Assembly (NCBI GenBank): GCA_041180115.1
Contig: JBEGRZ010000002.1
Location: 13,615 to 77,614 of the forward strand
Length of the DNA stretch: 64,000 nt
Source of the DNA: Actinomycetota bacterium
GTDB taxonomy: Bacteria; Actinomycetota; Actinomycetes; Actinomycetales; Microbacteriaceae
Direction: 5' to 3'
Part shown: piece after piece, positions 1 to 64,000 of the stretch
How positions within the stretch are numbered: the first letter of the stretch is position 1
How the letters are laid out: the number at the start of each line of letters is the position of its first letter
Notes under the pieces: model-generated
The model's input: the letters and a program-made list of their open reading frames with translations, nothing else
Databases searched by the model: none
Told to the model about the DNA's origin: nothing
Position numbers and translations under genes: made by a program

Positions 1-241
1 CGTAGGAGTTCTTTCCATGGACGGTCGCGTATTCAAGGAGTTCTCCCCTGGCAATCGCCTCATCAAAACGTTCGCGAGTCCAGAAATAGTAGTCAACGCC
101 GTCAACTTCACCAGGACGAGGTTCGCGAGTGGTAGCCGAAACGGAAAGCTGGAATTCTGGATGCTCCGCCAAAATGTGGCGGACAACAGTTCCCTTACCC
201 ACTGCAGTGGGTCCAGCAATCACGGCTAATCTCGAAGACAT
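1..241 (-). CDS. gmk: guanylate kinase, N-terminal part (gene runs off left edge)
   Basis: Not in the ORF track because it is truncated by the window edge. The reverse complement from ATG at 241 reads [80 protein letters not shown]. This shows the GPxxVGKGT P-loop and the STTRxPRxGExDGxDY motif of guanylate kinase. It lies directly downstream of pyrF, as in other Actinobacteria. Confidence 0.8.
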
Positions 242-250
242 TAGTTCAGC

Positions 251-1084
251 CTACTGACTCAAGCCAGAGAAAAGTTCTGAGTTTGAGGAGGAAATTGCCG
301 ATTGCAGTTCCCTCGGACCCGCCTGCAGAACCGAGCGAGAGACTGAGTATGCCACCTGGCGGCTCAGGCTGCCATAAATGGCCTTTGCATCGCTAAGTTT
401 TGCGCCCTGAGCACCAAATCCCGGAGCGAGAATTGGCGTTTTCAGTTGACTGCGATTGATGGCGAAGGAATCTAAATCTAGGGTGGCACCCAAAACAGCG
501 CCAAAATTGCCAAATTCGCTTGCCGGGGAGTTCAGAACCGCCAGCTGACGCCACTGGTCCGCAGCCAACGAGGTTCCGTTTGATGTCGCAAGTTGGACGG
601 AAGCGCCTTCCGGATTTGAGGTTGCAACTAGAGAGTAAATCCCCTTGCCAGTGGCTGCGTACCGCTCAAAGCCGACGCTGATGGTTCCGAGACCCAGATA
701 AGGTGACACGGTCAGTGCGTCAGCATGCAATCCGGAAAGGTTACCGAACCACGCCTCCAAATATGCGTCCATGGTGGTTCCTATATCGCCACGCTTGGCA
801 TCTGCAATTACCAAAAGGTCGGCGGCCTTGGCTGCCTGAGTTACTTCCTCAAGCACAGTGTAGCCAGCGGCACCAAAGCGTTCAAAGAAGGACACCTGCG
901 GCTTGATGACTGAAACTTGACCAGCACAAGCATCGACAACGCGTAGTGAAAATTCGCGAAGACCGTGTGCAGAGTCAGTCAGATCCCAGGCGTTTAGAAG
1001 ACTGGCGTGCGGGTCGATACCGACACACAGCTGACCTCTAGACTCAAACGCCCCCAGTAGCCGCTCTCCGAAGGAACTAAGCAA
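251..1084 (-). CDS. pyrF: orotidine-5'-phosphate decarboxylase (type 2)
   Basis: The ORF 251..1174 carries GIDPH and ADAKRGDIG motifs and is the last gene of the pyr operon. The first ~30 codons of the maximal ORF lie inside carB. The likely start is the in-frame TTG at 1084, overlapping the carB stop. The start is uncertain. Confidence 0.85.
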
Positions 1085-4000
1085 GCTTGGCCGCCCTATC
1101 CCCTGCGTGTTCCTGTAGAGAACGAACCGCAAACGGACCTTCGATGACCTTCTCAAAGGAGCCAATAGCCGCACTTAGCTGGGCAATCGTTGTGAAGATT
1201 GCCTTATCGGCCGCGGTTGTTGCCGCACGAATCTCGTATCCGTCCTTGCGAGCGGAAGAACCAGAAGGTGTGTTGACTACAACGTCCACCTCGCCTGCTG
1301 TGATTAGCTCAACAATCGACGGACCAGCACCTGGTGTCGATTCCTTACGGACGCTGGTGACTTTGATACCGTGACGTTCAAGAATCGCTGCGGTTCCTTC
1401 GGTAGCAAGAATCTTGTAGCCGAGTTGCTGGAGTCTGCGAACCGGAAGCAACACCTGCGGCTTGTCGCGGTCTGCAACCGAGATGAAGATTGTGCCACTC
1501 TTTGGAAGTGCACTTCCGGCGGCTGACTGACTCTTGGCGAATGCGGTTGGGAAGTCAACATCCATTCCCATAACTTCACCGGTAGAACGCATTTCTGGAC
1601 CAAGTAGCGAGTCAACGAAACGCCCCTCCTTGGTTGCGAAGCGCTTGAACGGAAGAACTGCCTCCTTCACCGCGATTGAAGAGCCGGCCGGGATATAGGT
1701 TCCGTCTTCTTTTGGAAGGTGACCCTCGGCAACCAATTCAGCAATTGACTTGCCAACCATGACAAGTGATGCCGCTTTAGCCAGAGTGATTCCAAGAGCC
1801 TTCGAAACGAATGGCACGGTTCGTGAAGCACGAGGGTTTGCCTCTAGTACATAGAGCACGTCATTAGCGATCGCGAATTGGACGTTGATCAGGCCGCGAA
1901 CACCGATACCCTTGGCAATCTCTTCGGTTGCCTTGCGAACGCGCTCTATCTGGCCTGCCGAAAGAGTGATTGGAGGCAAGGTGCAGGATGAGTCACCGGA
2001 GTGAATACCGGCCTCTTCGATGTGTTCCATGACGCCACCCACGTAGAGCTGAGTGCCGTCGTACAGGGCGTCGATGTCGATTTCAATTGCGTCGTCCAAG
2101 AATCGGTCCACGAGAAGTGGATAACCAGGACCAATCAAACCGTATTCCGCGATGCGGTCGAAATAGTCAACCAGAGAGTGCTGATCATAGACGATCTCCA
2201 TGCCGCGGCCACCGAGAACGAACGATGGACGAACCAAGACCGGGTAACCGATGCGACCGGCAATCTCAGAGGCTTCCGCCAGGTTGATAGCGATGCCATT
2301 GGCTGGAGATAGCAGGCCTGCATTGTCTAGGATCTGGCTGAACAAACCTCGCTCTTCCGCAAGGTCGATTGCCTCAGGAGTGGTTCCCAGAATCGGGATT
2401 CCGGCATCCTTCAACCCCTTGGCTAGACCAAGTGCGGTCTGACCACCGAGTTGCACGACAACTCCAACGAGTTCCCCGCTCTGACTCTCGGCGTGAATCA
2501 CTTCGAGTACATCCTCGAGAGTTAGCGGCTCGAAGTAAAGACGATCAGACGTGTCATAGTCGGTGGAAACGGTTTCTGGATTGCAGTTGATCATGATGGT
2601 TTCGAAACCAGCATCCGACAGCGCAAACGATGCGTGAACGCACGAGTAGTCGAACTCGACGCCCTGACCAATACGGTTTGGACCGGATCCAAGGATTACC
2701 ACCTTGCGACGGTCAGACGGAATTACCTCGGTCTCCTGCTCATAGGTCGAGTAGTGATAAGGGGTTAGAGCCGGGAACTCACCGGCACAGGTGTCAACGG
2801 TCTTGAACACCGGACGCAGGCCGTGCGAGTGGCGAATGGCGCGCACTTCGGCTTCACCTAGGTTTCGCAGCTGCGCAATCTGTGCGTCCGAGAATCCGTG
2901 TTCCTTAGCATTCAAAATCACCTCTTCTGTAAGTTCGGTAGCCTTGGCGATGTAGTCGGCAACCTCGTTGATGAGGATGATCTGGTCGATGAACCAAGGG
3001 TCAATCTTGGTAGATTCGAAAATCTGCTCCGAGGTTGCACCAAGGCGCAGAGCCTGCTGAACGGAAATGATTCGACCGTCGGTAGGAGTCTTGATTTGCT
3101 CTAGCAGTTCCGCAAGTGACTTCCGCTGCTCTCCCCAGTGGAACGAAGAACCCTTCTTCTCTAGCGAACGTAGTGCCTTCTGAAGTGCCTGGCTGTAGTT
3201 ACGACCAATGGCCATCGCCTCACCAACCGACTTCATGGTTGTGGTGAGGGTTGGGTCAGCTGCCGGGAACTTCTCGAATGCGAAGCGGGGAACCTTGACC
3301 ACAATGTAGTCGAGGGTCGGCTCGAAGCTGGCAGGGGTCACTCGAGTGATGTCGTTCGGGATTTCATCCAAGGTGTAACCAACTGCAAGCTTCGCGGCAA
3401 TCTTGGCAATTGGAAATCCGGTTGCTTTAGATGCAAGTGCAGAAGATCGGCTAACGCGCGGGTTCATTTCGATGACGATCACACGACCGTCCTTAGGGTC
3501 AACCGCGAACTGAATGTTGCAACCACCGGTGTCAACACCAACATCGCGAATGATTCGAATACCGATGTCGCGAAGGTTCTGGAACTCGCGGTCGGTCAGG
3601 GTTAGCGCAGGAGCTACGGTAATCGAGTCACCGGTGTGAACACCAACCGGGTCAACGTTTTCGATCGAACAAACCACGACGGTGTTGTCGGCTGTGTCAC
3701 GCATCAGCTCAAGCTCGTACTCCTTCCAGCCGAGGATAGACTCTTCGAGCAGAACCTCGGTGGTTGGGCTGGCCTGAAGACCGGCACCGGCAATCCGACG
3801 AAGGTCTTCCTCGTTGTATGCGAAACCAGAACCAAGACCACCCATAGTGAACGATGGGCGCACGACCATTGGGTAGCCGAGTACGTCGACCGCCGCGATT
3901 ACCTCGTCCATGGTGTGTGCGATTACCGAACGGGCAACATCGGCGCCGGCATCAAGCACCAGCTGCTTGAAGATCTGGCGGTCTTCACCCTTCTTAATTG

Positions 4001-4364
4001 CGTCAACTTTGGCACCGATTAGTTCCACGCCGTATTTGTCGAGGATGCCTAGTTCGTGCAGAGACATCGCAGCGTTTAGCGCGGTCTGACCACCAAGGGT
4101 TGGCAGGATTGCGTCCGGCTTTTCCTTGATGATGATGCTCTCGATAATCTCCGGGGTGATTGGCTCAACATAGGTGGCATCGGCGAAGTCTGGGTCGGTC
4201 ATGATGGTGGCGGGGTTCGAGTTCACTAAGATTACTCGAATGCCCTCTTCGCGAAGCACGCGACAAGCCTGAGTACCCGAGTAGTCGAACTCACAAGCCT
4301 GACCAATGACGATTGGTCCGGAACCAATAACTAGGACGGAGTTGATGTCTGAACGCTTCGGCAT
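1077..4364 (-). CDS. carB: carbamoyl-phosphate synthase large subunit
   Basis: 1095-aa ORF with two ATP-grasp halves. Motifs include [30 protein letters not shown] and a second [15 protein letters not shown]. An MGS-like C-terminus is present. Confidence 0.97.
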
Positions 4365-5494
4365 TAGTTTGCCTTTCGGGTGTTGTTGATGAGTTCAATT
4401 AGGCGGTCGAATAGATAGTTCGAATCGTGCGGCCCGGCAGCTGCCTCCGGATGGTACTGCACTGAGTAGGCAGGAATGTCTACACATTCGAGACCTTCCA
4501 CGACGTCGTCGTTGAGAGAAACGTGACTTACCTTCACACGACCGAAACCGGCTGGTGAATCAACCTCTGGGCCGCCATCAACCTTCACAGCGAATCCGTG
4601 GTTGTGCGCGGTTACCTCGACTTTGCCAGTGCGTCGATCAAGCACTGGCTGGTTGATGCCGCGGTGGCCGAAGGCAAGCTTGTAGGTTTCGAACCCTAGG
4701 GCACGTCCTAGAAGCTGGTTTCCGAAACAGATTCCGAAGAATGGAGTCTTGGTCTTTAGAACTTCACGAAGGGTTTCAACTTGGGAAGCGGCGGTTTCTG
4801 GGTCGCCGGGCCCGTTCGAATAAAACACGGCGTCTGGCTGGATTTCCAGGAGTTCAGCGGAACTCGCGGTTGCAGGGTAAACGTGAACCTCGAGACCACG
4901 AGCGGTCATGTTTTCGATGGTCGATGCCTTGATACCTAGATCGAGAATCGAGACCTTACCGAAAAGCTCACCTTCGGCTGGAACCACGTACTTGCTCGGC
5001 GTGGAAACGACATCGCTCAGCGAAAGTCCCTGCATCTTCTTTGCACCGTTCACCAGCGCAACTAGTTCGTCCACGCTGCGCTCAGCATCGCTTCCCGAGA
5101 ACAGGCCACCACGCATCACACCGCGGTCACGTAGGTGTCGGGTTAGCGCACGGGTGTCGATTCCACGAATACCAACAACACCGTATTTGACCAGTTCGTT
5201 GTCCAGCGAGTCTTCGCTACGGAAGTTCGAAACTACACGGGAGGCATCGCGAACGACATAGCCGGCAACCCAAACTTTGGACGATTCCTCGTCGCGCTTG
5301 TTCACACCGGTGTTACCGATGTGTGGAGCGGTCTGTACGACAATCTGACCGGCATAACTTGGGTCGGTAAGGGTTTCCTGGTAGCCGGTCATACCGGTAC
5401 AGAAAACGACCTCGCCCAGAGTGTAGCCCTCAGCCCCATAACTGTGTCCAGTGAAGACCTTGCCATCTTCTAGGACCAAAATCGCTTTGCTCAT
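4364..5494 (-). CDS. carA: carbamoyl-phosphate synthase small (glutaminase) subunit
   Basis: 376 aa. GATase nucleophile elbow [10 protein letters not shown] and HNHGFAV are present. There is a 1-nt overlap with carB. Confidence 0.97.
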
Positions 5495-5496
5495 TG

Positions 5497-6777
5497 CTAT
5501 GCCTTCCCTGCCAGCGCGCCGTCGCGAACTGTGAATTTTCCGTTGAAGATTGTGTGAACCACACGACCGGGAAGTTCCATTCCTCGGTATGGCTGATTAT
5601 TGCTCTTACTGGCGCCGCCATCGCTTATGGTGACTCGGGCCGTTGGGTCGATTAGTGCGAGGTTCGCATTCGAACCAGCCGCCAAAGCCTGACCCTGAGT
5701 CTCGAGGCCACTGATTTGGGCTGGCACTATCGAGAGCACCTGAGCCAAACGCTCCCACGAAGACTTCCCGCTATCGATCAGAACCAGTTGAGCAATTGAT
5801 GCCGCGGTTTCAAGGCCGAGCATTCCGAATGCAGCGTTACCCCACTCGCAAGACTTTAGCTCGTCTGGGTGCGGTGCGTGGTCGGTGCCAATGACGTCGA
5901 TGGTTCCATCGATCAGCGCTTCTCGAAGAGCCTCGATATCAGTAGCGGTACGAAGCGGTGGGTTCACCTTGTAAACCGGGTCGTAGGTTCTGGCAAGCTC
6001 ATCGGTAAGTAGTAGGTGGTGCGGTGTGACCTCTGCAGTAACCTGCACTCCCCTCGCCTTGCCCAAACGGATCTGCTCAACTGAACCTTTGGTGGATACG
6101 TGGCAGACGTGGAGGCGAGAACCGGTAAGTTCGGCCAGCATGATGTCGCGAGCGATGATTGACTCCTCAGCAACCGCTGGCCAACCTGCAAGGCCGAGTT
6201 CGGCCGACACAGTGCCTTCGTTCATCTGTGCGTTTTGAGTGAGTCTCGGCTCCTGGGCGTGCTGAGCAATTACGCCACCGAAGGTCTTAACATAAGCCAA
6301 TGCGCGACGCATCACCAATGCATCGCTCACGCACTTACCGTCGTCGCTGAAAATCGTGACCTTAGCCTTTGAAGCGTTCATGCTGCCGAGTTCGGCGAGC
6401 TTCTCACCCTCGAGCCCAACGGTTACCGCTCCAATTGGCTGAACCTCAACCAGACCGGCATCCTGCCCGAGGCGCTGTACCTGCTCGACCACACCTGCGT
6501 TATCGGCAACCGGCATGGTGTTGGCCATAGGGTGAACCGCGGTGTAGCCACCCTTAGCGGCAGCCATGGAACCGGTGAGTACGGTTTCGCTCTGCTCAAA
6601 ACCCGGCTGGCGAAGATGAGTGTGTAGGTCAACAAAACCAGGAAGGACCACTAGGCCGTTGCAGTCGATGACTTCTCCGTGCTGTTCGCCACCGACGGAT
6701 GTGATGCGATCTCCATCGATAGCGATGTTGGTCTTCTTGCCGTTAGGTAGTGTGACGTCCTTCAGGGTGTAACTCAT
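5497..6777 (-). CDS. pyrC: dihydroorotase
   Basis: 426 aa. The metal-binding DLHTHLR motif and the GTDHAPH motif are present. It sits between pyrB and carA. Confidence 0.95.
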
Positions 6778-7730
6778 AGTGAGCTCCTGTCTGCTCCGGC
6801 GAGGTGGTAAAGAACTGCCATACGAGCGCTTACTCCGTTGCGTACCTGATCCAGGACGGTTGAGTTAGGGCTGTCGGCAGAAAAGCTATCGATTTCAAGG
6901 CCACGGTTCATCGGTCCTGGGTGCATGACAAGAACCTCAGGCTTCATCCGTTCTAGGCGTTCGCGGTTTAGACCCCAGAGTCTCGAATACTCGGTTTCGC
7001 TTGGAAAGAATGCGGCGTGCATGCGTTCGCTCTGTACGCGCAACATCATCACGGCGTCAAAACTTTGATCCTCAATCGCGTTATCGAAGTTGTGATAGCT
7101 ACTAGTCGCACCTGCTGCCAAAGCCTTTGGTAACAGGGTTGGTGGTGCAATCAAGTGAACCTTTGCACCAAGTGTTTTCAGCAGAATGAGGTTGCTTCTG
7201 GCAACTCGGGAGTGTGCAATGTCACCAACAATGGCAACGTTTACACCTGATAAATCCTTACCTGGTGAGTCTCCCAGGAGCCGGTTGCGGAGTGTGTAAG
7301 CGTCTAGTAATGCCTGGGTTGGATGCTCGTGGGTTCCATCGCCAGCGTTGATTACCGAACCGGCAAACCAATCACTGCTTGCTAAGGTGTGCGCAGCGCC
7401 CGATGAACCGTGACGCATCACCACGATATCGGCGGAGATTGCGGCCAGTGTCTGCACAGTGTCCTTCAGACTCTCGCCTTTCGAAACACTCGAACCCTTG
7501 GCCGAAACGTTGATGACATCAGCAGATAGTCGCTTTTCTGCAACCTCAAACGAAACGCGAGTGCGAGTGGAGTCCTCATAGAACAGATTGACCACAGTCT
7601 TACCGCGCAATACCGGAAGTTTCTTCACTTCGCGGTCGTTTACGCTCGACATCTCTGCAGTGGTATCAAGCAGAGCAACGGCCTGCTCTTTCGAAAGGTC
7701 ACTGGCGGAAACTAAATGCTTCAAAATCAT
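6774..7730 (-). CDS. pyrB: aspartate carbamoyltransferase catalytic subunit
   Basis: 318 aa. STRTR, HPTQ and HPGPMNRG motifs are present. It has 4-nt overlaps with pyrR and pyrC. Confidence 0.96.
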
Positions 7731-8266
7731 CCCTCGATCACCACCGCGTTCTCGGTATCGGTTTCATCCAAACGAACCTGGATGCGTTCGTCCAAGGATG
7801 TTGGCAAATTCTTGCCAACGTAATCGGCGCGAATAGGTAGCTCGCGGTGGCCACGGTCAACCAGCACGGCAAGGCGCACGGCACTTGGACGACCGAATTC
7901 GTTCAGTGCATCGAGTGCGGCACGTACAGTACGGCCACTGAACAAAACGTCATCAACAAGGACAACTGTTTTTCCGTCAACCCCGGACACTGGAAGCGTG
8001 GTCTGAGTTATTTCCTTGCCTGGCTTTAGGGCTAGGTCGTCGCGGAACAGGGTAACGTCTAGGCGCCCGGATGAGTCGCTCGCATTGAAGTCTGGGTAGC
8101 TCTTCGCGATCGAGTTGGCGATGCGCTCTGCGAGCCAAGCTCCTCGCGTAGGAATGCCAAGAATTAGAAGGTTAGAAGTGCCTCGGTTACCCTCAACGAT
8201 TTCATGAGAAATGCGGGTAACAGCGCGATCGATGTCTGCGCTAGATAAGACGGTGCGTGTTCCCAC
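7727..8266 (-). CDS. pyrR: bifunctional pyr operon regulator / uracil phosphoribosyltransferase PyrR
   Basis: PRTase motif [13 protein letters not shown]. The maximal ORF starts at GTG 8272, but that codon is fused to the AAGGAGG Shine-Dalgarno. The GTG at 8266 has 5-nt spacing and is preferred. Confidence 0.92.
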
Positions 8267-8271
8267 GCCCA

Positions 8272-8307
8272 CCTCCTTCTCCGCCTCTCTGGACGGTTTT
8301 AAAGGAT
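8272..8307 (-). promoter_or_regulatory. PyrR-binding RNA hairpin in the pyr leader, pairing with the pyrR Shine-Dalgarno
   Basis: The minus-strand RNA reads UCCUUUAAAACCGUCCAGAGAGGCGGAGAAGGAGG. It contains the conserved PyrR binding-loop core UCCAGAGAGG in a CCGUC/GGCGG stem. The flanking CCUU can pair with AAGG of the ribosome-binding site. Confidence 0.65.
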
Positions 8308-8325
8308 GCTTTGAACCTAGTGTAA

Positions 8326-8742
8326 CTAAAGAGCTTTGCGAGTGCCAGCGACTCGCGAAAGTAGACCGTTGATGAAGCCGCCGGATTCCTCGGTTGAGTA
8401 TTCCTTGGCAAGTTCTACGGCCTCGTTCACGACAACACCCGATGGTGTATCAGAGTGCAAAATCTCCCAAATCGCAATGCGCAAGATGGCGCGATCGACG
8501 TTAGGCATGCGCTCGAGCGACCAACCCTCCGAATAGGTTTCGATTAGGTCATCGATTTCCTCGTGGTTCTCAACCACGCCAACGACTAGGTCCTTGGCAT
8601 AGTTAAAGATTTCACCTTGGTTTTGACGGTCTGCGACCTGCTCCTGGGTGATCGCTAGAAGATCTTCAGGCGATTCCTTGCGAATGTCGGCGGCGAAAAT
8701 AGCGTCTAGTGCGCGCTTTCTGGCCTTAGTGCGTGAGCTCAC
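8326..8742 (-). CDS. nusB: transcription antitermination factor NusB
   Basis: 138 aa. KARKRALDAIF and VVNEAVELAKEYS are typical NusB strings. The efp-nusB pairing is conserved. Confidence 0.93.
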   Translation of the reverse strand: MSSRTKARKRALDAIFAADIRKESPEDLLAITQEQVADRQNQGEIFNYAKDLVVGVVENHEEIDDLIETYSEGWSLERMPNVDRAILRIAIWEILHSDTPSGVVVNEAVELAKEYSTEESGGFINGLLSRVAGTRKAL

Positions 8743-8744
8743 GC

Positions 8745-9308
8745 TTAGTCGCGTTCGCGGCCTAGGTATTCACCGGTGCGGGTGTCAACCTTGACGCGGG
8801 TACCGTTCTCAACGAAGAGTGGAACCTGGATCTCTAGGCCGGTCTCTAGGGTTGCAGGCTTGGTTCCACCGGTCGAACGGTCGCCCTGTAGGCCAGGCTC
8901 GGTGTAGGTGATCTCAAGAACTACCGAAGAAGGAAGTTCAACGTAGATTGGGTTACCCTCGTGCAGTGCCACGGTTGCAGCCTGGTTCTCTAGTAGGTAG
9001 CCAGATGCCTCACCTACAGTCTCAGGGCTGATTTCAACCTGCTCGTAAGTGGTCTTGTCCATGAATACGAAGCTGGTGCCGTCGTTGTAAAGGAATTCCA
9101 TGTCGCGCTTGTCGACGTTAGCAGTTTCGACTTTAACACCGGCGTTGAAGGTCTTGTCCACTACCTTGCCCGAAAGCACATTCTTTAGCTTGGTGCGAAC
9201 GAAAGCTGGGCCTTTGCCTGGCTTTACGTGCTGGAACTCGACTACAGCCCAAAGCTGTCCGTCGATGTTTAGAACCATGCCGTTCTTTAGGTCGTTAGAA
9301 GTTGCCAC
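8745..9308 (-). CDS. efp: elongation factor P
   Basis: 187 aa. The N-terminus reads [29 protein letters not shown]. Confidence 0.97.
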
Positions 9309-9361
9309 GAAAATGCCTCGCTAATCAAAAAGGGATTGTTACTAAGAGTTTACCTGAGAGT

Positions 9362-9793
9362 TCAGGCAATGACGGTTAGAGCAAGCAGGTAGCCGTCGAT
9401 TCCGAGGCCCGCGATGACACCGGTGGCCACCGGACTAATCGTTGAGTTATGACGGAACGCCTCGCGAGCGTGCGGATTGGAGATGTGCACCTCGATCAAC
9501 TTAAGGCCAGCCTTGGTCACCAGCGCCGCAGCATCACGTAGTGAATAGCTGTAGTGGGTAAATGCCGCAGGGTTGATAATCACATGAGCGCCGGAATCCA
9601 CAGCCTCGTGAAGCCAGTGAATGAGCTGGGTTTCGGAATCGCTTTGGCGAACATCTGCGTCAAGCTCCAGTTCCTTAGCCTTCGCGGCGACAGTTGCCAC
9701 TAGCCCCGCAAAATCAAGAGAGCCGTAGATCTCAGGTTCGCGTGAGCCAAGGCGGCCTAGGTTTGGGCCGTTCAGAACTAATACTTTGGACAT
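9362..9793 (-). CDS. aroQ: type II 3-dehydroquinate dehydratase
   Basis: 143 aa. VLNGPNLGRLGSREPEIYG and ISNPHAREAFRH motifs are present. Confidence 0.93.
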   Translation of the reverse strand: MSKVLVLNGPNLGRLGSREPEIYGSLDFAGLVATVAAKAKELELDADVRQSDSETQLIHWLHEAVDSGAHVIINPAAFTHYSYSLRDAAALVTKAGLKLIEVHISNPHAREAFRHNSTISPVATGVIAGLGIDGYLLALTVIA

Positions 9794-9812
9794 GTGTTCA
9801 AGGTTAGCGTTT

Positions 9813-10889
9813 TTAGGCGGAAATCTCGCCGTAGGCAGCCATCAAGGCCTCCTCGGTAGGGGCTGTGATAACCCTAGGTTTGCCGATTCCATCAAGGGCG
9901 ATGAAGCGAAGCGTTCCAGCCCGTGACTTTTTGTCTCTACGCATTGCATCGAGCAACTGCTGGAAGCGACCGGGACGATAAGTGGTTGGAAGCCCTAAAG
10001 ACTTGAAGATACGTTCCTGACGTTCCAATAGTTCGACTGGCGTGTGCCCCAGCGATACACCAAGATTCGCGATGAACATCATTCCAACCGAAATGGCAGC
10101 ACCGTGACGCCACTGGAACTTCTCGACCAACTCGATGGCGTGACCAAGCGTGTGACCGTAGTTGAGTACTTCTCGCTCCCCTGCCTCTTTGAAGTCAGCG
10201 GCAACAACGCGAGCCTTGATGGCGATGCAGCGCTCTACTATTTCACTGAAGACTGGCGTTGAATAATCTAGAGCCGACTCCAGATCGTTCTCTAGCAGCT
10301 CCAGAATCCGTTCGTCCGCGATGAAGCCGTACTTGGCAACCTCGCCCATGCCGGAAATTAGTTCGTTCTTAGGCAGGGTCTGAAGAGTATCGAGGTCGCA
10401 GACCACGGCACGAGGTGCATAGAACGCACCAACCAGATTCTTACCCTCCGCGGTGTTGATGCCGGTCTTTCCGCCGATGGCAGCATCGACCATGCCAAGC
10501 AAGGTGGTTGGGATCGAGATGTAGGCTACACCACGCAGCCAGGTGGCAGCCACGAAGCCTGCTAGATCGGTGGTGCTACCTCCACCAAAGCCAATGATGG
10601 CGTCGCTGCGCGTGAAATCGCTCTGTCCCATGATCGACCAACACCAGGCAGCAACCTCTACTCGCTTGGCGTCCTCGCCATCGGAAACTCCAGCTTGAAA
10701 AACTTCAAGACCGGTACCACGTAACTCTTCCGCCAAGACATCGGCGCTGTTCTGCAGTGCTAGTGGATGAACCAGCAGAACCTTCTGGACGCCACCAGGA
10801 ACTACTCCCCTTATTTCACCGAGCAGACCACGGCCAACCAGTACGTCGTACGGCTCGACTCCGCCAACGGTAATTCTCTTAGTGCTCAT
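9813..10889 (-). CDS. aroB: 3-dehydroquinate synthase
   Basis: 358 aa. GGGSTTDLAGF and NYGHTLGHAIE motifs are present. Confidence 0.95.
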   Translation of the reverse strand: MSTKRITVGGVEPYDVLVGRGLLGEIRGVVPGGVQKVLLVHPLALQNSADVLAEELRGTGLEVFQAGVSDGEDAKRVEVAAWCWSIMGQSDFTRSDAIIGFGGGSTTDLAGFVAATWLRGVAYISIPTTLLGMVDAAIGGKTGINTAEGKNLVGAFYAPRAVVCDLDTLQTLPKNELISGMGEVAKYGFIADERILELLENDLESALDYSTPVFSEIVERCIAIKARVVAADFKEAGEREVLNYGHTLGHAIELVEKFQWRHGAAISVGMMFIANLGVSLGHTPVELLERQERIFKSLGLPTTYRPGRFQQLLDAMRRDKKSRAGTLRFIALDGIGKPRVITAPTEEALMAAYGEISA

Positions 10890-11388
10890 TTTCTAGATCC
10901 AATCCTTCGACGATGTGGTCGACCACCGATTTCAATGCCATCTTTGAAGTGTCGACCGTTAAATCCGCCACCTGTTCATAGAGTTCTTTGCGCGATTCAT
11001 AGATTCGACGCCAGTCTGAAATTCCGTCCTTCAGCAGCGGACGATTTCCGCCCACGAGACGGCTCGCCATGTGACGGCCGTCAGTCGAAAGGTAAACAAC
11101 CTTGGTCTGTGTTAGCGCAGCTCTGGTGTGCTCGCTGAGCACTGCACCGCCACCGGTTGCAACAACCGCAGGAACACCGATAGCCTCCAGAACGGCGGCC
11201 TCTTCAAACTGCCTGAAGACCAGTTCCCCCTGCCGCTCAAAGATTTCTGGAATGGGCCCGTGGGAAATAGTTACCAGTTGATCGGTGTCTACGAAGGGAA
11301 GCCCTAGTTTTTTTGCGAGCTTCTTACCGATGGTGGTCTTTCCAACTCCCATCGGACCAACTAGAACAATCGCTCCGGTTTTAGGCAT
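10879..11388 (-). CDS. aroK: shikimate kinase
   Basis: 169 aa with P-loop [12 protein letters not shown]. It overlaps aroC and aroB. Confidence 0.93.
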
Positions 11389-12586
11389 CGGCGACGATTT
11401 CCGAGCGGAGAACCTCCGGAATGTTCGCTAGATAGCTTTCCAGGTTGCGCTTGGTTTCCGAAACTGAGTCGCCACCAAACTTCTCTAGAACCGAGTTGGC
11501 AACCACTAATGCAACCATTGCTTCAGCCACTACACCGGCTGCAGGCACGGCGCAAACGTCGCTGCGCTGGTGGTGAGCTTTCGCAGCCTCGCCCGTTGCA
11601 ACGTCGATGGTGGCAAGAGCGCGCGGGACCGTAGAAATTGGCTTCATGGCCGCACGAACCACTAGAACTTCACCGTTTGACATTCCACCCTCGATGCCAC
11701 CGGCGCGATCGGTTAGGCGGTGGGTCACACCAGCCGAGTCACGCTCAAGCTCATCGTGCGCAGCAGAACCACGACGTTTAGCCGTTTCGAAACCGTCGCC
11801 GATTTCTACACCCTTGATCGCTTGGATACCCATGATTGCTGCAGCTAGCTGAGAGTCGAGTCGGCGATCCCAATGTACGAAAGAACCGAGCCCCGGGGGC
11901 ATACCGTAAACCAAGGTCTCAACTACGCCACCGAGTGTGTCGCCATCCTTGTGTGCGCCTTCAATCTCATCGACCATGCGCTTTGAAAGCTCGGAATCGA
12001 AGCAGCGAAGTTCATCTGCATCTAGTTGGTCGACATCACGGAACGACGGGCGAGGGACGTCTCGGCCTCCATCAACAGTACCGATGGCAACTGTGTGGGT
12101 GACCATGTGAATTCCAAGCTCACGTAAAAAGTTCGAGGCAACCTGACCAAGAGCAACACGCGCCGCGGTTTCGCGAGCACTGGCGCGCTCGAGAATAGGA
12201 CGAGAATCAAGAACGTTGTACTTCTGCATACCGGTGAAATCGGCGTGGCCAGGGCGAGGGCGAGTCAGCGCTTCAGCACGAGCGCCCGACAGAGCAGATG
12301 CATCAACCGGATCGGCCGACATGACATCCTGCCACTTTGGCCACTCGGTGTTGGCGATACTGATCGCAACTGGGCCACCCATGGAAAGACCGTGACGAAT
12401 ACCGCCCGAAAGGGTCACTTCGTCCTTCTCAAACTTCATTCTCGCACCACGGCCATATCCGAGACGACGTCTAGCCAGAGCGGATTGAACATCCTCGGTG
12501 GTAACTGGGACGCCAGCGGGCAACCCTTCGAGCACTGCAATGAGCTCTTGCCCATGCGATTCACCTGCGGTCAGCCAACGTAACAT
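11381..12586 (-). CDS. aroC: chorismate synthase
   Basis: 401 aa. [20 protein letters not shown]-like ([11 protein letters not shown]) and GGISNG-like (GGMSNG) motifs are present. Confidence 0.97.
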
Positions 12587-12614
12587 GCGTTCAATTCTCC
12601 CACAACTAGAGGAT

Positions 12615-13400
12615 TTAGAGTTTCACAGCGTTACGCATAATTTCGGCAAGCGCGGCTTCATCGCCGAGTTTGATGCGTCCGTCGCCGGATTTGAACAAGC
12701 GTATCTGCACAATCGCCTGCCAAATAAGCATGTCTAGGCCGCTGATGCGGTTTTCGTACGACCACTGAGCAGCGAGTTTTGAAGGCCACGGATCGTAGGC
12801 AACATCAAGAATCCAAGCCGAGGCGGCTACGTTTAGCTTCGGATGTGAAACTGAACCTGGCAGGGTTGAGATGGTAAGCCCCTGAATTTCACTTGCGTAG
12901 AAGTCATTCAAAGCCTTGGTGGTAACACCTTGCACCGAACTCTCTTTACGGGCGTAGACGTTTATTTCAATCTCAGGGAAAAGTTGACCGAGTGCGTGAA
13001 CTGCTGAACGAGCGGTTGCGCCTGAACCGAGAACATTTAGTACATCAAACTTCAAATCAGAATTTAGACGAACGGCCTGCTGAATACCGAAGGAATCGGT
13101 GTTATAGCCTTCCCAGCCCTCATCAGTGTGGAGCAGAGTGTTCACCACACCCGTCTCGGATGCTACCGGGCACGATGGCAGTGAAAGTTCAAAACCAACC
13201 TCTTTCAGAGGCATGGTTAGGCTCAATCCTCGCCAGGAAGAATCGCGAAGCTTTAGGAAGTCAGCTAGTTCGTTTGCTTCAACACGATAGCGTGCGTAGT
13301 CCCAAGGAAGACCTAGTTCGCGATAGGCCGCACCGTGAATTATTGGCGACTTGGAATGTTCGATTGGCGACCCCAAGACCGCAAGGTGCGCGCTAACCAT
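12615..13400 (-). CDS. aroE: shikimate dehydrogenase (AroE family)
   Basis: 261 aa. [18 protein letters not shown] and GYNTD motifs are present, with a GSGATARS dinucleotide loop. It lies in the aro cluster. Confidence 0.8.
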
Positions 13401-14430
13401 TCCAACCCGGGTTGTCTCGCATCCACTGCTGCCACTGCTTGACAGCCTTCGCGTGCTGGGCGTAGGTGGTACTGAAAACGGTTTCTCCGGTCTTCAGGTT
13501 CACTGCACAGAAGTAAATCCAAGTACCATCGGCCGGGTGGAGTGCTGCATCGATAGCAACGCTACCGGGCGCTCCAATTGGACCGACCGGAAGACCTGCG
13601 TGGACGTAGGTGTTGTATCCATTCTGGTCAGCGCGTTCGGCATCGGTCGTGGTTACCGTGGTGCCACCGCTTCCGTAGCTGACGGTTGCGTCAGACTGCA
13701 GGTGCATACCGATTTCGAGACGGTTGAGGAATACACGAGAAACCTTGTAGAAGTCTTCAGTGATGCGGGCTTCCTTCTGCACAATCGAAGCCAAAGTTAG
13801 TACGCGATGACGATCTCCATCTGTAACTCCAAACTTTTCTAGCTCTTTATCCATTCGGTCAACCATCACCTGAAGCACAGCCTTAGCGCTCGAACCGGGT
13901 TCAAATTCATAGGTTGCTGGAAACAGATAACCCTCAAGGGTTGGGAAGGCGCTCGGCAAACCGTAGTCGGCAGGATCCTTGCCAGCGGACTCAAAATCGG
14001 AAACTGCAATTCCGGTAGCTTTGCTCAGTTCCTTGTAAACGGTTCCGATTCGAAGACCCTCTTTGATGGTGACCTTCACCACCTGGCGACTAGCTGGATC
14101 GGCAATCAGATCGAGTGCGGTGTTGGCCGGAAGTTGTTTACGCAACGTGAAAGTTCCGGGGATGAACTGCTGATCCCTAGCGATGATGCGCTTGTAGGTG
14201 TAGCTGAAATCCTTGGTTATGCCGAGTTCAACGAGTTTGGTGGCAACCTGTTCGCCGGTGTCTCCTGGCTCAATCACGAGCGTAGTTTCGCCTGTTCCCG
14301 CTCCCTGGTAGTCCACTCCAGAGATGGTGTCGATTGCCGCACGAATCTGTGCACGCATCAGGTAGGCAGAACCGCCGCCGACCACTAAGACGATCGCAAG
14401 AAGGATGCCAATCAGCTTCTTCTTAGACAT
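13393..14430 (-). CDS. mltG: endolytic transglycosylase MltG (YceG-like)
   Basis: 345 aa with an N-terminal transmembrane helix. ASIVQKEA and YNTY motifs are present. The ruvX-mltG pairing is conserved. Confidence 0.9.
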   Translation of the reverse strand: MSKKKLIGILLAIVLVVGGGSAYLMRAQIRAAIDTISGVDYQGAGTGETTLVIEPGDTGEQVATKLVELGITKDFSYTYKRIIARDQQFIPGTFTLRKQLPANTALDLIADPASRQVVKVTIKEGLRIGTVYKELSKATGIAVSDFESAGKDPADYGLPSAFPTLEGYLFPATYEFEPGSSAKAVLQVMVDRMDKELEKFGVTDGDRHRVLTLASIVQKEARITEDFYKVSRVFLNRLEIGMHLQSDATVSYGSGGTTVTTTDAERADQNGYNTYVHAGLPVGPIGAPGSVAIDAALHPADGTWIYFCAVNLKTGETVFSTTYAQHAKAVKQWQQWMRDNPGWNG

Positions 14431-14881
14431 CGAACTCCTCTAATGACTTGGCCCGAACGTTGCCGGATGCCTGCTCCGACGCCAAGGCGCTTTCAAGAAT
14501 CAGGGTAGCAGCGGCGGCATCAATAATGCCCTTAGAAGACTTGGTGTTCTTGCCGCTAGCGTGCAGCTGTGCCTGCGCGGCACGAGTGGTCATGCGCTCA
14601 TCAACCATAAGCACTGGCACTTCAACTAACTCGGCTAACTGCCCTGCAAAGGCGAGGGCAGACTCGGTCGATTTCGTGAATTCACCATGGAGGTTTAGTG
14701 GGAGCCCAACATAGATTTCGATCGGGCTCAATTCTTCGATGATTTCTTGGCACCTAGAGAGCGCCTGCTCATTAGTCGGAATAACCGCGACCGGGGAAGC
14801 AAATATTGCGTCCACGGTTGAAGATGCAACACCAATGCGAGCAGAACCGTGGTCGAACGCCAAACGACGACCCGGGCGCAT
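14423..14881 (-). CDS. ruvX: Holliday junction resolvase-like pre-16S rRNA nuclease RuvX/YqgF
   Basis: The maximal ORF (to 15085) runs 200 nt into alaS. The ATG at 14881, 1 nt after the alaS stop, gives MRPGRRLAFDHGSARIGVA, the canonical YqgF N-terminus. Confidence 0.88.
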   Translation of the reverse strand: MRPGRRLAFDHGSARIGVASSTVDAIFASPVAVIPTNEQALSRCQEIIEELSPIEIYVGLPLNLHGEFTKSTESALAFAGQLAELVEVPVLMVDERMTTRAAQAQLHASGKNTKSSKGIIDAAAATLILESALASEQASGNVRAKSLEEFDV

Positions 14882-14882
14882 G

Positions 14883-17534
14883 CTAGGAAAGAGCCTTTTC
14901 GATGGCAGACACCGCGTCAAGAAGCTTGGATGCATCCACACCGCCACCCTGTGCCATGTCGTCCTTACCGCCGCCACCACCGCCGAGGATCGTCGATGCC
15001 AGACGCACCAACTCCCCTGCCTTGGCTCCGGACGCGCGAGCAGCCTCTCCGGTAGCAACCAGAATCGCAGGCTTGTCGCTAACAACCGCGGTAACGATCA
15101 CCACAGCTGAGGCACCTAGTTCCGCACGTAGTTGTCCGGCGACATTACGAAGTGGTTCGGCACTAGCCTGAGCACCCAATTCTGCCACTACTACTCGATG
15201 GGAGCCCACCGATTTAGCGGTGGCAAGCCACTGAGGAATCTTGCCGAGCAGAGCCGCTTCCTCAATCTGAGCAAGCTTGCGCTGAACGGTTTTTAGCTCG
15301 TCGAAGGTTGCTGCGAACTTCTCTTCTAGGCTTCCGGCAGGAACCTTGGCAAGCTCAGCCAAGCGAGCAACAAGTGCACGCTCAACGGCCAGTGCGCGGA
15401 ATGCCTCAATTCCAACGAAAGCTTCGAGACGACGGGAACCAGAACCAACTGAGGTTTCGGTTCCAAGGCTCAAAAGACCAATCTGGCTAGAGCGGCTTAC
15501 GTGGGTTCCACCACATAGTTCGCGTGACCATGGTCCACCGATCTGAATTACGCGCACTTCTTCGTCATAAGTTTCACCAAACAGCGCAACCGCACCAAAG
15601 TCTTTGGCAGCTGACTGAGACATTAGGTGGCTCGAAACCGCAAGATCGCGACGAATCGCAAGGTTGCTGACCTCTTCAAGTTCAGACTTAGTCTCTGCAC
15701 TTAGGGCAGAGTTCCAAGCGAAGTCGAGGCGCAGGTATCCAGGCTTGTTATAAGAACCGCTTTGAAGCGCGCTCGGGCCAAGCACCTGACGAAGTGCGGC
15801 GTGCAGAACGTGGGTCCCTGAGTGAGCTTGGCAGGCGCCTAGACGCCATTCCTCGTTCACGTGCGTCACCGAAGACGCCCCGGTCGCAACTTCACCTTGA
15901 CGAACCAAAACCTTGTGAGACACCAGACCCTTAACCGGCTTCTGTACGTCTAGCACCTCAAGCTCAAAGCCATCACCAGAAATTAGACCGGCATCGGCAG
16001 CCTGACCACCAGACTCGGCGTAAAGACTGGTGGTATCGAGGATGACCTCGCCGACCATTCCAGCCGAAAGCTTTGCGGCCGAAGATCCTTCGTGAATAAG
16101 GCCAATAACCTTGGCCTCCGTCTCTAGCTCTTCGTAACCAGTGAACTTGGTGACTCCAAGACTGCGGAATTCCGAGTAGACCGAAAGGTCGGTACCACCG
16201 AGTTTCTTTTCGCGCGCGTCTGCCTTGGCGCGATCGCGCTGTTCAGTCATGAGCGTGGTGAAACCGTCGCGGTCAACCGAAAGCCCAGCCTCTTCGGCAA
16301 TTTCCAGGGTTAGGTCGATTGGGAATCCGTAGGTGTCGTGTAGTAGGAAGGCCGACTCTCCACCGAGTGACTTACCGCCACCAGCCTTTACGTCGGCAAT
16401 AGCCTGGTCGAGCACGAGCGAGCCCGAGTTCAGTGTGCGTAAGAATGCCTCTTCCTCGGCTACTGCTGCCGAGTGAATGCGCTTGAAATCGGTTTCCAAT
16501 TCTGGATACGAGTGCTTCATGGCATCCTTGGATGCGGTGATCAAGCTACCGATGACTGGCTTTTCAACGCCCATCAAACGCATGGCACGAATGGTACGAC
16601 GAAGTAGTCGTCTAAGAACATAACCGCGACCATCATTGCCAGGTGTAACACCATCGCCAATCAGCATGAGTGAAGAACGCACGTGATCGGCGACAACGCG
16701 TAAGCGAACGTCATCCGCCTCAGTTGCACCGTAAGTCTTATTTGCAAGCTCGGCGGCAAGATCGAGAACCGGACGAACCTCGTCGATTTCGTAAAGGTTT
16801 TCAACGCCCTGCATTAGGAACGCAACGCGCTCGAGACCCATACCCGTATCGATGTTCTTCTTAGGAAGCTCGCCAAGAATCTCGAAGTCGTCCTTGCCAA
16901 GGCCCTTGCCACGTTCGTACTGCATGAACACTAGGTTCCAGATTTCGATGTAACGGTTGTCATCTGCCTCAGGTCCACCCTCGATACCGTAGGCAGAGCC
17001 TCGGTCGTAGTAGATCTCAGAGCACGGACCGGAAGGACCAGGCTGACCGGTGGACCAGAAGTTGTCCTTCATACCAAGACGTTGAATTCGTTCCATCGGA
17101 ATGTCGGCAATCTCTCGCCAAAGCTCAATGGCTTCATCGTCGTCTTTGTAGACGGTCACCCAAAGTAGCTCTGGGTTTAGTTCTAGACCGCCCTTGGACT
17201 GTGGTGATGTAAGAAATTCCCAAGCGAAGCTGATTGCCTCGCGCTTGAAGTAGTCACCGAACGAGAAGTTTCCGTTCATCTGGAAGAAGGTGCCGTGGCG
17301 GGTGGTTTTGCCAACCTCTTCAATGTCTAGGGTACGGATGCATTTCTGAACGCTAGTGGCACGAGGGTACGGCGCTGGAACAAGGCCAGACATGTAAGGA
17401 ATGAACGGAACCATACCGGCAACCGTGAAAAGAAGTGAAGGATCTTCGCTAATTAGCGAAGCGGAAGGAACGACGGTGTGCTGCTTACTGGCAAAGAAGT
17501 CCAGCCAACGACGCCTAATTTCGGCGGTCTTCAT
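14883..17534 (-). CDS. alaS: alanine--tRNA ligase
   Basis: 883 aa. The class II core includes FFQMNGNFSFGDYFK, and the editing domain carries HSGTHVLH and CGGTHV motifs. Confidence 0.98.
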   Translation of the reverse strand: MKTAEIRRRWLDFFASKQHTVVPSASLISEDPSLLFTVAGMVPFIPYMSGLVPAPYPRATSVQKCIRTLDIEEVGKTTRHGTFFQMNGNFSFGDYFKREAISFAWEFLTSPQSKGGLELNPELLWVTVYKDDDEAIELWREIADIPMERIQRLGMKDNFWSTGQPGPSGPCSEIYYDRGSAYGIEGGPEADDNRYIEIWNLVFMQYERGKGLGKDDFEILGELPKKNIDTGMGLERVAFLMQGVENLYEIDEVRPVLDLAAELANKTYGATEADDVRLRVVADHVRSSLMLIGDGVTPGNDGRGYVLRRLLRRTIRAMRLMGVEKPVIGSLITASKDAMKHSYPELETDFKRIHSAAVAEEEAFLRTLNSGSLVLDQAIADVKAGGGKSLGGESAFLLHDTYGFPIDLTLEIAEEAGLSVDRDGFTTLMTEQRDRAKADAREKKLGGTDLSVYSEFRSLGVTKFTGYEELETEAKVIGLIHEGSSAAKLSAGMVGEVILDTTSLYAESGGQAADAGLISGDGFELEVLDVQKPVKGLVSHKVLVRQGEVATGASSVTHVNEEWRLGACQAHSGTHVLHAALRQVLGPSALQSGSYNKPGYLRLDFAWNSALSAETKSELEEVSNLAIRRDLAVSSHLMSQSAAKDFGAVALFGETYDEEVRVIQIGGPWSRELCGGTHVSRSSQIGLLSLGTETSVGSGSRRLEAFVGIEAFRALAVERALVARLAELAKVPAGSLEEKFAATFDELKTVQRKLAQIEEAALLGKIPQWLATAKSVGSHRVVVAELGAQASAEPLRNVAGQLRAELGASAVVIVTAVVSDKPAILVATGEAARASGAKAGELVRLASTILGGGGGGKDDMAQGGGVDASKLLDAVSAIEKALS

Positions 17535-17536
17535 GC

Positions 17537-17749
17537 TTACTTTGCAGTCTTAGGAGCTGCCGGCTTCTTAGCGGCAGGCTTCTCAGGAGTGCTCTCCTCG
17601 TCGTAGCCCGCGGTGAAAGCGGTTGCTAGTTCTTTTAGGCGTGCAGTCGCGTCGTCGTAGGCAGCCTTAGCCTTTGGGTTCTGTTCGATCTGCTTTGCAG
17701 CGACTAGACCAACTGCAACACCAGCTGCAAGCCAAAAGAGTTTCTTCAT
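17537..17749 (-). CDS. small membrane-anchored protein with KPAA-rich tail (hypothetical)
   Basis: 70 aa. It has one N-terminal hydrophobic helix (LFWLAAGVAVGLVAA) and the C-terminal tail [16 protein letters not shown]. It is packed 2 nt upstream of alaS. No family was recognised. Confidence 0.55.
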   Translation of the reverse strand: MKKLFWLAAGVAVGLVAAKQIEQNPKAKAAYDDATARLKELATAFTAGYDEESTPEKPAAKKPAAPKTAK

Positions 17750-17757
17750 GGGGCTAC

Positions 17758-18108
17758 CTACTTTTTCTTTTTACCAACGAAGCTGGTGAACCCCTTGAGG
17801 TAACCAGCAAGTTTCATAATTGGTGCGCCCAGAGACGCACTGAAAACCGCAACCAAGGACTGCAGGTTGGTGGTGACATCGGCGACGTTGTCGGTGATGA
17901 CATCGATTTTTGCCAACTGCTTGTTGGTCTGGTCGACGGTTTCGGTTAGGCCGGTGAGTAGTGACGGAAGACTATCGTTGATCTCTTTGACAGTGTCTGT
18001 GGTCTCATCGAGCAGTTTGCCCAACTTCAACAACGGCACAGCCAAGAAAATAACGAAAAGCGCTAGAGCGCTCGCGGCTATAAGGCCTGCGATCTCGCCA
18101 CCACTCAT
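17758..18108 (-). CDS. DUF948-like membrane protein
   Basis: 116 aa with an N-terminal transmembrane helix followed by a coiled region (LLDETTDTVKEINDSLPSLLTGLTETVDQTNKQL). This resembles DUF948 proteins found near alaS and rpsD in Actinobacteria. Confidence 0.7.
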   Translation of the reverse strand: MSGGEIAGLIAASALALFVIFLAVPLLKLGKLLDETTDTVKEINDSLPSLLTGLTETVDQTNKQLAKIDVITDNVADVTTNLQSLVAVFSASLGAPIMKLAGYLKGFTSFVGKKKK

Positions 18109-18130
18109 CGGTTTTCCTAACTCTTAGGGT

Positions 18131-18760
18131 TTAGCGTGCTGCGTAGTACTCAACAACCAGCTGAACTTCACAGGTAACTGGTACCTCGGCGCGCTTAGGG
18201 CGACGGGTAAGAGTTGCGTGGAGCTTGTCTAGCTGGACGTCTAGGTAACCAGGCACTGGAGGAAGAACGTCGACGTGTCCGCCGGCAGCGGCGACCTGGA
18301 AAGGCTCGGTGCGTTCGCTCTTCTCGTGAACGTGAATGGTCTGGCCAGGCTTCACGCGGAAGCTTGGGCGGTCAACGCGCTGACCGTTCACCATGATGTG
18401 ACGGTGAACAACCATCTGACGAGCCTGAGCGATGGTGCGGGCAAAGCCGGCACGCAGCACTAGGGCGTCAAGACGCATTTCTAGAAGTTCAACCAGGTTT
18501 TCACCGGTTAGACCTTCGGTGCGCTTGGCTTCTGCGAAGATGTTGCGAAGCTGAGCCTCACGGATACCGTACTGTGCGCGAAGACGCTGCTTCTCGCGTA
18601 GACGAACGGCGAAGTCGCTGTCTGCCTTGCGCTTGGTGCGTCCGTGCTGACCAGGAGCGTATGGACGCTTCTCTAGGTACTTGGCAGCCTTAGGGGTAAG
18701 AGCTAGACCAAGAGCACGCGATAAACGGGTTTTGCTGCGGGTACGTGAAGTTTTAGACAC
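18131..18760 (-). CDS. rpsD: 30S ribosomal protein S4
   Basis: EKRPYAPGQHGR and the S4 domain (LDALVLRAGFARTIAQARQMVVHRHIMVNG) are present. The GTG at 18760 is preceded by AAAGGAA and yields a typical 209-aa S4. The maximal ORF start at 18799 is less likely. Confidence 0.93.
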   Translation of the reverse strand: MSKTSRTRSKTRLSRALGLALTPKAAKYLEKRPYAPGQHGRTKRKADSDFAVRLREKQRLRAQYGIREAQLRNIFAEAKRTEGLTGENLVELLEMRLDALVLRAGFARTIAQARQMVVHRHIMVNGQRVDRPSFRVKPGQTIHVHEKSERTEPFQVAAAGGHVDVLPPVPGYLDVQLDKLHATLTRRPKRAEVPVTCEVQLVVEYYAAR

Positions 18761-18899
18761 GTGTTCCTTTCGGAGATTATTCGTTAACAGTTTTTGCACT
18801 GCCTAGGAATGCTCGGCTAAAGAGCATCATTCACTTCACCTCGCAGCCGTTGAGGTTCTGAAGCAAATGGCAACCTATAAAGGTTAGCAAGAAATGGAA

Positions 18900-20222
18900 C
18901 TATTTGCCACGGATAATCTTGCGAAGGCTGGCCCAAAGACTCACTTTTGACTCCTCGGCACCAGCAGCTTTTGGCAGGTAATAGCGTTTCGAAGAGACTT
19001 TGGTGCCGACATAATCCTGCTTGACCACTGGCGGATTGTGATCGTGGGGGTAGTCATAGCCAACCCCATTGCCATAACTTTCAGCTCCTGCGTAGTTTGA
19101 ACTGCGCAGGTGTTTCGGCACTTCGGAGAGCACCCCGGCGCGCACATCGGCCAGCGCCGAGTTAATCGCGTTGTAGGCAGTGTTGGATTTTGGAGCCAGG
19201 GCCAGATAAATAGTCACTTCACTCAGAGCGATTCGACCCTCCGGCATTCCTATCAGGGCAACTGATTGAGCGGCGGCGCTAGCCAGAACTAAGGCTTGCG
19301 GATCGGCAAGACCGATGTCCTCTGCGGCCAAAATCATTAGGCGCCTAGCGATGAACCGAGGATCTTCTCCCCCCTCGATCATTCTGGCTAACCAATAAAC
19401 AGCTGCGTCGGCATCTGAACCCCGCACCGATTTAATAAACGCGCTGATGATGTCGTAGTGCGAGTCGCCGTCGCGGTCATATCGCAAAGGCGCCGAAGTT
19501 AGTGCGACTTCAAAATCTTCGGTGGAGATCACGACCGATTTACCTCTAGGGTTTCGCTGATACGCGGCAAAAGCGAGCGCTTCGAGGAAGGTTAGCGCTC
19601 GTCGGGCATCGCCCTGCGCGTTAGCAATTAACTTATCTCTGGCTACTGAAGAGATGGAGACCAGACCGTTCAAGCCACGGTCACTAAACAGTGCCCGATC
19701 AACCAAGGCTCTAAGCGACTCATCGGTGAGCGGTTCCAACTGAACTACGAGAGACCTGGAAATCAGCGGGCTAATTATTGAAAACGATGGGTTCTCAGTA
19801 GTTGCGGCAACCAAGGTAACGATGCCGGCTTCAACCGCAGGAAGAAGAGAATCTTGTTGCGCCTTTGAGAATCGATGAATCTCATCGAGGAACAAAACCG
19901 TTTCAATGCCAAAACCAATGGCATCGGTTCGAGCCTTGTCGATGACCTCGCGAACCTCTTTGACGCCGGCGGAAATCGCGCTTAGCTGAACCAGAGAGCG
20001 TCCTGGGATAGTCGCTAAAACATTTGTAATGGAAGTTTTTCCGCTGCCGGGCGGCCCCCACAGAATTACCGACTGCGCACCCTTGGTGACACCGCTCAAC
20101 AGGCGATGTAGCGGGCTGCCCTTCGAGAGCACCTTGTCTTGACCGACAACATCTTCAATAGCCCTAGGACGCATCCGCGATGCCAGGGGCTCGGATGCTT
20201 CGAAGATGGTTTGGAGGTTCAC
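18900..20222 (-). CDS. rarA: replication-associated recombination protein A (RarA/MgsA AAA+ ATPase)
   Basis: 440 aa. Walker A GPPGSGKTS, Walker B LFLDEIHRF and the MgsA C-terminal domain are present. Confidence 0.93.
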   Translation of the reverse strand: MNLQTIFEASEPLASRMRPRAIEDVVGQDKVLSKGSPLHRLLSGVTKGAQSVILWGPPGSGKTSITNVLATIPGRSLVQLSAISAGVKEVREVIDKARTDAIGFGIETVLFLDEIHRFSKAQQDSLLPAVEAGIVTLVAATTENPSFSIISPLISRSLVVQLEPLTDESLRALVDRALFSDRGLNGLVSISSVARDKLIANAQGDARRALTFLEALAFAAYQRNPRGKSVVISTEDFEVALTSAPLRYDRDGDSHYDIISAFIKSVRGSDADAAVYWLARMIEGGEDPRFIARRLMILAAEDIGLADPQALVLASAAAQSVALIGMPEGRIALSEVTIYLALAPKSNTAYNAINSALADVRAGVLSEVPKHLRSSNYAGAESYGNGVGYDYPHDHNPPVVKQDYVGTKVSSKRYYLPKAAGAEESKVSLWASLRKIIRGK

Positions 20223-20293
20223 AGGTTTAGGCTACGCCAAACATTCGGCGGGCGACGCTAAGGGTAAACTATTGCGAGTAACTTGGAGGAATT

Positions 20294-21037
20294 TTGTCAA
20301 ACAAACAAGGTAAGCTTTCGAAGGCCGCTCAGGCTCGTATCAATGGATACGAAGCTAAGGCAAGTGCCAGCGATGGTCGCAAAGCTCTTCGCAAGAAGGA
20401 CAACTTTCGAGCGCTGCTAATCTCACTCGTCGCGGTTGCTGTTGCTGTCAGCGCCCAGCTGGTCTACTTCAACTTAGGTCCTGGAATCCCTAAGCCGGCT
20501 CCTGAAGCGCCAACCGCTCCAGCCGCCTCGGTTGCTGAGAACCGCGAGTGGACCGGTGCGATCGACGTTGGCGCCAACACCCTTGAATTCAAGCTTTTCG
20601 GCGACAAGGCCCCTCAGGCCGTTGCTAACTTCGTAACCCTTGCAAACAAGGGCTTTTACAGCGGTGTCACTTGTCACCGACTAACTACCGCGGGAATTTT
20701 CGTGCTTCAATGTGGAGATCCCAACGGTGATGGAACCGGTGGTCCTGGTTACTCGTTCGGACCTGTGGAGAACGCCCCTGCCGGCGATCTTTACAAGACT
20801 GGTTATCTGGCAATGGCTAGAACGAGTGGAGACGCATCAAGCATGGGCTCGCAGTTCTTCATCGTCTACGCCGACAGCAGTATTCCGTCTGACGCCGCTG
20901 GTGGTTACACTGTCTTCGGTGAAATTACCAAGAACATCGAGGCTGTGAAAGAGATCGCTGCTGCTGGAACCGAAGACGGCTCTGGCGATGGAAAGCCTAA
21001 GAACCAGATTTCGCTCGGAAACCTCTCTGTAAAATAG
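20294..21037 (+). CDS. cyclophilin-type peptidyl-prolyl isomerase with N-terminal membrane anchor
   Basis: 247 aa. The TTG start is preceded by GGAGGA. One transmembrane helix is followed by FYSGVTCHRL..LQCGDPNGDGTGGPGY and MGSQFFIVY cyclophilin motifs. Confidence 0.9.
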   Translation: MSNKQGKLSKAAQARINGYEAKASASDGRKALRKKDNFRALLISLVAVAVAVSAQLVYFNLGPGIPKPAPEAPTAPAASVAENREWTGAIDVGANTLEFKLFGDKAPQAVANFVTLANKGFYSGVTCHRLTTAGIFVLQCGDPNGDGTGGPGYSFGPVENAPAGDLYKTGYLAMARTSGDASSMGSQFFIVYADSSIPSDAAGGYTVFGEITKNIEAVKEIAAAGTEDGSGDGKPKNQISLGNLSVK

Positions 21038-21065
21038 AGCCAACCCCCAAAGTAAGGTACTCGCA

Positions 21066-22283
21066 ATGTCTGCAAACAAATTTGGTCGCGTTGATGAAGA
21101 GAACAACGTCTACGTAATCGAACCGAATGGCGAACGCAAGGTTGGCCAGATGCCTGACGTTTCGCAGGAAGAGGCACTGCAGTACTTCGTTCGCAAGTTT
21201 GAGAGCCTTGAGGGTTCGGTCAAACTTCTAGAACAGCGAGTAGCCAAGAAAGCCGATGCCGATTCGATTTCAAAGGGCGCTGCGAAGCTAACTCTAGAGC
21301 TGATTGATGCAGCTGCAGTTGGCGACCTACAGTCGCTTCGCGAACGTGTTCTAGCCCTCGCTCCGAAGATCCAAGACCTTCTAAACTCGCGCAAGGAAGA
21401 GAACAAGGAAGCTGTTGCGGCGGCTCTCGCTAGTCGCGAGGCTATCGCTGCAAAGGCGGAAACGCTAGCTGCCGGAGACCTCTCGAAGGTTCTCTGGAAA
21501 GAAACTTCAGCAACTCTTGCCGCTCTATTCGAAGAATGGCAGAGTGCCCAGAAGAACGGCCCACGTGTTCCAAAAGCAGATGCTGACGCCATCTGGAAGC
21601 GTTTCCAGACCGCACGGAACAAGCTCGAAAACGCCAAGCGTGCGTACTTTGCAGAGGCTGGCGCCAAAGCCAAGGCTGCTAAGTCGAACAAGGAAAGCAT
21701 CGTAAAGCAGGCCGAAGACCTAGTGGCTAAAGGCGCAGACGCCGTTGCCGATTACCGCAAGCTTCTTGACGCTTGGAAAGCTGCCGGACGCACCAAGAAC
21801 GACGATGCCCTCTGGGTGCGCTTCAAGGCTGCCGGCGATGCGATCTACGCCGCCAAGGGTGAACAGATGGCTGTGGTCACTGCTTCGCAGGGCGAGGCAC
21901 TTGTTGCCAAGCTAGCGCTACTGGAGGAAGCCAAGGCGATTGATCCATCGAAGGATCTTGCTAAGGCAAAGGCCCTTCTTGGCAACATCCAGGAGCGTTG
22001 GGAAAAGGCCGGCCGAGTGGCAAAGTCTGACTTTCCAAAAACTGAAGACAAACTGCGTGCGATCGAACATGCAGTACGAACTGCCGAAAAGGAACACTGG
22101 AAGGCTACCGACCCTGCTGCCAAGGCTCGCAAGGACGACGTAACCATCAAGCTTGAGGAAGCAATTGCCAAGCTTGAGGCTGAACTTGCCAAGGCAACTG
22201 ACAAGAAGAAAATCGCGGAACTAACCGACTCGCTAGCAGCCCGTAAGGCTTGGCTAGAGGTTGTTTCGGCGTCGGCTAAGTAA
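21066..22283 (+). CDS. DUF349 repeat protein
   Basis: 405 aa with repeated helical W..F..A modules (IWKRFQTARNKL, LWVRFKAAGDAIY, IQERWEKAG). The N-terminus FGRVDEENNVYV is typical of actinobacterial DUF349 proteins. Confidence 0.85.
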   Translation: MSANKFGRVDEENNVYVIEPNGERKVGQMPDVSQEEALQYFVRKFESLEGSVKLLEQRVAKKADADSISKGAAKLTLELIDAAAVGDLQSLRERVLALAPKIQDLLNSRKEENKEAVAAALASREAIAAKAETLAAGDLSKVLWKETSATLAALFEEWQSAQKNGPRVPKADADAIWKRFQTARNKLENAKRAYFAEAGAKAKAAKSNKESIVKQAEDLVAKGADAVADYRKLLDAWKAAGRTKNDDALWVRFKAAGDAIYAAKGEQMAVVTASQGEALVAKLALLEEAKAIDPSKDLAKAKALLGNIQERWEKAGRVAKSDFPKTEDKLRAIEHAVRTAEKEHWKATDPAAKARKDDVTIKLEEAIAKLEAELAKATDKKKIAELTDSLAARKAWLEVVSASAK

Positions 22284-22286
22284 AAC

Positions 22287-24533
22287 CTAGTTATTACTTA
22301 CGCGGTAGACATCGTAGACCGCGTCGATTCTCCGCACTGCGTTCAGCAGGTGATCGAGCACCGCTGGGTCCCCCATTTCGAACACGAATCGGCTGAGTGC
22401 CACACGGTCCGCTCTGGTGGAAACAGAAGCACTGAGGATGTTCACGTGGTGTTCGGCAAGAACACGGGTAACATCCGAAAGCAATCCCCCGCGGTCTAGA
22501 GCCTCAATTTGAATGTTTACCAAGAATAAGCTCTTCGAGTTCTTGGCCCAACTTACATCCATCATGCGTTCCGGGGTTTGCCGCAACACCTCTACGTTCT
22601 TGCAATCGCTACGGTGGACCGAAACTCCTGATCCGCGCGTAACAAAGCCAACGATGGAATCGCCTGGAACCGGGGTACAGCAACGAGCGAGTTTCACCAG
22701 GACATCGTCTGCGCCGCGAACCAGGACCCCGGAGTTGTCGCTTCGCTTGCGATCGGCACTGACGTTCTTGGTAGGAATCTGGAACTGCTCAGGCGTATCG
22801 TCGTCGTCACTGATTCCAGCGGTAAGTTTTTCGATCACCGACTGCGCCGAAATGTGGTTCTCCCCCACAGCCGCGTATAGCGATTCAACGTCGCCGTAGC
22901 GAAGGTCGTGCGCCAGACGAACAATGCCGTCCGCGGCGAGAAGTCGCTGCAGTGGTAAGTTCTGTTTGCGCATTGCCTTGGCAATTGCTTCTTTGCCGGT
23001 TTCGATTGCTTCATCCCGGCGTTCGTTGGAGAACCACTGCTTGATTTTTGCTCTGGCTCGTGAGGAAGCCACGAAGCCAAGCCAATCCTGACTTGGACTA
23101 GCATCGGCAGACTTCGAGGTGAATATTTCTACGACGTCGCCCGAGTGTAGCTGTGTTTCTAGAGGAACCAAGCGTCCATTCACCTTGGCACCCATGGTGC
23201 GGTGACCTACGTCGGTGTGGATGGTATACGCGAAGTCAACCGGGGTTGCCCCACTAGGTAGGCCTACAACTTTGCCCTTAGGTGTGAAGACGTAGACATC
23301 CTTGGCCCCGATTTCGAAGCGCAAAGAGTCAAGGAATTCGGCAGGGTCCTGAGTCTCAGACTGCCAGTCGGTTAGATGTTTGAGCCAGGCCAGATCATCA
23401 TCGCCAGCAACCTGGGTACTACCGGTTTGCTCCTTGTACTTCCAGTGAGCGGCCACACCGAACTCGGCACGATTGTGCATTTCGTGGGTTCGGATCTGAA
23501 TCTCAACGGGACGTCCGTTCGGTCCGATTACGGTGGTGTGCAGCGACTGGTAAAGGTTGAACTTCGGCATCGCGATGTAATCCTTGAAGCGACCTGGCAC
23601 CGGGTTCCAACGGGAGTGAATTGCACCCAGAGCCGCGTAGCAGTCACGTACTGTGTCTACCAGGATGCGAATGCCAACGAGGTCGTAAATGTCATCAAAC
23701 TCACGACCACGAACCACCATTTTCTGATAGATCGAGTAATACTGCTTGGGTCGGCCATCAACCTTGGCCTTTATCTTGTTCGCCTGCAAATCTTCAGCGA
23801 TCGCGGTGATTACGCCGTCGATGAATTCGGCTCGCTTCGGGGTGCGCTGCTTCACGAGGTTGACGATCTCCTCGTAAACCTTCGGATAAAGCACCGAGAA
23901 CGATAGGTCTTCTAGTTCATTCTTGATTGCGCTAATACCTAGGCGATGTGCCAGCGGTGCGTATATCTCGAGGGTCTCTTGCGCCTTCTTCTTGGCCTTC
24001 TCTGGCTCAACGAAACCCCAGGTGCGGGCGTTGTGCAGGCGATCGGCAAGTTTGATGACCAGCACTCTGATGTCTTTAGACATTGAGATGACCATCTTGC
24101 GCACAGTCTCCGCCTGAGCATGCTCACCGAACTTGACCTTATCCAGTTTGGTTACGCCGTCAACCAGCGAGGCGATCTCATCGCCGAAGTCTTTCTGCAA
24201 CTGAACCAGGGTGTAGTCGGTGTCTTCAACTGTGTCGTGTAGCAGTGAAGCGGCGATGGTAATCGGACCGATACCAAGATCCGCAAGAATCTGAGAAACA
24301 GCAATCGGATGCGTGATGTACGGTTCACCACTCTTGCGCAACTGCCCCTGATGGGCCAGCTCGGCAACCATGTAAGCGCGCTCGATGACCGAGAGGTCAG
24401 ACTTCGGATGGTTGAGTTTGACGACTCTTAGCAGCTCGGCAATCTCGGTGAAGTGCTCGTTGGAGCGACCAAAGAGTTTTACGAGGCCGCTACGAATTGC
24501 TTGAATCGAGCCCGTACCAGTGTTCTCGGACAT
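22287..24533 (-). CDS. relA: bifunctional (p)ppGpp synthetase/hydrolase
   Basis: 748 aa. The HD hydrolase motif (HDTVEDT), the synthetase motif (RFKDYIAMPKFNLYQSLHT), and TGS and ACT domains are present. Confidence 0.96.
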   Translation of the reverse strand: MSENTGTGSIQAIRSGLVKLFGRSNEHFTEIAELLRVVKLNHPKSDLSVIERAYMVAELAHQGQLRKSGEPYITHPIAVSQILADLGIGPITIAASLLHDTVEDTDYTLVQLQKDFGDEIASLVDGVTKLDKVKFGEHAQAETVRKMVISMSKDIRVLVIKLADRLHNARTWGFVEPEKAKKKAQETLEIYAPLAHRLGISAIKNELEDLSFSVLYPKVYEEIVNLVKQRTPKRAEFIDGVITAIAEDLQANKIKAKVDGRPKQYYSIYQKMVVRGREFDDIYDLVGIRILVDTVRDCYAALGAIHSRWNPVPGRFKDYIAMPKFNLYQSLHTTVIGPNGRPVEIQIRTHEMHNRAEFGVAAHWKYKEQTGSTQVAGDDDLAWLKHLTDWQSETQDPAEFLDSLRFEIGAKDVYVFTPKGKVVGLPSGATPVDFAYTIHTDVGHRTMGAKVNGRLVPLETQLHSGDVVEIFTSKSADASPSQDWLGFVASSRARAKIKQWFSNERRDEAIETGKEAIAKAMRKQNLPLQRLLAADGIVRLAHDLRYGDVESLYAAVGENHISAQSVIEKLTAGISDDDDTPEQFQIPTKNVSADRKRSDNSGVLVRGADDVLVKLARCCTPVPGDSIVGFVTRGSGVSVHRSDCKNVEVLRQTPERMMDVSWAKNSKSLFLVNIQIEALDRGGLLSDVTRVLAEHHVNILSASVSTRADRVALSRFVFEMGDPAVLDHLLNAVRRIDAVYDVYRVSNN

Positions 24534-24560
24534 TACGAGTCACACTCCAAACGTTGCCTA

Positions 24561-25538
24561 TTAGTTGCGAGAAGCCAGAACTTTTTTAGCCGACTCGGCA
24601 TACTTCGATTCACCTTGACGAAGCTGTACGTATAGCGGTGCTGCGATAAAGATGGTCGAGTAGGTACCAACCAACATACCGATGAAAATCGCAAGCGAGA
24701 TGTCGCGAAGAGTACCGGCTCCGAAAACGTATGCACCGATAAACAGAATTGCAGCTACTGGCAACACACCAACGATGGTGGTGTTGATTGATCGAACCAA
24801 AGTCTGGTTAACAGCCAGGTTAACCTTCTCGGCGAAAGTTGCGGTTTCTGAATGTTCGGAATCCACTGTGTTCTCTCGGATCTTGTCGAAGACTACGACG
24901 GTGTCGTACAGGGAGTATCCGAGAATGGTCAAGAAACCGATAACCGCAGCAGGTGTAACTTCAAACCCGAACGAACCATAGATACCAGCGGTAATCAAGA
25001 GGTCGTGCATAAGAGCTGCCATAGCGGCGATCGACATCTTGATGGTGCGGAAATACAGAGCCATCAGGATGGCCGCTAGACCTAGGAACCACAGAAGACC
25101 GTTTACTGCCTTACCGGTGATGTCGGCGCCCCAAGAAGCACCGATGAAGCTGGAAGAAACAGCCTCAGACTTCACCCCATAGGCCTCTGCCAACTGCATA
25201 CGAAGAGACTCAGATTCCGTGTCACCCAACTGAGCGGTCTGGACACGCACGGTTTCGGTGCCAACGGTGGAAACGGTAACTTCCTTGCCAGGAAGCTCTT
25301 CTTCGACCGTGGTTCGTGCGAGTTCCGTGCCCTTGGCTGCACCACCAGAAATGGTGAACTCGGAACCACCCTTGAACTCGATACCGAAGTTGAATCCGCC
25401 CTGAAGGGTGAATGGCAAGATTGCAGATAGTGAAATGACCACAGCGCTAATCAGGTACCAGAGTTTACGACGACCAACGAAGTTGATCGAACGTTCTCCG
25501 CTGTATAGGGCGTTTCCGAAATCAGAGAACTTTGACAT
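24561..25538 (-). CDS. secF: protein translocase subunit SecF
   Basis: 325 aa multi-transmembrane protein with the SecD/F signature (GFLTILGYSLYDTVVVFDKIREN). Confidence 0.95.
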   Translation of the reverse strand: MSKFSDFGNALYSGERSINFVGRRKLWYLISAVVISLSAILPFTLQGGFNFGIEFKGGSEFTISGGAAKGTELARTTVEEELPGKEVTVSTVGTETVRVQTAQLGDTESESLRMQLAEAYGVKSEAVSSSFIGASWGADITGKAVNGLLWFLGLAAILMALYFRTIKMSIAAMAALMHDLLITAGIYGSFGFEVTPAAVIGFLTILGYSLYDTVVVFDKIRENTVDSEHSETATFAEKVNLAVNQTLVRSINTTIVGVLPVAAILFIGAYVFGAGTLRDISLAIFIGMLVGTYSTIFIAAPLYVQLRQGESKYAESAKKVLASRN

Positions 25539-27265
25539 TAGTTGTCACCGTCTTTCTTTAGCGCCTGAGTAGCCTTGCGCTCAGCGATTGTCTGACGCTT
25601 TGCAGCTTCACCAGAAGACTTCTTGTTGCGGCCAATCGAAAGATCGGCTTCGCGGAAACTACCTCTCCCCTTGTAAGCAGAAGCGTTTAGAGCCTTAACT
25701 TCGAATCCAGACCAGGAGTGACCCGATGAGAAGAAACGAAGGTTGGCCAGCAGGGTAAGCAGTGGCACGGTGAACAACACCACGACCGCGAGGTCTATCA
25801 GGGTGGTTAGACCGAGAGTGAACGCGAAACCACGAACGTTACCAACGGTTAGGAAGTACAGGGTTCCAGCGGCTAGAAGGCTGATCATGTCGGAAACCAA
25901 AATGGTTCTCCACGCACGGTGCCAACCTGAGCTAACTGCGACTGATAGCGGACGACCTTCACGCAGTTCATCACGAACTCGCTCGAAGTAAACGATGAAC
26001 GAGTCAGCGGTAATACCAATTGCCACGATCAAACCGGCTACACCGGCAAGCGACAGGCGGTAGTCCATGCGCCACGAGAGAAGAGCAATTGCGAGGTAGG
26101 TAAGACCTGCTGCAACCGCAAGCGAACCGATGGTCACAACGGCAAGTGCACGGTACTGGAACAGCGAGTAGATGATTACGAGCAGTAGACCAATGGCACC
26201 GGCGATTAGACCGTTCTGCAGCTGCTGAGTTCCAAGGGTTGCCGAGATGTTCTCTTGGCTCTGAACCTTGAAGCTGATTGGAAGCGAACCGTACTTCAAC
26301 TGGTTGGCAAGACCGTTTGCGCTCTCAGCGGTAAAGCCGCCGGTGATCTGTGCGGTTCCGGTGGTGAGAACTGCCTGAACCTCTGGAGCGGTGATGATGT
26401 AACCGTCGATGGTCACAGCAAATTGCTTACGTGGTGCTTCTAGAGCAAATAGTCGCTTGGTTACTTCACCAAACTTGGTCTTGCCCTCGGCGTTGAACGT
26501 TAGGTCAACGGCATACTCACCGGTAGAAGAACCGGTGCTGGTGGTAACTGCGGAGGCCTGAGCCTTCGAGATTTGAGTACCATCCAGCTCAACTGGACCG
26601 AGGATGTACTTGGCAATCAGGTTTCGGTCACAGGTGATTAGCGGCTTCTTAGGGTCGTCGATCTGGCCAGGCTCACGGAAAGCGGTTGAACAGTCCAGCG
26701 CCTCAAACTCGGCCTGAAGCTCCTTAGTCACCCAGTTCAAGTCAGAGTTGTCGGTCGGCGCTGCCGTGCTGGTAGCGATTGGCGAAGACTCTGGAAGGGT
26801 TGGGGTTGGCTTCGGGTTCTCCTTGGTGGCAGCTGGAGTAACCAGAGAAGTTGCGCCGGCAGCGGTGTAGATTACCGGACGGAACTCAAGCTTGGCGCTT
26901 GCCTTGATTAGTTCAAGCGTGGTCTCGGAAGGAGTACCAGGGATGCTGATGACGATAGACGCCTCGGCTCCCTCGCCCTGAGTGACGATCTGGGCCTCAG
27001 AAACACCGGTCGAGTCAACACGCTGACGGATGATGTCAACTGCCTGCTGGAGCTGCTCGTTAGAAGCAACCACGCCGCCGTCAACGTTTGGCTTGAGGAT
27101 CACCTGGGTTCCACCCTGAAGGTCCAAAGCAAGCTCTGGAACGAAGGTGGCTTCAGTGACGCCAGAAAGTTTTGCTCCACCGATGATGGCGGCAAAACCA
27201 ATGAACATCACAACGAGCCAGGAAAGTCGCTTGCGCGCCTTCTTGTTTGATGAGACCTCAGCCAT
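25538..27265 (-). CDS. secD: protein translocase subunit SecD
   Basis: 575 aa. LDLQGGTQVIL and ITADSFIVYFERVRDE motifs are present. There is a 1-nt overlap with secF. Confidence 0.95.
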   Translation of the reverse strand: MAEVSSNKKARKRLSWLVVMFIGFAAIIGGAKLSGVTEATFVPELALDLQGGTQVILKPNVDGGVVASNEQLQQAVDIIRQRVDSTGVSEAQIVTQGEGAEASIVISIPGTPSETTLELIKASAKLEFRPVIYTAAGATSLVTPAATKENPKPTPTLPESSPIATSTAAPTDNSDLNWVTKELQAEFEALDCSTAFREPGQIDDPKKPLITCDRNLIAKYILGPVELDGTQISKAQASAVTTSTGSSTGEYAVDLTFNAEGKTKFGEVTKRLFALEAPRKQFAVTIDGYIITAPEVQAVLTTGTAQITGGFTAESANGLANQLKYGSLPISFKVQSQENISATLGTQQLQNGLIAGAIGLLLVIIYSLFQYRALAVVTIGSLAVAAGLTYLAIALLSWRMDYRLSLAGVAGLIVAIGITADSFIVYFERVRDELREGRPLSVAVSSGWHRAWRTILVSDMISLLAAGTLYFLTVGNVRGFAFTLGLTTLIDLAVVVLFTVPLLTLLANLRFFSSGHSWSGFEVKALNASAYKGRGSFREADLSIGRNKKSSGEAAKRQTIAERKATQALKKDGDN

Positions 27266-27285
27266 TTGACTACCTAATTACTTAT

Positions 27286-27615
27286 TTACTTTGCTGCTGG
27301 CTTCTTGGCGGCAGGCTTCTCGGCGGCAGGCTTCTTGACTGCGGCCTTCTTCTCAGGAGCGTTCTCAACAACACGAGCTACTGCACCCTTGGCAACTTCA
27401 AGGACGGTCGAGCCAGCCGACTTTACGGTGATGCGGTCGTCCTTGATGTCGGTGATCTCACAGTAGATGCCGCTGGTAAGCATGATCTTGGCGCCAACGA
27501 CAACCTTCGATGCTGTGTCGGCTGCAGCCTTCTTGCGCTTGTTGTTGCTGATGAACATGAATACAAGAAGAACGGCGATCATGCCGAACATTAGTAAGTC
27601 GTTTGCGTTTGGCAT
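27286..27615 (-). CDS. yajC: preprotein translocase subunit YajC (with KPAA-rich C-terminal tail)
   Basis: 109 aa with a single transmembrane helix followed by the YajC core (GAKIMLTSGIYCEITDIKDDRITV). It lies upstream of secD. Confidence 0.88.
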   Translation of the reverse strand: MPNANDLLMFGMIAVLLVFMFISNNKRKKAAADTASKVVVGAKIMLTSGIYCEITDIKDDRITVKSAGSTVLEVAKGAVARVVENAPEKKAAVKKPAAEKPAAKKPAAK

Positions 27616-27663
27616 TTCAAATCCTTTAGACGTAAAAAATGGCGCTAAATGCGCTTCCTTCGA

Positions 27664-28689
27664 TTATAAGTCAAGGGTGGTTTGAGTGCCGTGTGCGCCA
27701 TACGATTTACCAAGATGTGCATAAGCGGCAGGAGTGGCTTCGCGACCCCTGGCAGTTCTGGAAAGTAGTCCAATTCGAACTAGGAAAGGTTCTACTACAG
27801 CCTCAACCGTATCGGCTTCTTCACCGAGCGCAACAGCGAGGGTTGACAGACCCACGGCCCTGCCAGCGTACTGACCGGTGAGCAGTTCCAACAGGCGCTT
27901 GTCTACACGGTCTAGGCCCAAATCATCAACCTCGTAGATGTGCAGTGCCTCAAGCGCCACTTCCCCAGTTACTTGATTGTGACCATGGACGAGCGCATAG
28001 TCGCGAACTCGTCTAAGAAGGCGGTTGGCGATACGAGGAGTTCCACGCGAGCGCTTGGCAATTGCGCCAAGCATTTCGGTGTCATGTGAAAGTTCTAGAT
28101 GCGCTGCACTTCTGCGCAACACCTCTTTTAATTCCTCGGCTGAATAGAAATCCAGGTGACCGGTAAACCCGAAGCGGTCACGTAACGGAGTCGGTAACAT
28201 ACCAGAGCGAGTGGTGGCTCCAACCAGAGTGAAAGGAGCGAGTTCCAGCGGAATCGAGTTCGCTCCAACCCCCTTTCCAACCATCACGTCTACGCGGTAA
28301 TCCTCCATCGCCAGATAGAGCATCTCTTCAGCCGAGCGAGACATTCGGTGAATCTCATCGATAAAGAGGATCTCACCAGGAACTAGCGACGACAGGATTG
28401 CGGCCAAGTCTCCGGCGTGCTGAATCGTTGGGCCAGAAGTAAGGCGAATCGGGTGACCGGTTTCCGCCGAAACGATCATAGCCAGAGTCGTCTTACCCAG
28501 GCCGGGAGGGCCGACCAGCAAGATGTGATCGGAATTTGTGCCGCGAAGTTTTGCCGATTCAAGCACCAGTTGCAGTTGCTTTCGCACCTTTTCCTGGCCC
28601 ACGAACTGTGAGAGGTTCGCAGGTCTCACCGAAGCTTCAAATGCAAGTTCGCTCTCCCCCGCTAACGAATTCAATAGTTCGTCCTTCAT
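27664..28689 (-). CDS. ruvB: Holliday junction branch migration helicase RuvB
   Basis: 341 aa. [18 protein letters not shown] and ATTRSG motifs are present. Confidence 0.97.
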
Positions 28690-29261
28690 TTGCTGGACAG
28701 CAATCTGAGGCTCTCGCGTAGCAGTGCATCCTGCGCTGCATTCGGCAATGACTTACGGGCCTGGCTAACGGCGTCGGTGGCCGGCTTGGTCTGGTAACCA
28801 AGCCCTACCAGCGCGGCGATCACTTCGGCATCGGCCGAACCTACTCCTCCAGCCTTGGCGTCGGTGGTGAACTTTCCAGCCAGCGAAACCACAAGCAGCT
28901 TGGCCGTCTTGGGGCCAATGCCACTGACTTTCTTAAATGCGGTGTCATCGCCAGCGACTATGGCCTGAGCGAGCAGCTCTGGGCCTAGCTGGTGAATGAT
29001 CGAGAGAGCTGACTTGGGACCAACTCCGGTGACCGAGCGAAGTAGATCGAATGTGCGCAGCTCGTCGGTGGATTCGAAGCCGAAAATTGTGAAGGCATCT
29101 TCGCGAACCACGAAAGCGGTGTGTACCAAAATTTCACTACCAGGACGAACCGAGAGCGCTAAAGCTGGGGTCACCTGGACAAGGTAACCTACTCCGTTCA
29201 CATCAAGCACAAGCGAACTCGGTGAGACGCTGGCCACTATTCCTTTTAGAGATGCAATCAC
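28686..29261 (-). CDS. ruvA: Holliday junction DNA-binding protein RuvA
   Basis: 191 aa. MIASLKG..VNGVGY and the HhH motifs GVGPKSA and GIGPKTA are present. Confidence 0.94.
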
Positions 29262-29274
29262 TAGTAAATGCTAA

Positions 29275-29841
29275 CTAAGCCTTACCTTTTCTTTTGGAGG
29301 CTGCCTCGGCACTGAGCCACTGGGTCTGAGCTGTGGTTGGCTTGGCGGTGACCGTTGCCGGGCCAGCGGACTTCCACGCATTACAGATGGCAATCGCCAA
29401 AGCATCAGCAGAGTCGGCCGGTTTAGGAATCTCAGTAAGCCCCAGAATTTTGGAAACCGCGAGCCCTATTTGCGGTTTGGCTGCCCTACCGGATCCAGTC
29501 ACCGCGGCCTTGACCTCGCTTGGGGTATGCATTTCGATGGGAATTCCATGCTTGGCAGCCAGGAACAAAACCACACCAGAGATCTGGGCAACGCCCATCA
29601 CAGAACGCAGGTTAGCCTGAGCGAATACCCGTTCTAGCGCAATAGCGGATGGCTTGTGGGCAACAATTAGCTGCTCGATTCCAGCGCCAATCAACTGCAA
29701 GCGCGAAGAGAGTTCATCCGAGGCGGGAGTTTTGAGCGTATCAACATGGACCAGCTCAACCTTGCGGCTAGGCAGAGAACGAATGACAGCAACACCACAG
29801 CGAGTGAGACCTGGGTCAACTCCAAGAATCACTCGAGACAT
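29275..29841 (-). CDS. ruvC: crossover junction endodeoxyribonuclease RuvC
   Basis: 188 aa. ILGVDPGLTRCG and the C-terminal DSADALAIA catalytic motif are present. Confidence 0.94.
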   Translation of the reverse strand: MSRVILGVDPGLTRCGVAVIRSLPSRKVELVHVDTLKTPASDELSSRLQLIGAGIEQLIVAHKPSAIALERVFAQANLRSVMGVAQISGVVLFLAAKHGIPIEMHTPSEVKAAVTGSGRAAKPQIGLAVSKILGLTEIPKPADSADALAIAICNAWKSAGPATVTAKPTTAQTQWLSAEAASKRKGKA

Positions 29842-30600
29842 TTAGTCCTGCTCTAGTTCGGCCATTACCTCGGCCGACATGTCGAAGTTCGAGAAGATGT
29901 TCTGAACGTCGTCCAAGTCTTCCAGCGCATCGATTAGGCCGATAACCTTTCGAGCGGTTTCGGCATCAACCTGAACCTGCATTGTTGGCACGAATTCGAC
30001 ATCGGCAGCTTCGTAATCGATTTCCGCACCCTGCAGTGCAGTACGAACGGCCACCATGTCTGATGGATCGGTGGTTAGCACCAAAACATCACCGCGGTCT
30101 TCCGCGTCTTCGATTCCAGCCTCGAGACCAGCCGCCAAAACACTGTCTTCGGTGACCGATGCGCTCTTGTTGACAGTGATTACGCCCTTGCGGTGGAACA
30201 TGAAGCTAACCGAACCTGGGTCCGCTACGGTTCCGCCATTACGGGTGATAGCCAGACGCACCTCGGCAGCTGCACGGTTCTTGTTGTCGGTCAAACACTC
30301 GATCAGAATCGCAACGCCGTTCGGGCCATAAGCCTCGTACATGATGGTGGTGTACTCAACGGCATCCGCACCAACACCAGAGCCGCGCTTGATTGCACGC
30401 TCAATGTTGTCGTTAGGGAGCGAAGACTTGCGTCCCTTTTGGATTGCATCGTAGAGGGTTGGGTTTCCTTCAACGTCAGGACCGCCGAGACGCGCGGCTA
30501 CTTCAATATTCTTGATTAGCTTTGCGAATAGTTTGGCTCTGCGACCGTCGATGACGGCCTTCTTGTGCTTGGTTGTAGCCCATTTGGAGTGGCCTGACAT
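29842..30600 (-). CDS. yebC: YebC/PmpR family DNA-binding transcriptional regulator
   Basis: 252 aa with N-terminus [15 protein letters not shown]. Confidence 0.95.
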
Positions 30601-30641
30601 GATGCTCCCGTGTTGGTTTGTACTTAGAGAATTCTATTGGT

Positions 30642-31226
30642 TTAGCCGCGGATAAGGGCTTCGTAGAAGTACAGGTGGATACGATCTTCCCCGGTGACCT
30701 CTGGATGGAAACTGATTCCCAAACGATTACCCTGCTGTACGCCAACGATGCGGCCGTCCTCGAGCCTGGAAACCACGGATGCCTTCTCGCCTACCGAGGT
30801 GATCAGAGGCGCACGAATGAACGCGGCGTGAACCAAACCATCCACTCCCTCAAATGCGAGGTCAACCTCAAACGAATCAAGTTGGTTACCGAACGCGTTA
30901 CGCTGAACAACCACGTCCAGCCCACCAAAGGTTTCCTGGCCAACAATGCCATCGGTAATTTCATCTGCCAGCATGATCAGCCCTGCACAGGTACCAAACA
31001 CTGGCAGTCCTCCTGAAATCGCCTGCTGAATGGGCTCAAACAATTCGAAGTTGCGGGCCAACTTACCGATGGTCGTTGACTCACCACCAGGCAACACCAA
31101 GCCCGAAACTGCATCAAGTTCGGCGAGAGTTTTTACCGGTACCGCGTCAATACCGAGACGACTAAAAGCCTGCAGGTGCTCGCGAAAGTCACCCTGCAGG
31201 CTCAGTACGCCTACTGGCTTAGTCAC
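30642..31226 (-). CDS. pdxT: pyridoxal 5'-phosphate synthase glutaminase subunit PdxT
   Basis: 194 aa. GVLSLQGDFREH, the nucleophile GTCAGLIML and the FHPE motif are present. Confidence 0.95.
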   Translation of the reverse strand: MTKPVGVLSLQGDFREHLQAFSRLGIDAVPVKTLAELDAVSGLVLPGGESTTIGKLARNFELFEPIQQAISGGLPVFGTCAGLIMLADEITDGIVGQETFGGLDVVVQRNAFGNQLDSFEVDLAFEGVDGLVHAAFIRAPLITSVGEKASVVSRLEDGRIVGVQQGNRLGISFHPEVTGEDRIHLYFYEALIRG

Positions 31227-32125
31227 TACCAGCCGCGTTCAGCCAAACGGTGTGGGGCTGGAAGGTCGGTCACGTTGATGCCAACCATGGCCTCACCTAG
31301 ACCGCGGCTAACCTCAGCCAGAACACCTGGGTCGTTGTAGAAGGTGGTCGCCTTCACGATTGCCTTGGCACGAGCAGCAGGGTTACCCGACTTGAAAATT
31401 CCGGAGCCCACGAACACGCCGTCGGCACCCATCTGCATCATCAGCGCGGCATCCGCTGGGGTTGCAACTCCACCAGCCACAAACATGACCACAGGTAGCT
31501 TGCCGGTACGAGCAACCTCGTGAACCAGCTGGTAAGGAGCCTGTAGTTCCTTGGCGGCAACATAAAGCTCGTCTTCGCTCTTAGCAGCTAGTGCACGGAT
31601 CTCGCCCGAGATGGTACGGATGTGCTTCATTGCCTCGGATACGTCACCGGTACCGGCTTCACCCTTCGAACGGATCATGGCCGCACCTTCGGTAATACGG
31701 CGAAGCGCTTCACCTAGGTTGGTTGCACCACACACGAAAGGAACGTTGAAGTTCCACTTGTCGATGTGGTTTACGTAGTCGGCTGGGCTTAGAACCTCTG
31801 ACTCATCGATGTAGTCAACACCAAGGGACTGCAGAATCTGGGCCTCAACGAAGTGACCGATGCGAGCCTTCGCCATAACTGGGATCGAAACAGCTTCGAT
31901 GATTCCGTCGATCATGTCTGGGTCAGACATACGCGATACGCCACCCTGCGCACGAATGTCTGCTGGAACTCGCTCGAGAGCCATAACCGCAACCGCACCA
32001 GCGTCTTCGGCAATCTTTGCCTGCTCTGGGGTTACTACGTCCATGATGACACCCCCCTTTAGCATCTCGGCGAGGCCGCGCTTAACTAGTGGGGTTCCTA
32101 CTTCTGGCTTAGAATTTTCGCTCAT
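31226..32125 (-). CDS. pdxS: pyridoxal 5'-phosphate synthase lyase subunit PdxS
   Basis: 299 aa. [17 protein letters not shown] and GEAGTGDV motifs are present. Confidence 0.97.
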
Positions 32126-32176
32126 GTCCTCAAGTCTAAATGTCTAAAGCACGCGCCGTTGATAATTTACGTAGAG

Positions 32177-32716
32177 TTACTGAACCCAGCCGCCGGCAAT
32201 CTCGTCGCGGACTTGACTGAGCAGTTTAGGTAGCGCCTTAGTCTCGGCAATAATCGGGAAGAAGTTTGCATCATTTCGCCAACGCGGGACGATGTGCTGG
32301 TGCAGGTGGCCTGCAATGCCAGCGCCAGCTACCTCGCCCTGGTTCATACCGATGTTGTAGCCGTGCGCCTTAGATACCGACGATAAGGTGGCCATCGCCT
32401 GCTGAGTCAGAAGACCGATCTCGGCAACCTCTTCTGGTGTGGCCAGGTCATAAGTAGGAATGTGGCGGTATGGACAAACCAGCAGGTGTCCCGAGTTGTA
32501 TGGGAACAGGTTCAAAAGAACGTAGGCAGTCTTGCCGCGGTAAACAATCAGCGACTTTTCGTCAGTCAGTGAAGGCCCAATACAGAAAGGGCACTTGTCT
32601 TCGGCCGGCTGTTGACCGTGCTGGATGTAAACCAAACGGTGAGGTGTCCAGAGCCTCTGGAACGCGTCTGGAGCTGCAGCAAAGTCTGCCGCATGCTCCA
32701 AACGCTCATCTGTCAT
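32177..32716 (-). CDS. HIT-family nucleotide phosphorylase/hydrolase (Ap4A phosphorylase-like)
   Basis: 179 aa with histidine-triad HLHQHIVPR and CPFC near the N-terminus. The position directly after thrS matches the mycobacterial thrS-HIT arrangement. Confidence 0.85.
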   Translation of the reverse strand: MTDERLEHAADFAAAPDAFQRLWTPHRLVYIQHGQQPAEDKCPFCIGPSLTDEKSLIVYRGKTAYVLLNLFPYNSGHLLVCPYRHIPTYDLATPEEVAEIGLLTQQAMATLSSVSKAHGYNIGMNQGEVAGAGIAGHLHQHIVPRWRNDANFFPIIAETKALPKLLSQVRDEIAGGWVQ

Positions 32717-34716
32717 TAGACCTGTTCCTTGTTATCAATCGCAGAGATAATTCGCGCCACGGCATCTGCCACAGGAATTCCGTTTTCCTGGCTTCCATCA
32801 CGGAATCGGAATGAAACAGCGCCTGCGGCGCGGTCGTCCTCGCCAGCAATCAGCATGAATGGCACGCGGTCCTTGGTGTGGTTACGAATCTTCTTCTGCA
32901 TGCGGTCGTCTGAGTCATCAACGGTAATGCGAACACCACGGCTACGAAGCTGATCAGCGATCGAGTGCATGTACTCGCTGTACTCATCCGCGATTGGAAT
33001 ACCAACCACCTGAACCGGCGCCAACCATGGAGGGAAGTGACCGGCATAGTGCTCGGTAAGAACACCAAAGAAACGCTCGATCGAACCAAAGAGAGCACGG
33101 TGAATCATCACCGGACGCTTAGCAGTTCCATCTGCCGCCGTGTATTCCAAGTCGAAGCGTTCAGGCAGGTTGAAGTCCAACTGAATCGTCGACATCTGCC
33201 AGGTACGGCCGATGGCATCGCGAGCCTGCACCGAAATCTTCGGACCATAGAAGGCAGCACCACCTGGATCTGGAACCAGTTCAAGGCCGGTCGCCGCAGC
33301 AACGCGTGCAAGAGTTCCGGTAGCACGTTCCCAAATCTCATCCGAACCAACAAACTTAGGGTTACCCTCGTCGCGAGTTGAAAGCTCAAGGTAGAAGTCT
33401 GTCAAACCATAGTCACGAAGCAAACCGAGCACGAAACCGATCACATCGGTAAGTTCCTGCTCCATATTTTCCTGAGTGACGAACAGGTGGGCGTCATCCT
33501 GGGTTAGACCGCGCACACGGGTCAAACCGTGAACCACACCACTCTTCTCGTAGCGGTAAACCGTACCGAACTCGAACATGCGAAGCGGAAGATCGCGGTA
33601 AGAGCGGTGTTGGTTCTTGTAAACCAAGATGTGGAACGGGCAGTTCATCGGCTTTAGGTAGTAATCCTGACCCTGCTTACGAACCACACCATCTTCGTCG
33701 ACTTCTTCGTCAAGCTTCATTGGAGGGAACATGCCGTCTGCATACCAGGCTAGGTGCCCTGAAGTTTCAAACAGGTTCGACTTGGTGATGTGTGGCGAGT
33801 AAACGAAGTCGTATCCGTTTTCCTCGTGGCGCTTACGGCTGTAATCCTCCATCACACGACGAATGATTCCGCCCTTGGGGTGGAACACAGCCAAGCCGGA
33901 ACCAATCTCCTCAGGGAACGAAAAAAGGTCAAGCTCTGCACCAATTCGTCGGTGGTCACGCTTAGCCGCTTCTTCCAAGCGCTCAAGATGAGCCTTGAGT
34001 TGATCCTTCGAAGGCCAAGCCGTTCCGTAAACACGCTGCAACTGCTTGTTGGCCTCGTTACCGCGCCAGTAGGCAGCAGCCGAACGCATCAACGAGTAAG
34101 CGTTACCAATCATTCGGGTGTTAGGCAGGTGTGGGCCTCGACAGAGGTCCTTCCAAACGGTCTCCCCGGTCTGCGGGTTCACGTTGTCATAAATAGTTAG
34201 CTCGCCAGCACCAACTTCGGCAGCGCCATCGCCAACCGCGTCGGAACCCTTCAAACCAATTAGTTCCAGCTTGTATGGCTCATTTGATAGCTCTACGCGG
34301 GCATCGACATCGTTGGTTACACGGCGCACAAAGCGCTGACCCGCACGAATAATGCGATCCATCTCTTTTTCAAGTTTCCGAAGATCTTCAGGGGTGAACG
34401 GATCAACAACATCGAAGTCATAGTAGAAGCCGTCTTTGATTGGAGGACCAATACCCAACTTCGCCTCAGGATTCACATTCTGAACAGCCTGGGCAAGCAC
34501 GTGAGCCGCTGAGTGACGAAGAATGTTCAAACCATCGGGTGAAGAAAGCTCAACGCCCTCCACTAGATCGTCAGCCGCAACAGTATGAGCCAAATCCTTG
34601 AGTTCACCATTCACGCGGAGCGCAACGACGCTCTTCGACTCGAATAGGTTGAAGCCAGTAGTTCCTGCTGCAACTTCTCGTGCAGCGCCATCTACGGTTA
34701 TCTTCAAATCACTCAT
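32716..34716 (-). CDS. thrS: threonine--tRNA ligase
   Basis: 666 aa. A TGS N-terminus, the editing-domain motif HSAAHVLA and the class II core ([30 protein letters not shown]) are present. Confidence 0.97.
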
Positions 34717-34789
34717 TTGACCATTCTAACCAGCGACATTTAGGTCTGCCTTAGTGGAGAAAACACTTTTTGTGGGGTTAAGTATTCAC

Positions 34790-35539
34790 ATGGCAAAGAC
34801 ACCCATCTACGAACACCAGATTGAGAACGAGATCATCGCCTCTGAAGAGTTTCAGAAAAATACGATGGCTCACAAACTCAACTGGCTTCGCGCTGGTGTG
34901 CTTGGGGCAAACGACGGCATCGTATCCACCGCAGGTCTAATCTTCGGTGTGGCCGGTGCAAAAGCGGATGGCAATGCCATCTTCATCGCCGGTGTGGCAG
35001 CTCTGGTTGCCGGTTCTATCTCTATGGCAGGCGGCGAATACACCTCGGTGAGCGCCCAGAAAGACAGCGAACTGGCTGCTATCGCCAAGGAACGTAAAGA
35101 ACTTAAAGAAAACCCAGAAGCCGAACTAAGAGAACTTGCCTGGTTCTATGAGCAAAAGGGAATGTCACCAAAACTTGCCAAGCAGGTTGCCGAAGAACTT
35201 ACCGCCAAGGATGCCCTTAAGGCTCACGCTGAAGCAGAACTCGGAATCTCCCACGACGAACATGTAAGCCCAACCGCAGCAGCAATCAGTTCCTTCTTCG
35301 CATTTGCAGCAGGGTCGCTTCTCCCACTTCTTACCGCCACTGCAACCCCTTGGGAAAATCTACGCATCCCGTTCACAATCGTTGCCGTGGTCGCCAGCCT
35401 CGGACTAACCGGTTACGTGGCCGCCAAGATCGGCGGCGCCAAGCCAATGCGCGCAATCATTCGCAATGTCTTCGTTTCGCTACTAACCATGGGCATCACC
35501 TATGGAATCGGCTACCTCGTAGGTACCAGCATCGCCTAA
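34790..35539 (+). CDS. VIT1/CCC1-family metal (Fe/Mn) transporter
   Basis: The [20 protein letters not shown] signature and C-terminal transmembrane helices are present. The ATG at 34790 (MAKTPIYEH) is preferred over the upstream GTG at 34754. Confidence 0.85.
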
Positions 35540-35562
35540 TTTCACGCAGTAAACTGAAACCC

Positions 35563-37005
35563 GTGACTGCGAAAAACTACGACGTTGTATTAATCGGCGG
35601 TGGCATCATGAGTGCCACGCTCGGCACTCTTCTTAAGGAACTCTCCCCTAACCTCAAAATCGCTCTTTTCGAGCGTCTTGACCAGGTAGCCCTCGAGAGC
35701 TCCAACCCTTGGAACAATGCTGGAACCGGCCACGCAGCCCTCTGTGAACTCAATTACATGCCGAACCCTGAAGACCCTGCGAAGGCAATTCAGATTAACG
35801 AGCAGTTCCAGCTTTCCCGTCAACTTTGGTCCTACCTTGTAACCAAGAAGGTACTAAAAGATCCAAAGACGTTCATCAACTCCACCCCTCACATGACTTA
35901 TGTGAAGGGCGAGAAGGATGTTGCCTATCTTCAGAAGCGATATGAAACCCTAAAGAATGAACCGCTGTTCTCAGGGATCGAGTTTTCAACCGACCACAAG
36001 CAGATCGCCAAGTGGACGCCCCTAATCATCGACGGCCGCGACCCTAAGCAAAAGATCGCAGCCACCAGAATTGAATCGGGCACCGACGTCGACTTCGGTG
36101 CCGTTACCAACCAGCTAATCGATCACCTGAAGGATTACGGCGTTGAGATTCACACCAGCACCGAAATCAATGGACTAGTGAAAACTCGTAACGGCTGGCT
36201 ACTCAACCACAAGGGCGGTCAGGCTCACGCGAAGTTCGTATTCGTTGGCGCTGGCGGCTGGGCGCTAAAGATGCTTCAGAAGGCGGGAATCCCTGAAGCC
36301 AAGGGTTACGGCACCTTCCCAGTGTCAGGGGCCTTCCTAAAGACCACAAACCCAGACGTTGTGAAGAAGCACCAGGCTAAGGTCTACAGCCAGGCCGCCG
36401 TGGGAGCTCCACCAATGTCTGTTCCTCACCTAGACACCCGCGTCGTAAACGGCGAAGCCAGCCTACTATTCGGGCCTTACGCCGGACTCAACTTCAAATT
36501 CCTAAAATTTGGTTCGCTCTTCGACTTACCGCTTTCGGTACGTTTTGCAAACATCATCCCTTACCTTTCTGTAGCAGTAAGCAACCTAGGCCTAATCAAG
36601 TACCTAGTCACCGAGGTAACCAAGTCAAAGAAGAAGAAGTTCGAATCACTTCAAGACTTCGTGCCAAAAGCAAACCCTAAGGATTGGGAACTCATCGTTG
36701 CCGGCCAGCGCGCCCAGGTAATCAAAAAGGACACCAAGAAGGGCGGAATCCTTCAGTTCGGGACTGAAGTGGTCTCGTCAGCCGACGGCAGCATCGCAGG
36801 CTTACTTGGAGCCTCCCCTGGCGCCTCAACTGCCGTCTACATCATGATCGAAGTACTGAAGAAGGCCTACCCAGACCAGTTCAAGGAATGGGAACCAAAA
36901 CTAAAGAAGATGATTCCGTCCTACGGTAAGTCTCTGAACAAAGACGCTAAAGCGGCAAAGACATCGCTCGAAGCAACGGCGAAGACGTTGCAGCTCAAGG
37001 CATAG
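35563..37005 (+). CDS. mqo: malate:quinone oxidoreductase
   Basis: The GTG at 35563 gives [21 protein letters not shown] (FAD fold) and a ~480-aa Mqo-like protein ([15 protein letters not shown]). The 71 codons upstream in the ORF track are a shadow of the VIT gene 3' end. Confidence 0.92.
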
Positions 37006-37014
37006 TTTAAATAG

Positions 37015-37050
37015 AAAAGCCCCGAGAAATCTCTCGGGGCTTTTCTATTT
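37015..37050. terminator. bidirectional intrinsic terminator shared by mqo and the tRNA cluster
   Basis: A perfect 9-bp GC-rich stem GCCCCGAGA/TCTCGGGGC (37019-37027 / 37032-37040) encloses the loop AATC. An A-tract lies on the left and TTTTCTATTT on the right. It sits 10 nt after the mqo stop and abuts the tRNA-Val 3' end. Confidence 0.7.
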
Positions 37051-37124
37051 GGTGGTCGTAACTGGGATCGAACCAGTGACCCCTTCCATGTCAAGGAAGT
37101 GCGCTACCGCTGCGCCATACGACC
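37050..37124 (-). tRNA. tRNA-Val (anticodon GAC), CCA encoded
   Basis: The reverse complement is GGTCGTATGGCGCAGCGGTAGCGCACTTCCTTGACATGGAAGGGGTCACTGGTTCGATCCCAGTTACGACCACCA. It folds as a full cloverleaf: acceptor GGTCGTA/TACGACC, anticodon stem CTTCC/GGAAG with loop TTGACAT, and a TTCGATC T-loop. Confidence 0.9.
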
Positions 37125-37141
37125 GGGTCTTTTTGTTTTTG

Positions 37142-37216
37142 AGGTGGAGACGGGATTTGAACCCGTGGTTTTACAGCTTTGCAGGCTGCTGCTTTGGGCC
37201 GCTCAGCCACTCCACC
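37142..37216 (-). tRNA. tRNA-Cys (anticodon GCA)
   Basis: The reverse complement is GGTGGAGTGGCTGAGCGG...GCAGCCTGCAAAGCTGT...ACGGGTTCAAATCCCGTCTCCACC. The acceptor is GGTGGAG/CTCCACC, the anticodon loop is CTGCAAA and the T-arm is ACGGG/CCCGT. The exact ends are approximate. Confidence 0.8.
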
Positions 37217-37236
37217 GTGTTACAGCAGCTGCTGTG

Positions 37237-37309
37237 AGCGGATGACGAGATTCGAACTCGCGACCCCAACCTTGGCAAGGTTGTGCTCTACCAACTGAGC
37301 CACATCCGC
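37237..37309 (-). tRNA. tRNA-Gly (anticodon GCC)
   Basis: The reverse complement is GCGGATGTGGCTCAGTTGGTAGAGCACAACCTTGCCAAGGTTGGGGTCGCGAGTTCGAATCTCGTCATCCGCT. It forms a complete cloverleaf with anticodon loop TTGCCAA. Confidence 0.9.
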
Positions 37310-37333
37310 GTGCTGCGTCGAAAACGCAACTTA

Positions 37334-37363
37334 GAAAGGATAACCCATTTGGGTTACCTTTCG
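37334..37363 (-). terminator. stem-loop after the amt pair (probable terminator)
   Basis: The minus strand reads GAAAGGTAACCCAAATGGGTTATCCTTTC, a ~12-bp stem with one bulged T. It starts 9 nt after the amt stop. The T-run (GCGTTTTCG) is displaced ~10 nt downstream, so this is not a textbook terminator. Confidence 0.4.
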
Positions 37364-37371
37364 CAACAACC

Positions 37372-38658
37372 CTAGTCTTTCCATAACCAACGTGGATCCG
37401 ATTCACCGTAAGCCGACTGTCCGTGGAGTACGGAATCCACTCCAGCTAACTCGGCTGCGCTGTGAACTCGGAAGCCGATTGTCTTCTCAATCGCAATTGC
37501 GATTAAGTAGGAGGCTCCAAATGAGAACAGTCCTACTACAGCCACACCAATGAATTGCTTGAAGAGTTGAGAAGGGTCACCCGTTAGCAAGAGGCCAACG
37601 TTTACGTTCCCGACGTTTCCGACGAGTCCGATGAAAAGTGTGCCAACAATTCCGCCGACTAGGTGAATACCCACAACATCCAGGGAGTCGTCAAAGTTGA
37701 GAAGGTATTTCCACTCGATAGCCATAGCGCAAATGACACCCACAAATAGCCCAAGCACCAAGGCCCAGATTGGCGAGAGGAATGCGCAAGACGGAGTGAT
37801 GGCGACCATGCCTGCAACGGCGCCAGAGCCAGCTCCAACGGCTGTTGGCTTACCGTGCTTGATCCGTTCGAAGATCGCCCACGAGAGGAGGCCTCCGACA
37901 CCGGCAGCAAAAGTATTGATAAATGCCAATGAAGCAACGCCGTCGGCTGCTAGTTCACTTCCAGCATTGAAACCAAACCAACCGAACCAAAGAATACCGA
38001 CACCGATAAGTGTGAGCGGAACATTGTGCGGGGCATGCATACCCTTGGTGAATCCAAAGCGCTTACCGAGGACGATGGCCAGGGCAAGGGCTGATGCTCC
38101 CGACGCGATTTCGACTACGGTTCCACCGGCAAAATCCAATAGACCCACATCTTTCACGAGCCAGCCGCCATCGACGATCTTGCCAGAGTCGTCCAAAGTG
38201 AAATTGAAAACCCAGCTTGCTGTTGGGAAATATACGATCGTTGCCCAGATACCTGCAAATACCATCCAGGCACCAAACTTGGCACGGTCGGCAATCGCTC
38301 CAGAAATTAGAGCCACAGTGATGATTGCAAAGGTTCCCTGGAAGCCGGCAAACGCAAGTGGGGTCTGATTTTCCTTGGTGAGTTCACTGACTAACCCATT
38401 TAACCCGAGCTGGTTCAGGTCAATCCCTAGCACGCCGTCGATGCCGACGAAATTACCGACACCAGCGTTACCAAAGCTGATCGCGTAACCGAAGAGAACC
38501 CAGATGGTGCCAATCAACGCGATTGAGCCGAAGCTCATCATAATCATGGAGACAACCGAGGATGCGCGAACTAGACCTCCGTAGAAAAAGGCTAGACCGG
38601 GCGTCATGAACAGTACTAGCGCCCCACAGATTACAAGGAACAGTGTCTGGTCATCCAT
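37372..38658 (-). CDS. amt: ammonium transporter (Amt family), Glu-His pore variant
   Basis: The ATG at 38658 is preceded by AAAGGAG and gives MDDQTLFLVICGALVLFMTPGLAFFYGG. Amt signatures present are GAIADRAKF, FGWFGFNAGS and DDSLDVVGIHLVGG. The first twin-His position reads DFAGGTVVEIASG, with Glu at nt 38110-38112. Confidence 0.92.
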   Translation of the reverse strand: MDDQTLFLVICGALVLFMTPGLAFFYGGLVRASSVVSMIMMSFGSIALIGTIWVLFGYAISFGNAGVGNFVGIDGVLGIDLNQLGLNGLVSELTKENQTPLAFAGFQGTFAIITVALISGAIADRAKFGAWMVFAGIWATIVYFPTASWVFNFTLDDSGKIVDGGWLVKDVGLLDFAGGTVVEIASGASALALAIVLGKRFGFTKGMHAPHNVPLTLIGVGILWFGWFGFNAGSELAADGVASLAFINTFAAGVGGLLSWAIFERIKHGKPTAVGAGSGAVAGMVAITPSCAFLSPIWALVLGLFVGVICAMAIEWKYLLNFDDSLDVVGIHLVGGIVGTLFIGLVGNVGNVNVGLLLTGDPSQLFKQFIGVAVVGLFSFGASYLIAIAIEKTIGFRVHSAAELAGVDSVLHGQSAYGESDPRWLWKD

Positions 38659-38680
38659 TGAAACTCCTTTCACGCACCAA

Positions 38681-38708
38681 TCGGAAGGAGCCATTTGGCC
38701 CCTCCCGA
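38681..38708 (-). promoter_or_regulatory. intercistronic 12-bp stem-loop between the two amt genes
   Basis: The minus strand reads UCGGGAGGGGCC-AAAU-GGCUCCUUCCGA, with 12 pairs including two G-U. It lies 20 nt after the upstream amt stop and 22 nt before the downstream amt start. No U-tract follows. Confidence 0.45.
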
Positions 38709-38728
38709 AAGGTTAGTTAGATATTTAC

Positions 38729-39997
38729 TTAGCCGCGGTCAGCTCCGAAAGCATATGCCTCTTCGCCGTGAACCACGGTGTCGATTCCCGCAATTTCATC
38801 TTCAGCCTTTACACGGAATCCGATGATCTTATCGATTGCGAACCCGATGATTAGCGAAAGCACGAAGCTGTAGATGAGAACCGAGAACGCTCCGACCGCC
38901 TGAGCGTAAAGCTGGTTCCAACCGAAACCGAAAGCTGCGCCAACACCGGTACCGAAGAAACCGATGAAGAGTGTTCCGGTTAGGCCACCAACGAGGTGGA
39001 TACCTACAACATCTAGCGAGTCATCGAATCCGAAGTTGAACTTCAGGTCAACGGCGAGGGCACAAAGGATACCTGCAATTACACCCAGAACGATGGCCCA
39101 GAGCGGAGTCAGAGCGGCACATGCTGGGGTGATCGCAACTAGACCGGCTACCGCACCAGAGGCTGCACCAATTGAGGTGGCTTTTCCGTGACGGATCTTC
39201 TCAACTGCAATCCAACCAAGCATTGCTGCTGCAGGTGCTGCCAGGGTGTTCACAAAGGCTAGAGCTGCGATGCCATCGGCGCGTACCTCAGAACCAGCAT
39301 TGAATCCGAACCAGCCGAACCAAAGTAGCGCGGTGCCAAGCAGAGTCAACGGTACGTTGTGTGGCTGCGTGATTCCCTTGCTGAAACCGAATCGCTTACC
39401 AAGAACGATGGCCAGCGCTAGACCTGCGGCACCAGCGTTGATGTGAACTGCAGTTCCACCGGCGAAGTCGATCGCCCCTAGACCGTAAACGATCCAGCCA
39501 CCGTCAACAACTTTGCCATCGGCAGCAGTGAAGTTGAAGACCCAGTTAGCAACTGGGAAGTAAACGACAGTTGCCCAAATGCCAGCAAAAACCATCCAGG
39601 CACCAAACTTTGCGCGGTCCGCGATAGCTCCAGAAATTAGAGCAACAGTGATGATTGCGAAGGTTGCTTGGAAGGCTACGAAAGCGAGACTTGGGTAATC
39701 TCCGGTTGGAGCTAACGCATCTTGAACCTGAGCACCGAGACCGATGAAACTGGTGTCGATTCCGAACCAGCCGTCGATTCCATAAAAGGTTTCAGAGCCA
39801 GCGTTTGCGAAGGCAATCGCATAGCCATATAGAACCCAGAGGACTCCGATGAGTCCAAGGGAGCCAAAACTTAGCATCATCATGCTGACCACGCTCTTGG
39901 CCTTAACCATTCCGCCATAGAAGAATGCGAGACCTGGAGTCATGAGCAAAACAAGTGCTGCGCTAATGAGTACGAATGCGGTATTTCCTTGATCCAT
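38729..39997 (-). CDS. amt: ammonium transporter (Amt family), canonical twin-His
   Basis: 422 aa. MDQGNTAFVLISAALVLLMTPGLAFFYGG, DFAGGTAVHINAG (first His), GIHLVGG (second His) and FGWFGFNAGS are present. Confidence 0.95.
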   Translation of the reverse strand: MDQGNTAFVLISAALVLLMTPGLAFFYGGMVKAKSVVSMMMLSFGSLGLIGVLWVLYGYAIAFANAGSETFYGIDGWFGIDTSFIGLGAQVQDALAPTGDYPSLAFVAFQATFAIITVALISGAIADRAKFGAWMVFAGIWATVVYFPVANWVFNFTAADGKVVDGGWIVYGLGAIDFAGGTAVHINAGAAGLALAIVLGKRFGFSKGITQPHNVPLTLLGTALLWFGWFGFNAGSEVRADGIAALAFVNTLAAPAAAMLGWIAVEKIRHGKATSIGAASGAVAGLVAITPACAALTPLWAIVLGVIAGILCALAVDLKFNFGFDDSLDVVGIHLVGGLTGTLFIGFFGTGVGAAFGFGWNQLYAQAVGAFSVLIYSFVLSLIIGFAIDKIIGFRVKAEDEIAGIDTVVHGEEAYAFGADRG

Positions 39998-40057
39998 TTG
40001 TTTACCTCTCTCTTTGAAAACAAATGCACACGTCGTTGGGTACAGGAATAGTCAAGC

Positions 40058-40105
40058 GAAACAAAGTTTCAGGAAAGGGCGTGATTGTGTTTCGTGTTTG
40101 TAAAC
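40058..40105 (-). promoter_or_regulatory. candidate GlnR-type operator upstream of the amt pair
   Basis: Read on the minus strand, TTTAC-aaacac-GAAAC (40105-40089) fits the actinobacterial GlnR box gTnAc-n6-GaAAc. A GAAAC-ttt-GTTTC palindrome lies at 40070-40058. Both are 60-110 nt upstream of the amt start. This is a motif match only. Confidence 0.3.
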
Positions 40106-40107
40106 AA

Positions 40108-41112
40108 TTAGGCGCTAAGAGCGCCGAGGCGAGATACAGCTCTCAGGTATTTCTTGCGGTAGCCGCCTTCTAGGAATACTTCAGGGAATATTTCGGTGAG
40201 CGGCTTGCCAGTTCCTCGCATCTGAATCTGAAGTTCGTAGGCTCGGTCTACGAAGGTAACAAAGCGCAAGGCGTCGTTTTGGTCTTTTAGATCGTGAACA
40301 CCCAGGAGTACAAGTTTTTCGTCGCCCGTGAGAAGTTTTCCATACAGCGCCGGGTGAACTGTGCTGAGTTTCTTAAGGAGTTTGTCGAAGTCGGCTGCGG
40401 CCGTTTCACCATTTACCCAGGCACCTAGCTCCTCTGTTGTGTAGCTAATGCCGTGAGCGTCTACCGGGCGATGTCGGAAGTCTTCGCCGTCGACTCGAAG
40501 CATTAGGAACTGGCGACCAATTCCGAGAATTTCGCGCTGGAAATCGGCTGCAGCGAAACGCCCTTCACCTAGCGCGTTTGGAGGCGTGTTTGAGGTCGCA
40601 GCAAACTTGGTGCCCTTTTGAGAGAGTTCATTGAGTAGTCGCGACATGATCATGGTGTTACCCGGATCATCAAGTTCGAATTCGTCAATGCACAACAGCG
40701 AGTATTTGCCTAATTCTTCAAGTGCGTTTGCGAACCCAAGTGCCCCAATCAGGCTGGTATAGGCCATGAACGAGCCGAAAAGTTTGGAGCCCTTGTAGCT
40801 GTGATACATCGCGGCTAACAAGTGAGTCTTACCTACACCGAAGCCTCCATCGAGATATAGACCTGGTGCGTCCAACTTGTTCTTCTTGCCAAACAGACCA
40901 CGTTTGGTTGCACCAACGAAGTCAGACGCCGCGTCTCTGGCTTCGGTTTGTGAAGGAAAGTTTTGATCCGGTCGGTAGTTACCGAAGCTGGAGGTCTCAA
41001 ATTCCCTAGGCGGGAACAATTCTCTGATTAGTTCGCTAGGAACAATTTCCGGATTACGAGCACAAATGTCGTCGCAGTTCTGAAAAATTGTTTCCAATTG
41101 TGACCGAGCCAT
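40108..41112 (-). CDS. zapE: cell division protein ZapE (AFG1-like ATPase)
   Basis: 334 aa with P-loop [14 protein letters not shown] and Walker [12 protein letters not shown]. Confidence 0.88.
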
Positions 41113-41182
41113 TTCGATTAGCGAGCGAATGAATTACCCTTGGTATAGGGCTCTAAATAGCCTAACGAACGGAAAGCGACAA

Positions 41183-42079
41183 ATGACTCTTGCACTAGAT
41201 AACAACGCAAAATTTGGCGACTATGCACACCCTGAGGTTCTAGTTTCGGGTGAATGGCTGGAAGCGAACCTCGGTCACCCGAACCTCGTTGTTGTTGAAT
41301 CAGACGAAGACGTTCTGCTTTACGAAGTAAGCCACATTCCTGGGGCAGTGAAGATTGACTGGCACACCGACCTCAACCAGCCGGTAGTTCGTGACTACCT
41401 AGATGGCGAAGATTTTGCTGCTCTAATGAAGCGCTCGGGAATCAAGCGCGACTCGACCGTTGTAATCTACGGCGATGCCAGCAACTGGTGGGCTTCCTAC
41501 GCTCTATGGGTTTTCAAGCTTTTCGGTCACGCCGATGTTCGCCTACTAGATGGCGGCCGTGAGAAGTGGATTGCAGATGGTCGCACAGTCACCAAGGAAG
41601 CGCCTTCGGTTACTCCATCTGACTACCCAGTAATTGAACGTGACGATGTTACTGACCGGGCGTTCCGCGACCAGGTTGCAGCTCACATTGGTCAGCCGAT
41701 GGTAGATGTTCGCTCCCCTCAGGAATACTCTGGTGAGCGCACCCACATGCCTAACTACCCTCAGGAAGGCGCTCTTCGAGCAGGCCACATTCCTGGAGCG
41801 CACTCGGTTCCTTGGGCTCGTGCCGCAAACGAAGACAAGACATTCAAGAGCCGCGCCGAGCTAGAGGCAATCTACCTACAGGAAAAGGGTTTGAAGGCCG
41901 ATGACAATGTGATCGCTTACTGCCGCATTGGAGAGCGTTCGAGCCACACCTGGTTTGTTTTGAAATATCTACTTGGCTTCACCAAGGTCCGTAACTACGA
42001 CGGCTCATGGACCGAGTGGGGCAGCCTGGTTGGCGCGCCAATCGTTCGTGGCGAAGAGCCAGGTGTTTTCGCCCGCTAA
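41183..42079 (+). CDS. sseA: thiosulfate/3-mercaptopyruvate sulfurtransferase (tandem rhodanese)
   Basis: The ATG at 41183 ([26 protein letters not shown]) gives ~298 aa. The active-site loop [10 protein letters not shown] is present. The upstream 18 codons of the ORF track are unlikely to be translated. Confidence 0.9.
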
Positions 42080-42504
42080 TGAGTTCGGTAGAGAGCAAAC
42101 TTCAAGAGCTAAGTGAAGACTTCGCGGCGCTTGGCGTACGCGACAGGCTCACGCTTCTTCTCGAGATTGCTGGTGAACTACCTTCACTCCCGGCACGATA
42201 CGCAGATCACCCTGACTTGCTTGAGCGCGTGGAGGAATGCCAATCGCCTGTTTACCTTTTCGTTGAGGTGAACGATGGCGTTGTGAAAATCTTCCTCACC
42301 GCGCCAGAAGAGGCGCCAACTACCAGAGGCTTTGCAAGTATTCTGCACCAACTTTTGGATGGTCACACCGTTGATGAAGTTCTTACATCTCCAGAAGACA
42401 TCCCCGACCGCCTGCACCTTAGTGAAGCCGTATCGCTTTTAAGGATCAACGGATTACGAGGAATGCTCAACCGCATCAAGCGACAGGTTCGCGAGAAGTC
42501 CTAA
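42079..42504 (+). CDS. sufE: SufE-like sulfur acceptor protein
   Basis: The ATG at 42079 overlaps the sseA stop (TAATG). The 141-aa product has a SufE-like core with the conserved Cys in VEECQSPVYLF. Confidence 0.85.
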   Translation: MSSVESKLQELSEDFAALGVRDRLTLLLEIAGELPSLPARYADHPDLLERVEECQSPVYLFVEVNDGVVKIFLTAPEEAPTTRGFASILHQLLDGHTVDEVLTSPEDIPDRLHLSEAVSLLRINGLRGMLNRIKRQVREKS

Positions 42505-43034
42505 TGGTCGATTGGCTAGGCGCTTACAAGGAATTGTTCGGGGTTCGCCTAAACATGGTTGTCAGCGGTTCGGGCAGTTTCACCGATGAAACCGGCTCAA
42601 GCCGTGGTATTTCAAACGATTTGGACCGAAAACTGATTGGATACCTTCGACGACAATCGGACGTTGTGGTGACCGGGGGTAATACCGCTCGCAATGAACA
42701 GTATCGAGTTCCTTCGCACTGTTCCCTTGCCGTAATTTCATCTTCATTTGCTTTAGAAGACGACGGTTACATCAGGTTGTCTAACCCTGAATCAGCTATG
42801 TCTGATCTTCGTGAAATGGGTTTCGAAAGGATTCTTTTGGAGACTGGTCCAAGTCTGTCTAAGTACTTTTTAGAGGCTGGCCAAATTGATGAGTTCTGCC
42901 TGACGGTGACTGATGGAGATCTAGAAGTGGCTACCAGGACTATTGCCGGCTTCGGTGTGGAGTTGGAATTGCTTAGCGCCACTGAACTTGAAGGCACTCT
43001 ATTCACCCGCTGGCGGCGTGGCAACGGGGATTGA
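42504..43034 (+). CDS. RibD C-terminal / dihydrofolate-reductase-like family protein
   Basis: 176 aa. VVVTGGNTAR and ILLETGPSLSKYFLEAGQIDEFCLTV resemble the RibD_C reductase fold. The specific function is unknown. Confidence 0.65.
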   Translation: MVDWLGAYKELFGVRLNMVVSGSGSFTDETGSSRGISNDLDRKLIGYLRRQSDVVVTGGNTARNEQYRVPSHCSLAVISSSFALEDDGYIRLSNPESAMSDLREMGFERILLETGPSLSKYFLEAGQIDEFCLTVTDGDLEVATRTIAGFGVELELLSATELEGTLFTRWRRGNGD

Positions 43035-43060
43035 AGCCAGCCTGCGAATATCCTTTTTAG

Positions 43061-43642
43061 GTGCTTGAAATTGAATTCGACGAAAACGCGCACCCTGACT
43101 TTAAGTTAGCTGCGAGCTCTTTTGCTGACGCTGCGATTCGTTCCGAAGTTCTGATCGATCAAATTGATGCACCTCACAATCTTTCCCGGCACGCCATCGC
43201 ATTTGCTTGCGATGTGAAGTCGGAGGAAAGCGACACACTTTTCCGTGGAACTGGGCGTTTCATCATGCTTTGGGATGACGCACCACAGGAATCTTGGACC
43301 AACAACTTCCGAATGATTCTTTACGCGAAATCTCCGCTTGAGAGCGACATCGGCTTTGAAGATGGTTCGGCCGACCTAGCCTGGGCTTGGCTTTCTGAGG
43401 CTCTACACAACCACGGAGCAACCGTTGAGGTTGCCGGTGGTACCACCACTCGTGTTCTTTCCGTCGGTCACGGAACTCTGGCACACCAGAGCAACCATGC
43501 TGAAATCGAAATTCGTGCCAGCTGGTGCCCAACTTCGAACAACTTTGCAGGTCATTTAGAAGCCTGGCTCGATCTCGTATGCATGATGAGTGGCCTTTCG
43601 CTTCACGGCGATGGGGTTACTTCTATTGACTCAAGACTCTAA
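43061..43642 (+). CDS. DUF3000-like protein
   Basis: 193 aa. Its position immediately upstream of the HRDC/RNase D gene and near dxs matches the conserved actinobacterial DUF3000 context. The family assignment is from memory of that synteny. Confidence 0.65.
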   Translation: MLEIEFDENAHPDFKLAASSFADAAIRSEVLIDQIDAPHNLSRHAIAFACDVKSEESDTLFRGTGRFIMLWDDAPQESWTNNFRMILYAKSPLESDIGFEDGSADLAWAWLSEALHNHGATVEVAGGTTTRVLSVGHGTLAHQSNHAEIEIRASWCPTSNNFAGHLEAWLDLVCMMSGLSLHGDGVTSIDSRL

Positions 43643-44855
43643 CGAAGACGATGTCGTTCTGCCGCTTCGGGCAGTTTCTATTGCCGACGTTTACTACGTA
43701 GATTCGGAAACCGAACTTCTTGGTGCGCTTTCGAACCTGCAGGCTGGTACCGGACCTCTGGCAATTGACGCCGAGCGTGCTTCTGGTTTCCGTTACGGAA
43801 ACAAGGCATACCTTATCCAGCTCCACCGAGAAAATGCCGATGTCTTTCTAATTGATCCAATTACTCTGGTTGACACTTCGGCTTGGAAGTCTTTGACCGA
43901 GTTTTGTAACTCGCAAGTCTGGATTCTTCACGCTGCTACTCAAGACCTTGGCTGTCTTGCTGAAATCGAACTTCGCCCTGCGGGACTAATCGACACTGAG
44001 CTCGGTTCCCGTCTCTTGGGGCTTCCTCGGGTGGGACTTGGAGCGGCGTGTGAGCAACTACTTGGCTTCCGCTTGGCGAAGGAGCATTCGGCTGCCGACT
44101 GGTCGATTCGCCCGCTGCCTGATGCTTGGTTAAACTATGCTGCGCTCGATGTGGATGTGCTTCCTGATTTAGCGAAGACTCTTTTGACTGAACTTGAGAA
44201 GGCAGGCAAATCAGCTCTAGCCGGCCAAGAGTTCACCCACCTGCTTTCATTCAAGCCAAAGTTTCACGGACCCGACCGTTGGCGTTCTATGACTGGCTTG
44301 CACGCAGTTAAAGATCAGCACAAGCTAGCTGCGGCCCGAGAACTTTGGATTGCTCGCGAGGAACTTGCCGAAAGGTTAGACGTCTCCCCTGGCCGTCTGG
44401 TGCCCGATGCGTCACTGGTTGCACTAGCTGACTCAGGAATAACTTCCAAGCCACAGATGGCAACTTTGAAGACTTTTATTGGTAGGGCTTCCCGAACTTA
44501 CCTAGATATTTGGTGGGACGCTTATCACAGCGGCTTGCAGTCCATGGACCTGCCACCTTCTCGCCTACCTGCCAGCGGTATTCCGAATCACCGCTCTTGG
44601 CCGAACCGTTTTCCAGAGGCCGACGCTCGTCTTCAAGTTCTGAAGCCGGTTGTGGCTGAAATTGCCGAGGGACTTGAGTTGCCGGTTGAGAATCTGCTGC
44701 AGCCAGATCTTCTTCGAACCGTGGCTTGGTTACCAGCAGAAGATATTTCTGCACAGTTGCTTGATCTGGGGGCGAGGCGCTGGCAGATTGAAGCCGTGGC
44801 TGCTCGCCTTAGTGATGCTCTGGCTGCTCAGAAGACTGCTGATCCAGCTTCCTAG
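43611..44855 (+). CDS. rnd: RNase D-like 3'-5' exonuclease with HRDC domain
   Basis: DEDDy motifs are present: LAIDAERASGF, HAATQDL and YAALDVDV. An HRDC-like region follows (AARELWIAREELAERLDVSPGRL). The start is ambiguous among 43590, 43611 and TTG 43626. Confidence 0.85.
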   Translation: MGLLLLTQDSNEDDVVLPLRAVSIADVYYVDSETELLGALSNLQAGTGPLAIDAERASGFRYGNKAYLIQLHRENADVFLIDPITLVDTSAWKSLTEFCNSQVWILHAATQDLGCLAEIELRPAGLIDTELGSRLLGLPRVGLGAACEQLLGFRLAKEHSAADWSIRPLPDAWLNYAALDVDVLPDLAKTLLTELEKAGKSALAGQEFTHLLSFKPKFHGPDRWRSMTGLHAVKDQHKLAAARELWIAREELAERLDVSPGRLVPDASLVALADSGITSKPQMATLKTFIGRASRTYLDIWWDAYHSGLQSMDLPPSRLPASGIPNHRSWPNRFPEADARLQVLKPVVAEIAEGLELPVENLLQPDLLRTVAWLPAEDISAQLLDLGARRWQIEAVAARLSDALAAQKTADPAS

Positions 44856-46740
44856 CGTGTGGCACGCGAGCGCCTAGCACCTGAGCCACGATGTCGTGTG
44901 AAATCGACTTTGCGGTTAGACCGACTCGTTCCAGGATTTCATCGCGAGAAGCGTGTTCAAGGAACTCATCAGGAAGGCCGACCTCATTGAGCGCGGTATC
45001 GATCTGTGCTGAGCGCATGTCCTGGCGAATCCGAGTACCGATTCCACCGACCTTTACCCCGTCTTCGATGGTGACCACGAGTCTGTGATCGGCTGCTTCG
45101 GCAAGAACAGTCTTAGGAACTGGAACCACCCAGCGCGGGTCGATTACTGTGCAACCAATACCCTGTGCACGCAGGAGCTCGGCTGCCTGAAGACCAATGG
45201 TAGCCATCGAGCCAATCGCTACGATTAGTACATCCTTGGCCGGCGACTGATAGAGGAAATCGACGCCGTCTGAAGAACGATTCAGCGAAGGAATGCTCTC
45301 GGTTGCGACGCCCTTAGGGAAGCGAATCACAGTGGCGGCATCAGACACCAAAACTGCCTCGTTTAACTCTTCCCTGAGGCGCTCAGCATCTCTAGGGGCG
45401 GCAATTTTGACGCCTGGTACAACCTGTAGAACCGAGAGGTCCCACATGCCATGGTGACTGGCGCCGTCGGGCCCAGTGACACCCGCACGGTCGAGAACGA
45501 AAGTGACGCCGGCTTTATGAAGAGCTACATCCATTAGCACCTGGTCGAAGGCGCGGTTGATGAAGGTTGCGTAGACAGCGACGACCGGGTGCAAACCACC
45601 GAAGGCCATGCCGGCAGCCGAAGCAACTGCGTGCTGCTCAGCAATCCCAACATCGAATACTCGAGTAGGGTACTTCGCAGCCATGGCATCGAGGCCAACC
45701 GGAATCGTCATGGCTCCGGAAATTGCGACCACGTCTTCACGGGCATCGGCAATCTTCACCATTTCCTCGCGGAAGATGTTAGTCCATGATGGTCCGCCAC
45801 TGATTTCCAAAGATTCGCCGGTGGTTGGGTCGATCTTTCCAATCGCGTGGAATTGATCGTCCTCGTTGAGCATCGCAGGGTCAAAGCCTTTACCCTTTTG
45901 GGTTATGACGTGCACGATCACCGGCGAGCTGTAGTTTTTGGCCTGACGAAGAGCGTGTTCTAGGTCTTCGATGTTGTGACCATCAACCGGGCCGATGTAC
46001 TTGATGTCGAGGTTTGGGAACATGCTTTCCGGAGCCATGGTCTCCAGCGCGCTGCGACCCGCACCCCTGGCGGCGTTGAAAACCAGGCGGCCTAGTGTTC
46101 CAAAGCCATAGAACACTCGCTTGCTCAAGCGGTACATCTTCTTGTACATCTTGTCGGTGCGGATGTTGGTCATGTGCTTCGCTAAACCACCGATGGTAGG
46201 CGCGTAGGAACGACCGTTGTCGTTCACCACAATCACAAGCTTTCGATCGTTCTCGTGGGTGATGTTGTTTAGGGCTTCCCAGGTCATACCACCGGTCAGT
46301 GCGCCATCACCGAGCAGGGCCACCACGTAGCGGTCGTCCTGTCCGGAGATCTTGAAGGCCTTGGCAATTCCGTCAGCCCAGGAAAGCGAGGACGAAGCGT
46401 GAGAGCTTTCCACGACGTCGTGCTGGGATTCGGAACGCTGCGGATAGCCAGCGATGCCATCTTTCTTGCGAAGAGTGCTGAGGTCCTTACGGCCGGTCAA
46501 TAGCTTATGAACGTAAGACTGGTGGCCGGTGTCAAAAATGATCGGGTCTTTAGGTGAGTCGAAAACTCTGTGGATGGCAACCGTGGCTTCAACGACACCG
46601 AGGTTTGGGCCCAGGTGGCCGCCGGTTTTGGCAACCGACTGCACGAGGTGCTCACGGAGTTCGCCGCAAAGAGTTTTTACCTCGGAAATACTGAGCGCAT
46701 CAAGGTCACGTGGACCATTGATGCGCTCAAGTATTGCCAT
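44809..46740 (-). CDS. dxs: 1-deoxy-D-xylulose-5-phosphate synthase
   Basis: 643 aa. DTGHQSYVHKLLTGR, the ThDP motif GDGALTGGMTWEALNN and IAEQHAV are present. Confidence 0.97.
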   Translation of the reverse strand: MAILERINGPRDLDALSISEVKTLCGELREHLVQSVAKTGGHLGPNLGVVEATVAIHRVFDSPKDPIIFDTGHQSYVHKLLTGRKDLSTLRKKDGIAGYPQRSESQHDVVESSHASSSLSWADGIAKAFKISGQDDRYVVALLGDGALTGGMTWEALNNITHENDRKLVIVVNDNGRSYAPTIGGLAKHMTNIRTDKMYKKMYRLSKRVFYGFGTLGRLVFNAARGAGRSALETMAPESMFPNLDIKYIGPVDGHNIEDLEHALRQAKNYSSPVIVHVITQKGKGFDPAMLNEDDQFHAIGKIDPTTGESLEISGGPSWTNIFREEMVKIADAREDVVAISGAMTIPVGLDAMAAKYPTRVFDVGIAEQHAVASAAGMAFGGLHPVVAVYATFINRAFDQVLMDVALHKAGVTFVLDRAGVTGPDGASHHGMWDLSVLQVVPGVKIAAPRDAERLREELNEAVLVSDAATVIRFPKGVATESIPSLNRSSDGVDFLYQSPAKDVLIVAIGSMATIGLQAAELLRAQGIGCTVIDPRWVVPVPKTVLAEAADHRLVVTIEDGVKVGGIGTRIRQDMRSAQIDTALNEVGLPDEFLEHASRDEILERVGLTAKSISHDIVAQVLGARVPHARKLDQQSSEQPEHH

Positions 46741-46768
46741 GTTGGTCTAAACCCGACTATTCGCGGTT

Positions 46769-49447
46769 TTATGCCACCAACGAGCGAAGAACGAACTGAA
46801 GGATTCCGCCGTTACGGTAGTAGTCGGCCTCTCCCGGGGTATCGATTCGAACAACAGCGTCGAAAGTAACGGTCTGTTTGCCAGCTGGCGAGTGTGCCGA
46901 AGGCTTTGCAGTTACCTTTAGGGTCTTTGGAGTGTTGCCGTTGTTTAGTTCGGTGATGCCCTCAATGTCGTAGATTTCAGTTCCATCGAGACCAAGAGAG
47001 GCAGCAGTCTCGCCGGCAGGGTACTGCAGTGGAACTACACCCATACCGATTAGGTTGCTGCGGTGAATACGCTCGAAGCTTTCGGCAATAACTGCCTTGA
47101 CGCCTAGCAGGCTGGTTCCCTTTGCTGCCCAGTCACGCGACGATCCTGTTCCGTACTCCTTGCCGCCAAGAACCACAAGTGGGGTTCCCTGAGCACGGTA
47201 GTTTTCAGAGGCGTCAAAGATGAAGCTCTGAGGAGCGTCGGCCTGAGTAAAGTCTCGAGTGTAACCACCCTCAACGCCGTCTAGTAGAAGGTTCTTCAGG
47301 CGGATATTGGCGAAGGTACCGCGGATCATGATTTCGTGGTTTCCACGACGTGAACCGTAGCTGTTGAAGTCGGCGCGAGCCACACCCTGAGCGGTCAGGT
47401 ACTTACCAGCAGGCGAGTCAACCTTGATTGAAGACGCAGGACTGATGTGGTCGGTGGTAACCGAGTCACCCAGCAGCGCCAGAACGCGAGCGCCGTTAAT
47501 GTCGTTCACAGGGTCCGGAGTCATCTTCATGCCATCGAAGTATGGAGCCTTCTTTACGTAGGTCGACTTGTCGTCCCATGCGAAGGTTGCGCCGGTTGGA
47601 GTAGGTAGCCCCTGCCAACGTGCGTCACCCTCGAATACACTGCCATACTGCTTCTTGAACATCTCCGAGTTAATCGAAGAGTCGATGGTGGCCTGAACTT
47701 CTTCAGGGGTTGGCCAGATGTCCTTTAGGAAGACGTCGTTGCCGTCTTGGTCCTTACCCAAAGAATCGGTGTCAAAGTCGAAGTCCATGGTTCCGGCTAG
47801 CGAATAAGCGATTACTAGCGGAGGCGAAGCCAGGTAGTTCATCTTCACGTCAGGGCTGATGCGACCTTCGAAGTTACGGTTACCCGAAAGCACTGCGGTA
47901 ACAGCTAGGTCATTCTCCTGGATCGAAGCCGAGATGCTCTCGTCTAGAGGACCAGAGTTACCAATACAGGTAGCACAGCCGTAACCAACAAGGTTGAAGC
48001 CAAGAGCGTTTAGGTCATCGGTCAAACCAGCTGCCTGGTAGTACTCGGTAACAACTTTCGAACCTGGAGCCAGCGAAGTCTTGACCCAAGGCTTAGCCTT
48101 GAGGCCCTTCTTCACTGCGTTGCGAGCAACTAGACCGGCAGCCAACATAACCGAAGGGTTCGAGGTGTTGGTGCACGAGGTGATCGAAGCAATGGTCACG
48201 TAACCGTTGTCGATGGTGTAATCCTTGCCAGCAACAGCCGAAGGCTTTGAGACTTCCGAGACGTAGCCAGGAAGCGATTTCTGGAAGTTTTCCTTCGACT
48301 TCGAAAGCTCAATGCGGTCCTGAGGGCGCTTTGGTCCAGCAATCGAAGGCTTCACGGTGCCGAGGTCTAGCTCTAGGTACTCGCTGTAGACAGGCTCGAT
48401 GCTTGGGTCGTGCCATAGTCCCTGAGCCTGGGTGTAGGCCTTGACTAGTGCAACTTCCTCTTCGCTGCGACCTGTAATACGTAGGTAGTCGAGGGTTACT
48501 TCGTCGATTGGGAAGATCGCAACGGTTGAACCGAACTCCGGGCTCATGTTACCGATGGTGGCACGGTTAGCTAGAGGGACCGAGGTTACACCGTTTCCGT
48601 AGAACTCTACGAACTTGCCAACTACACCGTGCTTGCGAAGCTGCTCGGTGATGGTTAGAACTACGTCGGTTGCGGTTACGCCCATAGGGATCGAACCGGT
48701 TAGCTTAAAGCCAACGACTCGAGGGATTAGCATCGAAACCGGCTGTCCAAGCATGGCTGCCTCGGCTTCAATTCCACCGACACCCCAACCTAGGACTCCA
48801 AGACCGTTCACCATGGTGGTGTGCGAGTCGGTACCGACACAGCTGTCTGGGTAAGCCTGAAGCTCTCCCCCGACCTCGCGTGCCATAACGGTGCGAGCTA
48901 GGTACTCGATATTTACCTGGTGCACGATACCGGTGCCAGGAGGAACTACCTTGAAGTTGTCAAACGCGGTCTGGCCCCAGCGAAGGAACTGGTAACGCTC
49001 GCCATTGCGCTGGTACTCAAGTTCTACGTTCTTCTCGAAAGCGTCTGCGCTTCCGGCAACGTCGATGATTACCGAGTGGTCGATGACCATCTCGGCTGGG
49101 GCAAGTGGGTTGATGCGCTCTGGGTCTCCACCAAGTGCTGCTACAGCTTCACGCATGGTGGCTAGGTCAACAACACAAGGAACACCGGTAAAGTCCTGCA
49201 TGATCACGCGTGCCGGGGTGAACTGGATCTCGGTGTCTGGCTCTGCGTTTGGGTCCCAGCTGGCGAGAGCCTTGATCTGAGCGGCCGTTACGTTCGCGCC
49301 GTCCTCGGTGCGTAGCAAGTTCTCTAGAAGAATCTTGAGGCTGTATGGCAGCTTAGGGGCGTTGAGTTTATCGAGACGGAAGTATCGATATTCCTTGTCC
49401 CCGACCTTAAGAAGGTCTGCTGAATCGAAACTGTTCACCTTTGACAT
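46769..49447 (-). CDS. acnA: aconitate hydratase A
   Basis: 892 aa. The Fe-S ligand context ([17 protein letters not shown]) and a swivel domain are present. Confidence 0.97.
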
Positions 49448-49489
49448 GGCTTCTCCTAGCGAAAGAAATATTCGCTTCCAAAACTACCA

Positions 49490-50119
49490 TTACTTGGGAG
49501 ACTTATCGCTCACCTTAGCGGCTAGCCAACTAAACCAAATCACGAGTGCATAAAGCGGGGTTCCCAGGGCAAGCTTGGCTACGCCGAGAGCTGCCACCTG
49601 CCCCGAAAGATAAAGTGGCCCTTGAACTGCAATACGGAGTGCGAACATACCGATCCACATCACCGTGATCCAGAAATAGCGTCGGTAAAGGGCTTTGTCT
49701 TTTCGCCAGGTCTTTTGGGTGCCGGTGAACAGGCTCAGCGCGAAGCCCATTAACGGAACTCGAAACAAGAGCGAGACCACTAGGACGGAGAAGTACGCCA
49801 GGTTGGTCAAAAGCCCAGGCAAGAAGTAGTCGGCAGCGTGAGTGTCATTCAAGCCGTCACGCAAGGGTAGGTAAATGGAAATTCCGAGGCCGACCATACC
49901 GGCGAATACCTGCGTGAGTGGCTTTTTGCGAATGATTTGCAGGATGGCGAAAAATACCGAGATCGAGCCAGCCAAAACTGCCGAGAGTACTACGTCTAAG
50001 GTCAGACTGAAAATCGTAACGTAGACGGTGCCAGGAACGAGAGATTCGAGAATACCGACTGGCCCTCCGAGCGTAGCGAGGATGTCTCCTTGCTTCTGGT
50101 CAGGTTTCTTTTCAGTCAT
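49490..50119 (-). CDS. DUF3159-like integral membrane protein
   Basis: 209 aa with about 6 hydrophobic helices. It occupies the conserved position next to DUF3710 and dut in Actinobacteria. Confidence 0.7.
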   Translation of the reverse strand: MTEKKPDQKQGDILATLGGPVGILESLVPGTVYVTIFSLTLDVVLSAVLAGSISVFFAILQIIRKKPLTQVFAGMVGLGISIYLPLRDGLNDTHAADYFLPGLLTNLAYFSVLVVSLLFRVPLMGFALSLFTGTQKTWRKDKALYRRYFWITVMWIGMFALRIAVQGPLYLSGQVAALGVAKLALGTPLYALVIWFSWLAAKVSDKSPK

Positions 50120-50685
50120 TAGAGCGCGAACTTTGGTGGTGCAAAAGTGCCGTCTGGAAGTTTTAGCGGCAGGGCTTCGCGTGGAGGCAGCGGAATGTTT
50201 CCACGATCCACAACCAGCGAGCGGAAGATGTCTTCCATGTTTACCGCGGCAGCTGCGTTGGTAAGAGCCTTACCGGTGATAACACCGCGCAGGAACCAAC
50301 GTGGTCCGTCAACGCCAATGAAACGCATCACTTTGTTGCCATCTGGGGTTGGCACGCTAACATCTAGCTGCCCGCCAAAGCCGCCATTCCCTTCGGTGAC
50401 CGAGCCACCACTGGAAACGATACTGGCTTTGATTTGGGCGTAGATATCCGGCCACATATCTTCACTCTTCGACGCCGCAAAAGGTGACACCTGAAGTGAG
50501 GAGCCATCGTACTCAAAACTGACCGAGACAACCTGCCCTGTGGCATCACTGATTTCACCGCGGACAATCACGCCTTCGATAGTAGGCATCAGAAGTGAGC
50601 CGAACGAAATGAACCCAAGGGTTGAAGGGATTTCACTAATGTCTTTTGGCCCAACGTCGCGCTGAGAGGTTACAAGTTCAGTCAT
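50119..50685 (-). CDS. DUF3710-like protein
   Basis: DGPRWFLRGVITG and the acidic N-terminus are typical. The ATG at 50685 (MTELVTSQRD), 4 nt after the dut stop, is preferred over 50727, which would overlap dut by 38 nt. Confidence 0.72.
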   Translation of the reverse strand: MTELVTSQRDVGPKDISEIPSTLGFISFGSLLMPTIEGVIVRGEISDATGQVVSVSFEYDGSSLQVSPFAASKSEDMWPDIYAQIKASIVSSGGSVTEGNGGFGGQLDVSVPTPDGNKVMRFIGVDGPRWFLRGVITGKALTNAAAAVNMEDIFRSLVVDRGNIPLPPREALPLKLPDGTFAPPKFAL

Positions 50686-50689
50686 GGGT

Positions 50690-51127
50690 TTACTTGACTC
50701 CGGTCGAACCAAATCCTGAATCCCCACGGTGTGACTCTGGAAGCGAGTCGACGACTACGAACTCGGCCCTAGCAAACTCCTGAATCACCAACTGAGCAAT
50801 TCGGTCTAGACGTGCTACTGGGAAATCCTGGTCTGTGCTGTTGTAGAGGGTGACCATGATCTCGCCACGATAGCCGGCATCAATGGTGCCAGGGGTGTTA
50901 AGAACCGTGATGCCACTTTTTGCTGCCAAACCCGAACGTGGATGAACTAAGCCAACGTAGCCATCAGGAAGCGCAATCGATACACCGGTCTTCACTAGGA
51001 CGCGTCCGCGAGCTGGAACTACAGCTGCTTCCGATGCGCGAAGATCACAGCCGGCATCACCTGGCTGCGCGTAGGCAGGACGGAGTTCAGGGTCGGCAAC
51101 AATTAGCACGGGCACACTTTGAGTCAT
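50690..51127 (-). CDS. dut: dUTP diphosphatase
   Basis: 145 aa. AGCDL, GTIDAGYRGE and C-terminal RGDSGFGSTG motifs are present. Confidence 0.95.
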   Translation of the reverse strand: MTQSVPVLIVADPELRPAYAQPGDAGCDLRASEAAVVPARGRVLVKTGVSIALPDGYVGLVHPRSGLAAKSGITVLNTPGTIDAGYRGEIMVTLYNSTDQDFPVARLDRIAQLVIQEFARAEFVVVDSLPESHRGDSGFGSTGVK

Positions 51128-51149
51128 GAGTAGAGCGTAATCTAAATCT

Positions 51150-51584
51150 GTGATTGTGTTTCGCGAACGAGTGCTACCGAGCGCTGCAAATTTGATACTC
51201 CCACTACTGCTATTCCCGAGCGTCGTGGCCGTGATGCTGCCTCTCGCTCCGGACTTTGCTCTGATTGTCGCGATCTTGGTTACAGTCGCGTTTTGCCTTT
51301 TCGTTTACTTCTCTTCACCGGTTCTTCTGTGTGACGGTGAAACCCTGGCTGCGAGAAATGCAGAGATTCCCTTGAATTTATTGGGCAAGGCAACAGTCAT
51401 CGAGCGCGAAAGTCAGTTTGAAGAGCTAGGTCCAAACCTCGACGCAAGAGCCTGGCTGTGCATTCAAGCGAGCGTAAAGAAGCTGGTCAAAATCGAATTG
51501 AACGACCCGAACGATCCAACTCCGTACTGGTTGGTAACCACGCGGCGCCCAGAAGAGCTCGCAGCTCTAATCAATAAGGCTTAG
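51150..51584 (+). CDS. DUF3093-like membrane protein
   Basis: 144 aa. FRERVLPS is followed by two transmembrane helices. It is divergent from dut, as in other Actinobacteria. Confidence 0.68.
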   Translation: MIVFRERVLPSAANLILPLLLFPSVVAVMLPLAPDFALIVAILVTVAFCLFVYFSSPVLLCDGETLAARNAEIPLNLLGKATVIERESQFEELGPNLDARAWLCIQASVKKLVKIELNDPNDPTPYWLVTTRRPEELAALINKA

Positions 51585-51871
51585 CCGGCGCACTCGACGC
51601 ACACTGCGTGTCCGTCGATTTTCTTCTTTGAGGCCTGGGAACGGTGCTTCACAATGAAGCACTGCATGCAGGTGAACTCGTCGCTCTGGGGCGGAATTAC
51701 TACTACCTCGGTTAGTTCATCGTGTCGCTCAGGGTCGATGATTTCACCAACGTGCTCAACCTCGTCAAGCTCCGAACTGACCTGGCTTTTCTCTGGAAGG
51801 CGCTCTTTAAGCGCGTCCAGCGACTCAGCGTCGTCGTCGCCTTTACGTGGTGCATCGTAATCGGTGGCCAT
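51581..51871 (-). CDS. DUF4193-like small acidic protein with C-terminal CxxC..CxxC
   Basis: 96 aa with N-terminus MATDYDAPRK, an acidic middle, and FTCMQCFIVKHRSQ...AVCVECAG (four Cys). Confidence 0.78.
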   Translation of the reverse strand: MATDYDAPRKGDDDAESLDALKERLPEKSQVSSELDEVEHVGEIIDPERHDELTEVVVIPPQSDEFTCMQCFIVKHRSQASKKKIDGHAVCVECAG

Positions 51872-52048
51872 CTGCCTACCCTTCGTGAAACGGTGAAAAT
51901 TGCGCTAGGCGCGAATAGTGTCCAACATCTATCGCGATTTCGCAAACACAAAACACCAAAACTTCGAAAAAAAGTTCTTTATTCCACACCTAACTAAATG
52001 CGAGGTTTCTAACGCGCCTAGTGGCAAACTCTTATCCAAGGAGAAACA

Positions 52049-53011
52049 GTGCGCGAACTCAACCCAATCGGACGTGATCAAGACACCCTGTTGCTGGTAT
52101 CGGCAGACGGTGAACGTTTCAGCCTCCATGTTGATGAGGCTCTCCTGAAAACTTTGAAAGACAAGAAGCTGAACGATGCTCCAGGCGTTGAACTAACTCC
52201 TCGCGAAATCCAGGACGCCATCCGCGCTGGTAAGTCAATTGTTGAACTGGCCGAATCGAGCGGTTCAAGCCTCAGCTTCATTGAGCGTTTTGCTCACCCG
52301 GTTATTGAAGAGCTCGGTCACATGATCGATCTAGCGAAGTCAATTCGAATCGAAATGCCAGCAGATCGTTTCAATGAGGTCACCAAGAAGACCTTCGGTG
52401 AAATCGTTGAAGGCAAGCTGCATTCGGCTGGCGCCAAGGAAATCGCCTGGAGCGCCAAGCGTGGTGTGAATTCCGTTTGGGAAATCAGTGTTGGTTTTGA
52501 GACTGAAGGTAACGCCGGCGGTGCCACCTGGACGTTTGATCCTCGCAACTACCTGCTAACCCCGGAAACCGGAAGCGCCCAGAGCCTTTCGAACCCGGTT
52601 TCGGTTTTCGACTCCCCGGTACCTGTGAAGCGTGCCCAGCAGGACCACCCGGTAGAGACCGTCGTTACCGAAGACAAACTTCAGGCCTTCCGTAAGCGCC
52701 GTGAAGACGCTGCGCCGGTAATTGAAGTTGCCCCCGAGCCGGAACCCGTAACTGTACCTGAGCCAGAACCAGTCTTTGAGATTGTCGAGCCTGAGCCAGA
52801 ACCTGATCCCGTTGTTGAACTGACTTCGGTTCAGGTGACCGAGGTTATCCCAGTAGACATCGGTGAAGAGTCTCAGATTGAACAAGAGTCAGCCTCAGAA
52901 GGTGAACCAGCCGTGAAAGAATCCGGCGCACACAAGAAGGCTCGCGCTCCAATGCCTTCCTGGGATGAAATCGTCCGCGGCACTCAGACCGATGAAGGCG
53001 AATCCTTCTAG
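52049..53011 (+). CDS. sepH: septation protein SepH-like (DUF3071)
   Basis: The GTG start is preceded by AAGGAGA. The N-terminal DUF3071 string LLLVSADGERFSLHVDEAL, the helix-turn-helix-like IQDAIRAGKSIVELAESSG, a PE-rich linker and the basic C-terminus KKARAPMPSWDEIV are present. Confidence 0.78.
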   Translation: MRELNPIGRDQDTLLLVSADGERFSLHVDEALLKTLKDKKLNDAPGVELTPREIQDAIRAGKSIVELAESSGSSLSFIERFAHPVIEELGHMIDLAKSIRIEMPADRFNEVTKKTFGEIVEGKLHSAGAKEIAWSAKRGVNSVWEISVGFETEGNAGGATWTFDPRNYLLTPETGSAQSLSNPVSVFDSPVPVKRAQQDHPVETVVTEDKLQAFRKRREDAAPVIEVAPEPEPVTVPEPEPVFEIVEPEPEPDPVVELTSVQVTEVIPVDIGEESQIEQESASEGEPAVKESGAHKKARAPMPSWDEIVRGTQTDEGESF

Positions 53012-54129
53012 AAAACTCCGAACTTCACCAGCGGAATCCTGGTTTCGCGATCGGTGATGCTTCCGTGCTGACCAATAAGTTTCAGATGGTGAGGCTTTGC
53101 CGTGCGGCGATCGTAACCAACGAAGTCTTTTTGCCAAATTAGATAAAAATCAGGAACGTAGTCGGCGATGACCGCATCACCTGAAGCGACCCAACCAGAC
53201 TCAACCAGTTCAACATGCGTGCAAACTGCTGCTCGAGATCCGAATTCATCTTTGAGCGATTGCCCCAGCACCTCGGCCTCTACCCCATCTCGCAGGTAGA
53301 TGTAATTGCAGCGTGGGTCACCGGCCGAAGAAACAACCGAATCGGTGAACCACTCGAACCCATCTAAATAGACGTGGTTCTCGTGGGCTACATCTAGAAC
53401 TCCGTGATCGGCAGTAAGCAGCACACCGGTTTCTTTACCCAGCTTGGACGCGTAGCGCGACAACTCTGAATCCAAGTTCTCTAGCGCCTCTACCCATTTC
53501 GACGACTCTACTCCGAATCGGTGAGCAAGCTGATCGAGTTCTGGAACGTAAAGGTAGGTGACGCTACTGGCACTTTGGTTAGAAATGCGCAAGGCGGAAT
53601 CGAAGCGCTCGGTAAGCGACTCGGCCGTCACGTAAGAAGCTCCACTCATGGTCAGTTCGGTGAAACCGGTTTCGGCATACTGTTCTGGGCCAATCACGGA
53701 AGTCACAAGGGTCGCTTTACTCGAAAGATCGGGAAACTGCTTGAACTCGCTGGCCTCTGCTCGGTCTAGCCAGCCGGTGAGTAGGTTTCGTTGAAGGCCG
53801 AGCTCTCGCGAGTAAACGGCATAGCCGATGATGCCATGCTGACCGGAGCGCGCGCCGGTAGCCAAACCCGTCAGCGAAGTTGCTGTCGTCGAAGGAAATT
53901 CACAGCGCAACGAGGACTCCAGTTTGGAGTTCAGAAAGCGAGCATAGGCCTTGTTTTCAGTTAGGTTTTCGTATCCCAAGCCGTCGACCAAAATGACCAC
54001 AGAATGGCGGGCCTTTGGGAGCCTCAATCGGTTATCTCCCCCAGCGCCAACACTGGCCATTGCGCTTGTGAACACATCCGAGAGCCTCCCCACATCTTTA
54101 GGGGCTTTCGGTAGCATCAAAGGGTTCAC
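53008..54129 (-). CDS. alkaline-phosphatase-superfamily protein (type I phosphodiesterase/nucleotide pyrophosphatase-like)
   Basis: 373 aa. VVILVDGLGYENL, FPSTTATSLTGLATG (Thr nucleophile region) and LTADHG are present. Confidence 0.8.
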   Translation of the reverse strand: MNPLMLPKAPKDVGRLSDVFTSAMASVGAGGDNRLRLPKARHSVVILVDGLGYENLTENKAYARFLNSKLESSLRCEFPSTTATSLTGLATGARSGQHGIIGYAVYSRELGLQRNLLTGWLDRAEASEFKQFPDLSSKATLVTSVIGPEQYAETGFTELTMSGASYVTAESLTERFDSALRISNQSASSVTYLYVPELDQLAHRFGVESSKWVEALENLDSELSRYASKLGKETGVLLTADHGVLDVAHENHVYLDGFEWFTDSVVSSAGDPRCNYIYLRDGVEAEVLGQSLKDEFGSRAAVCTHVELVESGWVASGDAVIADYVPDFYLIWQKDFVGYDRRTAKPHHLKLIGQHGSITDRETRIPLVKFGVF

Positions 54130-54161
54130 GACTTAGAGTTTGCCACACCATTTAGAGACAC

Positions 54162-56585
54162 ATGACTTCAAAGAGCCAGCACGACGAGAAAATCGTTGAC
54201 ATTGACCTGACCAAGGAAATGCAGGAGTCGTTCCTGGAATATTCCTACTCGGTCATTTACTCACGCGCGCTGCCTGATGCCAGAGATGGGCTGAAGCCGG
54301 TTCACCGCCGAATCATTTACATGATGGGCGAAATGGGCTTGCGCCCAGACAAGGGTCACGTGAAATCGGCTCGTGTCACCGGTGAGGTAATGGGTAAGCT
54401 CCACCCGCACGGCGACTCAGCAATCTACGACGCAATGGTTCGTATGGCCCAAGACTTCAGTCTTCGTATGCCGCTGATTGATGGTCACGGAAACTTCGGA
54501 AGCTTGGATGATGGACCTGCTGCCGCTCGGTACACCGAAGCACGCCTGAGTCACGCTTCGATGCTTATGAACGCCGACTTGGATGAAGACGTCGTAGATT
54601 TCAAGCCAAACTATGACGCCCAGTTGACCGAACCAGAAGTGCTTCCGGCCGCTTTTCCGAACCTTCTGGTCAACGGTTCAACCGGTATCGCGGTTGGTAT
54701 GGCAACCAACATGGCTCCACACAATCTTCGCGAAGTAATCGCTGGAGCTATTCACCTGCTTCGCAACGTCGACGCATCTACCGAAGACCTGATGAAATTT
54801 GTGCCTGGCCCAGACCTCCCCACCGGTGGCTCGATTGTTGGACTAGAAGGCATCCGTGACGCATACGAGACTGGTCGAGGTATCTTCAAGACTCGCGCCA
54901 AGGTATCCGTTGAGAGCGTAAGCCCGCGCAAGCTCGGCCTAGTGGTTACTGAGCTTCCTTACCTCGTTGGCCCTGAAAAGGTCATCGAGAAGATCAAGGA
55001 AGGCGTGAACAACAAAAAACTACAAGGCATCGCTAACGTAACCGACCTCACGGACCGCAACAACGGTTTGAAACTGGTCATTGAACTCAAGACCGGTTTC
55101 GACCCACAGGTCGTTCTAGATTTGCTCTACCGCTTCACCCCGATGGAAGATTCATTCGGAATCAACAACGTGGCGCTAGTACATGGCCGTCCACAGACCC
55201 TAAGTCTTCGCCAGCTGCTTGGTGAATTCCTCGCTCACCGAATTCAGGTAACTCGTCGCCGTAGTGCAAACCGCCTCGGTAAGAAGAAAGCTCGCGCCCA
55301 CCTGGTTGAAGGTCTACTGAAGGCAATCCTAGAAATTGATGAGGTAATTCGCGTCATTCGAAACTCGGACGAAGTGGACCAGGCCCGCTCGAACCTGATG
55401 ACTCGTTTCGAGCTATCAGAACTTCAGGCCGAGTACATTCTGGAACTGAGACTGCGCAGACTCACTAAGTTCAGCAAGTTAGAACTTGATGCCGAACTTT
55501 CGGAACTCAAGAAGGAAATTGAGCTCCTTGAGAAGCTTTTGGCAAACGACAATCTTTTGAAAGACCTTGTTGCTTCCGAACTAGAAGAAGTTGCCGCCAA
55601 GTACGGAGATGACCGTCGCACCGTTCTAGTAGACGGTCAGATCGAAGTGAAGCCGATTTCGAATGCCAAGGCAATTAGCGAAGGTGCAGAGCTTGCCGAC
55701 ACGGAGTGTTCAATCCTGCTCACATCAAGCGGTTTGCTCGGTCGTAGCCCTGCCTTCAACGCAACTGTTCCCGGCGCCAAGCGCAAACGCCATGACGGTG
55801 TTGGAACCCACGTAGAGACCACCACCCGCAAGGACGTCGGCTTCCTCACCAGCACCGGCCGCATGCTCCGTATTCACGCTGGGGACATTCCACCAGCTGG
55901 AGATGTGTTCGACGCTGGAAGCGCTGTCGACGCAGCCAAGTTCCTAGGTCTCAGCGGCTCGGAGAAGCTTCTTGGCATGTTTGACCTGAGCGGAACCAGT
56001 GAGATCGCGCTGGCAACTGCTGATGGTGTGATCAAGCGTGTGAACGCCGACTACCCTCCAAAGGATGAGTTCGAAATAATCACCTTGAAGGATGGCGACT
56101 CCGTTGTAGGCGCCGCCATAGCCGATCGTGCAACCGAATACGTTCTGGTTTCCTCAGATGCTCAGCTGCTACGTTTCGATGCGGCCAGCGTGCGTGCCAC
56201 CGGCCGTGCCGCGGCTGGTATAGCCGGCATGAACCTGAGCGAGGGTGCAACCGTAATTGGATTTGGTGTGATTGAAGACGCTGAAAACGTTCAGGTGATT
56301 ACCGCAGCGAAGTCTGCTAGCACCTTGGCTGGCATCGATGGTGGCAGCATTAAGCGATCCGCGCTGAGCGAGTTCCCAGCCAAGGGCCGTGCCACCGGCG
56401 GTGTTCGCGCTCACAAGTTCATTCGCGATGAAGATCATTTGTATTTCGCGGCAGTTGCCGATGCCGAACCACTGGGTGCCAGTGCGGATGGAAAGCCGAT
56501 TGACCTGATGAGTTTTGAGCTCACTAAACGCGACGCCAGCGGAACACCAACCGACAGCGCTATCGCATCGGTTGGTAGCCGCTAA
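54162..56585 (+). CDS. parC: type IIA topoisomerase subunit A, ParC-like (topoisomerase IV)
   Basis: 807 aa. [22 protein letters not shown] and the catalytic Tyr in [10 protein letters not shown] are present. I find no GyrA-box (QRRGGKG) in the C-terminal domain, and the gene is paired with a GyrB/ParE homologue away from any dnaA/gyrB context. Confidence 0.88.
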
Positions 56586-58670
56586 CTAAGCGTCGATTTT
56601 GTCGGTGTCGAAATCATCGGCTGAGTCGATGATGAATTCGCGTCGAGGTGCGACCTCGTTACCCATAAGTAACTCGAATACCTTTTCGGCCGCCTCGGCA
56701 TCTTCGACGCGTACGCGGCGAAGGGTGCGGTGATCGCGGTCCATAGTGGTTTCTGCTAGCTGATCCGCATCCATTTCACCAAGACCCTTGTAACGCTGAA
56801 TTGGCTCTTGGTAACGCTTTCCCGAAGCAGCGAGTTTGGTAAGCACCGCTTCTAGTTCAGCCTGTGAGTAGGTGTAGAGAGTGTCATTTGGCTTGGAACC
56901 AGGGTTCACAACCACAACGCGGTGCAATGGCGGCACAGCAGCGAATACGCGACCGGCTTCAACCATTGGTCTCATGTAGCGGAAAAACAGTGTGAGCAGG
57001 AGGGTACGAATGTGAGCACCGTCAACATCCGCATCACTCATGAGGATTACCTTGCCGTAGCGAGCCGCATCTAACTCAAAGCTCCGGCCTGAACCGGCAC
57101 CGATCACCTGAATGATTGAAGCGCACTCGGTGTTGGAAAGCATGTCTGAAACGGAAGCCTTCTGAACGTTCAGGATCTTTCCGCGAATTGGAAGTAGCGC
57201 TTGGAACTCACTGTTACGGGCAAGCTTTGCGGTACCCAGGGCCGAGTCACCCTCCACGATGAACAACTCAGAACCTTCGGTCTCCTGAGTGCGGCAGTCA
57301 ACCAACTTAGTTGGAAGTGATGAAGTTTCCAGAGCGTTCTTGCGGCGCTGAGTTTCCTTGTGGGTTCGGGCCGAGATACGAGACTTCATCTCGGTAACAA
57401 TCTTCTCGAGCAGCAGAGCCGACTGAGACTTGTCATCACGTTTGGTCGAACCGAAACGATCTGCAAGCGCCTTGGCAACCACGTTGGTTACAATGTTGCG
57501 CACCGCTGGAGTACCTAGGATTTCCTTGGTCTGGCCTTCGAACTGAGGCTCGGCGATACGAACTGAAACGATGGCGGTGAGGCCGGCGAGAATATCTTCC
57601 TTCTCAACCTTGTCATTGCCAACTTTGAGTTTTCTGGCATTTGCGTCGATCTGCGCACGAAGAGTCTTCATCAGACCTGCTTCGAAACCAGCGATGTGGG
57701 TTCCACCCTTTGGAGTGGCGATGATGTTTACGAAGGACTTAACCTCTGACTCGTAGCCAGTGCCCCAGCGAAGTGCAACCTCAACTCCGCACTTACGCGC
57801 CACCTCTCGGGAAACCATATTTCCCGATTCGTCAAGCACAGGAACGGTCTCGGTGTAGTCACCCTCGCCGGTGATGCGCCAGGTGGCCGTGAGCGGGGCG
57901 TCCTTGGCTAGGAAGTCTGCAAATTCAGTAAGCCCGCCATCGAAGCGGAACTTGTGTTCGACTGGCTCAGCAAGGCGCTCATCGCGAACTGAGATGGCAA
58001 GGCCAGAGACTAGAAAAGCGGTCTGTCTGGCTCGACCGATCAGGTCTTCCAATTCAAATTTGGCGTCCTTGATGAAAATCTGTGGGTCGGTCCAATAGCG
58101 CACTCGGGTACCCGAAACACCCTTGGCAATCTTGCCGATTTCGCGAAGCTTGCTGGCATCCTCAAACGGCTGGAACGGATTCGAGGCAGCAATCCCCTTG
58201 GAGTCATCGAAGATGCCCGGCTCACCGCGACGGAACGACATCGCATAAGTTTTGCCATCGCGGTCAACTTCAACATCCAAACGCTCGGACAATGCATTCA
58301 CAACCGATGCACCAACACCGTGTAGACCGCCGGATGCCGCGTAAGAGCCGGAGCCAAACTTTCCACCAGCGTGCAACTTGGTGAAAACCACTTCAACACC
58401 GGTCAGTCCGGTTTTCGGTTCGATGTCTACCGGGATGCCTCGAGCGTGGTCGCGAACTTCAACCGAACCGTCGTTGTGGAGTTTGACCTCGATGCTATTT
58501 CCATAGCCTGCTAGGGCTTCGTCTACCGAGTTGTCGATGATCTCCCAAAGGCAGTGCATGAGACCGCGGGAATCAGTAGAACCGATGTACATACCCGGAC
58601 GTTTACGTACAGCTTCTAACCCCTCTAGAACAGAGAGGTGTCTTGCTGAGTAATCGTTGTTTGGCACCAA
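56586..58670 (-). CDS. parE: type IIA topoisomerase subunit B, ParE-like (topoisomerase IV)
   Basis: 694 aa. The GHKL ATPase (GLHCLWEIIDNSVDE-like, GGLHGVGASVVNALS), Toprim (ELFIVEGDSA) and PLRGKILNV-like motifs are present. Confidence 0.88.
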   Translation of the reverse strand: MVPNNDYSARHLSVLEGLEAVRKRPGMYIGSTDSRGLMHCLWEIIDNSVDEALAGYGNSIEVKLHNDGSVEVRDHARGIPVDIEPKTGLTGVEVVFTKLHAGGKFGSGSYAASGGLHGVGASVVNALSERLDVEVDRDGKTYAMSFRRGEPGIFDDSKGIAASNPFQPFEDASKLREIGKIAKGVSGTRVRYWTDPQIFIKDAKFELEDLIGRARQTAFLVSGLAISVRDERLAEPVEHKFRFDGGLTEFADFLAKDAPLTATWRITGEGDYTETVPVLDESGNMVSREVARKCGVEVALRWGTGYESEVKSFVNIIATPKGGTHIAGFEAGLMKTLRAQIDANARKLKVGNDKVEKEDILAGLTAIVSVRIAEPQFEGQTKEILGTPAVRNIVTNVVAKALADRFGSTKRDDKSQSALLLEKIVTEMKSRISARTHKETQRRKNALETSSLPTKLVDCRTQETEGSELFIVEGDSALGTAKLARNSEFQALLPIRGKILNVQKASVSDMLSNTECASIIQVIGAGSGRSFELDAARYGKVILMSDADVDGAHIRTLLLTLFFRYMRPMVEAGRVFAAVPPLHRVVVVNPGSKPNDTLYTYSQAELEAVLTKLAASGKRYQEPIQRYKGLGEMDADQLAETTMDRDHRTLRRVRVEDAEAAEKVFELLMGNEVAPRREFIIDSADDFDTDKIDA

Positions 58671-58736
58671 AAAATGCTAACTGAAGCCTCTGACCTTACC
58701 TCTGACTGACACACTGCTAAATAGACTGATAGCACT

Positions 58737-59324
58737 ATGACTTCGAGAGTGCATTCAGGGCGGCTACGTCGTGAACTGCGCCTTTCGAAGTCGGCTGTTG
58801 AGGCAAATCTCTCTGTTCTGGGGCTCAGCCCAGAAGAAGCTCGTCCGGTCATTGACGCAGTGATGACTTTCGATGGGCTCCTCGGGCTCTATGGCACCGA
58901 ACTACTCTTGCTTGAAAAAGTCTTGGGGCTTGGCACCGAAACCCCAGCGGTTCGCCTTGTTGGTGAACTCGTCTCGGTGAAGCAGGTTCCGGCTGACACC
59001 GGCATATCATACGGACACCTTTCTAAGACTTCTGAGCCAACCAACCTAGGCTTGGTCGCCCTAGGCTTTTCTGACGGAATCCCGCGAGCCGCCACCAACG
59101 AACTAATGGTCAAGATTCAGGGCAAGGCATACAAAAATGTGGGCCGCATCGCGATGGATCAGCTCATTATCAATCTAGGTATCGATAGCCCGTCCATTGG
59201 TTCCGAGGTTGAGCTTTTCGGCGATGCGCAGACTTTGGCGCAATTGGCCGGAGTTACCGGATTCTCCCCGCTTGAAATCATCGGACGCATCCCGGCTCGT
59301 GTTGCTAGGACGTGGTCGGATTGA
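58737..59324 (+). CDS. stand-alone alanine-racemase C-terminal-domain protein (retains catalytic-Tyr motif)
   Basis: 195 aa. LVGELVSVKQVPADTGISYGH...LGLVALGFSDGIPR...VGRIAMDQLIINLG...GSEVELFG aligns by eye with the whole Ala_racemase_C beta-domain, including the SYG Tyr (nt 59010-59012) and the MDQ motif. No PLP-Lys barrel is present. It could alternatively be a gene remnant. Confidence 0.6.
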   Translation: MTSRVHSGRLRRELRLSKSAVEANLSVLGLSPEEARPVIDAVMTFDGLLGLYGTELLLLEKVLGLGTETPAVRLVGELVSVKQVPADTGISYGHLSKTSEPTNLGLVALGFSDGIPRAATNELMVKIQGKAYKNVGRIAMDQLIINLGIDSPSIGSEVELFGDAQTLAQLAGVTGFSPLEIIGRIPARVARTWSD

Positions 59325-60331
59325 CCGTAGCCAAGCATGTAGATCTCGCGGCTTACGTTCGAAACCTAAAGACCATTCGAGAGCAGATGCAGCCTGCGCG
59401 CATAATGGCCGTTGTGAAGGCGGACGCCTATGGTCACGGATTGGTCGAGGTAGCCAAGGCTGCCGCGACCGCCGGCATCAACCTGCTTGGCGTACTCGAT
59501 GTTGAGACCGGCTTGGAACTGCGCCTGGCTGGAGTTCAGACCACCGCCTTCGCTTGGGTGCACTCCCCTTCTACCGACTTCGAAGCAGCCATTCGCTCGA
59601 ACATCGAACTTAGCGCTTCTTCCTTAGCCGAGCTCGAACGCATCGCGATGGCCCCTGGCATGGCCAAGGTTCACTTGAAACTTGACTCCGGACTTAGCCG
59701 GGGTGGAACCCGAATTGAGGATTGGGACGCACTGGTGACTCGTGCTGTAGCACTGGACGCCCGCGACAAGATTGACCTGGTGGCCGTTTGGTCGCACCTC
59801 TCGGGAACCTCAAAGTCTGCCGACGAAGCCTCGATAGCTCTCTTTGACGAAGCGACCAATCGCGCCTTCGACCTCGGCTTCACCGGCTATCGACACATTG
59901 CTTCGAGCCCGGCTGCATTTGCACTTCCGCAGTCTCGTTATGAGCTCGTGCGCATTGGTGTGAGTGCATTTGGCACCTCGCCGATTGAGGGCCGCAAGGC
60001 TTCATCGTTCGATCTCGAATGTCCAATGACGGTGACAGCAGAAGTAATTGCTCCGCAGGTAATTTCAATCGGTTTTCTCCACGGCTACTTCTCAAAGCTC
60101 AGCGGCAAGGCCAAGGTACTAATCGGCGGTCGTGCGTACCAGGTGACTCAGGTTGGTCCGCTCGCGTCCAAGATCGAGGCTGGCGACTATAGCGAAGGTG
60201 ATGAGGTTTTGGTTTTTGGTGGCGAGGATACTGGCGCTCCAACCGCGGAATACCTTTGTGAATTGGTTGAAACCGTAACCGATGAAATCTTCACCGGCCT
60301 GAAGGCAAACTCAACGATTTACTCGTCTTGA
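59312..60331 (+). CDS. alanine-racemase-family PLP enzyme with degenerate C-terminal domain
   Basis: 339 aa. The barrel motifs are intact: MAVVKADAYGHG (PLP Lys at nt 59417-59419), WSHLSG and VRIGVSAFG. The C-terminal domain lacks the GE.V.YG segment and the MD motif. It overlaps the upstream ORF by 13 nt. Confidence 0.8.
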   Translation: MVGLTVAKHVDLAAYVRNLKTIREQMQPARIMAVVKADAYGHGLVEVAKAAATAGINLLGVLDVETGLELRLAGVQTTAFAWVHSPSTDFEAAIRSNIELSASSLAELERIAMAPGMAKVHLKLDSGLSRGGTRIEDWDALVTRAVALDARDKIDLVAVWSHLSGTSKSADEASIALFDEATNRAFDLGFTGYRHIASSPAAFALPQSRYELVRIGVSAFGTSPIEGRKASSFDLECPMTVTAEVIAPQVISIGFLHGYFSKLSGKAKVLIGGRAYQVTQVGPLASKIEAGDYSEGDEVLVFGGEDTGAPTAEYLCELVETVTDEIFTGLKANSTIYSS

Positions 60332-61009
60332 GATAGCCTCTCGAGACTTTTCGGCAAGTTGATTTAGCGTCGCATTCCTCTTGGCAACTTTGCCCGAAAT
60401 TCCTAGCAACTCATCGGCGACACTTGGGTTCATCGGCAGGAACGGACCCTGAATGTTGGTGGCGATGATGTTGCCAGTGCGGTAGCCGTCTTGGTAACCG
60501 ACCAATTGCGCCTCATTCGAAGACGAAACCGTGGCCAAAATTGACTCTGTCCCACCACGCACAATCTCGCGGTTCCAGTTGATGAATCCCGCTAGTCCAG
60601 ATTCGGTTACAACTTCACCAACTAGGTGATCGTTAGTGATTCGATGCCTGGTATCGGCGAGACCCAGCCCAAATAGGGTTTGCCCGGGCTCAACTTCAAG
60701 ACCTTTGGAGATTAGGTCGAAACCCGCGCCAACCGCGAGAACCTTGGCACCCGCGCCAACCCAATCAATAAGCTTTGGAGACTTCTTTTCGAGATCCACA
60801 GAGGCGACCTTCACCGCACTGAGGATTCCGGAACCGATGAAAATCAAGTCGGGTTTTTCGGTTGGTAGGTTTTCACCCAACTCGACCGACTGAACTGCTA
60901 CTTCTAGCCCACTCGCCTTGCCGCGTTCTACAAGCGCAACGACATTTCCAACTTCCCCGTTTAGGTGAAGGGTATTTGGGTAGAGATGAAGAATCGTGAA
61001 TTTAGGCAT
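60311..61009 (-). CDS. gatD: GatD-like (CobB/CobQ-type GATase fold) partner of MurT, cysteine-free
   Basis: The ATG at 61009 (MPKFTILHLYP...) overlaps the murT stop by 8 nt. The 232-aa product is collinear with GatD, but the nucleophile elbow reads LAVGAGFDL and the His motif reads NIQGPFLP. There are no Cys codons in the ORF. Confidence 0.82.
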   Translation of the reverse strand: MPKFTILHLYPNTLHLNGEVGNVVALVERGKASGLEVAVQSVELGENLPTEKPDLIFIGSGILSAVKVASVDLEKKSPKLIDWVGAGAKVLAVGAGFDLISKGLEVEPGQTLFGLGLADTRHRITNDHLVGEVVTESGLAGFINWNREIVRGGTESILATVSSSNEAQLVGYQDGYRTGNIIATNIQGPFLPMNPSVADELLGISGKVAKRNATLNQLAEKSREAISRRVNR

Positions 61010-62255
61010 TTCCGCCCTCAAGGTCTAGAAGGCCGAGACGCTTGCGCAACCACATCATCTGCTCGTAATTGATCACTGCGGTTTTGTTGGTGCCAGGCAG
61101 TTTCAGGAAGTACTCAAGCGCTGCGTTTTCGTCCTCAATTAGTTCACCGAAATCTAGGTTCTCGTAGGCGAGCCTTGTGGCCCACTGGTAAGTCTTGGTT
61201 CCCGAAATGACATCTGCATGGCGAAGTTTGCCGAGGTCAATATCGTAAATCCACGAAGGATCCGGCGTTCCCTCGTCAACGGAAATCCACACGGTCTTTG
61301 GACTCTCCTGCAATGCATCGAGGTTCGCCTGCAGGCTTGGCAAATTCTTCATCATGATGATTTCGATGTTCTGGCCCTGGTGATGAATAACTTCGCCACG
61401 ACCATAAACGGCTTGCAGTTCGGAAATCGCATCGGCGGCAACCTGCGCCTTGAAATCGGCGCCGATGATCTTCGATGCCATACCGATAGCCAGAGCCGCA
61501 TCGACGGCATAGTGAAGCCCTGCAGCCGGCAGAGTCAGCTCGACCGCGGCACCGCCGTGAGTGATGACCGCACGGTTCCCCGATGTTGAAACTAGATTGA
61601 TGATGTGTTGCAGGTCCGATTCATCTAAGTCAAAACTAGGTGCAGCCAGGATTCCATTTCTGGCCGATGCCACAGCTTCCTTGCTTGCGTAAACTCCGAA
61701 AGCCTTGAGACGTGCTCGGTGTCCCTTGGCTAGTCGTTCGGTATTCGGATCGGTTCCGTTGACCACCAGTAGTTCTTTAGTGAGAGTGGCCAGCTCGTCA
61801 AGGTAACCAAACACTTCTTCCGGTGAATGGAAGCGGTTCAGCTGATCAAACTGCAGGTTGGTTAGCAGTAGACCGTTTGGCGCAACCTTTTTGGCAATTA
61901 ACTTTCCGTAGGCTTCGTCAACTTCAAGCACAGCCACATCGTGATCAAGGCGTCCGAAGAGACTGACGTCGGCCAGCAGAGCCGATGCCAGTCCCTGCGG
62001 AAGGTTACCGCCAGCTGGGTTAGAAAGAACTCTTAGCCCATGAGCACGCAGAACCTTGACCAGCATTGCTGTTGTCGTTGATTTACCGTTGGATCCGCTT
62101 ACGAAATAGATTCCGCGCTGCATGCGGCCGAGAGTTTTCTGGAGGAACTTAGGCTCGATTGCTAGGGCGATTCGACCGGGAACGGCCGAACCACCACCAC
62201 GCAGCCTAAGGACAAAGCGAAGCGCCTTGCCCACCAGAACTGCCAGTGGAATCAT
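61002..62255 (-). CDS. murT: MurT-like Mur-ligase-family protein
   Basis: 417 aa. The P-loop VSGSNGKSTT, EVDE, TNLQFDQLNRF and the MurT C-terminal string DPSWIYDIDLGKL are present. There are no Cys codons in the ORF. Confidence 0.85.
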   Translation of the reverse strand: MIPLAVLVGKALRFVLRLRGGGSAVPGRIALAIEPKFLQKTLGRMQRGIYFVSGSNGKSTTTAMLVKVLRAHGLRVLSNPAGGNLPQGLASALLADVSLFGRLDHDVAVLEVDEAYGKLIAKKVAPNGLLLTNLQFDQLNRFHSPEEVFGYLDELATLTKELLVVNGTDPNTERLAKGHRARLKAFGVYASKEAVASARNGILAAPSFDLDESDLQHIINLVSTSGNRAVITHGGAAVELTLPAAGLHYAVDAALAIGMASKIIGADFKAQVAADAISELQAVYGRGEVIHHQGQNIEIIMMKNLPSLQANLDALQESPKTVWISVDEGTPDPSWIYDIDLGKLRHADVISGTKTYQWATRLAYENLDFGELIEDENAALEYFLKLPGTNKTAVINYEQMMWLRKRLGLLDLEGGNA

Positions 62256-62257
62256 CG

Positions 62258-63916
62258 CTAGTTTCCGCGGAACTCACTCAGACGCTGTGCACGGGTTGGG
62301 TGCTTCAGCTTCGAGATCGCCTTGTTTTCGATCTGGCGAATACGTTCACGAGTCACGCCGATTTCTTCACCAATCTGGTCAAGGGTCTTCGGGATTCCGT
62401 CGATCAGGCCGTAACGGTGACGAAGGATCAGCGCTTCGCGCTCGCTCATGGTCGAAAGGATTCTTTCGAGTTCACGCTTACGAGCAACCGCGGTCACTGC
62501 TTCTAGCGGGCTTACAGCCTCGGTGTCTTCGATGAGGTCACCGAACTCGCTGTCGCCATCCTCGCCAAGTGGGGTGCTTAGCGAGATTGGCTCACGACCG
62601 TACTTCTGAACTTCAACAACCTTTTCAGGGGTCATGTCAAGTTCACGAGCTAGTTCTTCTGGGGTCGGTTCACGGCCAAGATCTTGAAGCAACTGACGCT
62701 GTACACGAGCAAGCTTGTTGATAACTTCAACCATGTGTACCGGAATGCGAATGGTTCGCGCTTGGTCTGCCATGGCTCGGGTAATTGCCTGACGAATCCA
62801 CCAGGTTGCGTAGGTCGAGAACTTGTAGCCCTTGGTGTAGTCGAACTTCTCAACCGCACGGATCAGACCCAGGTTTCCTTCCTGGATTAGGTCTAGGAAC
62901 TGCATGCCACGCCCCGTGTAACGCTTGGCAAGGCTAACCACCAAACGAAGGTTGGCTTCGAGCAGGTGACTCTTGGCTCGCTCTCCGTCCTTCTTCACAC
63001 GGTTTAGGTCGTACTGCATCTCCTTCGAGAACTTTGCCTTAGGGTCGGCTAGTTTCTCAGCGGCGTAGAGACCAGCCTCGATTCGCTTCGCAAGTTCAAC
63101 CTCGAGCTCAGCATTTAGAAGCGCAACCTTACCGATCTGCTTCAGGTAGTCCTTGACTGGGTCAGCGGTCGCGCCGTTGATGGCTGCGGTCTGAACTGGA
63201 ATGTCGTTCTCTTCTTTGTTGCTGAGAACGAAACCACCGCCGGCTTCTACTAGCTTTTCTTTTTCCTTAGCCGATGCGTCTAGGCCAGATTCGTCGTCTG
63301 TCGACTCATCTTCAATTTCGGTTACGTCAACTTCAGCGGCTGCGTCCTTGACAATGTCTTCTACCGAGTCAAGCGGTTCGTCTTCATCGTCTAGCTCTTC
63401 GTCATCCTCGTCCATGCCCTTAGGTAGCTTGCCAGGTTTGCCCTTGGCCACCTTGGTCGCCTTGGCTGGCTTCGCTGCAGGACCAGTGCTCTTGGCGGCT
63501 TTGGCTGGCTTTTCAGTCTTTTCGGCGACAGGAGCTTCCGCCTTCTTGGTCTTTGGAGCAGCCTTAGCTGCAGGGGCTAAATCTTTAGCCTTCTTCTCCA
63601 CTGCAGGTTTTACGGCCTTTGCAGCTGGCGCGACCTTCTTAGCGGCAGGCTTAGCTGCCTCGGTCTTCTTTGGAGCAGCCTTGGTCGCAGGTGCAGCCTT
63701 CTTTGGAGTGGCTACTGCGGCAGGCTTCTTCGCAGCAGGCGCCTTGGCAGGTGTGGAAGTCGTTTTTGCAGGGGTGGTCTTGCTAATGGTGCTGGTTTCC
63801 TTTGCTTCTGTCATTGCCGCCGGAGCTTTTGGCTCCTGTTTGCCTGATCCAAACAGTCCTTTCAAAAAGGACTGCTTCTTGGCTGGCCCCTGGCCGTTCG
63901 CTTTGTCGTTCCCCAA
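62258..63916 (-). CDS. sigA: principal RNA polymerase sigma factor (SigA/HrdB/RpoD type)
   Basis: The C-terminal ~300 aa carry regions 1.2-4.2 ([83 protein letters not shown]). The N-terminal ~250 aa are low-complexity. The start is uncertain: TTG 63916 or ATG 63814. Confidence 0.95.
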
Positions 63917-64000
63917 CTGGACTCATCTCACTAGTAGGTGGCCGCCCGTATACCGAGCAGTACAAGGACCCATGTCAAATCCGAAAACTCGAAAAGACTG

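What the first reader, a model, noticed from the sequence alone, without database searches (positions are those of the whole stretch)
58737..60331. Split alanine-racemase-like pair with complementary degeneration of Lys and Tyr catalytic halves
Alanine racemase is a head-to-tail dimer. Each active site uses the PLP-Lys from one subunit's N-terminal barrel and a Tyr from the other subunit's C-terminal domain.

The downstream ORF (59312-60331) keeps the barrel motifs: AVVKADAYGHG, SHLSG and RIGVSAFG. Its C-terminal domain, however, has a gap exactly where the GE.V.YG Tyr segment should be (..TAEVIAPQ|VISIGFLHGY..), and it has lost the GRxxMDQ motif (VTQVGPLASK).

The upstream 195-aa ORF (58737-59324) is essentially only a C-terminal domain. 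It retains both elements (DTGISYGH, VGRIAMDQ) plus a relic of the last barrel strand (FDGLLGLYG). The two ORFs overlap by 13 nt (GTGGTCGGATTGA), which implies co-translation.

A heteromer with a single composite active site would explain why both are kept. The substrate need not be alanine.
Basis: partly seen in the sequence, partly recalled or inferred. Interest (0 to 1): 0.65.

Follow-up and report, generated by a model that had tools for sequence, protein, structure and literature searches.

The report
Two-gene racemase sharing one active site
Two overlapping genes encode complementary "half-dead" copies of an alanine-racemase-type enzyme that very probably pair into a heterodimer with one working active site; the design is conserved across the Microbacteriaceae and may supply an unusual D-amino acid for their cell wall.

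Summary
S (58737-59324, 195 aa) is a complete alanine-racemase C-terminal domain with no barrel. L (most likely 59321-60331, 336 aa) is a complete PLP barrel whose C-terminal domain lacks the Tyr loop and the GRxxMDQ motif.

Neither gene is decaying. dN/dS is 0.04-0.08 in every part, including the "degenerate" parts. The S>L pair sits in the same parE / gatD-murT neighbourhood in Rhodoluna-like freshwater genomes, Leifsonia, Schumannella, Pseudolysinimonas and Gulosibacter. The junction is almost always a 4-nt NTGA overlap.

The residue pattern is strictly complementary. Residues that act from the barrel-bearing subunit are kept in every L and lost in S. Residues that act from the partner subunit are kept in S and lost in every L. 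Natural single-chain S-L and L-S fusions exist, each with exactly one Lys and one Tyr.

The best reading is an obligate L·S heterodimer with one composite active site, descended from a tandem alr1-alr2 pair that is still intact in Cnuibacter and Planctomonas. The alanine-specifying Tyr354 is Asp/Glu in L, and Rhodoluna walls contain D-diaminobutyrate, so a diamino-acid substrate is plausible but unproven. No complex or activity was tested. Whether this genome also has a canonical alr is unresolved.

The parts
58700..58736 (+). Conserved upstream region with a -10-like TAGACT (58722-58727) 9 nt before the S start codon. No Shine-Dalgarno sequence is visible, so the transcript may be leaderless or have a very short leader.
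   Evidence: CTGACTGACAC...TAGACT is nearly invariant in six Rhodoluna-like loci, although the coding DNA has saturated synonymous divergence. The generic promoter scan did not flag it. The promoter role is an inference.
58737..59324 (+). S: 195-aa barrel-less subunit. It consists of an N-terminal strand, a helical connector of about 50 aa (the remnant of the excised barrel, including the LGLYG relic of strand 8) and a complete Alr C-terminal beta domain.
   Evidence: Pfam PF00842, E = 8e-28. AF2 model pLDDT 90, pTM 0.85. Foldseek matches Alr C domains at rmsd 1.5-2.7 A. dN/dS = 0.079. About 97 homologous clusters.
59010..59012 (+). S Tyr92, the equivalent of catalytic Tyr265' of G. stearothermophilus Alr (the base supplied in trans).
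   Evidence: The SYG motif is invariant in 31 of 31 S sequences down to 30% identity and in 12 of 12. It is also kept in distant S proteins.
59085..59087 (+). S Arg117 (DGIPR), the equivalent of entryway Arg290'.
   Evidence: Invariant in S. Replaced by Ser/Thr/Pro in all 17 L proteins.
59142..59162 (+). S GRIAMDQ (residues 136-142), the equivalents of Arg309', Met312' and Asp313' (trans-acting carboxylate and entryway residues).
   Evidence: Invariant in 31 of 31 S sequences. The Arg is deleted in 17 of 17 L proteins and the Met is replaced.
59307..59324 (+). Coupling junction: AGGA (59307-59310) lies 10 nt before the TTG start of L (59321-59323), which overlaps the S stop TGA (59322-59324).
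   Evidence: An NTGA overlap occurs in 19 of 26 junctions examined (18 of the 24 S-L junctions, 5 with ATGA, and both full-length alr1-alr2 tandems). Six Leifsonia loci have a 10-nt spacer and one locus has TGATG.
59321..60331 (+). L: 336-aa subunit (339 aa if it starts at GTG 59312). It has an intact PLP-binding TIM barrel plus a trimmed C-terminal domain.
   Evidence: Pfam PF01168, E = 2.6e-46, full length. AF2 pLDDT 94, pTM 0.90. TM-score 0.94-0.95 to M. tuberculosis and Streptomyces Alr. dN/dS = 0.056, and 0.038 for the C-domain remnant.
59417..59419 (+). L Lys33 (Lys36 from the GTG start), the PLP Schiff-base lysine and D-side base.
   Evidence: Invariant in 39 of 39 L proteins, together with the equivalents of Tyr43, Lys129 (carbamylated), Arg136, His166 and Arg219.
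60053..60064 (+). Deletion scar in L (…APQ|VIS…, between 60058 and 60059), where the roughly 23-residue hairpin carrying the catalytic Tyr is missing.
   Evidence: Alignments. The loop is absent in 17 of 17 L proteins, with gap lengths of 15-23 residues that differ between lineages.
60281..60283 (+). L Asp321 in TVTDEIFT, the position of Tyr354 (the cis tyrosine that binds the PLP phosphate and restricts Alr to alanine).
   Evidence: Asp in 32, Glu in 6 and Tyr in 1 of 39 L proteins, while the flanking T..E is invariant. Canonical relatives have Tyr. The role of Tyr354 comes from PMC3485190.
60311..60331 (.). 21-nt convergent overlap of the 3' ends of L and the gatD homologue (60311-61021, minus strand), followed by murT (61002-62255).
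   Evidence: The same overlap occurs in L001.

Best explanation
S and L are the two subunits of an obligate heterodimeric, PLP-dependent amino-acid racemase of the alanine racemase fold. It has one active site instead of the usual two.

L provides everything that a canonical Alr subunit contributes in cis: the barrel, the Schiff-base Lys33, the PLP-binding Arg, His and Tyr residues, and the C-terminal helix that caps its own site. S provides what the partner subunit contributes in trans: the catalytic Tyr92 and the Arg117 and GRIAMDQ residues that close the site and hold the substrate carboxylate. The second, symmetry-related site has been dismantled on both sides: S has no barrel, and L has no Tyr loop and no MDQ.

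The two proteins are made from one transcript by termination-reinitiation at the TTGA junction.

The pair descends from a tandem of a canonical-type alr and a paralogue, alr2. That tandem is still intact in Cnuibacter and Planctomonas.

Secondary and less certain: the alanine-restricting Tyr354 is Asp/Glu in the alr2/L lineage, so the preferred substrate is probably a short basic amino acid. In this Rhodoluna-like organism it is most likely L-2,4-diaminobutyrate, giving the D-Dab of the B-type peptidoglycan cross-bridge. The enzyme may racemise alanine as well.

Shown: anatomy, conservation, synteny, complementarity, fusions. Inferred: the complex, the catalysis, the substrate. The confidence given (0.72) is for the one-site heterodimeric racemase; the diamino-acid substrate sub-claim alone I put at about 0.3-0.4.
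For: 1. Domain anatomy and motifs.

2. Complementarity in three residue classes among 17 L, 12 S and 19 canonical sequences:
- Cis barrel residues are kept in 17 of 17 L proteins. In S they are absent or replaced (Lys -> Arg).
- The cis C-terminal T-I-x-x-E motif is kept in L and decayed in S.
- The trans residues (the Tyr loop, and the equivalents of Arg290', Arg309', Met312' and Asp313') are deleted or replaced in 17 of 17 L proteins and kept in 12 of 12 S proteins.

3. Among 50%-identity representatives, 30 of 30 short S-like proteins that still show the xADAYGHG relic carry R, S, A or T instead of Lys.

4. Purifying selection acts on all four parts, with dN/dS of 0.04-0.08.

5. S>L adjacency and the same neighbourhood occur in at least 25 distinct loci spanning Rhodoluna-like MAGs, Leifsonia, Schumannella, Pseudolysinimonas and Gulosibacter. 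All 7 L genes found independently of S have S upstream.

6. The NTGA junction is conserved.

7. Single-chain fusions exist in both orders, each with one Lys-bearing barrel and one Tyr-bearing C domain in different halves. P0440 has four members from four assemblies, and P0419 is an NCBI record from a Microbacteriaceae MAG.

8. Both proteins model as well-folded Alr parts.

9. Origin:
- The L barrel groups with full-length alr2 at 100% bootstrap.
- The S C domain groups loosely with canonical alr1.
- The alr1-alr2 tandem has the same order and the same 4-nt overlap.

10. Substrate:
- Residue 354 is Asp/Glu in 38 of 39 L proteins.
- The Tyr354/Tyr265' pair sets alanine specificity, and the residue at position 354 touches the side-chain amine of docked Lys or Orn (PMC3485190; PMC13397332).
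- The R. lacicola wall yields D-Ala-D-Dab peptides (PMC4156110).
- An EctB-type Dab transaminase and an ATP-grasp ligase flank S-L in Gulosibacter.
- A canonical alr exists at glmS-acpS-alr-tsaE in Schumannella and in a Leifsonia MAG.
Against: - There is no expression, binding or activity data.
- Coexistence of a canonical alr with the pair is shown only at genus level, never in one genome, and not at all for the Rhodoluna-like lineage. No canonical Alr with Rhodoluna-like amino-acid composition appeared among the best 120 hits to L. In this streamlined genome the pair could therefore be the only alanine racemase.
- The Dab link rests on one residue, one gene neighbourhood and wall chemistry. 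No Dab transaminase lies in this window or in the other loci.
- I recall Dab-type walls in Agromyces, Cryobacterium and Plantibacter, yet these genera showed only a canonical alr at the loci retrieved.
- The L->S fusions keep Tyr354, so the one-site architecture is not tied to a changed substrate.
- The barrel tree nests full-length alr2 inside the L clade (97% bootstrap), while the C-domain tree keeps L monophyletic. The history therefore involves parallel losses, recombination or long-branch artefact.
Confidence: 0.72

Rival explanations
1. The heterodimer architecture is the same, but the enzyme is simply the housekeeping alanine racemase of this streamlined genome. The Asp at position 354 would be tolerated or would merely broaden specificity.
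For: - The window holds no other alr.
- No canonical Alr with Rhodoluna-like composition was seen among the hits to L.
- The S C domain resembles canonical alr1.
- L->S fusions with Tyr354 intact show that one-site enzymes of presumably alanine type exist.
- Every peptidoglycan maker needs D-Ala.
Against: - Residue 354 is Asp/Glu in 38 of 39 L proteins, under strong constraint.
- Alr2, the intact relative of L, coexists with a canonical alr1 in Cnuibacter and Planctomonas.
- A canonical alr is present at glmS-tsaE in genera that carry the pair.
Confidence: 0.2
2. L is active on its own as a homodimer, using a different second base (as ornithine racemase uses a Cys) or doing one-base PLP chemistry. 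S would be an accessory or regulatory protein.
For: OrnR is an Alr-family racemase that lacks the Tyr and uses Cys164 (PMC13397332). L keeps a complete PLP site.
Against: - L has Gly or Asp, never Cys, at the OrnR Cys164 position (His+3).
- L has no family-specific invariant Cys, Tyr, Lys or His beyond the canonical set.
- S keeps precisely the catalytic trans residues invariant, which a mere regulator would not need.
- The fusions keep one Tyr per chain.
Confidence: 0.06
3. The pair is a non-catalytic pseudoenzyme system, or S acts by pairing with the canonical Alr rather than with L.
For: Both proteins fail the NCBIfam alr equivalog cut-off. Each alone lacks a full catalytic set.
Against: All PLP-binding and catalytic residues are invariant once the two proteins are summed. 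Strict adjacency, the coupled junction and the S-L fusions link S to L specifically.
Confidence: 0.04
4. The two ORFs are decaying fragments of a duplicated alr, or a single gene split by a frameshift or sequencing error. A variant of this reading is that they are joined by programmed frameshifting into a circularly permuted enzyme.
For: The anatomy (a truncated copy upstream of a deleted copy) is what early pseudogenisation looks like. The frames differ by one at the junction.
Against: - dN/dS is 0.04-0.08 with saturated dS.
- There are about 200 homologous clusters of constant length.
- The same split occurs across several genera.
- There is no slippery site at the junction.
- Six Leifsonia loci have a 10-nt spacer between the genes, which excludes obligatory fusion.
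Confidence: 0.02

Closest known systems
Canonical alanine racemase (Alr/DadX; e.g. G. stearothermophilus 1SFT, M. tuberculosis 1XFC, Streptomyces 1VFH/5FAC)
   Same: Same fold (TM-score 0.94-0.95 for L; rmsd 1.5-2.7 A for the S C domain). Same PLP site. Same two-base Lys/Tyr' chemistry at a subunit interface, as inferred from the conserved residues.
   Different: Canonical Alr is a homodimer of identical chains with two sites. Here there are two different chains and, by sequence, one site. Tyr354 is Asp. Neither chain reaches the TIGR00492 cut-off.
Full-length tandem alr1-alr2 of Cnuibacter sp. UC19_7 and Planctomonas psychrotolerans (loci L012, L024)
   Same: Same gene order, same 4-nt overlap and same Asp at position 354 in the downstream gene. 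The L barrel is in the same clade as alr2 at 100% bootstrap.
   Different: Both genes are intact there (each has Lys, Tyr and MDQ), and they lie at glmS-tsaE rather than at parE-gatD. They are uncharacterised.
Lysine-preferring and broad-specificity racemases (Lyr 4DZA, Bar/BsrV 4DYJ/7AGZ)
   Same: They belong to the Alr family, and the Tyr354 position is replaced, which opens the pocket to long basic substrates (PMC3485190).
   Different: They are homodimers with the Tyr intact. The replacement is Thr or Ala, not an acidic residue. They have Asn in place of the residue next to Arg136, and no carbamylated Lys is seen in them (an Asn is proposed to do that job). L keeps that Lys (Lys120).
Ornithine racemase OrnR (Salmonella; PMC13397332)
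   Same: An Alr-family racemase whose chain lacks the catalytic Tyr.
   Different: OrnR replaces the Tyr with Cys164 from its own barrel and stays homo-oligomeric. L has no such Cys and is instead always accompanied by a Tyr-bearing partner.
Trypanosomatid deoxyhypusine synthase (DHSc/DHSp), 'shared active-site complementation between pseudoenzyme paralogs' (Afanador et al. 2018; my own knowledge, title phrase found in reference lists)
   Same: An interface active site is rebuilt from two paralogues that have each lost different catalytic residues, leaving one live and one dead site per dimer.
   Different: Unrelated fold, chemistry and kingdom. There the dead domains are retained, whereas here one has been physically excised.
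PddB, the PLP-independent 2,4-diaminobutyrate racemase (PMC8225329)
   Same: It would share a substrate with S-L if the Dab hypothesis is right.
   Different: It has a DapF-like, cofactor-independent fold and serves poly-D-Dab synthesis. That paper names no dedicated PLP-dependent Dab racemase.

Membership tests
Alanine racemase family (Pfam PF01168 + PF00842) | N-terminal PLP-binding TIM barrel (PF01168) above the gathering score | tested here: met
   L: 158.5 bits against a cut-off of 24.1, covering the full profile. S has no barrel hit, so the feature is met by the pair but not by S.
Alanine racemase family (Pfam PF01168 + PF00842) | Complete C-terminal beta domain (PF00842) | tested here: met
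   S: 96.9 bits, profile positions 2-126 of 127. L: only 32.4 bits, profile positions 36-122.
Alanine racemase proper (NCBIfam TIGR00492 alr equivalog) | Whole-protein score at or above the curated cut-off of 168 bits | tested here: not met
   L scores 148 bits and S scores 89.7 bits. Neither chain qualifies as an alr equivalog.
Alanine racemase proper | Schiff-base Lys and catalytic Tyr in the same polypeptide | tested here: not met
   L has the Lys but the Tyr loop is deleted. S has the Tyr but no Lys. The same holds in 17 L and 12 S relatives.
Alanine racemase proper | Tyr354 (inner-layer tyrosine that restricts the pocket to alanine) | tested here: not met
   Asp321 in L. Across 39 L proteins the position is Asp (32), Glu (6) or Tyr (1).
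Alanine racemase proper | Homodimer with two equivalent active sites | not testable with these tools
The sequence implies at most one complete site per L·S pair.
Ornithine racemase (OrnR) type | Conserved Cys (Cys164, three residues after the His/Asn that stacks on PLP) replacing the Tyr | tested here: not met
   L has WSHLSG (Gly at that position). Other L proteins have Asp, Asn or Glu there. None has Cys.
Lysine / broad-spectrum racemases (Lyr, Bar, BsrV) | Tyr354 replaced, carbamylated Lys not seen, and Asn next to Arg136 | tested here: not met
   Position 354 is replaced, but by Asp. The equivalent of the carbamylated Lys is invariant in L (Lys120). Best sequence hits are actinobacterial Alr, with Bsr and Lyr far weaker.
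Heteromer built from complementary pseudoenzyme paralogues (as in trypanosomatid DHS) | Two paralogues each lacking a different, complementary subset of the interface active-site residues | tested here: met
   Three-class complementarity, and a Lys-less relic in 30 of 30 S-like proteins.
Heteromer built from complementary pseudoenzyme paralogues | Obligate co-occurrence of the two genes | tested here: met
   All L loci examined have S upstream, including 7 of 7 found independently of S. Fusions also exist.
Heteromer built from complementary pseudoenzyme paralogues | Physical complex in which activity depends on both chains | not testable with these tools
   Needs co-expression and assay, or multimer modelling.
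Circularly permuted enzyme arising by duplication and fusion | A single chain with the order C domain -> barrel | tested here: not met
   In the window the two ORFs are separate and in different frames. Single-chain versions exist only in relatives (P0464, P0415, P0419, P0446).

The most novel reading that the evidence does not exclude
S·L (and its intact relative alr2) is the so-far unidentified PLP-dependent L-/D-2,4-diaminobutyrate (or diamino-acid) racemase that supplies the D-diamino acid of the B-type peptidoglycan cross-bridge, the chemotaxonomic hallmark of the Microbacteriaceae. The enzymes always encoded next to it (a MurT-like Mur ligase with GatD, or in Gulosibacter-like lineages an ATP-grasp ligase) would then be the ones that act on the alpha-carboxyl of D-Glu, where that bridge is attached. 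The one-site heterodimer would be a bacterial example of an enzyme rebuilt from two complementary pseudoenzymes, caught at every stage: an intact tandem, a dead but full-length barrel, a truncated barrel, an excised barrel, and re-fusion.
Probability: 0.3. Interest if true: 0.85.

Novelty: new variant of a known kind. Interest (0 to 1): 0.72.

Why it matters
Alanine racemase is a textbook obligate homodimer and a drug target, and all solved structures that matched L or S by sequence or fold here carry homomeric-enzyme names. A conserved natural heterodimer matters for several reasons.

- Asymmetry: one subunit has lost the whole barrel and the other has lost the catalytic hairpin. This would show that the two-site symmetry is dispensable. 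The lineages in hand (intact tandem, dead-barrel fusions, truncated-barrel S, barrel-less S, L-S fusions) also offer a rare graded series for studying how paralogue interdependence evolves.
- Annotation: hundreds of database entries called 'alanine racemase' or 'alanine racemase C-terminal domain-containing protein' are, on their own, predicted to be inactive. Metabolic reconstructions that count them as Alr, or as vanT, may be wrong.
- Cell-wall biochemistry: if the substrate is Dab or another diamino acid, the pair would make a long-open step of B-type peptidoglycan synthesis directly testable.

Tried and rejected
1. Modelling the complex. No geometry of the composite site was obtained.

2. 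Looking for a canonical alr in the same genome.
- The window has none.
- The single genome-contig scan was driven by the patterns GRIAMDQ[CLF][VI] and LV[AG][LI]G[FY][SA]DG[IL]. These miss canonical Alr with GRVAMDQV or LVPLGYADG, so the absence of canonical hits from Leifsonia is not evidence.
- A TsaD-based detour gave canonical alr loci in Schumannella, a Leifsonia MAG and one other genome. None came from a genome in which I also hold the pair, and nothing came from the Rhodoluna-like lineage.
- Contig-length matching between hit lists found no shared contig.
- L094 is a GC 0.59 contig with a canonical alr. It comes from a sample with an accession number close to that of the S-L locus L092 (GC 0.565). 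This is only suggestive.

3. A strict search for specificity-determining columns (canonical residue in at least 85%, a different L residue in at least 75%) returned nothing. Only position 354, and an E -> T/A change after strand 3, stand out.

4. The Dab transaminase and the ATP-grasp ligase of the Gulosibacter locus have no homologue in the window or in the other loci.

5. The generic promoter and terminator scan was uninformative.

6. The first metagenome scan for the fused protein P0415 found nothing. The second found two more split S-L loci but no fused locus, so the fusions were not verified at the DNA level.

7. The decay, frameshift and OrnR-like alternatives were considered and rejected, as set out under the rival explanations.
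Full report
**1. Observation**

The two ORFs exist as described.

S (58737-59324, 195 aa) matches only the alanine-racemase C-terminal domain. The Pfam PF00842 hit has E = 8e-28 and covers profile positions 2-126 of 127.

L (59312-60331) matches the whole N-terminal PLP barrel (PF01168, E = 2.6e-46). It matches only profile positions 36-122 of the C-terminal domain (E = 7.8e-8). Neither protein reaches NCBI's alr equivalog cut-off of 168 bits: L scores 148 and S scores 89.7.

Alignments to solved Alr structures and to canonical actinobacterial Alr show two defects in L:
- A gap of about 23 residues at ...EVIAPQ|VISIGF..., where the G.GVSYG hairpin with the catalytic Tyr belongs.
- VTQVGPLASK in place of GRxxMDQ.

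S has both elements: Tyr92 and G136-RIAMDQ-142. The window holds no other Alr homologue.

**2. Gene start and junction**

Gene callers and 25 related loci place the L start at the TTG at 59321, one base before the S stop. The junction reads TTGA. The closest relative has ATGA, and most other loci have ATGA or GTGA. Six Leifsonia loci have a 10-nt spacer, and one locus has TGATG. An AGGA lies 10 nt upstream of the TTG.

This is the classic arrangement for termination-reinitiation coupling.

Upstream of S there is a 37-nt stretch with a TAGACT -10-like box 9 nt before the ATG. It is almost invariant among six Rhodoluna-like loci whose coding DNA has saturated synonymous divergence. No Shine-Dalgarno sequence is visible, so a leaderless or near-leaderless transcript is plausible. 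This is an inference.

**3. Neither gene is a decaying fragment**

S has about 97 homologous clusters, nearly all of 191-195 aa. L has 73 clusters of about 336 aa, plus about 30 more distant L-type clusters.

Against the nearest relative (L001), where dS is about 1.1, dN/dS is:

| Part | dN/dS |
|---|---|
| S, whole | 0.079 |
| S, N-terminal 70 residues | 0.082 |
| L, whole | 0.056 |
| L, trimmed C-terminal domain | 0.038 |

The "degenerate" parts are therefore as constrained as the catalytic ones.

AF2 models both proteins confidently. S has pLDDT 90 and pTM 0.85; L has pLDDT 94 and pTM 0.90. Foldseek places them on Alr structures.

In the S model, residues 13-17 form a strand and residues 18-62 form four helices, all with pLDDT around 90. 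S is therefore a complete beta domain: it includes the N-terminal strand that precedes the barrel in a full-length enzyme, and the barrel is replaced by a short helical connector.

**4. Distribution and synteny**

The order parC>, <parE, S>, L>, <gatD, <murT, <sigma70 is shared by:
- the window;
- Rhodoluna-like freshwater MAGs (one L cluster is named Rhodoluna sp.);
- ten Leifsonia species;
- Schumannella;
- two Pseudolysinimonas;
- several unnamed MAGs.

These loci were found with S as the query and are therefore biased towards having S. I then looked up L-type proteins independently. All seven have an S-type gene directly upstream:
- Gulosibacter chungangensis;
- three metagenomic lineages with DNA;
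- one metagenomic lineage without DNA;
- two loci from the last metagenome scan.

**5. Complementarity**

I compared 19 canonical Alr, 17 L and 12 S sequences column by column.

| Residue class (G. stearothermophilus numbering) | L | S |
|---|---|---|
| Cis barrel residues: Lys39, Tyr43, His, Lys129, Arg136, His166, Arg219 | Kept in 17 of 17 | Absent, or changed where a relic survives |
| Cis C-terminal motif T-I-x-Tyr354-E | Flanks kept (Glu in 17 of 17) | Decayed |
| Trans residues: V..G.GVSY loop, Arg290', Arg309', Met312', Asp313' | Deleted or replaced in 17 of 17 | Kept in 12 of 12 |

In a 31-sequence S alignment reaching down to 30% identity, S-Y-G, D-G..R and G-R-x-A-M-D-Q are invariant.

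Longer S proteins (Leifsonia type, 220-250 aa) still carry the xADAYGHG motif, but with Arg in place of the Schiff-base Lys. Among 50%-identity representatives from 1.8 billion proteins, 30 of 30 short S-like proteins with that relic have R (23), S (5), A (1) or T (1), and never K.

This is the pattern expected if the L barrel plus the S C domain form the one remaining site, and the symmetry-related site (S "barrel" plus L C domain) has been abandoned. It also explains why L keeps a trimmed C domain: that domain caps its own site.

**6. Fusions**

The same representative search turned up single chains of 568-735 aa with two Alr halves.
- S->L order: P0415, P0419 (NCBI MBC7723224.1, Microbacteriaceae MAG), P0446 and P0464.
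- L->S order: P0440 (four members from four assemblies) and P0409.

Each chain has exactly one Lys-bearing barrel and one Tyr-bearing C domain, and these lie in different halves. In three of the S->L fusions the dead barrel is still full length, with the Lys changed to Ser or Gly or with the motif erased. In P0464 the dead barrel is already truncated.

Fusion of two proteins in some lineages is classical evidence that they work together where they are separate. I could not check the fused reading frames at the DNA level.

**7. Origin**

In Cnuibacter sp. UC19_7 and Planctomonas psychrotolerans, two full-length Alr genes sit head to tail with a 4-nt overlap between glmS and tsaE. The first is canonical (TINYEIVT). 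The second, which I call alr2 here, has Lys, Tyr and MDQ but carries Asp at position 354 (TIGDEIVA).

In neighbour-joining trees:
- The L barrels and the alr2 barrels form one clade with 100% bootstrap, separate from canonical Microbacteriaceae Alr.
- The S C domains are monophyletic (71-72%). They sit with the canonical group rather than with alr2 or L. Mean identity of S is 0.46 to canonical, 0.41 to alr2 and 0.26 to L.

The simplest model is a copy of an alr1-alr2 tandem in which the upstream gene lost its barrel and the downstream gene lost its trans-acting hairpin.

Two points complicate this. Alr2 nests inside the L clade in the barrel tree (97%) but not in the C-domain tree. The deletion lengths also differ between L lineages (15-23 residues). 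Parallel loss, recombination or long-branch effects are therefore possible. These are distance trees on short alignments and should be treated as indicative only.

**8. Could L work alone?**

Ornithine racemase is an Alr-family enzyme without the Tyr. It uses Cys164, three residues after the PLP-stacking position (PMC13397332). L has Gly there, and other L proteins have Asp, Asn or Glu. L has no invariant nucleophile beyond the canonical set. This rival is therefore unlikely, though not excluded.

**9. Substrate**

Position 354 is Asp in 32, Glu in 6 and Tyr in 1 of 39 L proteins.

According to PMC3485190, the tight Tyr265'/Tyr354 pair defines alanine specificity. Lysine and broad-spectrum racemases replace Tyr354 by Thr or Ala, and that residue contacts the side-chain amine of docked lysine. 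In the OrnR model the delta-amine of ornithine lies next to the equivalent Tyr. An acidic residue at this position would suit a short basic side chain.

Rhodoluna lacicola has B2-beta peptidoglycan with 2,4-diaminobutyrate, and partial hydrolysates contain D-Ala-D-Dab (PMC4156110). Leifsonia walls also contain Dab (my own knowledge). The 2021 PddB paper names only that PLP-independent enzyme as a dedicated Dab racemase.

Two gene neighbourhoods are relevant:
- In Gulosibacter chungangensis, S-L is followed by an ATP-grasp ligase and faces an EctB-type diaminobutyrate-2-oxoglutarate transaminase (619 bits against a cut-off of 438).
- In one metagenomic lineage, murT-gatD-S-L lie on one strand.

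A canonical alr lies at glmS-acpS-alr-tsaE in a Schumannella genome and in a Leifsonia MAG. In those genera the pair is therefore probably an additional enzyme.

Several points argue against the Dab reading:
- Coexistence is shown at genus level only, and not at all for the Rhodoluna-like lineage.
- No Dab transaminase lies near S-L elsewhere.
- Genera that I recall as having Dab walls showed only a canonical alr at the loci retrieved.
- The L->S fusions keep Tyr354.

I rate "one-site heterodimeric racemase" at about 0.7-0.8, and "Dab or another diamino acid is the main substrate" at about 0.3-0.4.

**10. Comparison with what is known, and novelty**

Full-text searches found no description of a heteromeric or split alanine racemase, and none of stand-alone Alr C-domain proteins.

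The thing works like a canonical Alr active site. It fails the membership tests for alanine racemase proper: no single chain has both bases, Tyr354 is missing, and both chains score below the equivalog cut-off.

Conceptually, the closest system is trypanosomatid deoxyhypusine synthase, where two pseudoenzyme paralogues complement one shared site (my own knowledge; title phrase seen).

I class this finding as a new variant of a known kind.

**Verdict**

Interest is 0.72. The decisive experiments (multimer model, co-purification, assays of L, S and L+S) are straightforward and are listed separately.

Noticed in passing
Relatives only: proteins P0464, P0415, P0419, P0446 (S->L order) and P0440, P0409 (L->S order): Natural single-chain fusions of an S-type and an L-type half. 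Each has one Lys-bearing barrel and one Tyr-bearing C domain. Three still carry a full-length dead barrel. The L->S fusions keep Tyr354, so they may be an independent origin of the same one-site design.
   Followed up: partly
L012:5302-7616 (Cnuibacter sp. UC19_7) and L024:5236-7541 (Planctomonas psychrotolerans): Two full-length Alr genes in tandem, with a 4-nt overlap, between glmS and tsaE. The second has Asp instead of Tyr354. It is an uncharacterised intact paralogue (called alr2 here) of the L lineage.
   Followed up: partly
L090:7120-9478 (Gulosibacter chungangensis) and the locus of P0189: In these lineages the murT/gatD pair next to S-L is replaced by an ATP-grasp protein (PF14397) and a CofE-like protein. 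In Gulosibacter an EctB-type diaminobutyrate transaminase lies alongside, with no ectA or ectC in view.
   Followed up: partly
window 60311-62255 (minus strand): A gatD/murT pair (normally the amidation of the D-Glu alpha-carboxyl) is conserved next to S-L in organisms whose B-type wall uses that same carboxyl for the cross-bridge. Its role there is unclear. The 3' ends of L and gatD overlap by 21 nt (60311-60331), and gatD and murT overlap by 20 nt.
   Followed up: no
L004:9728-9964, L091:7197-7460, L093:2419-2724: A small DUF7455 gene (78-101 aa) sits between parE and S in Leifsonia-type and other high-GC loci. It is absent from the window, where the parE-S spacer is only 66 nt.
   Followed up: no
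Representatives P0420, P0426 (Alr-TsaE) and P0431, P0461 (Alr-Ddl): Other Alr fusions turned up in the representative search: Alr fused to TsaE (its usual downstream neighbour) and Alr fused to D-Ala-D-Ala ligase. P0461 may be cut at its N terminus.
   Followed up: no
window 54162-58670: A divergent/convergent pair of gyrA-like (807 aa, PF00521) and gyrB-like (694 aa) topoisomerase genes lies immediately upstream. They abut at 56585/56586 with no spacer. I called them parC and parE by position only, without testing that assignment.
   Followed up: no
Literature: PMC12275160: A CARD/RGI scan of a Schumannella relative with a Dab-type wall reports a 'vanT' at 31% identity in a vancomycin-sensitive strain. 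Alr-like paralogues of this family are probably being mislabelled as resistance genes.
   Followed up: no
L100, L102, L109, L110, L113, L115, L116, L118 (GC 0.40-0.48): Low-GC metagenome contigs, probably freshwater actinobacteria of another order (my guess from GC content and sequence identity; not tested), carry an ordinary single alr after glmS. The split design therefore does not seem to be a general feature of small low-GC actinobacterial genomes.
   Followed up: no

What the first reader, a model, noticed from the sequence alone, without database searches (positions are those of the whole stretch)
58737..62255. Hypothesis: a non-canonical peptidoglycan cross-bridge/modification module (MurT-like ligase, dead GatD, split racemase)
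Four adjacent, physically overlapping genes all point to cell-wall stem-peptide chemistry, and all deviate from their canonical families. They are a MurT-like ligase, a cysteine-free GatD, and a two-piece racemase-family enzyme. MurT normally activates the alpha-carboxyl of D-iGlu in lipid II with ATP. The racemase pair's 3' end overlaps the gatD 3' end by 21 nt (60311-60331).

Established knowledge: in group-B peptidoglycans (Microbacteriaceae and relatives), the cross-link runs from that same D-Glu alpha-carboxyl through a diamino acid, often D-configured, or through a Gly-containing bridge. This chemistry is incompatible with simple amidation. To my knowledge no ligase has been assigned to this step.

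Inference: if this compact, mid-GC actinobacterium belongs to that group, the MurT-like enzyme could attach an amino acid supplied by the atypical racemase instead of glutamine-derived ammonia. That would make the GatD glutaminase dispensable while keeping its scaffold. The taxonomic premise is not proven by this window.
Basis: inference. Interest (0 to 1): 0.8.

Follow-up and report, generated by a model that had tools for sequence, protein, structure and literature searches.

The report
Variant MurT ligase, dead GatD partner
A freshwater actinobacterium of the family whose cell walls are cross-linked through D-glutamate carries a cell-wall ligase (MurT-like) paired with an amidotransferase that has lost its catalytic cysteine, beside a two-gene racemase. 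This makes the ligase a testable candidate for the enzyme, not found in the literature searched, that builds this unusual cross-link.

Summary
Four real, overlapping genes lie at 58737-62255. They are a MurT-like Mur ligase, a GatD-like protein with no cysteine at all, and two alanine-racemase-family genes.

The window comes from a Rhodoluna-like member of the Microbacteriaceae. Rhodoluna lacicola has B-type (B2beta) peptidoglycan with a D-Dab bridge.

In 83 related Microbacteriaceae loci plus the window, the GatD nucleophile position is never Cys (Ala 44, Gly 37, Ser 3). The MurT-like protein keeps its ATP loop, Mg-Glu and acceptor Asn. All four genes are under purifying selection.

The "split racemase" is really two diverged copies with complementary losses. 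The longer protein keeps the PLP lysine but lacks the trans-acting Tyr and Met-Asp motifs. The shorter protein keeps only those motifs. This implies a heterodimer with one active site.

Not settled:
- No biochemistry was possible.
- The racemase pair is missing from this locus in Clavibacter, and I could not tell whether it is simply the housekeeping alanine racemase.
- Cys-less GatD next to MurT also occurs in gut Oscillibacter, so the trait is not unique to B-type actinobacteria.
- No paper in the library assigns the B-type bridge ligase.

Verdict: a well-supported, untested hypothesis, and a new variant of a known system.

The parts
61002..62255 (-). MurT-like Mur-family ligase (417 aa, no cysteine, no zinc ribbon).
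   Evidence: Pfam Mur_ligase_M plus MurT_C. Best NCBIfam model is MurT at 92 bits against a cut-off of 800. Sequence match to S. pneumoniae MurT at 6e-27. The AF2 model has pLDDT 87.6, and the top 11 Foldseek PDB hits are MurT chains. P-loop GSNGKSTTT, EVDE, N79/N84 and DEGTPDPSW are invariant in relatives.
60311..61021 (-). GatD-like pseudo-glutaminase (236 aa, no cysteine). The start overlaps the end of murT.
   Evidence: Pfam GATase_3. NCBIfam GatD at 77 bits against a cut-off of 450. S. aureus C94 aligns to Gly and H189 to Gln. The nucleophile column is never Cys in 84 sequences. Pocket and interface residues are conserved. pN 0.205 against pS 0.745 compared with L005.
59312..60331 (+). 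racN: alanine-racemase-family protein with a complete PLP barrel and a degenerate C-domain.
   Evidence: Ala_racemase_N at 3e-46. The PLP-Lys motif AVVKADAYGHG and the VR.G motif are conserved. The Tyr354 position is an invariant Asp. No SYG or MD[QN] motif occurs in any of the 79 aligned racN sequences (78 loci plus the window). Best PDB matches are Streptomyces and Mycobacterium Alr.
58737..59324 (+). racC: stand-alone alanine-racemase C-domain protein that carries the trans-acting catalytic motifs.
   Evidence: Ala_racemase_C at 8e-28. SYG (Tyr265 equivalent) is invariant, and the GRIAMDQ stretch keeps its MDQ core (Met312/Asp313 equivalents) in all but one truncated sequence. The AF2 model has pLDDT 89.5 and superposes on the Streptomyces Alr C-domain at about 2 A with 40-43% identity. 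The family profile finds only proteins of 150-270 aa, all named ones from Microbacteriaceae.
62258..63916 (-). Principal sigma-70 (HrdB-like) gene. Its stop codon lies 2 nt before the murT-like start codon, so co-transcription is probable.
   Evidence: ORF list. The sequence reads ...GGAAAC TAG CG ATG.... The order sigma70-murT-gatD is the same in related loci.
56586..58670 (-). Topoisomerase IV/gyrase B-like gene, divergent from racC. It is a flank of the conserved block, not part of the system.
   Evidence: ORF translation. The same neighbour occurs in L001 and L003.

Best explanation
Shown:
- The locus encodes a MurT-type ATP-dependent ligase that is translationally coupled to a GatD homologue.
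- That GatD homologue cannot hydrolyse glutamine, because it has no cysteine.
- Next to them lies a two-gene alanine-racemase-family enzyme.
- All four genes are conserved and under purifying selection across the Microbacteriaceae.

Inferred:
- As in canonical MurT, the ligase phosphorylates the alpha-carboxyl of D-Glu in lipid II.
- Instead of glutamine-derived ammonia, the attacking amine is the first residue of the B-type interpeptide bridge. In a Rhodoluna-type B2beta wall this is D-2,4-diaminobutyrate.
- The dead GatD is kept as the obligatory partner of the MurT C-terminal domain. Because its former glutamine pocket is still conserved, it probably binds or positions the incoming amino acid.
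- racN and racC form a heterodimer with a single active site. The PLP-Lys barrel and the cis Asp come from racN. The Tyr and Met-Asp come from racC. The heterodimer makes D-amino acid for the wall: D-Ala, D-Dab, or both. The substrate is not resolved.
For: Taxon and wall type:
- All 80 genome loci are Microbacteriaceae. The nearest named relatives are Rhodoluna.
- R. lacicola has a B2beta wall with Gly-D-Glu and D-Ala-D-Dab (PMC4156110).

GatD-like protein:
- The nucleophile column is Ala 44, Gly 37, Ser 3 and Cys 0. The window protein has no Cys.
- C94G or C94S abolishes S. aureus activity (PMC3266927 and PMC6113224).
- The MurT-contact loop G-P-x-L-P-M-N, the G-S-G motif, N148 and E/D-G are invariant or nearly so. 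The Arg128 column is Arg in 62 of 84 sequences.
- pN is well below pS.

MurT-like protein:
- MurT structures are the best fold match.
- The P-loop, Mg-Glu, acceptor Asn and DQxxRF interface loop are conserved.
- A family-specific invariant loop, DEGTPDPSW, sits where canonical MurT has DNAADGRDTSW.

Gene coupling:
- murT and gatD overlap, and the sigma70 stop lies 2 nt before the murT start.

Racemase pair:
- The retention of motifs is complementary across the whole family.
- Longer racC homologues keep a DLRADAYGHG vestige in which the Lys has become Arg.
- The racC model is confident.

Literature:
- No competing assignment was found in ten searches.
Against: - No biochemical or genetic evidence exists. 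The nucleophile is inferred only from wall chemistry.
- Cys-less GatD next to a ribbon-bearing MurT also occurs in Oscillibacter. I could not establish that genus's cross-link type, so loss of the Cys does not by itself indicate B-type chemistry.
- The genome scan used patterns specific to this variant and returned only the best 80 loci. It does not show absence from A-type lineages.
- The racemase pair is transcribed convergently, is absent from this locus in four Clavibacter genomes, and may be the ordinary alanine racemase.
- I could not check B-type Firmicutes.
Confidence: 0.5

Rival explanations
1. The pair still amidates D-Glu, using free ammonia instead of glutamine. MurT does the chemistry and the dead GatD is only a structural partner.
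For: S. aureus GatD/MurT accepts ammonia at elevated pH (PMC3266927). The MurT catalytic residues are intact.
Against: In B-type walls the alpha-carboxyl of D-Glu carries the bridge (Schleifer and Kandler 1972, established knowledge). The R. lacicola hydrolysate fits B2beta. A merely structural GatD would not be expected to keep its substrate pocket so well. This last point is inference.
Confidence: 0.12
2. The four genes are not one module. The MurT-like/GatD-like pair has its own wall function. racN/racC is simply the family's housekeeping alanine racemase, which became a two-gene enzyme by duplication and complementary decay. The adjacency is inherited synteny.
For: The two units are convergent and not co-transcribed. 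Clavibacter keeps murT-gatD without the pair at this site. Both proteins are closest to actinobacterial Alr. Complementary loss is the expected outcome of neutral subfunctionalisation of an essential homodimer (inference).
Against: The Tyr354 position, which limits side-chain size in Alr and is Asn in VanT serine racemases (recalled from the literature, not checked here), is an invariant Asp in racN. This hints at a changed or broadened substrate. The adjacency is kept in every locus that has enough flank, except the four Clavibacter loci.
Confidence: 0.4
3. The MurT-like ligase acts on a different acceptor, for example another carboxylate of the stem peptide or a non-peptidoglycan polymer. 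The similarity to MurT then reflects only common ancestry.
For: It shares only 19-20% identity with solved MurT structures and scores far below the equivalog cut-offs. MurF and MurC come close behind in the fold ranking.
Against: MurT chains are the top 11 fold hits. The truncated N-terminus, MurT_C domain, GatD pairing and acceptor Asn are retained. It sits in a housekeeping operon with the principal sigma factor.
Confidence: 0.1
4. The GatD-like and racC genes are decaying pseudogenes.
For: Catalytic residues (GatD) or whole domains (racC) have been lost.
Against: Both have intact ORFs in every related locus where the flank reaches them (all 83 for gatD-like; racC is absent only from the four Clavibacter loci). 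pN is 0.16-0.21 against pS 0.71-0.75. Motifs are invariant. The racC model is confident.
Confidence: 0.01

Closest known systems
Lipid II isoglutaminyl synthase MurT/GatD (S. aureus SA1708/SA1707; S. pneumoniae; S. pyogenes; M. tuberculosis Rv3712/Rv3713)
   Same: Two-gene, translationally coupled pair. MurT has the truncated N-terminus, the Mur central domain with P-loop, Mg-Glu and acceptor Asn, and the MurT_C domain. GatD has the class-I amidotransferase fold and the conserved loop that contacts MurT. MurT chains are the best structural matches.
   Different: GatD has no nucleophile Cys in any sampled family member, and in this clade no His189 either. MurT has no Cys-rich ribbon, a shorter invariant DEGTPDPSW loop instead of DNAADGRDTSW, and a family-specific C-terminal tail. 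Scores are far below the NCBIfam equivalog cut-offs. The host wall type uses the D-Glu alpha-carboxyl for a bridge rather than for an amide.
Alanine racemase Alr (fold-type III PLP enzyme; e.g. Streptomyces lavendulae 1VFH, S. coelicolor 5FAC, M. tuberculosis 1XFC)
   Same: Same two domains and the same catalytic motifs: PLP-Lys, the Arg219 equivalent, the Tyr265' SYG motif and the Met312'/Asp313' MDQ motif. These are the closest sequence and fold matches.
   Different: The motifs are split between two polypeptides. The cis elements are on racN and the trans elements on racC. One active site is therefore expected per heterodimer, where the homodimer has two. Tyr354 is replaced by an invariant Asp. 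TIGR00492 scores are below the cut-off, at 148 and 90 against 168 bits.
Mur ligases MurC-F and archaeal pseudomurein ligases
   Same: Same ATP-dependent mechanism of carboxylate activation followed by amine attack. They rank next after MurT in the fold search.
   Different: These act on nucleotide precursors with a full N-terminal UDP-binding domain and have no GatD partner. In the proposed reaction, MurT-type acceptor recognition would be combined with a MurE/MurF-like amino-acid nucleophile.
Oscillibacter MurT plus Cys-less GatD (loci L085-L088)
   Same: MurT is adjacent to a GatD homologue that lacks the nucleophile Cys.
   Different: The MurT there keeps the Cys-rich ribbon and the canonical SETSWLWD motif, and no racemase lies next to it. 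This is an independent lineage, and its wall chemistry was not established here.

Membership tests
MurT (lipid II isoglutaminyl synthase, ligase subunit) | Mur ligase central domain with ATP P-loop (GxNGKT/S) and Mg-binding Glu. | tested here: met
   GSNGKSTTT and (L/I)EVDE are invariant in 84 relatives. Pfam Mur_ligase_M.
MurT (lipid II isoglutaminyl synthase, ligase subunit) | MurT-specific C-terminal domain, truncated N-terminus, and overall fold closest to MurT. | tested here: met
   MurT_C scores 26.8 bits against a cut-off of 25. The Foldseek top 11 hits are MurT chains, E from 4e-19 to 1e-15.
MurT (lipid II isoglutaminyl synthase, ligase subunit) | Scores above the curated equivalog cut-off. 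| tested here: not met
   NF045635 scores 92 bits against 800. NF052464 scores 75 bits against 800.
MurT (lipid II isoglutaminyl synthase, ligase subunit) | Cys4 zinc-ribbon insertion. This is present only in a subset of MurT proteins, so it is not strictly defining. | tested here: not met
   No Cys in the window protein, and 0-1 Cys in the four other Microbacteriaceae homologues compared. The literature reports the tetrad only in 'some Actinobacteria'.
MurT (lipid II isoglutaminyl synthase, ligase subunit) | Glutamine- and ATP-dependent amidation of D-Glu in lipid II. | not testable with these tools
   Needs in vitro reconstitution.
GatD (glutaminase subunit) | Class-I amidotransferase (CobB/CobQ-like) fold, encoded next to and coupled with murT. 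| tested here: met
   GATase_3 at 1e-7. Matches S. aureus GatD (PDB) at 5e-16. Overlaps the murT stop.
GatD (glutaminase subunit) | Nucleophile Cys (S. aureus C94). | tested here: not met
   Gly in the window. Ala, Gly or Ser in all 84 sequences. The protein has no Cys.
GatD (glutaminase subunit) | Catalytic His (S. aureus H189). | tested here: not met
   Gln in the window and its clade (16 sequences). His is retained in 57 other Microbacteriaceae sequences, and Gly is found in 10.
GatD (glutaminase subunit) | Scores above the curated equivalog cut-off. | tested here: not met
   77 bits against 450, and 50 bits against 400.
Alanine racemase (Alr) | PLP-binding Lys and second-base Tyr265' in the same polypeptide, working as a homodimer. 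| tested here: not met
   The Lys is only in racN and the Tyr (SYG) only in racC. None of the 79 racN sequences has SYG or MDQ.
Alanine racemase (Alr) | Fold-type III barrel plus beta C-domain. | tested here: met
   Pfam N and C domains. The racC model superposes on the Alr C-domain.
Alanine racemase (Alr) | TIGR00492 equivalog cut-off (168 bits). | tested here: not met
   racN scores 148 bits and racC 90 bits.
Alanine racemase (Alr) | Racemises alanine. | not testable with these tools
   Substrate unknown. The Tyr354 position is an invariant Asp.
B-type (group B) peptidoglycan organisms | Host belongs to a lineage with cross-links through the D-Glu alpha-carboxyl. | tested here: met
   All homologous genome loci are Microbacteriaceae, and the nearest named relatives are Rhodoluna. 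R. lacicola is type B2beta. The wall of this particular organism was not analysed.

The most novel reading that the evidence does not exclude
The MurT-like/pseudo-GatD pair is the missing lipid II D-Glu alpha-carboxyl:diamino-acid ligase that founds every B-type cross-bridge. The former glutamine pocket of GatD has been re-used to hold the incoming D-diamino acid. The racN/racC pair is a new kind of obligate heterodimeric, single-site PLP racemase that supplies that D-amino acid. Cys-less GatD partners in other lineages (for example Oscillibacter) would then mark further, undescribed substitutions of the D-Glu alpha-carboxyl.
Probability: 0.35. Interest if true: 0.85.

Novelty: new variant of a known kind. 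Interest (0 to 1): 0.7.

Why it matters
B-type peptidoglycan has been known since the 1970s. I found no paper that assigns the enzyme attaching the bridge to the alpha-carboxyl of D-glutamate.

This locus offers a concrete candidate that is conserved across the family. It can be cloned and tested with lipid II, ATP and D-Dab or D-Orn.

If the hypothesis is right:
- It shows how an amidotransferase complex was converted into an amino-acid ligase by silencing its glutaminase while keeping the subunit.
- It gives a genomic marker for predicting wall chemistry in uncultured actinobacteria.
- It provides a lineage-specific target in plant pathogens such as Clavibacter and Leifsonia.

Separately, the racemase pair is a clear case of a homodimeric enzyme evolving into a two-gene heterodimer through complementary loss.

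Tried and rejected
- Pseudogene or annotation-artefact reading: rejected. The ORFs are intact in every related locus with sufficient flank (the racemase pair is absent only from the four Clavibacter loci), and pN is well below pS.
- 'One racemase gene cut in two': rejected. The order is C-domain gene first, then N-domain plus degenerate C-domain. Longer racC homologues keep a vestigial DLRADAYGHG motif, so this is a duplication with complementary decay.
- Ribbon-less MurT as a special sign: rejected, because the literature already reports it as variable.
- Dead GatD as exclusive to Microbacteriaceae: rejected, because of Oscillibacter.
- Naming the divergent Cys-less GatD clusters: 30 cluster look-ups gave names only for the Microbacteriaceae ones (Rhodoglobus, Rathayibacter, Frondihabitans). 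The low-GC clusters are unnamed metagenome proteins.
- Finding a separate canonical alr in these genomes: not possible.
- Literature: ten searches found nothing on a B-type bridge ligase, on a MurT role in Microbacteriaceae, or on a two-gene alanine racemase. Wall types for Microcella and Oscillibacter could not be confirmed.
- Promoter and terminator scan of the region: nothing above the shuffled expectation.
- Rfam and tRNA scans of the window: only three tRNAs, far from the locus.

Full report
**1. What is in the sequence**

The ORF list gives four genes exactly where the finding places them:
- racC, 58737-59324 (+), 195 aa
- racN, 59312-60331 (+), 339 aa
- gatD-like, 60311-61021 (-), 236 aa
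- murT-like, 61002-62255 (-), 417 aa

Overlaps and spacing:
- racC and racN overlap by 13 nt.
- murT-like and gatD-like overlap by 20 nt if the TTG start is used.
- racN and gatD-like converge and share 21 nt. I checked this base by base.
- The stop codon of the principal sigma-70 gene (62258-63916) lies 2 nt before the murT-like ATG.

The layout is therefore two convergent units: racC-racN, and sigma70-murT-gatD. Topoisomerase IV-like genes lie beyond racC.

Pfam assigns:
- racC: Ala_racemase_C, 8e-28
- racN: Ala_racemase_N, 3e-46, plus a weak C-domain
- gatD-like: GATase_3
- murT-like: Mur_ligase_M plus MurT_C

NCBIfam ranks GatD and MurT models first, at 77 and 92 bits. The equivalog cut-offs are 450 and 800 bits. 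These are real but strongly diverged members of their superfamilies.

**2. The organism**

The window has 51-56% G+C. The MurT-like protein has relatives of 71-93% identity in freshwater metagenome assemblies. Named Microbacteriaceae such as Microcella match at about 53%.

A scan of one genome per species returned 80 loci, all Microbacteriaceae:
- Rhodoluna MAGs, 71-75%
- Leifsonia, Clavibacter, Pseudoclavibacter, Microcella, Pontimonas, Gulosibacter, Conyzicola and others, 48-53%

One record is titled Streptomyces sp. L7, but its locus looks like Leifsonia.

Rhodoluna lacicola has 51.5% G+C and a 1.43-Mb genome. Its peptidoglycan is type B2beta (B10), containing Dab, Ala, Gly, Hse and Glu. 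The partial-hydrolysate peptides are Mur-Gly, Gly-D-Glu and D-Ala-D-Dab (PMC4156110). The wall of this particular organism is not known.

**3. The GatD-like protein is a conserved pseudo-glutaminase**

Aligned to S. aureus GatD, the nucleophile C94 is Gly and H189 is Gln. The protein has no cysteine at all. C94G or C94S abolishes activity of the S. aureus enzyme (PMC3266927; PMC6113224).

I extracted the orthologue from 83 related loci. Counts below include the window protein, giving 84 sequences.
- The C94 column is Ala 44, Gly 37, Ser 3. It is never Cys.
- The H189 column is His 57, Gln 16 (the window's clade) and Gly 10 (Clavibacter, Microcella and several unnamed MAGs).

The gene is not decaying. 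Against the 91%-MurT relative L005, pN is 0.205 and pS is 0.745.

Much of the GatD signature is invariant or nearly so:
- N21-G22
- G63-S64-G65, at the place of the oxyanion Gly triplet
- G100, N148 and E/D178-G179
- the MurT-contact loop G192-P193-x-L-P-M-N198

The column of S. aureus Arg128 is Arg in 62 of 84 sequences and His in the window. The equivalent Arg142 of S. pneumoniae GatD is proposed to capture the substrate glutamine (PMC6085368).

A pocket kept without its nucleophile suggests ligand binding without hydrolysis. That is inference.

**4. The MurT-like protein looks catalytically competent**

Conserved features among relatives:
- The P-loop GSNGKSTTT and the Mg-binding Glu in (L/I)EVDE are invariant.
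- N79 and N84 of the NPxGxN motif are invariant. This motif aligns with the NPSGAN stretch of S. pneumoniae MurT, where Asn85 contacts the acceptor carboxylate (PMC6085368).
- The interface loop DQLNRF is conserved.

An AlphaFold2 model built from 28 sequences has pLDDT 87.6. Its 11 best PDB matches are MurT chains from S. pyogenes, S. aureus and S. pneumoniae, with E from 4e-19 to 1e-15. MurF and a pseudomurein ligase follow.

Differences from canonical MurT:
- It has no Cys-rich ribbon.
- It has an invariant, shorter DEGTPDPSW loop where S. aureus has DNAADGRDTSW. The Asp349 equivalent is retained.
- It has a family-specific tail, NYEQMM..R..G..DLEGG.

Lack of the ribbon is not unusual (PMC6113224 and PMC6085368).

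**5. The racemase is two diverged copies with complementary losses**

racN:
- Its barrel is complete and keeps the PLP lysine (AVVKADAYGHG) and the Arg219-equivalent.
- Its C-domain lacks the segment carrying Tyr265' (SYG) and the Met312'/Asp313' motif. None of 79 racN sequences has either.
- It keeps the cis-acting C-terminal helix. The Tyr354 position there is an invariant Asp (T-x-D-E).

racC is the mirror image:
- SYG is invariant, and the MDQ core of GRIAMDQ is kept in all but one truncated sequence.
- The Tyr354 position is variable.
- A confident model (pLDDT 89.5) superposes on the C-domain of Streptomyces Alr at about 2 A with 40-43% identity.
- Longer racC homologues still show DLRADAYGHG, a vestige of the PLP motif with Lys replaced by Arg.
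- A profile search finds only proteins of 150-270 aa. Those with names are Microbacteriaceae and are annotated 'alanine racemase C-terminal domain-containing protein'.

In Alr each active site combines Lys39 of one subunit with Tyr265' of the other (established knowledge). The pattern here therefore implies an obligate racN:racC heterodimer with a single active site. This is inference from the sequences. The association itself is untested.

**6. Is it one module?**

The murT-like/gatD-like pair is present in every locus. The racemase pair sits beside gatD-like in all loci that have enough flank, with one exception. The four Clavibacter loci read sigma70-murT-gatD-DUF7455-topoIV B. Clavibacter also has a D-Dab bridge (B2gamma).

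The racemase at this site is therefore not indispensable for the ligase pair, and the two units are transcribed convergently. I could not determine two things with the data reachable here:
- whether Clavibacter has the pair elsewhere in its genome
- whether these genomes carry a separate canonical alr

The invariant Asp at the Tyr354 position hints at a changed or broadened specificity. In VanT serine racemases this position is Asn, which I recall from the literature and did not check here. On this evidence the pair could make D-Ala, D-Dab/D-Orn, or both.

**7. Distribution of dead GatD**

A search of 1.84 billion representative proteins with the window GatD-like gave 1086 hits at E no greater than 1e-3. 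Of the best 150, about 100 lack the Cys.

Named clusters among them are Rhodoglobus, Rathayibacter, Frondihabitans and 'Microbacteriaceae bacterium'.

A more distant Cys-less set is widespread in gut metagenomes. Where named it belongs to Oscillibacter. There it also follows a MurT gene. That MurT keeps the Cys-rich ribbon and a canonical SETSWLWD motif, and no racemase is adjacent.

Loss of the GatD nucleophile has therefore happened more than once. This neither supports nor refutes the B-type idea, because I could not establish the cross-link chemistry of Oscillibacter. It does mean that 'dead GatD' cannot be read as a private marker of B-type walls.

The genome scan used patterns specific to the variant, so it says nothing about absence from A-type lineages. 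What is established from the literature:
- Canonical, active MurT/GatD operates in A-type actinobacteria such as M. tuberculosis (titles listed).
- The operon is described as universal in Actinobacteria (PMC6085368).
- That description does not mention a dead-GatD subgroup.

**8. Most likely mechanism**

The shown and inferred steps are set out in the Best explanation section. Briefly: ATP-dependent activation of the D-Glu alpha-carboxyl of lipid II by the MurT-like ligase, then attack by the amino group of the bridge amino acid (D-Dab in a Rhodoluna-type wall) instead of ammonia. The dead GatD is retained as partner and possibly as the amino-acid-binding subunit.

This fits three facts:
- Group-B walls require a carboxyl-activating ligase at exactly the position on which MurT acts.
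- A glutaminase has no role there.
- The family has kept the subunit under selection.

I put this at about 0.5. The alternatives are ammonia-dependent amidation, a different acceptor, and an unrelated housekeeping racemase. All remain open.

**9. Novelty**

Ten literature searches found no assignment of the B-type bridge ligase, no note of dead GatD in Microbacteriaceae, and no two-gene alanine racemase. The library lacks many subscription papers, so this does not prove absence.

I class the locus as a new variant of a known kind (MurT/GatD and Alr). The hypothesis would make an old open question directly testable.

Noticed in passing
window 62253-62260: The stop codon of the principal sigma-70 (HrdB-like) gene lies only 2 nt before the murT-like start codon. 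The same order, sigma70-murT-gatD, is seen in related loci. The wall genes therefore appear to ride on the transcript of the housekeeping sigma factor.
   Followed up: partly
L085 4664-6750; L087 4654-6729 (also L086, L088): Gut Oscillibacter contigs carry a canonical-looking MurT, with the Cys-rich ribbon, followed by a GatD homologue that lacks the nucleophile Cys. This is an independent case of a dead glutaminase partner, and its function is unexplained.
   Followed up: partly
L052, L070, L074, L075 (e.g. L075 5938-10558): Clavibacter genomes keep sigma70-murT-gatD but have no racN/racC at this site. A small DUF7455 gene and topoisomerase IV B follow directly. I could not check whether the pair is elsewhere in the genome.
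   Followed up: partly
alignment A5 (racC homologues P0484-P0600): Longer racC proteins (230-250 aa) retain a vestigial N-terminal DLRADAYGHG motif. This is the PLP-lysine motif of alanine racemase with Lys replaced by Arg. It shows that racC descends from a full-length racemase by internal loss.
   Followed up: yes
L001 11718-11942; L075 8040-8489: A small conserved gene (DUF7455, with CxxC...CxHH-like residues) lies between the racemase pair (or gatD in Clavibacter) and topoisomerase IV B in other genera. It is absent from the window, where only 66 nt separate racC from topoisomerase IV B.
   Followed up: no
L051 (NZ_CP194644.1): A record titled 'Streptomyces sp. L7' (4.27 Mb) carries a locus indistinguishable from those of Leifsonia, with 50% MurT identity and the same GatD motifs. 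The organism name is probably wrong.
   Followed up: no
PMC12275160: A Dab-containing desert actinobacterium was reported to carry a 'vanT' gene (31% identity to the CARD reference) while remaining vancomycin-sensitive. Hits of this kind may be the racN-type racemase described here. racN itself matches VanT models weakly.
   Followed up: no
window 37050-37309: A cluster of three tRNA genes (Val-GAC, Cys-GCA, Gly-GCC) lies on the minus strand. The rest of the window that I annotated with Pfam is ordinary core metabolism: pyr and aro operons, alaS, relA, secF, aconitase and dxs.
   Followed up: yes

What the first reader, a model, noticed from the sequence alone, without database searches (positions are those of the whole stretch)
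60311..61009. GatD homologue with no cysteine: glutaminase Cys and His positions read Gly and Gln
The ORF is collinear by eye with GatD, the class-I amidotransferase subunit of the MurT/GatD lipid II isoglutamine synthase. In S. aureus GatD the nucleophile sits in ..TICGGYQFLG.. (Cys94) and the catalytic His in ..GTYLHGPILPKN.. (His189). Here the equivalent strings are VLAVGAGFDLISKG (Gly94, nt 60728-60730) and ATNIQGPFLPMN (Gln187, nt 60449-60451).

Independently of any alignment, the 232-aa ORF contains no Cys codon. It therefore cannot be a Cys-nucleophile glutaminase. Yet the ORF is intact, is translationally coupled to murT by an 8-nt overlap, and sits in a genome that otherwise leaves almost no non-functional DNA. 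That argues for a retained role without glutaminase activity, such as a scaffold or activator of MurT, or a channel for a different nucleophile.
Basis: partly seen in the sequence, partly recalled or inferred. Interest (0 to 1): 0.75.

Follow-up and report, generated by a model that had tools for sequence, protein, structure and literature searches.

The report
Dead glutaminase partner of MurT ligase
This freshwater actinobacterium keeps the two-gene MurT/GatD cell-wall enzyme, but its GatD subunit has lost every residue needed to split glutamine. The same loss runs through the whole family Microbacteriaceae, whose cell walls attach a bridging amino acid where other bacteria attach ammonia, so the complex probably adds that amino acid instead.

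Summary
ORF 60311..61009 (-) is a 232-aa GatD homologue with no Cys. Three methods place Gly94 on the catalytic Cys and Gln187 on the catalytic His: sequence search, profile-profile alignment (99.96 %) and a high-confidence structure model. The glutamine-binding Arg128 is also replaced, by His.

The gene is not decaying. It is intact in 14 genomes and 68 protein clusters. Its former active-site columns are 97 % conserved, against 66 % overall. It overlaps an intact murT by 8 nt.

The loss is not peculiar to this genome. Homologues from Leifsonia, Rathayibacter, Diaminobutyricibacter, Pseudoclavibacter, Frondihabitans, Rhodoglobus, Microcella, Salinibacterium, Conyzicola and Rhodoluna all lack the Cys. 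In a distance tree, 61 of 71 Cys-less representatives form one clade.

Every named member belongs to Microbacteriaceae, the family founded on group-B peptidoglycan. In that wall type the D-Glu alpha-carboxyl that MurT activates carries the cross-bridge amino acid, which is D-Dab in Rhodoluna.

My best inference, untested, is that MurT plus dead GatD ligates that bridge residue instead of glutamine-derived ammonia. I found no paper making this link. The main rival is amidation with free ammonia.

The parts
60311..61009 (-). gatD* gene: a 232-aa GatD homologue that cannot hydrolyse glutamine (class I amidotransferase fold, no Cys).
   Evidence: Pfam GATase_3 scores 32 bits against a cut-off of 27. 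PDB GatD hit at E = 5e-16. hhalign 99.96 %. AF2 pLDDT 95. Foldseek TM 0.84 to 5n9m/6gs2.
60728..60730 (-). Codon 94, Gly, at the position of the catalytic Cys (S. aureus Cys94).
   Evidence: Gly in 68/68 clade clusters. It lies at the strand 89-93 / helix 95-99 elbow of the model.
60449..60451 (-). Codon 187, Gln, at the position of the catalytic His (S. aureus His189).
   Evidence: Gln in 68/68 clade clusters.
61002..61009 (-). ATGCCTAA: the gatD* start codon overlaps the murT stop codon by 8 nt.
   Evidence: Read directly from the sequence. A 4-nt overlap occurs in Leifsonia xyli, L016 and L017.
61015..61019 (-). GAGGG, a Shine-Dalgarno-like element five nt upstream of the gatD* ATG, inside murT.
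   Evidence: Read directly from the sequence.
61002..62255 (-). murT: a 417-aa Mur-ligase-family partner. The catalytic residues that could be aligned are intact. It has no Cys4 zinc ribbon and a remodelled 'DEGTPDPSWIYD' loop.
   Evidence: Pfam Mur_ligase_M and MurT_C. PDB MurT 6fqb at E = 6e-27. Motifs.
62258..63916 (-). Sigma-70 (rpoD-type) gene whose stop lies 2 nt upstream of the murT start, so rpoD-murT-gatD* probably form one transcription unit.
   Evidence: Pfam Sigma70 regions r1_2, r2, r3 and r4. The same order is found in 13 clade loci and in L014, L016 and L017.
59312..60331 (+). Long alanine-racemase-family gene (339 aa). It has the PLP-Lys motif but lacks the segment with the catalytic Tyr. 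It is convergent with gatD* and overlaps its 3' end by 21 nt. Its link to the MurT system is only a possibility.
   Evidence: Adjacency is conserved.
58737..59324 (+). Short alanine-racemase-family gene (195 aa). It has only the C-terminal domain, with the catalytic-Tyr motif G-I-S-Y-G. It is the likely partner of the long one.
   Evidence: Conserved in the clade loci.

Best explanation
gatD* encodes a pseudo-glutaminase. It keeps the GatD fold and the surface that contacts MurT, but it has lost the Cys nucleophile, the His base, the glutamine-capturing Arg and part of the oxyanion hole. It therefore cannot make ammonia from glutamine. It is retained as the obligatory partner of MurT, which still has the aligned residues needed to activate the alpha-carboxyl of D-isoGlu in lipid II with ATP.

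The loss happened once, early in the Microbacteriaceae. That family's group-B peptidoglycan uses this same carboxyl to carry the cross-bridge: D-2,4-diaminobutyrate in Rhodoluna, and Gly, D-Orn or D-Lys elsewhere.

My proposal is that MurT/GatD* has become an amino-acid ligase. MurT forms the acyl-phosphate, and the amino group of the bridge residue attacks it in place of glutamine-derived ammonia. The strongly conserved, remodelled former glutamine pocket at the MurT interface either helps to bind or position that amine or holds MurT in its active shape.

Shown here:
- homology and loss of catalytic residues;
- purifying selection and extreme conservation of the old active-site columns;
- intact MurT motifs;
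- family-wide distribution.

Taken from the literature:
- C94G kills glutamine use but not the use of an external amine (NH3);
- MurT is inactive without GatD;
- Rhodoluna has B2beta peptidoglycan with D-Dab.

Inferred:
- the identity of the nucleophile;
- any ligand-binding role of the pocket.
For: Loss of catalytic residues. establish it. The model places Gly94 at the nucleophile elbow, and GatD structures are the best structural matches.

Selection.
- 14 orthologous genes are all intact.
- Median nonsynonymous difference is 0.32 against saturated synonymous difference 0.76.
- The 16 former active-site columns are 97 % conserved, with 13 invariant, against 66 % for the whole protein. None of 20000 random column sets reached that value.
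- The interface motif G-P-x-L-P-x-N after position 187 is invariant.

MurT is intact. It keeps the P-loop GSNGKS, the EVDE Mg site, the acceptor-carboxylate Asn (GGN), the D136/R140 loop residues, Arg304, Lys-Asn, and the Asp equivalent to S. aureus D349. A lineage-specific loop 'DEGTPD[PI]SW[IV]YD' replaces the canonical 'ND.AADG[RI]DTSW' in the window, L. xyli, L016 and L017.

Distribution.
- Cys->Ala in 115/123 Leifsonia-type sequences and in 53/55 further ones.
- 71 of 151 sequences in the tree of top representatives lack Cys, and 61 of them form one clade.
- Every named Cys-less member inside that clade is a Microbacteriaceae.

Literature.
- S. aureus GatD C94G abolishes glutamine-dependent amidation but leaves NH3-dependent amidation unaffected, and MurT alone is inactive (PMC3266927).
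- Rhodoluna lacicola peptidoglycan is B2beta, with Gly-D-Glu and D-Ala-D-Dab peptides (PMC4156110).
- Salinibacterium, Frondihabitans and eight other Microbacteriaceae taxa are tabulated there, nine with B-type walls (PMC7033078).

Operon. rpoD-murT-gatD* lie 2 nt apart and then overlap, an order conserved across the family.
Against: - No biochemical or genetic datum links MurT to bridge attachment in any group-B organism.
- Other enzyme types (ATP-grasp ligases, Fem-type transferases, other Mur paralogues) could attach the bridge.
- I could not search whole genomes, so a second, canonical gatD or another ligase elsewhere in these genomes is not excluded.
- Sister families of Micrococcales with A-type walls were not sampled by name, so the correlation with wall type rests on one family plus distant canonical references.
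- B1-type walls start the bridge with Gly and B2 types with a D-diamino acid. One enzyme family would need varied specificity.
- About ten Cys-less representatives fall outside the main clade. They include one from Oscillospiraceae, whose wall type is unknown to me.
Confidence: 0.5

Rival explanations
1. Ammonia-dependent amidation. MurT still makes D-iso-glutamine but uses free NH3/NH4+ from the cytoplasm. GatD* is only the structural partner that MurT needs.
For: S. aureus MurT/GatD-C94G amidates lipid II with NH3 at pH 8.5, and MurT alone is inactive (PMC3266927). The MurT catalytic motifs are intact.
Against: In group-B peptidoglycan the D-Glu alpha-carboxyl carries the bridge, and the Rhodoluna analysis reports no amide (PMC4156110). 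In S. aureus the NH3 route did not work at pH 7.5. A pure scaffold role does not explain why the replaced active-site residues (Gly94, Asp98, Gln187, Glu19, Ser60) are invariant or nearly so while the rest of the protein drifts to 46 % identity. It also does not explain the family-specific MurT loop.
Confidence: 0.2
2. The MurT/GatD* pair acts on a different acceptor or in a different pathway, for example another carboxylate of the wall precursor or a non-peptidoglycan polymer.
For: Both proteins score far below the NCBIfam equivalog cut-offs (GatD 77 against 450; MurT 92 against 800). The MurT loop proposed to contact stem residue 3 is remodelled.
Against: The residue that contacts the acceptor carboxylate (Asn of GGN) and the overall MurT architecture are kept. 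The closest relatives by sequence and structure are bona fide MurT/GatD. No alternative substrate is suggested by the neighbouring genes.
Confidence: 0.12
3. It is still a glutaminase, with a relocated nucleophile. The candidate is Ser60, which replaces the middle Gly of the oxyanion GGG in almost all Cys-less sequences.
For: Position 60 is Ser in 67/68 clade clusters and in 121/123 Leifsonia-type sequences. The Leifsonia type also keeps His189, Asp19, Arg128, Gln98 and Glu147.
Against: In the window's clade His189 is Gln, Arg128 is His or Tyr, and Glu147 is hydrophobic, so no general base and no glutamine-binding Arg remain. In other Cys-less groups position 60 is Asn, Thr, His or Ala. The residue next to the elbow (position 95) varies among Ser, Ala, Thr, Gly and Val. 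S. aureus C94S is inactive even at the native position (PMC6113224).
Confidence: 0.05
4. The gene is non-functional and decaying, kept only because it overlaps murT.
For: GatD* evolves faster than its neighbours: 46-71 % identity against 70-91 % for MurT. One orthologue (L013/P0068) has an internal deletion.
Against: The reading frame is intact and the length is conserved in 14 genomes and 68 clusters, across divergence at which synonymous sites are saturated. Nonsynonymous differences are well below synonymous ones. The old active-site columns are 97 % conserved. The structure model is confident. The same state persists across a whole family.
Confidence: 0.03

Closest known systems
GatD subunit of lipid II isoglutaminyl synthase MurT/GatD (S. 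aureus SA1707, PDB 5n9m/6gs2; S. pneumoniae, PDB 6fqb)
   Same: Same fold (Foldseek TM 0.84). Collinear over the full length. The gene lies immediately downstream of murT and overlaps it. The interface motif G-P-x-L-P-x-N and Gly21-Asn22 are kept.
   Different: Cys94->Gly, His189->Gln, Arg128->His, Gln98->Asp, Glu147->Ile, Asp19->Glu, Gly60->Ser. It scores 77 and 49 bits against equivalog cut-offs of 450 and 400. Glutamine hydrolysis is therefore excluded.
S. aureus GatD C94G laboratory mutant (Munch et al. 2012, PMC3266927)
   Same: It carries the same substitution at the nucleophile. In vitro it still supports MurT catalysis with an external amine (NH3), and it is still required by MurT.
   Different: The natural protein carries six further active-site changes that are fixed across its clade. 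It is the only version known in its lineage, not an engineered loss.
Cys-less GatD homologues of other Microbacteriaceae (for example Leifsonia xyli, auto-named 'Lipid II isoglutaminyl synthase (glutamine-hydrolyzing) subunit GatD')
   Same: Same tree clade. Same rpoD-murT-gatD gene order and same MurT loop signature. The nucleophile is lost and Gly60 is Ser.
   Different: Most have Ala at position 94 and still keep His189, Arg128, Gln98, Glu147 and Asp19. The window's clade has replaced all of these.
Mur ligases MurC-F, which add amino acids to carboxylates through an acyl-phosphate
   Same: MurT belongs to this superfamily and shares the P-loop, the Mg-binding acidic pair and the acceptor-binding Asn. 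Using an amino acid as nucleophile is the normal chemistry of the superfamily.
   Different: MurT lacks the N-terminal UDP-binding domain and acts on lipid-linked precursors (PMC6113224; PMC6085368). It needs a GatD-type partner (PMC3266927).

Membership tests
GatD (glutaminase subunit of lipid II isoglutaminyl synthase) | Class I glutamine amidotransferase fold of the CobB/CobQ-like type (Pfam GATase_3). | tested here: met
   PF07685 scores 32 bits against a cut-off of 27. AF2 pLDDT 95. Foldseek TM 0.84 to GatD structures. hhalign 99.96 %.
GatD (glutaminase subunit of lipid II isoglutaminyl synthase) | Catalytic Cys at the nucleophile elbow (S. aureus Cys94). | tested here: not met
   Gly94. 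The protein has no Cys at all.
GatD (glutaminase subunit of lipid II isoglutaminyl synthase) | Catalytic His (S. aureus His189). | tested here: not met
   Gln187, invariant in 68 clade clusters.
GatD (glutaminase subunit of lipid II isoglutaminyl synthase) | Glutamine-capturing Arg (Arg128) and the oxyanion Gly-Gly-Gly motif. | tested here: not met
   Arg128 is replaced by His (His or Tyr across the clade). GGG is replaced by GSG.
GatD (glutaminase subunit of lipid II isoglutaminyl synthase) | Score above the NCBIfam equivalog cut-off. | tested here: not met
   NF052463 scores 77.2 against 450. NF045636 scores 49.2 against 400.
GatD (glutaminase subunit of lipid II isoglutaminyl synthase) | Encoded directly downstream of murT in one operon, with the MurT-contacting Pro-framed hydrophobic stretch. 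| tested here: met
   8-nt overlap with murT. G188-P189-x-L191-P192-M193-N194-P195 is invariant in the 12-sequence clade alignment A3.
GatD (glutaminase subunit of lipid II isoglutaminyl synthase) | Glutamine-dependent amidation of lipid II together with MurT. | not testable with these tools
   This needs an enzyme assay. The S. aureus C94G and C94S mutants are inactive with glutamine.
MurT (Mur-ligase subunit of lipid II isoglutaminyl synthase) | Mur ligase middle domain plus MurT_C domain, and no N-terminal UDP-binding domain. | tested here: met
   PF08245 scores 40.9 bits and PF08353 scores 26.8 bits against a cut-off of 25. Best PDB hits are MurT 6fqb and 6gs2.
MurT (Mur-ligase subunit of lipid II isoglutaminyl synthase) | Catalytic residues: P-loop, Mg-binding Asp-Glu, acceptor Asn, and the Asp facing GatD (S. 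aureus D349). | tested here: met
   GSNGKS, EVDE, GGN, and the Asp of 'DPSWIYD'.
MurT (Mur-ligase subunit of lipid II isoglutaminyl synthase) | Canonical 'ND.AADG.D' loop before D349, and a score above the NCBIfam equivalog cut-off. | tested here: not met
   The loop is shortened to 'VDEGTPD'. NF045635 scores 92 against 800.
Pseudoenzyme (catalytically dead homologue kept for a non-catalytic role) | Loss of the essential catalytic residues together with evidence of purifying selection. | tested here: met
   Residue loss. Selection. Persistence across a family.

The most novel reading that the evidence does not exclude
MurT with its dead GatD partner is the unidentified enzyme that founds the group-B peptidoglycan cross-bridge. 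It would ligate D-2,4-diaminobutyrate (Gly, D-Orn or D-Lys in other genera) to the alpha-carboxyl of D-Glu of lipid II. The former glutamine pocket of GatD would be recycled as part of the amino-acid site. On this reading, one ancient loss of the GatD cysteine marks the origin of the wall type that defines the Microbacteriaceae.
Probability: 0.45. Interest if true: 0.85.

Novelty: new variant of a known kind. Interest (0 to 1): 0.7.

Why it matters
[quoted passage not shown] Databases name the Microbacteriaceae proteins 'glutamine-hydrolyzing'. Those names are wrong for a whole family.

The loss coincides with the one large bacterial family whose wall uses the MurT-activated carboxyl for cross-linking. 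It therefore gives a concrete, cheaply testable candidate for the first step of group-B cross-bridge synthesis, a step for which I found no assigned gene.

It would also be a clear case of an amidotransferase reverting to amino-acid ligase chemistry while keeping its dead glutaminase as a required subunit.

Tried and rejected
A by-name survey of other Micrococcales families was not possible.
- dN/dS could not be estimated properly, because synonymous sites are saturated among the available genomes (pS about 0.76). I report raw proportions only.
- Cluster look-ups gave few organism names. The Cys-less representatives outside the main clade remain mostly unnamed.
- P0073 (Oscillospiraceae) lies on contigs under 1 kb, so its MurT could not be examined.
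- Schleifer and Kandler 1972 is not held in the library. Statements about when the bridge residue is added rest on my own recollection and are not used as evidence.
- The model's coordinates are not exposed, so I could not measure pocket geometry or check whether any Ser or His lies near position 94.
- I considered a decaying pseudogene, a relocated Ser nucleophile and a sequencing artefact. They are rejected for the reasons given under the rival explanations. The artefact is excluded because identical or similar sequences come from many independent assemblies.
- A second GatD or racemase paralogue was sought in the window by tblastn and not found. The rest of the genome is unseen.
Full report
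**The observation.** ORF 60311..61009 on the minus strand starts at ATG 61009 and encodes 232 residues, none of them Cys. The ATG sits inside the end of the upstream ORF 61002..62255. The shared string is ATGCCTAA, an 8-nt overlap, and a GAGGG element lies five nt upstream of the ATG.

**Homology and residue correspondence.** Pfam assigns the protein to GATase_3 and the upstream protein to Mur_ligase_M plus MurT_C. NCBIfam's best models are the GatD and MurT equivalogs, but both score far below their cut-offs: 77 against 450 for GatD and 92 against 800 for MurT.

Three methods agree on which residues occupy the catalytic positions.
- A phmmer search of PDB sequences finds S. aureus GatD (5n9m, 6gs2) at E = 5e-16. 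It aligns Gly94 with Cys94 and Gln187 with His189.
- A profile-profile comparison of 12 clade members with 25 canonical GatDs gives 99.96 % probability, E = 9e-39, and the same correspondences.
- An AlphaFold2 model built on 79 homologues has pLDDT 95 and pTM 0.92. It puts Gly94 between strand 89-93 and helix 95-99, which is the nucleophile elbow. Its best PDB matches are the GatD structures, at TM 0.84.

Other residues important in the characterised enzymes are also replaced: Arg128->His, Gln98->Asp, Glu147->Ile, Asp19->Glu, and the middle Gly of the oxyanion GGG->Ser.

A Cys-free 232-aa protein is not unusual here. The window's long ORFs contain 0.55 % Cys, and 10 of 47 have none. The meaningful fact is the loss at a column that is invariant in canonical GatD.

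**The gene is maintained, not decaying.** The protein database holds 68 clusters at 46-100 % identity, all from freshwater Actinomycetota assemblies. All 68 have Gly at position 94 and Gln at position 187. A genome scan found 13 species, labelled Rhodoluna sp., Microbacteriaceae or Micrococcales MAGs, with the same gene order.

All 14 orthologous genes are intact. Median nonsynonymous difference is 0.32, while synonymous sites are saturated at 0.76. The matching nonsynonymous value for murT is 0.19. GatD* evolves faster than its neighbours, at 46-71 % identity against 70-91 % for MurT.

The 16 columns that correspond to the canonical active site and its surroundings are 97 % conserved, with 13 invariant. 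The whole protein is 66 % conserved. None of 20000 random column sets reached the active-site value. So the remodelled pocket, which faces MurT in the solved complexes (PMC6085368), is the most constrained part of the protein.

**The partner MurT.** Where MurT can be aligned to the solved enzymes, it keeps the residues shown to matter there. These are the P-loop (GSNGKS), the Mg-binding EVDE, the acceptor-carboxylate Asn (GGN), the D136/R140 loop residues, Arg304, Lys-Asn, and the Asp equivalent to S. aureus D349 and S. pneumoniae D355.

MurT has no Cys and therefore no zinc ribbon. That feature is known to be absent from some lineages. The loop before the D349-equivalent Asp is shortened from 'ND.AADG[RI]D' to 'DEGTPD'. 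The same loop signature occurs in Leifsonia xyli and in two other divergent Microbacteriaceae loci.

**Distribution.**
- Searching with the Leifsonia homologue returned 1076 relatives. In the 123 examined, the Cys column is Ala (115), Ser (5), Thr (2) or Gly (1), while His189, Arg128, Gln98, Glu147 and Asp19 are kept.
- A profile search of 1.84 billion representatives gave 3649 hits.
- In the tree built from the top 150 hits plus two reference sequences (151 in all), 71 sequences lack the Cys.
- Almost all of these 71 also have Ser, Asn, Thr or His at Gly60.
- In a neighbour-joining tree, 61 of the 71 form one pure clade.
- Every named Cys-less sequence in that clade is from Microbacteriaceae: Leifsonia, Diaminobutyricibacter, Rathayibacter, Pseudoclavibacter, Frondihabitans, Rhodoglobus, Microcella, Salinibacterium, Conyzicola and Rhodoluna.
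- A few isolated losses occur elsewhere, for example Gly in an Oscillospiraceae MAG and His in an unclassified actinobacterium.

The trait is therefore old and family-wide. The window's lineage is an extreme derivative.

**What it most likely does.** Experiments on the S. aureus enzyme frame the answer. GatD C94G, the very substitution seen here, and C94S both abolish glutamine-dependent amidation. With C94G, NH3-dependent amidation at pH 8.5 is unaffected. MurT alone is inactive whatever the nitrogen donor (PMC3266927; PMC6113224). A dead GatD can thus still serve MurT, and an amine from outside the complex can be used.

The Microbacteriaceae family was created for the 'peptidoglycan group B actinomycetes'. 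I take that from the title of Park et al. 1994, listed among the references seen. Of the ten taxa tabulated in PMC7033078, nine have B-type walls. In group-B walls the cross-link runs from the alpha-carboxyl of D-Glu through a diamino acid to D-Ala of the neighbouring stem (established knowledge, Schleifer and Kandler 1972). That carboxyl is the one MurT activates.

For Rhodoluna lacicola, a cultured member of the genus to which two of the related MAGs are assigned, the wall is B2beta. Its partial hydrolysate contained the peptides Gly-D-Glu and D-Ala-D-Dab (PMC4156110).

I therefore propose that MurT/GatD* ligates the bridge residue, D-Dab in this lineage, to D-Glu of the lipid-linked precursor. 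An amino-acid nucleophile is the normal chemistry of the Mur ligase superfamily. The proposal accounts for four findings:
- loss of the glutaminase;
- retention of GatD as a partner;
- strong selection on the remodelled pocket;
- the family-specific MurT loop.

It remains an inference. No assay or mutant exists, and I could not inspect whole genomes for other ligases or for a second gatD.

**Rivals.**
- Free-ammonia amidation fits the S. aureus mutant data. It does not fit group-B wall chemistry, and it does not explain the invariance of the replaced residues.
- A relocated Ser60 nucleophile is conceivable for the Leifsonia type, which keeps His189. It is not conceivable for the window's clade, which has no His, Arg or Glu left. 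Position 60 is also Asn, Thr, His or Ala in other Cys-less groups.
- Pseudogene decay is excluded.

**Novelty.** Full-text searches found no paper linking MurT or GatD to Microbacteriaceae or to B-type walls. The structural paper on the pneumococcal enzyme describes the operon as universal in Actinobacteria and does not mention Cys-less forms. Public annotation calls these proteins 'glutamine-hydrolyzing' or 'cobyric acid synthase'. I rate the finding a new variant of a known system. It also yields a testable and potentially important functional reassignment.

**Gene neighbourhood.** The sigma-70 gene ends 2 nt before murT, and this order is conserved across the family. Beside gatD* lies a conserved pair of alanine-racemase-family genes with complementary defects, described under things noticed in passing. 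They could supply a D-amino acid for the wall, but this was not tested.

Noticed in passing
window 58737-59324 (+) and 59312-60331 (+); also L016 9757-11474, L017 9462-11185, L014 15398-16717: A conserved pair of alanine-racemase-family genes sits next to murT-gatD*, and the two genes have complementary losses. The short protein (195 aa here, 224-236 aa elsewhere) keeps the C-terminal domain with the catalytic-Tyr motif G-[IV]-S-Y-G, but its N-terminal part is missing or has lost the PLP-Lys. The long protein (339-370 aa) keeps the PLP-Lys motif VVKADAYGHG but lacks the roughly 18-residue segment that carries the catalytic Tyr. This suggests an obligate heterodimeric racemase with one composite active site. 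In L016 the pair is inverted but still adjacent, and it is co-directional with murT-gatD*.
   Followed up: partly
window 62253-62260: The stop codon of the sigma-70 (rpoD-type) gene lies only 2 nt upstream of the murT start codon. The order rpoD-murT-gatD* is conserved in all Microbacteriaceae loci examined, so the wall enzyme is probably co-transcribed with a principal-type sigma factor gene.
   Followed up: partly
window 62258-63916 (-): The sigma factor has a long N-terminal extension of about 210 residues that is rich in Lys, Ala and Pro, followed by an acidic stretch, ahead of region 1.2. Its length differs between relatives: the proteins are 424-473 aa in L014, L016 and L017.
   Followed up: no
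representative proteins P0280 (737 aa), P0298 (791 aa), P0307 (794 aa): These long proteins carry a canonical, Cys-containing GatD domain at the C-terminus (about residues 500-780). Their size suggests MurT-GatD fusions.
   Followed up: no
L013 2440-3078 (protein P0068, 215 aa): One orthologue of gatD* has an in-frame internal deletion of about 20 residues. It removes the segment that contains the Arg128-equivalent position, yet the reading frame is kept.
   Followed up: no
whole window: The predicted proteome is Cys-poor. Cys makes up 0.55 % of residues in ORFs of at least 200 aa, and 10 of 47 such ORFs have no Cys. G+C content is 53.9 %, close to the 51.5 % of Rhodoluna lacicola.
   Followed up: partly
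proteins P0073, P0269, P0210, P0221, P0249, P0287, P0293, P0312: Isolated GatD homologues outside the main Cys-less clade have also lost the Cys (to Gly, His, Asn or Ser) while keeping Gly60. One is from an Oscillospiraceae MAG. These look like independent losses, and the wall chemistry of their hosts is unknown to me.
   Followed up: partly
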